Under the pieces are notes generated by a model. The model ran no database searches. It saw nothing but the letters and a program-made list of their open reading frames with translations, and had not been told where the DNA came from. Below, piece after piece: positions 1 through 24,646 of a stretch of DNA of 24,646 nucleotides. The stretch is from a virus (lineage: Duplodnaviria > Caudoviricetes): positions 1-24,646 of the IMG/VR virus record IMGVR_UViG_3300021197_000899; one strand, 5' to 3'. Each line of letters starts with the position of its first letter. The first letter of the stretch is position 1. Made by a program: the position numbers and the translations under genes.

Positions 1-1979
1 ATTTTGGACATAATGAAATTTCTAGAAAAGAAATAGCACTTTACTTAGAACAAAAAACAAATGATGTATATGACACTACTTATAAAAAAGCTAAGGGAGC
101 TGGTCTTTCTGATAAAGAAGCTGGTAAAAGGGCTGAAAAAGTATCAAAAGAATTTGTTAGAGCTAATGAAAATAAATTAATGCAAGCAGGAGAGTTTTTT
201 AGTTATTCTGAATTAATAGAACCTGCTATATTAACAGAAGCAGATTTAAAATCATCTTTAACAGAGCAAGGTAGTTTAGCTAGCGTGTTAAAAGCTAGAG
301 ATGCTAATGCCCCAGGTTTTGATAAAAGACCAGAAGTTGTTTTAGATTACATTAATAAAGTTATTAGAGGTTATTATAAAAATGCTGTAGCTATTAAAGG
401 TCAGTATGAAATAGATAACATGTTAAATAAAAATAGAAAATATAAACCTAGTAAAGCAGAATCTAAAAGATTACAAAATAGTATATATAAAAATGATGTT
501 CAAGTGTGGGGAGATTACATAAAATTATATTTACAAAGTATTCTAGGACATCAATCTTATTTTCAATCTGGGATGTTAAGTGGTAGAGACCCTTTAAAAT
601 TAAAAGATAAAAGAAACTTGTTTTATTTAACATCAGACGAAAACGTTATAGGTATATTTGAAAAGTTTTATCAAAAGAAAAACATGTCAGCTCCCTTTTT
701 TACTCATGCTCCTAAAGGGAAAGAGGCAAGAAAAGAGTACTTTAGTCGTAAACTACACGAATTAGGTAGGATGGAAGCCCAGTACCAATTGATGAGTTTA
801 CTGGCTAATACTGGCACATGGGCTACTAATGTACTTAGCGGCAATGCTATGACTGCAGGTAGTGCAGGTTTAAATAATTTGTTTAGCAGTTATAATAACA
901 AACAAGTATATGATTTGTTATTAACAAGCAATGGTAAAGATGTAGTTAAATTAAATAATGGCAAGTTTGCTAAGAATAGAAAAGATTTATTAAAGCACTT
1001 AGAGGAAGTAGGTGTTATAGATGCTTTTATACAAAATGAATTTGAAATAAACACTCAAATGACTAATGGATTAAAAAAAGCAGGAATAAACATAGCTAAT
1101 TTTAAACGTGATTTAATATTATCAATAAAAGATAAAGCTAATCGCAAAGAAACACCAATAGAAGTTATTAATAGGTATGGTGTAAAAGATTTAATGGTTA
1201 AATATGGCTCGTTTTTTATGCAAAACTCTGAACGCATAAACAGATTAAATGCGTTTACTGCTCATGCATTGCAAACAGTTAAAAAGTTTGGAGTTGAAGG
1301 TAAAGAGTTATCAATAGCAGACCCATTTGTTTTTGACATGGCTATGAAAGGTATAGAGAACACTCAATTTCTTTATCAAAACTCTGCAAGACCTGCGTTT
1401 ATGAGGACTGCTGTTGGTAAAGTGTTGGGTAGGTTTAAATTGTTTGTTTGGAACTCAATACGAACAAGAAAAGAATATTACAGGCAAGCTAAACTATATG
1501 GCTTTAAACAAAACACACCAGAATATGAAAGATTTAAAAATACTTATATGATAGATATGTTTATGTTTGCTTTAGCAAATGCATTTATGTTTAGCATATT
1601 TGATACTGCTTTAGCACCTCCATTAGATACAGTACAATCTATAGCAGATAGTCTATATGGTGATAAGCGTGAAAAAGAAATGGCATTTTTTGGTAGCAAA
1701 TTAGGAGCATTAAATTTATTAAAACCTCCTGTTGCTAGAATACCTGATGCTGCGTGGGAACTGCTAACTGGCGACTGGGAAAAGTTTAGTTCTTATACAG
1801 CTTACACTATGTTCCCATTTGGAAGAGGCATAAGACAACTTGTTCAATTTGCAGATAAACCAGAACGAGCAGGCGAAATATTTTTAAGATTACCTGTTAA
1901 TCAAATTCAATCTAAAATTGACAGAGTAAAACGTAGAACAGAACAATTTGAAGACATTCAAGAAGTATTAGGAGATTAA
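1..1979 (+). CDS. C-terminal part of a very large virion-associated (probable internal/ejected) protein, 5'-truncated by the window
   Basis: The frame of the 599-aa ORF is open back to position 3 with no stop. It lies at the end of the + strand structural block. No catalytic motif recognised, so the function is inferred from position. Confidence 0.55.
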   Translation, partial: FGHNEISRKEIALYLEQKTNDVYDTTYKKAKGAGLSDKEAGKRAEKVSKEFVRANENKLMQAGEFFSYSELIEPAILTEADLKSSLTEQGSLASVLKARDANAPGFDKRPEVVLDYINKVIRGYYKNAVAIKGQYEIDNMLNKNRKYKPSKAESKRLQNSIYKNDVQVWGDYIKLYLQSILGHQSYFQSGMLSGRDPLKLKDKRNLFYLTSDENVIGIFEKFYQKKNMSAPFFTHAPKGKEARKEYFSRKLHELGRMEAQYQLMSLLANTGTWATNVLSGNAMTAGSAGLNNLFSSYNNKQVYDLLLTSNGKDVVKLNNGKFAKNRKDLLKHLEEVGVIDAFIQNEFEINTQMTNGLKKAGINIANFKRDLILSIKDKANRKETPIEVINRYGVKDLMVKYGSFFMQNSERINRLNAFTAHALQTVKKFGVEGKELSIADPFVFDMAMKGIENTQFLYQNSARPAFMRTAVGKVLGRFKLFVWNSIRTRKEYYRQAKLYGFKQNTPEYERFKNTYMIDMFMFALANAFMFSIFDTALAPPLDTVQSIADSLYGDKREKEMAFFGSKLGALNLLKPPVARIPDAAWELLTGDWEKFSSYTAYTMFPFGRGIRQLVQFADKPERAGEIFLRLPVNQIQSKIDRVKRRTEQFEDIQEVLGD

Positions 1980-1980
1980 C

Positions 1981-2727
1981 ATGAGTAATGGATTAACAGA
2001 TATAGAAAAACAAGCACATTTGCTTGACCAAGAGTTTGTAAAAAGAGCATTTAATTCTTGGAATCCAAATATGTACAATGCACAACAATTTAGGTCAGGT
2101 AGAAACACTTATTCTGGTGATATAAAAGATGCTATTGATAACAGAATGGTTTCTGTATATGGTGGTATAAGACCAGAGTTATATAATAAAATACAAGGTT
2201 CTGAAAATACACAAGGCTTGTTTGCTGCTGAAACTGGGGAAGCTTTTCTTAGACGTGGTTCAGGAGCAGGAACGCTTAATCACGAACTTGCACATTTTGG
2301 TAGACAACATAAAAATATTGACCCTAATCATTATTTAGCAGATAAATTTAATCCTAAACTAAATTTATTAGATAAACTAGACAGAGATGTATTTAATGGT
2401 TACTTACCATTTACTCCTTTTAAAACAAAGCGTCAAAATATTAAAATGTATGGAGAAGAAGATGGAACCAGACAGCATGAACAAACTTATAGAAAAGAAA
2501 ATCCTATTCATCCTTATGATACACAATTTAATTTTGATAGAGTAGCTGAAAATACTGATTATTACAATTCTGCTGCTGACAGTGTAAATCAAGATTTATA
2601 TAAATACGCTTTTAATGATTATGATTCTAGAGTTGCTAGGGGTGAAATAGAGCCTGACCCTCCACGACAAGAACCATTAGCTAGAAGAGCTATTAAAAGC
2701 GTTAGAGGCTGGATGGGTTTAGATTAG
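1981..2727 (+). CDS. Putative zincin-like metallopeptidase domain protein
   Basis: HELAH (HExxH) motif in GTLNHELAHF, preceded by GLF...GEAFL strands; AGGAG RBS upstream. Confidence 0.5.
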   Translation: MSNGLTDIEKQAHLLDQEFVKRAFNSWNPNMYNAQQFRSGRNTYSGDIKDAIDNRMVSVYGGIRPELYNKIQGSENTQGLFAAETGEAFLRRGSGAGTLNHELAHFGRQHKNIDPNHYLADKFNPKLNLLDKLDRDVFNGYLPFTPFKTKRQNIKMYGEEDGTRQHEQTYRKENPIHPYDTQFNFDRVAENTDYYNSAADSVNQDLYKYAFNDYDSRVARGEIEPDPPRQEPLARRAIKSVRGWMGLD

Positions 2728-2803
2728 TCAATAGTGCAAAAAAACAGCACACTGAATACTTAAGATAAGTAAACAGAGGCGACTATGGGCTTGTTTTTAG
2801 GCA

Positions 2804-2858
2804 CTAGGGAGCGTTATATCGATAGATTATTAGTCTAGTCAATACAACACTCACCTAG
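2804..2858 (-). other. Long bulged RNA hairpin at the convergent junction (terminator or processing stem)
   Basis: Minus strand CTAGG-T-GAGTGTTGTATTGA...TCGATATAACGCTC-CCTAG: 14-bp core with 3 G-U pairs that form only on the minus strand. Confidence 0.6.
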
Positions 2859-2874
2859 AGTTTTTTACAGTTAT

Positions 2875-3252
2875 TTAAGGGCGTTTTGTTTTATCCCATT
2901 TAATGTTAGCTTCTACTGCTAATGTTGACATTACGTATATGTCGTGGTCTGTTGAATTTCCATAATTAGTATGATGAGCTCCATCTTCTCCTAAGCAAGT
3001 TAAGAATCTATCATTATCAGCTAGTATAAACTTTTCAAATTTATCTACCTCATCATAACTATTATACCATTTCCAGTAATCTGCTTGCATATAAAAATAT
3101 GGCATAGGAGGTTTTTTAGTTCCATCTGGGTTTTTATCCCAGAAGGTATCAAGCATACCTGTACCTACAGCATCCCATTCTTTTATTATAGCTAGTGCTT
3201 TTCTTTTATCTTTTAGTGGTACACCAGCTACCACTTCTGACCTATATCCCAT
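2875..3252 (-). CDS. Hypothetical phage protein
   Basis: 125-aa ORF starting MGYRSEV; overlaps the upstream ORF; AAGGA RBS. Confidence 0.75.
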   Translation of the reverse strand: MGYRSEVVAGVPLKDKRKALAIIKEWDAVGTGMLDTFWDKNPDGTKKPPMPYFYMQADYWKWYNSYDEVDKFEKFILADNDRFLTCLGEDGAHHTNYGNSTDHDIYVMSTLAVEANIKWDKTKRP

Positions 3253-3505
3253 GTTTGTATCCTTCTGGTAAACTAGTTACAAATGGTTCTCTTGCTGCTT
3301 CTAAAGCTAGCTCATAAAACCATTCATCGTTTTCTTCTTGTAGCGATTCACAGTCTTCTGCGGTAAGAGACTCATTTTTATGGGTAATGTTTGCAATATA
3401 AGCGTCAGATAAGTCTGGATAATCAGCCATAGCAGCACCATATATATTAATGTCTGTAATGTCTTCACTATCTATTTGCTTTTTAACATAGTATGTTAGT
3501 TTCAT
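3242..3505 (-). CDS. Hypothetical acidic protein
   Basis: Start moved to MKLTYY (3505), which gives an ATGA overlap with the upstream stop and an AAGGGA RBS. Confidence 0.7.
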   Translation of the reverse strand: MKLTYYVKKQIDSEDITDINIYGAAMADYPDLSDAYIANITHKNESLTAEDCESLQEENDEWFYELALEAAREPFVTSLPEGYKHGI

Positions 3506-3693
3506 TTTATTCCCTTTTTTATTTGTATGAGATAACATGCAAGGTATATAGCACCATCTAGTGCTTCCTCTATTGATTCTTGCAAGAAATCTCTTTTATC
3601 AGTTAAAGGTATGTCACGCCCATACTTTTCTGCACCTTTATCAAGGCGTTCTTGTATGAGCGTAGCAACCTCATTGTTTATACTATCACTCAT
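3502..3693 (-). CDS. MazG-like all-alpha NTP pyrophosphohydrolase family small protein
   Basis: KGAEKYG...DFLQESIEEALDGAIYL fits the ExxEExxD acidic helix of the all-alpha NTP-PPase superfamily. Confidence 0.55.
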   Translation of the reverse strand: MSDSINNEVATLIQERLDKGAEKYGRDIPLTDKRDFLQESIEEALDGAIYLACYLIQIKKGIK

Positions 3694-3871
3694 GTCTACC
3701 TAAAGCTACCCACATAGTATCTGGGGTAAGCCTTTTTAGGTTTCCATTGTTACAGTTAACAGCCATTATTCTTACATAACGGTTTAGTTCATCTTCAACA
3801 ACTTCTAAAGCACCAGCACCTAGCTGTACTTTATAGTTTTTAAAGATTTCTTTTATTTGTTTTTTGTTCAT
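3686..3871 (-). CDS. Putative histone-fold protein
   Basis: 61 aa; short helix (KQIKEIFK), loop, long helix (AGALEVVEDELNRYVRIMAVNC), KRLTPD loop, short helix; AGGAG RBS. Confidence 0.45.
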   Translation of the reverse strand: MNKKQIKEIFKNYKVQLGAGALEVVEDELNRYVRIMAVNCNNGNLKRLTPDTMWVALGRHE

Positions 3872-3880
3872 TGTTTACTC

Positions 3881-4027
3881 CTATTGTTTGTTCCATATGA
3901 TTTTATCTAAATGTTCTTGAGCAATGCGTTTAAGTGTGCCGCTATCTGCGTTAGTTGTTAATATTTTATCGTATCCATCTATTGCTTTAGATAACATTTC
4001 TTCTAATGTTTTGTATTGTTTAGACAT
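3881..4027 (-). CDS. Small hypothetical protein (48 aa, not in ORF track)
   Basis: MSKQYKTLEEMLSKAIDGYDKILTTNADSGTLKRIAQEHLDKIIWNKQ; fills the gap between neighbouring ORFs. Confidence 0.6.
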   Translation of the reverse strand: MSKQYKTLEEMLSKAIDGYDKILTTNADSGTLKRIAQEHLDKIIWNKQ

Positions 4028-4257
4028 GTTGGACATGTTTCTTTTCCTTTTCCGTATGCAGGAAAGTTTTCATACCATAAAAATTGTTTTTTAGAATTAT
4101 TAGGTTTACATATTGGTTCCCAACATCTATTGCATTCTTCACAATGTTTAATGTATTTATCTGCTTTTTTTTCTAATCCACATCCTTGATGTCCTTTTGT
4201 TTTTGTTACTTCGTTTCTAGTAGTCTTTGCCAAAAAGCTTTCTATGATATGAGTCAT
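4003..4257 (-). CDS. Zn-ribbon small protein
   Basis: CEEC and CPTC pairs; AAGGAA RBS. Confidence 0.65.
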   Translation of the reverse strand: MTHIIESFLAKTTRNEVTKTKGHQGCGLEKKADKYIKHCEECNRCWEPICKPNNSKKQFLWYENFPAYGKGKETCPTCLNNTKH

Positions 4258-4396
4258 TTATATATTCCTTTACACGATTGTATTTTATTTTAAGTAGTGG
4301 AACTGCATCTTTAACGTGAGGACATGACGTAAAACTTTCCACATGGTTTAAGATACTAGTTATATCTTCTATTTCTGTTTGGATTAGTTTATTCAT
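4217..4396 (-). CDS. Hypothetical protein
   Basis: Start moved to MNKLIQ (4396) behind AAAGGAGA; the longer 5' extension runs through a hairpin. Confidence 0.65.
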   Translation of the reverse strand: MNKLIQTEIEDITSILNHVESFTSCPHVKDAVPLLKIKYNRVKEYINDSYHRKLFGKDY

Positions 4397-4415
4397 TTTA
4401 TCTCCTTTTGTTTTT

Positions 4416-4453
4416 GAGGTGGTACATAGTTCTTCGCCAACCAGCACCACCTC
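4416..4453 (-). promoter_or_regulatory. 5' leader stem-loop ahead of an A-rich RBS
   Basis: Minus strand GAGGTGGTGC...GTACCACCTC (one G-U), followed by AAAAACAAAAGGAG. Confidence 0.6.
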
Positions 4454-4560
4454 TTCATTTGTAGTCAACTAATTTATTAATTAACAACAACATACAAATA
4501 GAATCCTTTCACGTTTATTTAAGATTAATTTGTATTGCTAACTAATTAAATAGTTATCTT

Positions 4561-4890
4561 CTACCCTGTTATTGTTTTTAACAGGAGTAAGAAGTCTTTG
4601 TAACGTATTGTTACTAATGGTTCTCCTCTATCTTCCTTTATGATTTGTCCATAAACATCATCACAAGGTTTATAAAGTTCACCAATTTTTTTACGAGCTT
4701 TAACTTGAAATTTATATGGTACAGAATCACCTTGTTTATCTATAGTCATATCTACTTCTTCATGCCATCCAAGTGACCTACCATCAGACCCCCAAGCTCT
4801 GCGTGAATTAAAGCCAAATTCTTTAGCTAAATTGACACATTCTCGTTCTACTCGATTGCCTTTTTGTTTTGCTGCTCTGCCGCCACTCAT
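4561..4890 (-). CDS. Holliday junction resolvase, Hjc-type PD-(D/E)xK nuclease
   Basis: KQKGNRVERE N-terminal motif, VD catalytic Asp and FQVK motif. Confidence 0.75.
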   Translation of the reverse strand: MSGGRAAKQKGNRVERECVNLAKEFGFNSRRAWGSDGRSLGWHEEVDMTIDKQGDSVPYKFQVKARKKIGELYKPCDDVYGQIIKEDRGEPLVTIRYKDFLLLLKTITG

Positions 4891-5216
4891 GATTTTTTGT
4901 TTGCTGGATGTTCGTTATCTAACATTAAATCAAACATGTCGTTTACTCCGTTTTTCATTTCTTCTTTTGTTTCTTCGACATATGAATGCCTTATTAATGG
5001 AAAACGTTCTTCGTTTAACAAACAGAATTTTAAAGTGTTAATTACATCTTTGTAGTTGTTTAATTTTGCACCAAGGTCTGTTTGCACAACTCCAAATTCT
5101 GCACCATCTGGATGATTTAATAATATGTGGTCTACTGGGATATTAATAGAAGCTTCTATTATATAATCTTCGTATGCATCTATTAATTTTTTTATTAACT
5201 TTTCTTTATTTATCAT
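4887..5216 (-). CDS. Hypothetical protein
   Basis: 109-aa ORF coupled to its neighbours by overlaps. Confidence 0.7.
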   Translation of the reverse strand: MINKEKLIKKLIDAYEDYIIEASINIPVDHILLNHPDGAEFGVVQTDLGAKLNNYKDVINTLKFCLLNEERFPLIRHSYVEETKEEMKNGVNDMFDLMLDNEHPANKKS

Positions 5217-5394
5217 ATGGGTTATCCTTATTTAATGCGTTTTTACAGATATGTGCTATAAGAACTGTTTTTCTAACTCGTTCTTGAGTGGTGTTAGCAT
5301 AGTTTTCACCTATATATATTTGTTCATAAGCGTTGCTTACCCATATTTCAGAACCAGCTTTTTGTTTTGTTACGTTCCATTCGTGTTTAGCCAT
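5206..5394 (-). CDS. Hypothetical protein
   Basis: 62 aa; GAGGAGG RBS; TAATG coupling. Confidence 0.7.
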   Translation of the reverse strand: MAKHEWNVTKQKAGSEIWVSNAYEQIYIGENYANTTQERVRKTVLIAHICKNALNKDNPYDK

Positions 5395-5579
5395 TATTCT
5401 TCCTCCTCGTTTTTTCTAATAACATCAGCATGTTTAGGCATACCTAATAATTCAAATATATTATCAAGTATTTCTTGACCATCACTAGACATACGTTGTC
5501 TATCTGTATGTTCTAAATCTGCTAGTAATGATATTAATTGCTGCATTTTTGTTGATTTTAAATTAGGGTATATTTTCAT
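5394..5579 (-). CDS. Hypothetical protein
   Basis: Start moved to MKIYPN (5579), giving an ATGA overlap and AAGGTGG RBS. Confidence 0.65.
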   Translation of the reverse strand: MKIYPNLKSTKMQQLISLLADLEHTDRQRMSSDGQEILDNIFELLGMPKHADVIRKNEEEE

Positions 5580-5812
5580 AATAACCACCTTTTTCTTATA
5601 CAGAAACTCCAAAGCAATTCAAACTTTGTAATTCCTATGTTAAAATGTATATGTTCACTTTCTTTTTGTGATGCGTAACCTGCACCAAATAAAAACAAAT
5701 TAAACAATATTATTCTATTACTATGATATGTGTTATCACCTTCTCCATCTATTCGTTTTACGACTCTGACTATTGGTACACCTAATATAGTAAAATGTAC
5801 TGCCTCTTTCAT
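5576..5812 (-). CDS. Hypothetical beta-rich/hydrophobic protein
   Basis: 78 aa; AAAAGGAA RBS. Confidence 0.65.
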   Translation of the reverse strand: MKEAVHFTILGVPIVRVVKRIDGEGDNTYHSNRIILFNLFLFGAGYASQKESEHIHFNIGITKFELLWSFCIRKRWLL

Positions 5813-5830
5813 AGTATTCCTTTTGTTTTG

Positions 5831-5864
5831 TAAATAAGGGAAGCTATTAAACTCCCCTTATTTA
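5831..5864 (-). promoter_or_regulatory. Stem-loop after the primase-helicase and ahead of the next RBS
   Basis: Minus strand TAAATAAGGGGAGT-TTAATA-GCTTCCCTTATTTA, 14 bp with 2 G-U pairs; no U tail on the minus strand. Confidence 0.6.
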
Positions 5865-5875
5865 TGGTTCTTTTG

Positions 5876-7717
5876 TTAAGCATATTTAGAAAAACTAAAC
5901 GTTTTCCAGTTAAATGCTGTAACTATTTCGAAATCAGATTCGTCACGAGACGCAAGAGATTTAATCTTACGTTTCTTGCTTTGTTTATTACCCATAAAAG
6001 CAATAATTTTATCTGATTTTTGTGCTACATCGCTTGCTCCTTTTGCACTATATACATCTAGTTCTTCACCTTCTTTATGTCTGTAGCTTGCACTTTTTGA
6101 TAAGTGATTAACTGCAAGTACGATAATGTCTTTTTCGACAGCAAGGTTTTTTAGAGCATTGATTATATATATTTGTTGTTGCAATGGTTCTTTCTTAGCA
6201 AACTTAGCTTGTACAACGTCTAAAGTATCTACAACGATAATTTTAACATCATGTTTATCTATCATTTCAGCATATTGACTTATATCAGGAGCAGTACTAG
6301 CATCTATAATTTCTAGATGTTCTAGTTTATTAACTGCTTCTTCTATTTTGTCAGTATTTCCAGCAATGAACATGTTTTCAATTTGTTCTTTGCTTTTGTT
6401 TAACGCTATTTGATAGAAACGTCTAGCCATCAGTTTAGCTTGTACTTCTAATGATAAGAATAAAGTAGGTATATTTACATTAGCAATAATGTATTGCCAG
6501 AATGCAGTTTTACCTAATTTAGTATCACCTGTAAGTACTACTAATTCACCACATTTAATTACATAATCTTGCGTCATAAATGGAAATATTTCCTTTATGT
6601 TAAAAGACCTATTTGTAAAGTCTTCTGTGTAAGATTCTAGTAATATTTGTGCCATTTGACTAGAGTTAAATGCCGCTACATTATCGTCTAGGTCTTTGTA
6701 TTTATACAAGGTACATTTACTATCACAATATCTTGAAAGCACTTCATCTCTACAACTGTAATTGTATCCATCTTTAGTAGTAATACTTCTTAGTACTGTA
6801 CTAACCTCTTCGTTAGGTAATGGTTGTGTCAATGAATTGTTCCAAGTTCTAGCCATGCTCATAACTGCTTCTTTAGGAAACCCAAACTTAGTAATCCATA
6901 AACTAGCAAGACGTAACAAATGCTTATGTCTATAGCCATGTACATATCCAGCATTATACATATGTTGTATACATGTAATATGTTTTGTAGGCTTGTATTT
7001 TACGTTAGTAAATATAGCTTTAGTTACTTTTTCGTTTTTCTCACTAGGTATATGAGGAATTAAGTTAGGGTAAAGCTCACTTACCTCATCAGGCAACTTT
7101 TTATGGGCGTACATTTTAGAATTAGATTTAGCAAAATCCAATACATATGTGTATTCCCACACATTAGAAGTTACAGCTGATAAAGGTAAGGGAACTTTGT
7201 ATCTGTTTGATTTTTTGTTAAGAGAATAACTAGCACGAATAAGTCTAGTATTATCGTAGATATTATCTATGTACTTTGCAAAATCTCTTTGCATTGTAGC
7301 TTTAACTTGTGCAGCAATACTGCTGCTTGGTTTAAAACCATAGATGTCTGGTAGATGTAGATGAAATCCTCTACCAGAAAACCATACGTTAATATGTTCA
7401 TGTTTTACACCTAGTTCTAGAATATCATTAACAAGCATGCCAACTTTATTTATAGTTACGTCACCTTGTTTTTGACCTTCTAAATCGATGTCAATGTACA
7501 ACTTATCTATTGCTTGCTTACCATTGTATCTGGCTACACTGTTGTTTTCTTCTACGTGTTTTGTTATTTCATCAGGGTCGTAAAGAAACATACTTCGATA
7601 TATTTCTCTGCCTTTGTTTTTGTTTAACACGTCTTTAAAATCAGCAAGTGTACAGAACTTTTTGCGATTTGCAACTGTATTGATTGCGTATTCTATTAGA
7701 TAGTTATTAATTCCCAT
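5876..7717 (-). CDS. Bifunctional AEP (PrimPol-type) primase / SF4 DnaB-like helicase
   Basis: AEP motifs IDID and SGRGFHLH; PriCT-like GYRHKHLLRLASLW; Cys cluster YSC..YCDSKC; Walker A GDTKLGKT, FLSLE, Walker B IIVVD. Confidence 0.85.
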   Translation of the reverse strand: MGINNYLIEYAINTVANRKKFCTLADFKDVLNKNKGREIYRSMFLYDPDEITKHVEENNSVARYNGKQAIDKLYIDIDLEGQKQGDVTINKVGMLVNDILELGVKHEHINVWFSGRGFHLHLPDIYGFKPSSSIAAQVKATMQRDFAKYIDNIYDNTRLIRASYSLNKKSNRYKVPLPLSAVTSNVWEYTYVLDFAKSNSKMYAHKKLPDEVSELYPNLIPHIPSEKNEKVTKAIFTNVKYKPTKHITCIQHMYNAGYVHGYRHKHLLRLASLWITKFGFPKEAVMSMARTWNNSLTQPLPNEEVSTVLRSITTKDGYNYSCRDEVLSRYCDSKCTLYKYKDLDDNVAAFNSSQMAQILLESYTEDFTNRSFNIKEIFPFMTQDYVIKCGELVVLTGDTKLGKTAFWQYIIANVNIPTLFLSLEVQAKLMARRFYQIALNKSKEQIENMFIAGNTDKIEEAVNKLEHLEIIDASTAPDISQYAEMIDKHDVKIIVVDTLDVVQAKFAKKEPLQQQIYIINALKNLAVEKDIIVLAVNHLSKSASYRHKEGEELDVYSAKGASDVAQKSDKIIAFMGNKQSKKRKIKSLASRDESDFEIVTAFNWKTFSFSKYA

Positions 7718-7968
7718 GTGTGTTCTGTGCTTTTTGTTTGTACTTGTTTAACTTCCTTTACATCAATAGCTTTCATTAATTCAGGATTACGTTTAAATTC
7801 ACGCCATTGTCTTCCTGCAGTACCTGCATTAAACATTGTGTCGTAAAATAATAAAGCATAATCTCTTAAATCCTGCTCAATCTCGTGGCTGGCAACTTGA
7901 AAGTTACCAGCATCTATACGAGATTTAAGCCATTGCAGTAATATTCCTTTTACTGTAGGCTTAGACAT
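7696..7968 (-). CDS. Hypothetical protein, possibly winged-helix DNA-binding
   Basis: 90 aa; helical pattern ending TAGRQWREFK plus a beta hairpin; lies in the replication operon. Confidence 0.6.
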   Translation of the reverse strand: MSKPTVKGILLQWLKSRIDAGNFQVASHEIEQDLRDYALLFYDTMFNAGTAGRQWREFKRNPELMKAIDVKEVKQVQTKSTEHTWELITI

Positions 7969-8498
7969 TATAAGTCCATATCGTCATCAACGTCAGAACT
8001 ATCAGCAGAAGGTTCTTCAGTTGGTTCTTGAAAGACTTTTATCCAGCCGTCATTTACTTGCTTGTCAAATTCTGCTTTGTGAGCATCTTGACCAGCAGCA
8101 GGTGACATAACAATATCAAAGTCATTCCAGAATGGCTTACCATCATCTTTTACCCTATCACTAGGATATGTAATGTAAGAAAACTCTTTACCTACTGCTT
8201 GGTCAAACCAACCATCAGGTATTACCATGTCACTGCCAATGTTTTTAGTGTTTACACCAACAGCTTCAAAGAATTTAGCAACTTTAAATGCACTGCCCCA
8301 TTGATTCTTAGGGTTGTCTCTTTTAAAGTTACCAAATATTATGAATGTATAGTCATACGATTCACCATCTTTACTTTGTTTCTCTATTACAACATCTAAA
8401 CATATATCATTGTTCCATGACATATATGATTTAGGTGGTTCATTGTATCTTACTGATACTGATTTAGCTTTTACAACTTGTCTGTAACTTCCAGCCAT
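7968..8498 (-). CDS. Putative single-stranded DNA-binding protein
   Basis: Directly follows ERF; beta-rich body; acidic C-terminal tail SDVDDDMDL. Confidence 0.6.
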   Translation of the reverse strand: MAGSYRQVVKAKSVSVRYNEPPKSYMSWNNDICLDVVIEKQSKDGESYDYTFIIFGNFKRDNPKNQWGSAFKVAKFFEAVGVNTKNIGSDMVIPDGWFDQAVGKEFSYITYPSDRVKDDGKPFWNDFDIVMSPAAGQDAHKAEFDKQVNDGWIKVFQEPTEEPSADSSDVDDDMDL

Positions 8499-9121
8499 TA
8501 TTTAGTCTCCTTTGCTTTTTTGATTGCGTTTTGTAATTTAGTTATAGCTTTAGCTGCTCTTTCTTCAGTAGGGTTTTCGTCAATTAACTTTCTAACCTTT
8601 GCTGAAGTTCCAGAACCTTTTAAAGCTGGGTCACGTGATAATCTATCTAGTTTGATGTTTTGCTCTACAGTTATATGACCTTTTGTAGGTTCATTACCAT
8701 TTAGCAACGTCTGTTTACGATTATCCATACTGTCAGAATCTTCTGTATCGTCAATAGCAAACAAACCATTGCATGCATATTTACGAGCATACGTTGATGC
8801 TGTGCCAGTCATTTGTGGGTCATCCATGCCTTTTTTACCAACAGACTCTCTAGCAAATGCATCTACAGATATAGAATCATTTCCATCAGATAGTTCAACT
8901 GTTGCTTTAATGTATGTACCATTATTTCTGTCTACTAAATCGTCAGAAACTGTAATAATACAGCCAGTTTTATTTAGTAATGGCTTTACATTTTCAAAGA
9001 CATCGTCTAGTGTTCTGTAGTTAAATTTAGCAAAATTGTTTACATTAGACTTTTTTACTTTCAACTCATGTTGTATGTAATTTAGTTTTTCTGTAATAGT
9101 TGCTGTTTTAAAGTCACTCAT
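8498..9121 (-). CDS. erf: ERF-family ssDNA annealing recombinase
   Basis: KFNYRTLDDV and QMTGTASTYARKYACNGLFAI..DSD signature. Confidence 0.9.
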   Translation of the reverse strand: MSDFKTATITEKLNYIQHELKVKKSNVNNFAKFNYRTLDDVFENVKPLLNKTGCIITVSDDLVDRNNGTYIKATVELSDGNDSISVDAFARESVGKKGMDDPQMTGTASTYARKYACNGLFAIDDTEDSDSMDNRKQTLLNGNEPTKGHITVEQNIKLDRLSRDPALKGSGTSAKVRKLIDENPTEERAAKAITKLQNAIKKAKETK

Positions 9122-9131
9122 TAATTACCTC

Positions 9132-10133
9132 CTAATTTGAACTAATGTGTTGATGATTATTGTAATGTTTAACGAATTTTTGAGCTACTTTAAATGCTTT
9201 AACATTATAATCATAACCTGCACCAAACTGTGTAGTTCTTACCCAGTCTTTGTATTGTTTGTCATGTGTATAATATTGTGTAACAGCATTATAAGCGTCC
9301 CAAAGTGTTTTACCTTTATTACCCATACCATTATGAAAGTTATCTTTTATCTTATTATATACAGGTAACGCAGTGTTGCGTACAAATATATCTAATTTTG
9401 GATTAGATTCTTTGTTTCTGTCTTTTAAGAATGGTATAACTGTTTCAAGGTATAGGTCTAATGAGTCTTCACCTATTTCTATTTCGTTGAAATTGTTCAT
9501 GTCAACAATAGCAGCGTTAAAATCACCGTTAGATTTTGTTATTATATCTGTAAGGTTTTTTACTCGTTCTTTAATACTACTAGTATGTTTTAATGAATAA
9601 TTCCACTTAGCTTGTTTTGACAATGCTAATTCAATAGTATTATAACATACAACACGAACACCTGTAGGTCTAAAGACGCTACCAGCTGAACCATCGTGTG
9701 ATGTATATAGTAATACATATTGTTCTATAGCATCATCGCTACCAACTGTGTATTTTTCTGGTGATTTAGCAAGCACCCATACTTTTCTTCCATCTTGAAC
9801 ACTACCAGCTGTTTCTAGTTTGAAACCCATATCTAGTAATGGTTCAAATGGAGCAAAAGCTTCTTCGTTTTGTAAAACACCATATCTTTCAGATACACCT
9901 TTACCTAATACCTGACCAGTATCTGCTCTATATGTGCAGTATCCTCCAGTAGGCATTGCTTGAGTGTGTATATTATTATCAAAATAATATGTTTTACGTT
10001 TATTTACTTTCCAACCTAGTTTAGCATGATATAATGCTTCTTCTATTGTTGGTGCTTCTTGTACTTTAGTACCTTGTTTATGCCAAGGTGTTTCTCCAAC
10101 GTACACCATGTTATCTATAAATGCTGGACTCAT
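9132..10133 (-). CDS. DUF932 (TIGR03299-like) phage/plasmid protein
   Basis: ETPWH..G, VSERYGVLQN, ETAGS..GRKVW, SHDGS, VRVVCYNT and TLWDAYNAVT motifs. Confidence 0.85.
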   Translation of the reverse strand: MSPAFIDNMVYVGETPWHKQGTKVQEAPTIEEALYHAKLGWKVNKRKTYYFDNNIHTQAMPTGGYCTYRADTGQVLGKGVSERYGVLQNEEAFAPFEPLLDMGFKLETAGSVQDGRKVWVLAKSPEKYTVGSDDAIEQYVLLYTSHDGSAGSVFRPTGVRVVCYNTIELALSKQAKWNYSLKHTSSIKERVKNLTDIITKSNGDFNAAIVDMNNFNEIEIGEDSLDLYLETVIPFLKDRNKESNPKLDIFVRNTALPVYNKIKDNFHNGMGNKGKTLWDAYNAVTQYYTHDKQYKDWVRTTQFGAGYDYNVKAFKVAQKFVKHYNNHQHISSN

Positions 10134-10261
10134 ATGTTTTCCCTTTCTAGTGGTAAGTTATTGTAACAATCTAAACAAACTAAATTTTCCTGTACATTAT
10201 TTTCAAATTCTGCAGGAATATATACTTTGTTTACATGGTCACAGTTTTTTTGTTTCTCCAT
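10130..10261 (-). CDS. Small putative Zn-binding protein (43 aa, not in ORF track)
   Basis: MEKQKNCDHVNKVYIPAEFENNVQENLVCLDCYNNLPLERENI; CxH and CxxC; ATGA overlap with the DUF932 start. Confidence 0.65.
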   Translation of the reverse strand: MEKQKNCDHVNKVYIPAEFENNVQENLVCLDCYNNLPLERENI

Positions 10262-10436
10262 AGGTTTTTCTTCCTTTGATTTTTGCTTTAGCTTTTAAAT
10301 GAAATAATTCTGATTGTAATACATCAGCTTTTTCCATAGGAACTTGTTCTAATCCAAGTATTATTGTATCTACTTCGTCTAGTGTTAACATTATTCCAAA
10401 CTGCAATCTACCCTTATCATTTAGTTTAAGATACAT
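10239..10436 (-). CDS. Hypothetical protein
   Basis: 65 aa; GGGAG RBS. Confidence 0.7.
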   Translation of the reverse strand: MYLKLNDKGRLQFGIMLTLDEVDTIILGLEQVPMEKADVLQSELFHLKAKAKIKGRKTYGETKKL

Positions 10437-10566
10437 TATCTAAAACTCCCATGTGATAATCAATAGCTTTTGATAACTCTTTAGCTTTAGTTATATACAA
10501 TGGTTTAGCTGTACCAAGTTGGTCAAGAAACTCTTGTATATCTTTAAGTAGTTCTTTAGTTGTCAT
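10426..10566 (-). CDS. Small hypothetical protein (46 aa, not in ORF track)
   Basis: MTTKELLKDIQEFLDQLGTAKPLYITKAKELSKAIDYHMGVLDNVS; AAGGAG RBS; fills the gap. Confidence 0.7.
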   Translation of the reverse strand: MTTKELLKDIQEFLDQLGTAKPLYITKAKELSKAIDYHMGVLDNVS

Positions 10567-10855
10567 TTTTTTTCTCCTTTTGTTGTTCTGTAATATGTTG
10601 TTTTATTATTACTTCTGTGACACCAAATCTATCCATACCTTCGAGACAATCTCGTAATTGTATTTCTGTTTGATTTTTGTGTGTTATTGTTGTAGCTCCA
10701 TCAACTAGTACTTCTATGTCGTAACGTTGTTTATTACTAACAACATTACCAACTTTACTAGTTGCTGTGCCTACAAATCGCAACACATTGTTTAAACCAA
10801 AAGCAAGATAACCCAATGTTTTACTTAATTGACCAAATAATGCTAGTTTATTCAT
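10556..10855 (-). CDS. Hypothetical protein with amphipathic N-terminus
   Basis: 99 aa; AGGAGG RBS; ATGA coupling. Confidence 0.7.
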   Translation of the reverse strand: MNKLALFGQLSKTLGYLAFGLNNVLRFVGTATSKVGNVVSNKQRYDIEVLVDGATTITHKNQTEIQLRDCLEGMDRFGVTEVIIKQHITEQQKEKKNDN

Positions 10856-11145
10856 TTATGTTCGCCTCCTTCTAACCATCTATCAATATGGTTACTTTCT
10901 AAGTCTCTTAGTTTATTTTGTATTTCAATTGCACTACATTCTTCTTTAGTTAATTCGTATCTGAATGGGGCTGCTTGCATTTGCATACGCATAGTTTTAC
11001 CTGTTTCATAAGCATCTTCAAAGCATTGTGGACAATACACAACATCGTGACTTTTAGTTATATACTCTTCAGTTATTGAATCTAATTCTACATAACTAGT
11101 TTCAATCATTTCTGGTTTAACGTCTGGATGTATCATACATCTCAT
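10852..11145 (-). CDS. Zn-finger-like early protein
   Basis: Start moved to MRCMIHP (11145) behind GGAGG; CxxH and CPQC motifs. Confidence 0.7.
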   Translation of the reverse strand: MRCMIHPDVKPEMIETSYVELDSITEEYITKSHDVVYCPQCFEDAYETGKTMRMQMQAAPFRYELTKEECSAIEIQNKLRDLESNHIDRWLEGGEHK

Positions 11146-11175
11146 AATTACCTCCGTTTGTTTTAATATTAGAAA

Positions 11176-11232
11176 TAAAGGAAGCAGTTTATGTACCAAA
11201 GGAAGATGAATATTATAATTACTTCCTTTATT
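11176..11232 (-). other. Stem-closed RNA module ahead of an RBS
   Basis: AATAAAGGAAG / CTTCCTTTATT 11-bp perfect stem, extended by U-G on the minus strand. Confidence 0.6.
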
Positions 11233-11269
11233 CCTGTTATAATTTAATTTATTCCTAAGAGAATTACTA

Positions 11270-11407
11270 TTAGTTTTTCTTTTCTTGTTCTATTATCCTT
11301 CCGTCTTCAAATATCCAAACACCTAATTTTTTGAATCGTTCAAAGTCTTCAGGATGACCTCCATGACAATTGCACATTATTGCAAAATCTTGTTCTGTTA
11401 TTATCAT
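11270..11407 (-). CDS. Small hypothetical protein (45 aa, not in ORF track)
   Basis: MIITEQDFAIMCNCHGGHPEDFERFKKLGVWIFEDGRIIEQEKKN; AAGGAG RBS. Confidence 0.7.
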   Translation of the reverse strand: MIITEQDFAIMCNCHGGHPEDFERFKKLGVWIFEDGRIIEQEKKN

Positions 11408-11440
11408 TTGTTACTCCTTGTTTTTGTTTGTTTAATTTTT

Positions 11441-12512
11441 AGAGGTTATACACAACCCTGACACGCTTCCCCTACTGACACTTGTTGCAAACTCGTGGTA
11501 GGTTTATCGCATGCCTTGTACTCTACTATACTACTATAAGATGTATAGTTTCTTCCAATGGTGGCTGATGTCATGACGTTAACGAATGTTAATGTGCATA
11601 ACCTCTTATATTGTTGGTGTTAACATTAATGGACGTCTCTGCTTACTATTAATTAAGCGGTTAACACCATATTTATGTGAGAGTTAGCCCCTAAGAGTGC
11701 TACACTCTTTAACCGCGTATGTTTATAGTCTGACAGACCTATCGTCATAGGAACGGTTTACTGCCCAGCATTTTCACAGAGTTATGACAGTTAGATATAG
11801 TCAATTTTACCTTCTCTGTTCATCGGTGACTCTCACAATTTAAAGCCCTCCTACTTATCAACTTACCTGCGGAATGATAACCAATATGAAAGGAGCTATA
11901 GTAAGGATTTGTTTCAAAGGGCTTTTAATATTTTATGATGTGTGGTTTCTCGGTCTATTTTCACTCACATAGTTTTTTTATACTAGACTCATCATAGGTC
12001 GTTGAAAATAAAGGTCACTCCCATCGTATTAGTGACATCAGTTGCAACTTGGGAACTATATTTCAACGTAAATAAAATTTGCTCTGTTTGTTGCCAAGGT
12101 ACAGAGCAAACCTTGTTTAATTAGACATTTAGTTCCTCTAATTATGGAACATCTACGCTGTCTGATTGATTAGTTAATTAGTCTAATCCAAGATTGATAA
12201 TTACGCTTTCGAATGACTCTGCTGTTTCTTTTAGATTATACAGATTATGGTACCTAAAACAGGCATGAAAGCAGGGTAATTATGATTGCTTGCGACAGTT
12301 GATTTAAGAGGGGACATGTTTGTATTAACTACCAACACATTCTCTTAATCTATAAATAAAGGAAACTGTAAAAACTTGTTTAAAAAGTAGCTTGTTTATT
12401 GTGGTTCCGTTTTTTGTGAGCTTTTTTGCGAGCTAAAAGTAAAGAGTGACTGAAGGATGAAGGAACACATTTAGCACAATAATGTGGTGCCAATTACTGA
12501 CACCACACTATT
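11441..12512 (-). ncRNA. Array of about 11 tandem, sequence-distinct, stem-closed structured RNA modules (function unknown)
   Basis: Closing stems at 11441-11606, 11615-11669, 11676-11837, 11842-11925, 11934-11996, 12000-12068, 12078-12110, 12120-12187, 12197-12283, 12301-12350 and 12478-12512; no ORF of 60 aa or more. Confidence 0.65.
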
Positions 12513-12536
12513 TTTATTGTGAACTGATAAGGTTAT

Positions 12537-12878
12537 TTACTCTTCAGTAGACACTACCATATATCTTAGAGTATCATTTTTACAATGATGTACTGTGCCC
12601 TCTGCAAGCATAAACTTAGCTTTGGTTAATATATCAGTAGTTTCTACGAACTCGTCTTCACATGTCTCAATGTCTTTGATGAACATATTTACAATAAATC
12701 CCTCATCAATTACATCTTTTATGTCGTCCATTTGTATTGCTGTATCCTGCCATACTCCGTTAGTATTAACAGATTTATTAAACCAAATACGTTTACTGGC
12801 TCGCTTTTCATTGCGTGTTTCAACGACTTTCTCGATTGATTTCCAGTAACTCTGTAGAACTTTTGACAATTTACTCAT
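12537..12878 (-). CDS. Hypothetical early protein
   Basis: 113 aa; AAGGAAG RBS; preceded by the TTAATCCTTTATCT motif. Confidence 0.75.
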   Translation of the reverse strand: MSKLSKVLQSYWKSIEKVVETRNEKRASKRIWFNKSVNTNGVWQDTAIQMDDIKDVIDEGFIVNMFIKDIETCEDEFVETTDILTKAKFMLAEGTVHHCKNDTLRYMVVSTEE

Positions 12879-12922
12879 AGTATCTTCCTTATTTTGATTA
12901 TGATGTTTAAAATAAACACCAG

Positions 12923-12936
12923 AGATAAAGGATTAA
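12923..12936 (-). promoter_or_regulatory. Early-region repeated motif TTAATCCTTTATCT, copy 1
   Basis: Exact 14-mer also present at 13350-13363 and 13907-13920. Confidence 0.7.
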
Positions 12937-12948
12937 GTTAATAATAGT

Positions 12949-13114
12949 AAAAGAGCAACGAAGTTGCACATTTAGTAAAATTGCTTGGTGCTTGTTTATA
13001 ATCCCCCTCCCTCTTTTTGTTAATTGTTAGTGTATATATAGGATTTTTTTAAGGGTAGAAAGTTGGCTGATTGCATACCGCCCTGTCGTCACAGTATTAA
13101 TTATCTACCCTTAA
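12949..13114 (-). ncRNA. Two further stem-closed RNA modules
   Basis: AAAAGAG/CTCTTTT with inner GCAAC/GTTGC (about 12949-13018); TTAAGGGTAGA/TCTACCCTTAA 11-bp stem (13049-13114) with inner CTGT-GACG-ACAG. Confidence 0.5.
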
Positions 13115-13121
13115 TTTTATG

Positions 13122-13316
13122 TTAAAATAAGATGTTTATCTTTTCTTTTAAATCTTCTAAACCTTTAATCTTACCATTAAGATGTTTAACATCATTCCTA
13201 TAATCTTCGTTATCAAGATAATTAGGTAGGTTTTCTATTGTTGTTATATTTTTACTTAATTCGTAAATACTATTATTTATTAATTTTAGCACCATTTCTA
13301 TGTTTAATGCTTTCAT
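13122..13316 (-). CDS. Hypothetical early helical protein
   Basis: Start moved to MKALNIE (13316) behind ATGGAG. Confidence 0.7.
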   Translation of the reverse strand: MKALNIEMVLKLINNSIYELSKNITTIENLPNYLDNEDYRNDVKHLNGKIKGLEDLKEKINILF

Positions 13317-13349
13317 ATTATACTCCATTGTTGTTATTAAAAATATTAT

Positions 13350-13385
13350 AGATAAAGGATTAATGGGGGCATTTGCATACCCCCA
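13350..13385 (-). promoter_or_regulatory. GCAA-tetraloop hairpin directly followed by motif copy 2
   Basis: Minus strand TGGGGGTAT-GCAA-ATGCCCCCA then TTAATCCTTTATCT. Confidence 0.65.
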
Positions 13386-13390
13386 CATCA

Positions 13391-13633
13391 TTAGTCTTGC
13401 ATTTTATTGAACTTTTCAGCCTCTTTTAATTTGGCTTTTAAGTTCCATATTTCATCATTCTTTTTTTGTAAGTTACTTACATATTGTCTACATAATCTGT
13501 TGTATTGACTACATTTATGTTCAAGTTCCTTGATACGTTTATTATTCTGTTTTTTTAAAGCTCTCAATGTTTTGATTTCTTCATCTTTGAACATTATTGG
13601 TGTTGCCAATATATCTCTGTTGTCTTTTTCCAT
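13391..13633 (-). CDS. Hypothetical coiled-coil early protein
   Basis: 80 aa with heptad-like pattern; ATGGAG RBS. Confidence 0.7.
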   Translation of the reverse strand: MEKDNRDILATPIMFKDEEIKTLRALKKQNNKRIKELEHKCSQYNRLCRQYVSNLQKKNDEIWNLKAKLKEAEKFNKMQD

Positions 13634-13656
13634 TATTTACACTCCATTGTTATTAA

Positions 13657-13706
13657 AAAAGTTTGCCCTGCAACCTAATTATAGGGAATTTTACGCAGGG
13701 ACTTTT
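13657..13706 (-). other. Intergenic stem-loop module
   Basis: Minus strand AAAAGT-CCCTGC...GCAGGG-CAA-ACTTTT; could also act as a terminator. Confidence 0.5.
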
Positions 13707-13710
13707 GGTA

Positions 13711-13884
13711 TTATTGAGTAAACTCTACAGATTGTATAGCACTGTTCTGTGCAAATCTATGAGTTGCCTCATCACGAGCAAGTTCTTTAGTATTGAACCT
13801 GTCTCTGTTTATTAACTCAACGGAGCCTGAGTTTAAATCTTGAAATTCGTAGTACAAGCTCCGTTCACTAATACATACTATCAT
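13711..13884 (-). CDS. Small hypothetical early protein (57 aa, not in ORF track)
   Basis: MIVCISERSLYYEFQDLNSGSVELINRDRFNTKELARDEATHRFAQNSAIQSVEFTQ; GAGGT RBS; motif copy 3 upstream. Confidence 0.7.
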   Translation of the reverse strand: MIVCISERSLYYEFQDLNSGSVELINRDRFNTKELARDEATHRFAQNSAIQSVEFTQ

Positions 13885-13906
13885 ATATACCTCTATATTT
13901 ATTTAT

Positions 13907-13920
13907 AGATAAAGGATTAA
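13907..13920 (-). promoter_or_regulatory. Early-region repeated motif, copy 3
   Basis: Shares 18 nt (agataaaggattaagtta) with copy 1. Confidence 0.7.
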
Positions 13921-13924
13921 GTTA

Positions 13925-14016
13925 TATTAGGGATAGTACTCAATTTGGTAGGTACTACTCGGTACACGCTGATGGTGAGTAGATTACTGCGTGACCTCCA
14001 ATGCCTACCCCTAATA
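13925..14016 (-). ncRNA. 92-nt stem-closed RNA with predicted internal H-type pseudoknot
   Basis: 12-bp closing stem (1 G-U); TTGG-AGGT/ACCT-A-CCAA; CACGC/GCGTG crossed by CTACTC/GAGTAG. Confidence 0.6.
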
Positions 14017-14086
14017 CGATATACGATATGTAAACTTTTTACACTCCAATTGATGTAAAACTAAACATATCTAGGATAAAATCTTT

Positions 14087-14105
14087 GGGGGGATTTGCAC
14101 CCCCC
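14087..14105 (-). other. GC-rich GCAA-tetraloop hairpin
   Basis: Minus strand GGGGGGT-GCAA-ATCCCCCC just after the stop of the first early gene; no immediate U tail. Confidence 0.6.
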
Positions 14106-14117
14106 TAGTATTATGTA

Positions 14118-14306
14118 CTATGCGTCACAAGCAGGACATCCGTCATGATGACCATGTAACTCTTCAGTACACATTTCACGCTTACCAATATTAACAACTG
14201 TTTCAACTCCAGCTGATGCATATGTGTAAGCTACTTTTGCACCAGCACAAAGTATAACACCTGTGCCTACAAAGAAATAACCAGTATTTTGTAAGTATTT
14301 ATTCAT
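14118..14306 (-). CDS. First early gene: small protein with hydrophobic segment and His/Cys-rich C-terminus
   Basis: ATG at 14306 lies 10 nt after AGGAG; YFFVGTGVILCAGA segment; HGHHDGCPAC tail. Confidence 0.65.
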   Translation of the reverse strand: MNKYLQNTGYFFVGTGVILCAGAKVAYTYASAGVETVVNIGKREMCTEELHGHHDGCPACDA

Positions 14307-14344
14307 TGATTTCAATCTCCTAAGTTAAGTTAACTAAATACCAG

Positions 14345-14358
14345 AGATTTAGGATTAC
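14345..14358 (-). promoter_or_regulatory. Degenerate early motif copy (GTAATCCTAAATCT)
   Basis: 11/14 match, and shares the flanking CTGGT with copy 1. Confidence 0.55.
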
Positions 14359-14498
14359 TCTAACAATATGTAAGGATTATATAATACCCACCACACGTAC
14401 ATATGGGGGAATACCTGTGCGACTGCGGCTGTCTGTGTGCAGACAGGGGGTCGCCAGATGTATGGTAAGGGAGGGGTTAATAAAGGGTGAGTGTAACG

Positions 14499-14533
14499 AA
14501 CTCAACCTAACTCGATGTTTCAACTCAACCTAA
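14499..14533. repeat. Direct repeat AACTCAACCTAA x2 in the divergent intergenic region
   Basis: Copies at 14499-14510 and 14522-14533, followed by further CAACCC units. Confidence 0.7.
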
Positions 14534-14619
14534 TTCAACCCCACAACCCTTAATGTAAGGGGGTAGGGTAACCTATATACCTCTCACACACATTCTAAAG
14601 TATATTTCTACAAGAGTAG

Positions 14620-14646
14620 TGGAACATATTATTAAACTTTTAGTTT
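14620..14646 (+). promoter_or_regulatory. Candidate late promoter GGAAC-N17-GTTT
   Basis: tggaacatattattaaacttttagttt resembles 17536-17563. Confidence 0.45.
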
Positions 14647-14682
14647 GAATTAACATAATGTTTAACTTTAACTTAAAAGGAC

Positions 14683-14883
14683 ATGAGCAATAAAAAACGA
14701 ATTTACGAAGTATTTAACACAACTACAGGCAAATGGGAAGAATCTACTATGTCTGAAGCTAACTATCAGACTCTTTTAGATAGAATGGACTCTAGTGCAG
14801 AAGAGCTAGAAGCTGAATTTAAGATTATATCCAAAATTATTGAACAGAAGCAAGGATATAAGTCTGATGAGAGTATGGATTAA
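14683..14883 (+). CDS. Hypothetical protein, first gene of the late block
   Basis: 66 aa; AAAGGA RBS. Confidence 0.7.
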   Translation: MSNKKRIYEVFNTTTGKWEESTMSEANYQTLLDRMDSSAEELEAEFKIISKIIEQKQGYKSDESMD

Positions 14884-14903
14884 AGTATATAGTTATATAT
14901 ATA

Positions 14904-14946
14904 AGTTACTTATATAGTAACAGTTACTATATAGTAACAGTTACTA
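14904..14946. repeat. Tandem palindromic repeat (TATATAGTAACAGTTAC x2)
   Basis: Exact 17-mers at 14911-14927 and 14928-14944, plus a partial copy upstream. Confidence 0.85.
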
Positions 14947-14952
14947 GAGATT

Positions 14953-15732
14953 ATGATAAAAATAAAACGAAGAATTAACCATAAAACTGCTGAATACTCT
15001 ATATATACAAAAGAGGAAGCAGATAATAAAAAAATAAATTATTTATACTGGAAAGACTGCGATACTGGAGATTGGGGTCTTACAGATGATAATTATGTTA
15101 GTAAGTGTGTCTCTAAAAAAGACTATACAGATAAAAATGGGAATATACGAACATTTATTAAGTTAACATGTGGTGTAGGGTGGGGAAGTTCTTTCTCTAC
15201 AATAAAATTTGAATTAAATCACGCATATGAGTGCTATTCTAAAACAAATCCAGCTAAGGATTGGAAAGAACAAGAAATAAACACTACAAGAGCAAAGAAT
15301 ACTGTAGGGGCATACGCAAATATGTTATTATCTGGGGATAAGGTAGATTTTGATAAACTAGGCAACATATATAGACCTGACCAAGAAATACCTGCAGCAA
15401 CTGTTCGTAGATTTTTAAAACAAAAGGTTACAAAGAATATGGTAGAAGAAAAATTAAAAGAGTTATTGTCTAAAAAAAGCGTTAACAAAGAGTTTGCAGT
15501 AGATAACCTACTAAGAGCATTACATATGGCAGAAGGTAAGGGCGATGTAAATAATTTTTTAAAAGCAAATGATTCAATAATGGATTTACTAGAAATGAAA
15601 CCTAGTAAAAAAGTATTAACAGATACAGTACAGATAGATGTTACAAAACAAATAGCTGATACTATAGCAATGGAGGAGAACAAGTTAACATTACAAAGAA
15701 AAGAGGAAACAAATGAACGACCTGACTCCTGA
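14953..15732 (+). CDS. Candidate terminase small subunit with extra N-terminal domain
   Basis: Upstream of TerL; C-terminal half has a TerS-like helical pattern (VRRFLKQK..VEEKLKELL..AEGKGD..LKA..IMDLLEM). Confidence 0.5.
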   Translation: MIKIKRRINHKTAEYSIYTKEEADNKKINYLYWKDCDTGDWGLTDDNYVSKCVSKKDYTDKNGNIRTFIKLTCGVGWGSSFSTIKFELNHAYECYSKTNPAKDWKEQEINTTRAKNTVGAYANMLLSGDKVDFDKLGNIYRPDQEIPAATVRRFLKQKVTKNMVEEKLKELLSKKSVNKEFAVDNLLRALHMAEGKGDVNNFLKANDSIMDLLEMKPSKKVLTDTVQIDVTKQIADTIAMEENKLTLQRKEETNERPDS

Positions 15733-15913
15733 TGAAGAATACGAGCATGTTAATGCTAATATTATGGAAGACCAACTAGAAGTATCTATTAGAGCATTAC
15801 ACGTTATAGCAGCTATGCCTACTAGTGACCCTGACTTTCTTTCTTCCGTAGCACTTGATGCTTTAAAAGAAATGGAAACCTATGGAATGCTATGGAGTGA
15901 CGATATTTATTAA
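15713..15913 (+). CDS. Small acidic hypothetical protein
   Basis: 66 aa; GAGGA RBS. Confidence 0.7.
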   Translation: MNDLTPDEEYEHVNANIMEDQLEVSIRALHVIAAMPTSDPDFLSSVALDALKEMETYGMLWSDDIY

Positions 15914-16074
15914 TGTTTGCGTATTGTCCCATTATAGATAGAACTTGTGCATTTGCTACAGACTGTGGTAATCATAAGCATTGTGGTATAAAAACTGGGT
16001 ATTATGAAGAAACAATGATACGTAGTCTTACATCATGCCCTAAACCTAAAAAGAAAAAACGTGGCAGAAGATAA
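15913..16074 (+). CDS. Small Cys-rich protein with basic tail (53 aa, not in ORF track)
   Basis: MFAYCPIIDRTCAFATDCGNHKHCGIKTGYYEETMIRSLTSCPKPKKKKRGRR; TAATG coupling; overlaps the TerL start. Confidence 0.65.
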   Translation: MFAYCPIIDRTCAFATDCGNHKHCGIKTGYYEETMIRSLTSCPKPKKKKRGRR

Positions 16075-17533
16075 TAAACTAGTTATAAATAAATTAAAGA
16101 AGAGTATGATAATGTTTGGTAAAATTATAATGCCAAGTATGTTTACTGTACCTTCACCAGATTTTCATTATAAGATTGCTGATGCTTTACTTGATAATGC
16201 CTCCAAGCAAGTAAACATCATTGCCCCTCGTGGTCATGCTAAATCCTCCATTGTGGGTGGTGTGTACCCTTTATACCACCTTATGCATCACGAGGGGAAT
16301 AAATTAATAGTCTTAGTATCTAGAACACAAGACCATGCTATAAAATTATTAGGTACAATTAAAGATACACTTGATTATAGTGAAACGTTTAGAGCTATAT
16401 ATGGATATTGGGGGCAACATAGTGCAAAACAATGGGCTAAATCAGAGATAGAGTTAAAAGATGGCTCTATGATAATATGTAAAGGTACAGGTCAACAGCT
16501 TAGAGGTATTAAAGTAGGCAGTCAAAGACCTACATTAATTATTGTAGATGACCCAGAAGATGAAAATAATACTAAAACTGCTGAAGCTATGGAGCAAAAC
16601 CTTAGATGGTTATTGCAATCAGCAGTTCCTTCACTAGACCCTAAGAAAGGCAAAATAATTGTTATTGGCACACCGCAGCACCAACGCTGCTTAGTAGAAG
16701 TACTAAAAGAAATGAAAGGTTGGAACAATATGCACTTTAGTCCAGACATGGATAAAGAGATAGCACTGTGGGAAGAATGGCAACCTATAAAAAAATTAAA
16801 ACAAAAAAAAGAAGAGTTAGAGTCTATAGCAAGAGTAAGTGTTTTTTATAGAGAGTATCTATGTCAGATAGTTGGAGATGAAGACCAGCTGTTTAAAGAA
16901 GACTATATACAATACCATGATTACGAACTAGAAATAGATGAAGATAATCAACATTATTTAAATACTGGTACTGATAAAATACCAGTAAACGTCTTTATGG
17001 GGGTTGACCCTGCATCCTCAATACGCAAAACAGCTGACTATAGTGTTATTATGCCTGTAGCAGTTGATAATAATAATAATCGGTATATTCTAGAATATTA
17101 TCGCAAAAGAGCAACCCCTATGAATTTAGCAGAAAGCATTATAGAGTATTTTAAACTATACAAACCTGTAAAAGTACGTATTGAGTCTGTAGGCTATCAA
17201 GAAATGTTACGAGAGTATTTAAGACAAAGAACAGAGGAAGAAAAATTATTTATTAGTGGATTAGAAATAAAAGAATCGCCACGAACTAGTAAGTCATCAA
17301 GACTTGAAACAATGGAGCCATACTTTGCACAAAAAAAAGTATATATTAAAAAAAGTCAATTATCTTTAAAAGATGAATTATTATTGTACCCTAGAGGTAA
17401 GCATGATGATTTATTAGATGGTTTGTATTACGCTATGAAAAAATGTTATACACCAAATCATGTAGTAGAAAATAAGAGCAATCAATCCAACAACAGAACT
17501 ACTGCAAAAAAGTATGATTGGAAAACATCTTAA
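16061..17533 (+). CDS. terL: Terminase large subunit
   Basis: Walker A APRGHAKS, Walker B IIVDDPE, VIGTP coupling motif, nuclease GVDPA and HDDLLD. Confidence 0.95.
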   Translation: MAEDNKLVINKLKKSMIMFGKIIMPSMFTVPSPDFHYKIADALLDNASKQVNIIAPRGHAKSSIVGGVYPLYHLMHHEGNKLIVLVSRTQDHAIKLLGTIKDTLDYSETFRAIYGYWGQHSAKQWAKSEIELKDGSMIICKGTGQQLRGIKVGSQRPTLIIVDDPEDENNTKTAEAMEQNLRWLLQSAVPSLDPKKGKIIVIGTPQHQRCLVEVLKEMKGWNNMHFSPDMDKEIALWEEWQPIKKLKQKKEELESIARVSVFYREYLCQIVGDEDQLFKEDYIQYHDYELEIDEDNQHYLNTGTDKIPVNVFMGVDPASSIRKTADYSVIMPVAVDNNNNRYILEYYRKRATPMNLAESIIEYFKLYKPVKVRIESVGYQEMLREYLRQRTEEEKLFISGLEIKESPRTSKSSRLETMEPYFAQKKVYIKKSQLSLKDELLLYPRGKHDDLLDGLYYAMKKCYTPNHVVENKSNQSNNRTTAKKYDWKTS

Positions 17534-17535
17534 TT

Positions 17536-17563
17536 TGGAACTTTTTACTTAACTTTATAGTTT
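17536..17563 (+). promoter_or_regulatory. Candidate late promoter GGAAC-N18-GTTT
   Basis: tggaactttttacttaactttatagttt, upstream of the portal gene. Confidence 0.45.
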
Positions 17564-17587
17564 AACTCATTAACAAACTCTTTATAC

Positions 17588-19816
17588 ATGCATAACAACT
17601 CTAATTTTAAAGACCCAGAAGTACAATTTACCCACGACCTTTTAAGCCAATACAGTTCTTCTAGAGAAAACTGGGCAAAACAAGCTGTCGAGGATAATGA
17701 GTTTCGTAATGGTAAACAATGGACAAAGGAACAGTCTGATGCTTTACGTAATAAAGCTCAAGAACCAATTGTAGTAAATGTAATTTTTTCAGCAGTAGAA
17801 CAAGCAAAAGCATTGCTTACTGCTAATAAGCCACGATTTCAGTCTACTGCCAGAGAGACTAGCGATACAGAAGTTGGTCGTATTTTTTCTGATTTAATGT
17901 CCTACGTCTGGGATAATTCCAATGGCAACGTAGAACTTAAACAAGCTATTGATGACTACTATGTTAAGGGCATGGGAGTTATGATGGCATATACAGACCC
18001 AGATAAAGACTTTGGTCGTGGTGAAGTTTGTCTTAAATCACTAGACCCACTCGAAGTTTATTTTGACCCTAGCAGTAAAGACCCTTTTTGCAGAGACTCT
18101 GGGCATATCTTAGTAGCAAAATTAATGAGTGAAAATCAATTAATTCAATTTTATCCAGAGTACGAAGAGCAAATAAAAAATTCTCAAGAAACTAGCCATA
18201 TAAATATTACTTCAGAAAGCAGACATAGTTTAAAATCAGAAGACGTTACTTTAAAAAGTAGAATTGCTGGAGAAGAATTATCAGGAGATAGAGAGCTAGA
18301 GATGTTTACAAGGTATACAAAAATACGTATGCCTTATTATAAAATATACGACCCTTATTCAAATGAAGAAAAAGTATTAAATGAGGAAGAGTATAAAGAT
18401 TATCAAAATGAACAGATAGTTATTTTAACTAACTCTAATGGTGAGCAACAAATATTTACAGATGAAAAAGAAGTACGAGGTTATGTTCAACTACATGATA
18501 GTGTAGGAGATACATTTCATTTAATGCAAGACCCTGCGTCAGGACAAACAGTTCCTATGGCAGGAGAAGAGCATCAAGGTTCTATTCCAAACTCTACAAG
18601 CCATATAGATATTGCTAGTAAGATGCATTTAATAGGAGAAGAAAAAATATTAGTTAATCAAATTGAAATAACAAATATTAAACAATGTGTTTCTGTAGGT
18701 GATGTAATGTTATATCAATCAATACTGCCTATAGAAGAGTATCCTATAGTACCAATTATGAATGGGTTTAATCGTAACCCTTATCCAATGTCAGATGTTA
18801 GACTTGTAAAAGGATTGCAAGAATACATTAATAAAATACGCTCATTAATAATTGCACACGCATCTAGTAGTACAAACGTAAAATTATTAATTCCTCGTGG
18901 TGCAGTAAACAAGCAGCAAGTAGAACAAGATTGGGGTAGGGCTGGAACAGCGGTTATAGAGTTTGACCCAGAGTTAGGCAGTCCTGTAGTAGCATCCCCA
19001 ATTCCTTTGCCAAATGAGTTATATAAAAATGAGGCAGATGCTAAAGCTGATATTGAAAAAATACTTGGTATATACGCTTTAATGCAGGGCGATATGAGTG
19101 CTGCACCACAAACTTTTAAAGGAACTGTAGCCTTAGATGAATACGGTCAAAGAAGAATTAAATCTAAAAGAGATGATATAGAAGAAGGATTAAATCAATT
19201 AGGTAAAGTAGTACTAGGTTTAATTCAGTATGTATATACAGACCAAAAAGTTTTAAGACTAATGCAACCAAACAATAAACCTAAAGAGGTTGTAGTAAAT
19301 AGTCCGTTGTATGATGATATAGGTAATGTAGTAGGTAAGTTAAATGATATTACTGTAGGCAAGTATGATATTATTGTAGCATCTGGTTCAACACTACCTA
19401 GTAATCGTTGGGCAAGGTTTGAGTACTACATGCAATTATATCAAGCTGGTTTAATTGACCAAATAGAATTGTTAAAACAAACTGATGTTGCAGACATGGA
19501 AGGTGTTCTTGAAAGAAATGGACAAATGCAACAGATGCAACAACAAGTACAGTCACAATCTGAAGAAATTAAAAAGCTTAAAGGTGATTTGCAAACTGCA
19601 CAAAGAGAATCATTACATGATAGAAAGCGTGTAGAAGTAAAAGAATTTGAAAAGAAACTTGCTAAAGCAGAAGCTAAAATAGAAATGGCACAACAATTAT
19701 ATAAAGCTAGATTAGGTGATGAACTTAAATTAGCCAGAAATGATTTATCAGATGCAAGTGAATCTAATCCACAGCGTAATATGAATGAACGCATATTAAG
19801 TTTAGATGAAACATAA
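17588..19816 (+). CDS. Portal protein (P22-like, with C-terminal coiled-coil barrel)
   Basis: Follows TerL; EFRNGKQW, YFDPS, YPIVP, LQEYINKIRS and GKYDI motifs; Q-rich coiled-coil tail. Confidence 0.9.
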   Translation: MHNNSNFKDPEVQFTHDLLSQYSSSRENWAKQAVEDNEFRNGKQWTKEQSDALRNKAQEPIVVNVIFSAVEQAKALLTANKPRFQSTARETSDTEVGRIFSDLMSYVWDNSNGNVELKQAIDDYYVKGMGVMMAYTDPDKDFGRGEVCLKSLDPLEVYFDPSSKDPFCRDSGHILVAKLMSENQLIQFYPEYEEQIKNSQETSHINITSESRHSLKSEDVTLKSRIAGEELSGDRELEMFTRYTKIRMPYYKIYDPYSNEEKVLNEEEYKDYQNEQIVILTNSNGEQQIFTDEKEVRGYVQLHDSVGDTFHLMQDPASGQTVPMAGEEHQGSIPNSTSHIDIASKMHLIGEEKILVNQIEITNIKQCVSVGDVMLYQSILPIEEYPIVPIMNGFNRNPYPMSDVRLVKGLQEYINKIRSLIIAHASSSTNVKLLIPRGAVNKQQVEQDWGRAGTAVIEFDPELGSPVVASPIPLPNELYKNEADAKADIEKILGIYALMQGDMSAAPQTFKGTVALDEYGQRRIKSKRDDIEEGLNQLGKVVLGLIQYVYTDQKVLRLMQPNNKPKEVVVNSPLYDDIGNVVGKLNDITVGKYDIIVASGSTLPSNRWARFEYYMQLYQAGLIDQIELLKQTDVADMEGVLERNGQMQQMQQQVQSQSEEIKKLKGDLQTAQRESLHDRKRVEVKEFEKKLAKAEAKIEMAQQLYKARLGDELKLARNDLSDASESNPQRNMNERILSLDET

Positions 19817-19870
19817 AGAATTGAGGAAGCGGTTGCTGGAATTAACCAAATCGCAAAAAAGGAAAAGAAT

Positions 19871-20773
19871 ATGGAAAATTTGGAAGTAGTTGATGCTGGT
19901 ACTGCACCCGCAGGTAACGTAGAAATGTTTCAAGGAGAGCTGTCTGGAGAGGCACCTCAAGTTGAATCAGTTCCTAACGTTGACCTAAACCCTGTTACAG
20001 GGCAAGAGATTGCAGAACCAATTAGCCAAACCACAGAAAACAGTGTTGACCAAAAGGAAGACACTAATAGGTATGAGTACTGGCAGTCACAGGCTGATAA
20101 AGCCAAGAGTGAGTTGTCTGGGCTTAGAGAAGAACTGGAGTATTATAAAAATGGTCTACAACCTGTAGAGCAAATGATACGTCAAAATCCAGAGGTTCTC
20201 CAAAGTTTAGAAACCAAGCTCTCCAACGGACAACCTGTAGGACAAACCCAAATGGGAGTTCAGCAGTCTTCGTTGAAGGAGCCAACAGAACCTGAAAAAC
20301 CAGTTAATTACAATGAAGTCGATGCTTATAACGACCCAGAATCAAAGTCGTTTCAGTATCGAATGGCTAAAGAAAGCTATAGAGATGACTATCTTGGTTA
20401 TCTAAAAAGTGTTGATTCACAGCGTCAGTCTGATATGCAAGCAGCGTATCAAAGACAAGCTGCTGCTCAACAAGAAGAGTCTATGAGGCAACAAGCATAT
20501 AGTCATGCTGTTAATTCATATGGCTGGGATAATCAAAAAGCAGGTCAGTTCATTCAATGGGCTTCTGCTCCTGATAATCTCTCTATGGATAATTTAGCTA
20601 AGTTATTTGAATTAAGAACAAATGCGAACCCAGTAGTGCAACAAAAAACACAAGAAATGCAAAATCAAGCTCAAAGGTTATCGGTACCTAAAGACCCTTC
20701 TGTAATTACAGGAAAGTCTGAACAGCCAAGAACTGAAGAGCAGTCATTTAGTGATGCATTACTAGGACGCTAA
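19871..20773 (+). CDS. Capsid scaffolding protein
   Basis: Between portal and capsid; acidic disordered N-terminus, YWQSQADK coiled coil, Q/E-rich. Confidence 0.75.
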   Translation: MENLEVVDAGTAPAGNVEMFQGELSGEAPQVESVPNVDLNPVTGQEIAEPISQTTENSVDQKEDTNRYEYWQSQADKAKSELSGLREELEYYKNGLQPVEQMIRQNPEVLQSLETKLSNGQPVGQTQMGVQQSSLKEPTEPEKPVNYNEVDAYNDPESKSFQYRMAKESYRDDYLGYLKSVDSQRQSDMQAAYQRQAAAQQEESMRQQAYSHAVNSYGWDNQKAGQFIQWASAPDNLSMDNLAKLFELRTNANPVVQQKTQEMQNQAQRLSVPKDPSVITGKSEQPRTEEQSFSDALLGR

Positions 20774-20788
20774 TAAAAGGAGTCATAA

Positions 20789-22099
20789 ATGGCTGCAACA
20801 ACAAAAAACCTTGGTGCTAGTGGAGTTATCTTCGATGAAAGACGAGATTTTCATGTAGACCCACAAGTTACTAAGGAATTATGGACTGATGTTGCTCCTT
20901 TTACTACAATGGTTAGTAATCAGGAAATGCGTTCAGTACCAGACCCTATATTCAAAATGTTTGAACATAGGAACCCTTGGGTAAAACAAGAGTTTCAAGC
21001 TGCAGAAGGAGCTACATTAGACAATAATGATGCAGGAGATTCTTTAGAAGTTGATGGTATTTATAATCTATCATCTTCACCAGATTCTTCTTGGATTGGG
21101 TTAACTTGTGAAATATGGGATGTAACTAAAACAACTAACAGAGGTATTGCAATTATTACAGCTATACCAGAAGCTAATCACATTACTGTAAAAGCATTAA
21201 GTGCTATTTCAGTTTCTAATGATGATTATTTTTGTGTAGTTGGTAATGCACATGGTGAAGGTAGTTCTGCACCAGATGCTTGGGCTGATGAACTTTCAGT
21301 TGTTCACAATTCTACTCAGATTTTTAAAACTCCTTTACAAGTAACAGGTACGCTTCAAGCTGCTGTTTTAAAAGGTGAGTCATCTGAATTAGCAAGATTG
21401 CGCAGACAGAAAGCACAAGAACACAAAATGCAAAAAGAAAAAGCTTTCTTATTTGGTAAAAGAATGGGTGGTACAGATTTAGCTGATGCTAGAGACGGTG
21501 CTACTGGAGAATCTTTTACAGATAGTGGAAGGACAGATACAGCTGGAAATCTTATAAGAACTACTTATGGGATTGTAAGCGCCATAGAAAATTACGGTTC
21601 TTCAGATGCAACTAAAGATTATCAAAATATCTTTACTGTTTCTGAAGCAAGTTATTCTTATGGTAACTTTGTAGATGATATGGAAAAAGTATTTCAGTAT
21701 GTACCAGAAGCAGGTGTTAAGCGTGCTTTTGTAGGTGCTGGTGCTTTAGGATACTGGTCTAAAATGGCTGGTGATTCTGGATTATCTGGAAATTCTGGAT
21801 GGAGTGTTAACCTTGGTGACATGAAACGTGATTCATTAGGCTTTAACTATAGAGTACTTGAAACACCTCATGGCATGTTACAGTTAATTCCAACTCCAGC
21901 ATTGCGTAATCAGTATAATAAGTACATGGCTGTAGTCTCTGATGAGAATCTATTCCATGCACAGTACAGACCAGCAATGTATCAGGCTAATATTAAAACT
22001 GACAATGCCTTTGATGGCGTTAAAGACCAATATATGTCTGATGAAGGACTTGGTATACAGCTAATTGAGAGTCATTCTCTGTTTAAAATCACAGCGTAA
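20789..22099 (+). CDS. Major capsid protein (HK97 fold, DUF5309/SU10-like)
   Basis: Position and 436-aa size; NSTQIFKT..VTGT, EHKMQKEKAFLFG, RTTYGI and LETPHG motifs; AAGGAG RBS. Confidence 0.88.
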   Translation: MAATTKNLGASGVIFDERRDFHVDPQVTKELWTDVAPFTTMVSNQEMRSVPDPIFKMFEHRNPWVKQEFQAAEGATLDNNDAGDSLEVDGIYNLSSSPDSSWIGLTCEIWDVTKTTNRGIAIITAIPEANHITVKALSAISVSNDDYFCVVGNAHGEGSSAPDAWADELSVVHNSTQIFKTPLQVTGTLQAAVLKGESSELARLRRQKAQEHKMQKEKAFLFGKRMGGTDLADARDGATGESFTDSGRTDTAGNLIRTTYGIVSAIENYGSSDATKDYQNIFTVSEASYSYGNFVDDMEKVFQYVPEAGVKRAFVGAGALGYWSKMAGDSGLSGNSGWSVNLGDMKRDSLGFNYRVLETPHGMLQLIPTPALRNQYNKYMAVVSDENLFHAQYRPAMYQANIKTDNAFDGVKDQYMSDEGLGIQLIESHSLFKITA

Positions 22100-22110
22100 G
22101 GAGGCTAATT

Positions 22111-22503
22111 ATGGCTAGACCTTATTTAGGTGGTTCGAATGCAAGTGTAGAAACACTTACAGATAATAAAACTCTTGGCTCTGGTGATAGTGGGAAAATA
22201 TTTCTTATTGGAACTGATGCTAAAGTAGTGACTTTACCTGCAAGTGCTAAAGGTGTTGAATATACATTTGTTAACATTGGAGCAGATGGTAATAACATTA
22301 TTACTATTAGCCCTAATGCTAGTGATGCTATTCATGGGACAACTTGTGCTAGTACTAATGTTGTACTCGGTGGAGTAGATAACAAAGACCTCATAAATAC
22401 TAAAGCTACTGCAACAACTGGAGACAGTTGTAAACTAGTTGCTGATGGTAATGTTGGTTGGTACATGGTTAGTTGTACAGGTATTTGGGCAAGTGAAGCT
22501 TAA
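22111..22503 (+). CDS. Putative capsid decoration/minor head protein
   Basis: Directly after the capsid gene with AAGGAGG RBS; DSGKIF..VTLPA..GVEYTFV beta-rich pattern. Confidence 0.55.
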   Translation: MARPYLGGSNASVETLTDNKTLGSGDSGKIFLIGTDAKVVTLPASAKGVEYTFVNIGADGNNIITISPNASDAIHGTTCASTNVVLGGVDNKDLINTKATATTGDSCKLVADGNVGWYMVSCTGIWASEA

Positions 22504-22516
22504 ATACAATAACTAA

Positions 22517-22546
22517 AAGAGTGAGGGGCTTTATGCCCCTCCTCTT
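22517..22546 (+). terminator. Probable terminator/stem-loop after the capsid operon
   Basis: AAGAG-T-GAGGGGC-TTTAT-GCCCCTC-CTCTT; weak U tail. Confidence 0.55.
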
Positions 22547-22557
22547 ATGGAAAAATT

Positions 22558-22656
22558 ATGAAAAAAAAGAAAATAGTAAAAAAGAAAGCGGTCAAACCGA
22601 GTAAAAAAAAAGACCCAGTTATGGACGCTCTAAGAAAGCCTATTAAAATTTTATAA
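22558..22656 (+). CDS. Very basic 32-aa peptide (not in ORF track)
   Basis: MKKKKIVKKKAVKPSKKKDPVMDALRKPIKIL; weak RBS. Confidence 0.45.
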   Translation: MKKKKIVKKKAVKPSKKKDPVMDALRKPIKIL

Positions 22657-22734
22657 AAAAATGGTGGCCGCAAGAAACGTGGAGGTTCGTGAAACCATAG
22701 CCTATCAAGTGAGTCACCTAAACTTTAATTAAAT

Positions 22735-23859
22735 ATGTATCAAACATTTGCAACAAGAATAGTAGCGTTAGTAGGAGACGCAATTTCTGCTGATTCAATA
22801 GACCAAAACGCATTTACTGAATGGCTGACTGAAGAAGCTATGAATGCTATTGACATTATGAATCCAGAAATGCTTATATCAGCGTCTTCTACACATAGAT
22901 TTACAGAAGCAGAGCAATTTAATGATTGTGGAAAAAATGTAGATGGAAGTAGTGATATTGCAACTGACGTAGTTGTACTTCCATTAACTTCGGCTGGAAC
23001 ACTTATTCATTTAAAAGTTGGTTCTATTATTGCTAGTAAATCTGGTACTACTACATACCCAGAAAGAATGAAAGTTATTTCTATAAGTGGATTAAATATA
23101 GGAATAGAAAGAGGCGTTAATGGAACAACAGCTGATATTATAGCAGGTGGAAGAGATGTAGTTGTAGTTTTAGAAAAATCTTTTAATACTAGAAAATTTA
23201 AATTATTAGAAGTTAATCGAGATGGATATAGTGCTAAAATTGTTCCAAGCGGTTTAGTTCAACAATCTAATGACCCAAATTCAATTCATTTTGCTACAAA
23301 AAGAAGCCCTTCATATTTTATAAAAAGCGGAAATATACATATTAGGCCTTTAATAAATGGATATGAACAAGGTGAAATAATAGGATTGACTTATCCTGTA
23401 GTTAAATACAATATGAAATCAACTACTGACCTTCCTATTCAAGCTGAAGATTTTATTGTTACAGGTGCTGCAAGAAAATATTTAGTTAGGTCTATGTATG
23501 AAGAATTTTCTCAATTACCTGCAGGGATAACTAAACCTTCAATAGCTGGTACAGCAGAAGAACTTACTACTACGTTAAGTACAGGTAATACTAAAACAGA
23601 TTTTAGTGATTGGTTTGAAGTTGCAGGTGATATGATACAAACAGATGAAGATGTTGAACTAGCATCTGCTCAATTACAAAAAATTGGTACATATATACAG
23701 ACTCATCAAGAAGAATTATCTGCAAAAAACACAGTGTTCTCAAGTGCATTGCAACGAGCATCTACTAAATACAATTGGTTTATAGCACAGTATGATAAGC
23801 TTACTCAAATGTATAACGAAAAAGCACAGATACTTAGAGGAGTACAGCCACAAGCATGA
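22735..23859 (+). CDS. Virion structural protein, probable head-tail adaptor/neck with inserted beta domain
   Basis: Position after the head genes; PSYFIKSGNIHIRP and LPIQAEDFIVTGAA adaptor-like segments; ERGVNGTTA beta insert. Confidence 0.5.
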   Translation: MYQTFATRIVALVGDAISADSIDQNAFTEWLTEEAMNAIDIMNPEMLISASSTHRFTEAEQFNDCGKNVDGSSDIATDVVVLPLTSAGTLIHLKVGSIIASKSGTTTYPERMKVISISGLNIGIERGVNGTTADIIAGGRDVVVVLEKSFNTRKFKLLEVNRDGYSAKIVPSGLVQQSNDPNSIHFATKRSPSYFIKSGNIHIRPLINGYEQGEIIGLTYPVVKYNMKSTTDLPIQAEDFIVTGAARKYLVRSMYEEFSQLPAGITKPSIAGTAEELTTTLSTGNTKTDFSDWFEVAGDMIQTDEDVELASAQLQKIGTYIQTHQEELSAKNTVFSSALQRASTKYNWFIAQYDKLTQMYNEKAQILRGVQPQA

Positions 23860-24119
23860 CACAAGCACAAATGATTGAAATTATACGTATGCATCATCCA
23901 AATATGGGAGAAACTGAAGCAAGGCTATATTTAAATAAAGCATTAAAAGAATTTTGTAGAGAAACAGAAATATTATCAGGTACTACAACATTTAATACAG
24001 TTGTAGACACACGTTATTATAGTATTGATTCTAATGTTATTAAAATAAACAGAGTTGATATAAATGATTATGAAATAAGTAGATTATCAGGATTACCAGA
24101 GAAAACAGATGGCAGTTAA
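23856..24119 (+). CDS. Adaptor-like protein, N-terminal half
   Basis: YLNKALKEFCRETEIL...TRYYSI resembles the N-terminus of podovirus head-tail adaptors. Confidence 0.55.
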   Translation: MTQAQMIEIIRMHHPNMGETEARLYLNKALKEFCRETEILSGTTTFNTVVDTRYYSIDSNVIKINRVDINDYEISRLSGLPEKTDGS

Positions 24120-24501
24120 AACAGCAGCACAAAACCATGCGTGGTTTATAAAAGATAATAAAATAGGCATAGTAAAAACTTCTAGTACAACTAATACTAG
24201 CGTTACTTCTCCTTCTACTGTAGATATAGTAACATTGCATTTTACTAAACGAGATGAAGATTTTATTTCTAGCGATACAGGAACAGGTATTGGAATGGAA
24301 GAAAGTCCAGCAATACCAGCAGAGTTTCATGAAACATTAACACATTATGCAGTAGCAAGAGGTTATGAAAAAAAACCTGATATGATAAACAATGCTATAT
24401 ATTTTAGAAATTTATGGCAACAAGAATTAAATAAAGCAAAAAAAGAATCTGATATAAATAAAGATGGTACTTCTTATTTTATTAGAGGATATGATTTTTA
24501 A
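24109..24501 (+). CDS. Adaptor-like protein, C-terminal half
   Basis: PAIPAEFHETLTHYAVARGY resembles the C-terminus of the same adaptor class. Confidence 0.55.
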   Translation: MAVKTAAQNHAWFIKDNKIGIVKTSSTTNTSVTSPSTVDIVTLHFTKRDEDFISSDTGTGIGMEESPAIPAEFHETLTHYAVARGYEKKPDMINNAIYFRNLWQQELNKAKKESDINKDGTSYFIRGYDF

Positions 24502-24557
24502 CCAATATGACCATGAGATAAGTCACGCTCGGTAAGTCATAAGCAAGGAGAAACAAG

Positions 24558-24646
24558 ATGGCAATTAATACATACTCAGTAAATGAAGCTAATAACGTAG
24601 GATTAGGACAAGTAGGGTCTGCTGTATTAGATGATGGTGAATCAGT
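24558..24646 (+). CDS. Start of the next structural gene (3'-truncated)
   Basis: AAGGAG RBS; MAINTYSVNEANNVGLGQVGSAVLDDGES, open to the window end. Confidence 0.7.
   Translation, partial: MAINTYSVNEANNVGLGQVGSAVLDDGES

Follow-up and report, generated by a model that had tools for sequence, protein, structure and literature searches.

What does a tailed phage carry in about 1.1 kb of its early region that holds no open reading frame, within an otherwise gapless operon? The question is raised by IMG/VR record IMGVR_UViG_3300021197_000899, of which positions 1 to 24,646 (24,646 nt; hereafter the window) were analysed. A first-pass annotation had described positions 11441 to 12512 as a dense array of about 11 different stem-closed RNA units, and proposed a polycistronic cassette cut into small RNAs early in infection. 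Comparison with related phage contigs established modular folds, covariation, a minus-strand polarity, gain and loss of whole units, palindromes that are kept as palindromes and one H-type pseudoknot. Judged from these sequences, the structured-RNA cassette appears real and is well supported; it bears an unexpected signature of self-dimerisation, and its function can be proposed by inference.

In a PHROGs search with 35 window proteins, the terminase, portal and major head genes were found on the plus strand and those of an ERF-like annealase, a primase/helicase and a resolvase on the minus strand, where the DUF932 gene also lies. The stretch was found in runs labelled as marine or seawater metagenome, and the nearest cultured terminases are approximately 25% identical to that of this phage. 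Shine-Dalgarno (SD) sequences are present at 15 of the 22 phage gene starts checked. The 45-aa ORF following the region is regarded as accessory on account of its absence from two relatives (Table 1), and for the 113-aa early gene on the other side the best Atlas value was an uninformative 0.86. Positions 1-1979 of the plus strand encode the C-terminal portion of a very large protein that has a weak match to a 3,431-position PHROG of unknown function and may be an ejected virion protein. Capsid relatives in records titled Flavobacteriales, Prochlorococcus and Saccharibacteria were rejected as host evidence, being possibly co-assembled phage DNA.

Table 1. Features in and around the RNA cassette (z, per-unit folding scores, calculated post hoc)
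Feature	Position	Strand	Remark
45-aa ORF with SD directly after U1	11270..11407	-	Absent in L001, L006
U1, core module: long closing stem, exposed 8-nt palindrome, variable insert	11441..11606	-	z -3.6
Second U1 palindrome TTGCAA, in hairpin loop	11485..11490	-	TTATAA in L049; 2/2 words palindromic
U1 palindrome GTCATGAC, predicted self-dimer site	11570..11577	-	Palindromic in 5/5 words
U2, 55 nt, exposed invariant palindrome GACGTC (11632-11637)	11615..11669	-	3 variants
U3, 162-nt multi-branch module	11676..11837	-	Lost whole in L001 and L005
U4, 84 nt, loop with anti-Shine-Dalgarno-like word CTCCTTT (11889-11895)	11842..11925	-	CTCCTTT in 6/6 loop variants
U5, 63 nt	11934..11996	-	7 distinct matches including distant L101, L128, L014
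U6, 69 nt, possible pseudoknot, 10-nt palindrome AGTTGCAACT (12040-12049)	12000..12068	-	Only 2 variants
U7, H-type pseudoknot, core 12081-12115 (35 nt), A-rich loop 3	12078..12118	-	Covariation, 9 sequences
U7b, small hairpin module	12122..12155	-	MFE; in L004, L046; partial in L001, L057, L072
U8, second core module: nested stems, probable pseudoknot, loop palindrome GGTACC (12249-12254)	12158..12298	-	15 sequences
U9, first module	12301..12350	-	z -3.6; loosely related to first modules of L001/L002/L046
Promoter-like motif YCCTYTATNT(A/C/T)T(A/G), directly before U9	12351..12363	-	Putative function
Long hairpin after upstream gene	12475..12521	-	z -5.1; T-tailed in L002 and L073
113-aa hypothetical early gene, upstream bound of region	12537..12878	-	No PHROG or Pfam match
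Sibling module outside the region first described	13052..13110	-	Inside array in L069 and L185

On the minus strand the cassette runs from 12350 to 11441 as ten stem-closed modules in the order U9, U8, U7b, U7, U6, U5, U4, U3, U2, U1, separated by linkers of 2-9 nt in which 40 of 45 bases are A or T. All six stems quoted in the first-pass annotation exist, the 11441/11606 stem having been given in its minus-strand reading; the core module U8 was not among them. The cassette proper most likely ends at 12350; 12351-12521 contains the promoter-like motif and the terminator-like hairpin, which is probably a terminator or a processing site and not one of the modules. The closing stems are 11441/11606 (14 bp, 13 complementary), 11615/11669 (10 bp), 11676/11837 (9), 11842/11925 (8), 12000/12068 (8) and 12078/12110 (10), and in the minus-strand MFE fold with spans of up to 220 nt the region splits at these units. 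Against dinucleotide shuffles, the test that had been suggested, 11441-12350 gave z values of -3.7 on the minus and -2.9 on the plus strand with unlimited span, and of -4.8 and -2.5 with a 200-nt span. Among fixed 120-nt windows starting at 11420-12440, only 3 of 18 on the minus strand reached z<-3; the signal is patchy, which makes covariation, more than energy, the basis of the case.

The ORF inside U1 (40-aa class) is not conserved, ranging from 2 to 47 aa over 19 variants, and SD-led ORFs within the cassette are only 1-9 aa long. No credible match to the Rfam 15 covariance models was found in 10500-13500 of the window (best E 0.15), and 18 related loci gave none at E<=0.1; nor did a blastn search of 50,697 phage records yield a match. 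The region was rightly said to be neither a CRISPR, a tRNA cluster nor a tandem ToxI array: direct repeats with regular spacers are absent, the repeats being short, degenerate families of 2-3 copies only, U7 is present in single copy, and ARAGORN found no tRNA or tmRNA gene in the window. Core words of self-cleaving ribozymes (hammerhead, twister, glmS, pistol, HDV-like), applied as crude regexes, were absent on the minus strand, and Rfam gave no match to these. A hammerhead reading of U5 and of the CTGGG module of relatives was rejected, the CTGAnGA core being absent.

For the comparison, 185 related loci (L numbers), many of them duplicates, were collected with DUF932, ERF, terminase and capsid queries and with DNA patterns. 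Seven chance matches to a degenerate pattern (L045, L059-L061, L064-L066) were left out, and L067, identical to the window, does not count as independent. With U1 as the anchor, 28 distinct regions were obtained, partly near-identical. Distant U1 loops were misaligned by MAFFT, and anchored extraction was used for the U1 stem and loop counts. Among 13 stem variants of U1, 8 of the 10 positions of the closing stem have changed on both sides. In U8, 99.7% of 360 cells are paired and 6 of 24 pairs show two-sided change; the covariation score was reached by 0 of 500 shuffles, and slid controls were 28-60% paired. U7 is not the plain hairpin of the earlier reading: 96.6% of its cells are paired, two-sided change occurs at 4 of 13 pairs across both helices of the pseudoknot, and again 0 of 500 shuffles reached its score. 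Six of 17 pairs covary in the CTGGG module (17 sequences). The U4 closing stem has one two-sided change, and the U2 stem two G-U changes and no two-sided one; variants of U2, U6, U7b and U9 are too few for a strong covariation test, those of U6 placing its structure beyond the reach of covariation. The crossing 4-bp helix of U8 is invariant and so gives no covariation support for the probable pseudoknot. U6 and U8 can both be drawn as pseudoknots with contiguous 3' strands and a palindrome in the first loop, a drawing in which only one helix is covariation-tested.

Over the counted helices the minus strand has 305 Watson-Crick, 26 G-U, 1 A-C and 4 other cells. The excess of G-U over A-C establishes the early strand as the folding strand. 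The preference for this strand was correctly noticed from G-U pairs, whose counts are the better indicator of strand; the GCAA loops cited with them lie mostly in hairpins outside the coordinates given there.

Modules match relatives end to end or not at all. Otherwise 98.7-100% identical to the window, L046 lacks exactly 12070-11997, that is, U6 and a linker. Homology ends within 8 nt of a linker at 26 of 32 distinct BLAST ends from 19 relatives, compared with 24% of positions; the ends share ancestry and are not independent events, so that a p-value overstates the effect. Contigs of related marine phages differ by entire modules, which have been gained, lost or reordered, the order being largely kept, and 13 of the 30 module orders listed contain both core modules, U8 and U1. 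Extra modules missing here (CTGGG, CATAT, GTATT, ACACA, GAGAAC, L005, L001a) occur in relatives, and at least 18 distinct module families served as seeds across the window and its relatives. Single modules recur where terminases are 72-89% identical (L103, L104, L109, L128, L133, L141). L133 holds a divergent U3 homologue with a different closing stem, and minimal U1 forms of 63 nt occur in L103, L104 and L159-L161. One large multi-domain RNA, the alternative offered in the first-pass annotation, is disfavoured since module content and order vary.

Units that are bounded by inverted repeats and come and go whole might also be selfish or neutral miniature elements piling up in a tolerated spacer. 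In MITE- or REP-like elements of this kind a shared terminal repeat and target duplications would be looked for; here the closing stem differs from unit to unit, the linkers have no evident duplication pattern, the order is largely kept, and internal stems, pseudoknots and loop words covary. The internal covariation largely refutes this explanation, which we find hardly credible.

More ORF-free strings of stem-closed units, mostly of modules unrelated to those of the window, occur in distant relatives (L128 and L133, early strand; L044:4900-5460; L012:5198-5946; L020:4455-5095). In the distant relative L075, no such array was found upstream of the capsid gene. In L014 a 470-aa ORF (3668-5080), with no Pfam match and a weak match to phrog_6160 (E 2.6e-4), is inserted in the RNA region just before U1.

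The exposed loops carry palindromes of 6-10 nt, the sequence of which changes while palindromy is kept. All five U1 words are perfect palindromes (GTCATGAC, GTACGTAC, GCTCGAGC, GTTCGAAC and GTATATAC). The U8 loop has three distinct 6-mers, GGTACC, AGTACT and GATATC (4/4 words palindromic), the GTATT module TGTACA and TGCGCA (2/2), and the L005 module ACAGCTGT and ACTCGAGT (2/2); an insert domain carries AGTCTAGACT and AGTCATGACT (two words, plus one off-target regex match). Of the five U1 words, four are in a common register, and the fifth, that of the window, lies in a longer loop (9+4 versus 6+2 flanking nt). The minimal-U1 model fails to detect the window U1, and the homology link runs via L101 (nhmmer E 2e-27). 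The change in the second U1 loop is a single event, and its duplex is weak.

In five of six palindrome sets, both central bases vary jointly. Neighbouring bases of one strand are unable to pair with each other. Their joint change therefore implies a constraint of two-fold symmetry, imposed by a second copy or by a dyad DNA site, and the palindromic loops, for which a hairpin is no explanation, point to RNA-RNA self-dimerisation. These loops are absent from the first-pass annotation, as are the U7 pseudoknot, the promoter-like motif and the sibling modules elsewhere in the early region. As a control, coding alignments from this phage group contained 252 variable windows with a palindrome, of which 0 kept their palindromy; in blind module alignments the figure was 4 of 88, with one of the four later dropped and U1 overlooked owing to misalignment. 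A further U8 loop window (TAATTA/TGTACA/TATATA), flagged as palindromic throughout, was discarded because its gapped variants in L007 and L073 are not palindromic, and the U9-family palindromes were dropped as evidence, their words being out of register. ACATGT of U9 is predicted to be buried and is out of register with relatives, and has therefore been excluded from the dimer sites. By raw number, palindromes show no enrichment in the region (24 versus 18.7±4.3), and no conserved palindrome was found in U3, U4, U5 or U7.

The predicted cost of opening is a median of 2.1 kcal/mol for the loop words versus 4.7 for coding palindromes, and 1.1-2.7 kcal/mol for the U1 palindrome in seven U1 variants. 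At 20 °C the U1 variants, U2 and U6 have predicted net dimer energies of -7 to -12.5 kcal/mol; the prediction is weak for the window U8 (-0.9) and unfavourable for U9 (+6.7), with pseudoknots lying outside the model. Palindromy at the central bases would also suit dyad protein sites, any 6-mer palindrome being a possible restriction site, and the locus might act as DNA, whether by hairpin extrusion, as an origin, or through palindromic sites recognised by restriction enzymes or dimeric DNA-binding proteins. Such a role is very improbable given the one-strand G-U bias, the pseudoknots and the GNRA-type loops in sibling modules; moreover, the words differ between close relatives yet keep fixed structural positions, and the rest of the genome is depleted of GC-containing palindromes (ratio 0.43-0.81).

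How the cassette might be expressed is suggested by its flanks. The motif before U9 is also found ahead of many early genes, where a terminator-like hairpin often immediately precedes it; 14 loci contain 48 sense versus 9 antisense copies. The word TAnnT(T/A/G)T(G/A) stands before the first module in 10 of 14 arrays. A sigma70/terminator scan gave no excess over shuffles. The hairpin and motif recur on the minus strand of the window at 11166-11240, 12351-12363, 12920-12932, 13347-13392 and 13904-13916, and in many copies in L001-L020, often followed by a small hairpin in L015, L016, L019 and L020. In L019, a more distant relative, a lone tRNA-Tyr(GTA) gene (4074-4153), the only tRNA gene among 53 loci, lies in the early region directly before a motif copy. 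Further strongly folding intergenic hairpins (z to -4.3) lie at 13640-14560 of the window, minus strand, where they separate short early ORFs and mark the point at which early and late genes diverge.

The early-gene motif resembles the TAnnTTTG box of Bacteroidota. These bacteria are said to lack SD sequences (PMC6847099), whereas the phage uses them at most of the starts checked. The motif was not enriched in the two cell genomes tested (G001 and G002), and the minimal-U1 model gave no match in 151 genomes sampled from the phylum of G001, a search run with no positive control and uninformative. The recurrent hairpin and motif can be compared with the PeSL cassettes of T4-type phages, described as a repeated promoter-like motif and hairpin between accessory early genes with modular shuffling (PMC2839356). 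That likeness fits the flanking motif, a predicted terminator-promoter unit of PeSL-like kind that is not a sigma70 consensus. PeSLs are repeated regulatory DNA cassettes with sigma70-like promoters, whereas here non-repetitive RNA modules are the shuffled cargo.

The RNA-labelled data consist of 8 runs, of 24 listed, chosen for holding cassette pieces, which were present in all eight; as contigs they give no ends, strand or level. In four of these runs compared over 18 kb, other phage genes have a similar low depth and the cassette is no more abundant. Contigs bridge the linkers U2/U3, U4/U5/U6/U7 and U8/upstream (X1 11595-11825; X8 11903-12118), which indicates uncut molecules, perhaps precursors, or DNA and is neither proof of transcription nor support for complete processing. 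Of the proposed polycistronic small-RNA cassette, the separately folding, covarying minus-strand modules are borne out, and the cutting finds no support. X10 is a single record of a 136-nt adapter-flanked insert inside U1. X8 and X10 stop at 12163, a variant site that may be an assembly fork.

Lying upstream of the DUF932, ERF and primase/helicase genes, the cassette might be a cis-acting leader for them, serving antitermination, mRNA stabilisation or translational control, and in every close relative the array indeed ends with U1, adjacent to an SD. U1 is, however, first or internal in L103, L104, L159, L160 and L014, content varies widely, the further hairpin and motif at 11166-11240 intervene before the downstream genes, and the self-complementary loops would be left without reason. 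We hold this explanation to be quite unlikely. Position independence, as seen in U1 standing first in L103/L104 and in the CTGGG module standing alone in 14 loci, fits action in trans.

We tentatively favour a gene-free cassette of about ten exchangeable early-strand RNA modules, likely transcribed from its own promoter, with several predicted self-dimers, that likely act as decoys or aptamers for host RNA-binding defence or regulatory proteins; to the whole of this we give slightly less than an even chance. Early transcription would start at the 12351-12363 motif and stop at the hairpin near 11166-11240. Homodimers would form two-fold symmetric RNA particles suiting dimeric nucleases or toxins. 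Each module may match a different host factor, in which case it would follow that the module set turns over like accessory early genes. Exchange could proceed by short-homology recombination in the A/T linkers, plausibly via the ERF-like annealase of the phage, and single modules would possibly be released by host RNases at the linkers. The pseudo-ToxI of phage TE is a precedent for RNA mimicry, a phage RNA decoy against a defence toxin (PMC3475682). No binding partner, host or phenotype was identified in this analysis, which counts against the decoy reading.

The U4 loop suggests another mode of action in trans, namely small RNAs that pair with host mRNAs, with U4 occluding SD sequences. Its CTCCTTT word is kept in all variants, and phage genes do use SD sequences. 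Among the phage loci there is no convincing target (the best match, of 14 nt, is in one genome and absent from the window; the other 14-nt match is AT-rich and on the non-target strand), and most modules fold compactly and conserve their junction bases, rather than offering open seeds. We regard such pairing as improbable. Antisense regulation of the phage's own genes, suggested earlier, likewise finds no support among the phage loci. A U4 antisense match in L004 was rejected as not conserved.

If left uncut, a transcript of approximately 900 nt would be a multivalent RNA, and its orthogonal palindromic loops could cross-link copies into a network or condensate that concentrates or sequesters proteins early. 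One window transcript has 3-5 exposed or covarying palindromic sites, and linkers are bridged in the RNA libraries. Designed three-arm RNAs with palindromic 6-nt kissing loops are described as condensing, three arms being the lowest valency (PMC11289419), and four-arm versions as condensing in E. coli (PMC13018614). Against this, every module is closed by a stem of its own and flanked by short A/T linkers, an arrangement suggestive of release; in some relatives a single module such as CTGGG occurs alone, approximately half of the modules lack palindromes, and the bridging contigs may be DNA. We consider a condensate unlikely. These synthetic RNA nanostars resemble the cassette in having several self-complementary loops of the 6-nt class on separate stems of one transcript (PMC11289419; PMC13018614); they are products of design in which every arm of a star bears the same loop, whereas here the RNA is natural, the word differs per module and condensation is predicted only. 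Combining both ideas, a natural RNA nanostar might be imagined, in which exchangeable domains with orthogonal palindromic loops polymerise into RNA-only dimers, networks or a condensate displaying decoy aptamers (a pseudoknot antitoxin mimic, an anti-SD loop, ligand-binding junctions). The idea is speculative and rather doubtful; if true, it would be the RNA counterpart of an accessory anti-defence gene cluster, evolving by domain shuffling.

Among known RNAs, ROOL, GOLLD, OLE and ARRPOF are the closest in self-pairing. They are described as natural ncRNAs of unknown function that homo-oligomerise via covariation-supported kissing-loop or palindromic pairing, ROOL and GOLLD being encoded by phages or prophages (PMC12286853; PMC12990946), and natural RNA oligomers are described as rarely reported (PMC12990946). 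As in these RNAs, intermolecular pairing appears, computationally, to be conserved by covariation, the palindromes covarying including their central bases. They are single RNAs of 255-833 nt with conserved architecture, ROOL and GOLLD often near tRNA islands, whereas here modules of 35-166 nt are mutually unrelated, shuffled between genomes so that content and order vary, match no Rfam family and have a single tRNA in the loci searched.

U7, with its H-type pseudoknot and two covarying helices, resembles the type III antitoxins ToxI, antiQ and CptI, and its core compares with ToxIN-family monomers of 34-36 nt (PMC5086642). Unlike these it is in single copy in every array, not in tandem, matches no Rfam family and is one of about ten unrelated modules. 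No toxin endoribonuclease family was found among the 35 window proteins (PHROGs) or 19 proteins (Pfam). By sequence, U7 is no member of the type III antitoxins, being unrepeated and with no toxin gene found; a mimic would need none.

In phage T4, RNAC and RNAD sit in the tRNA region. These phage-encoded small ncRNAs, described as of unknown function (PMC9697503), are two late RNAs, whereas here an early-region cassette has many exchangeable modules without tRNAs. In the literature searched, mostly papers open without subscription, no phage cassette of exchangeable, heterogeneous, self-pairing RNA modules was found described. In three of the six supplementary files of PMC10690425, neither our contig names nor two short motifs were found, and single modules may be among its 10,006 candidates.

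Phage counter-defence and host takeover have been described almost wholly as protein functions, pseudo-ToxI being a rare RNA precedent, and the module families shuffled like accessory genes suggest a parallel RNA arsenal. Several unrelated small folds with covariation-supported self-pairing loops, including the minimal 63-nt U1, are cheap to synthesise and can be studied with no need of the host.

The most widespread module, CTGGG, is absent from the window. It is a three-way-junction RNA with a GNRA-type loop, invariant junction bases and no Rfam match (L001:6537-6609 and 21 other variants, for example L015:9254-9332 and L141:2929-3003), and looks like a ligand-binding aptamer. The CATAT module (L008:5734-5815, L057:3184-3319, L101:2789-2892) combines a conserved bulged base helix with interchangeable apical domains, one of which carries a covarying 10-nt palindrome.
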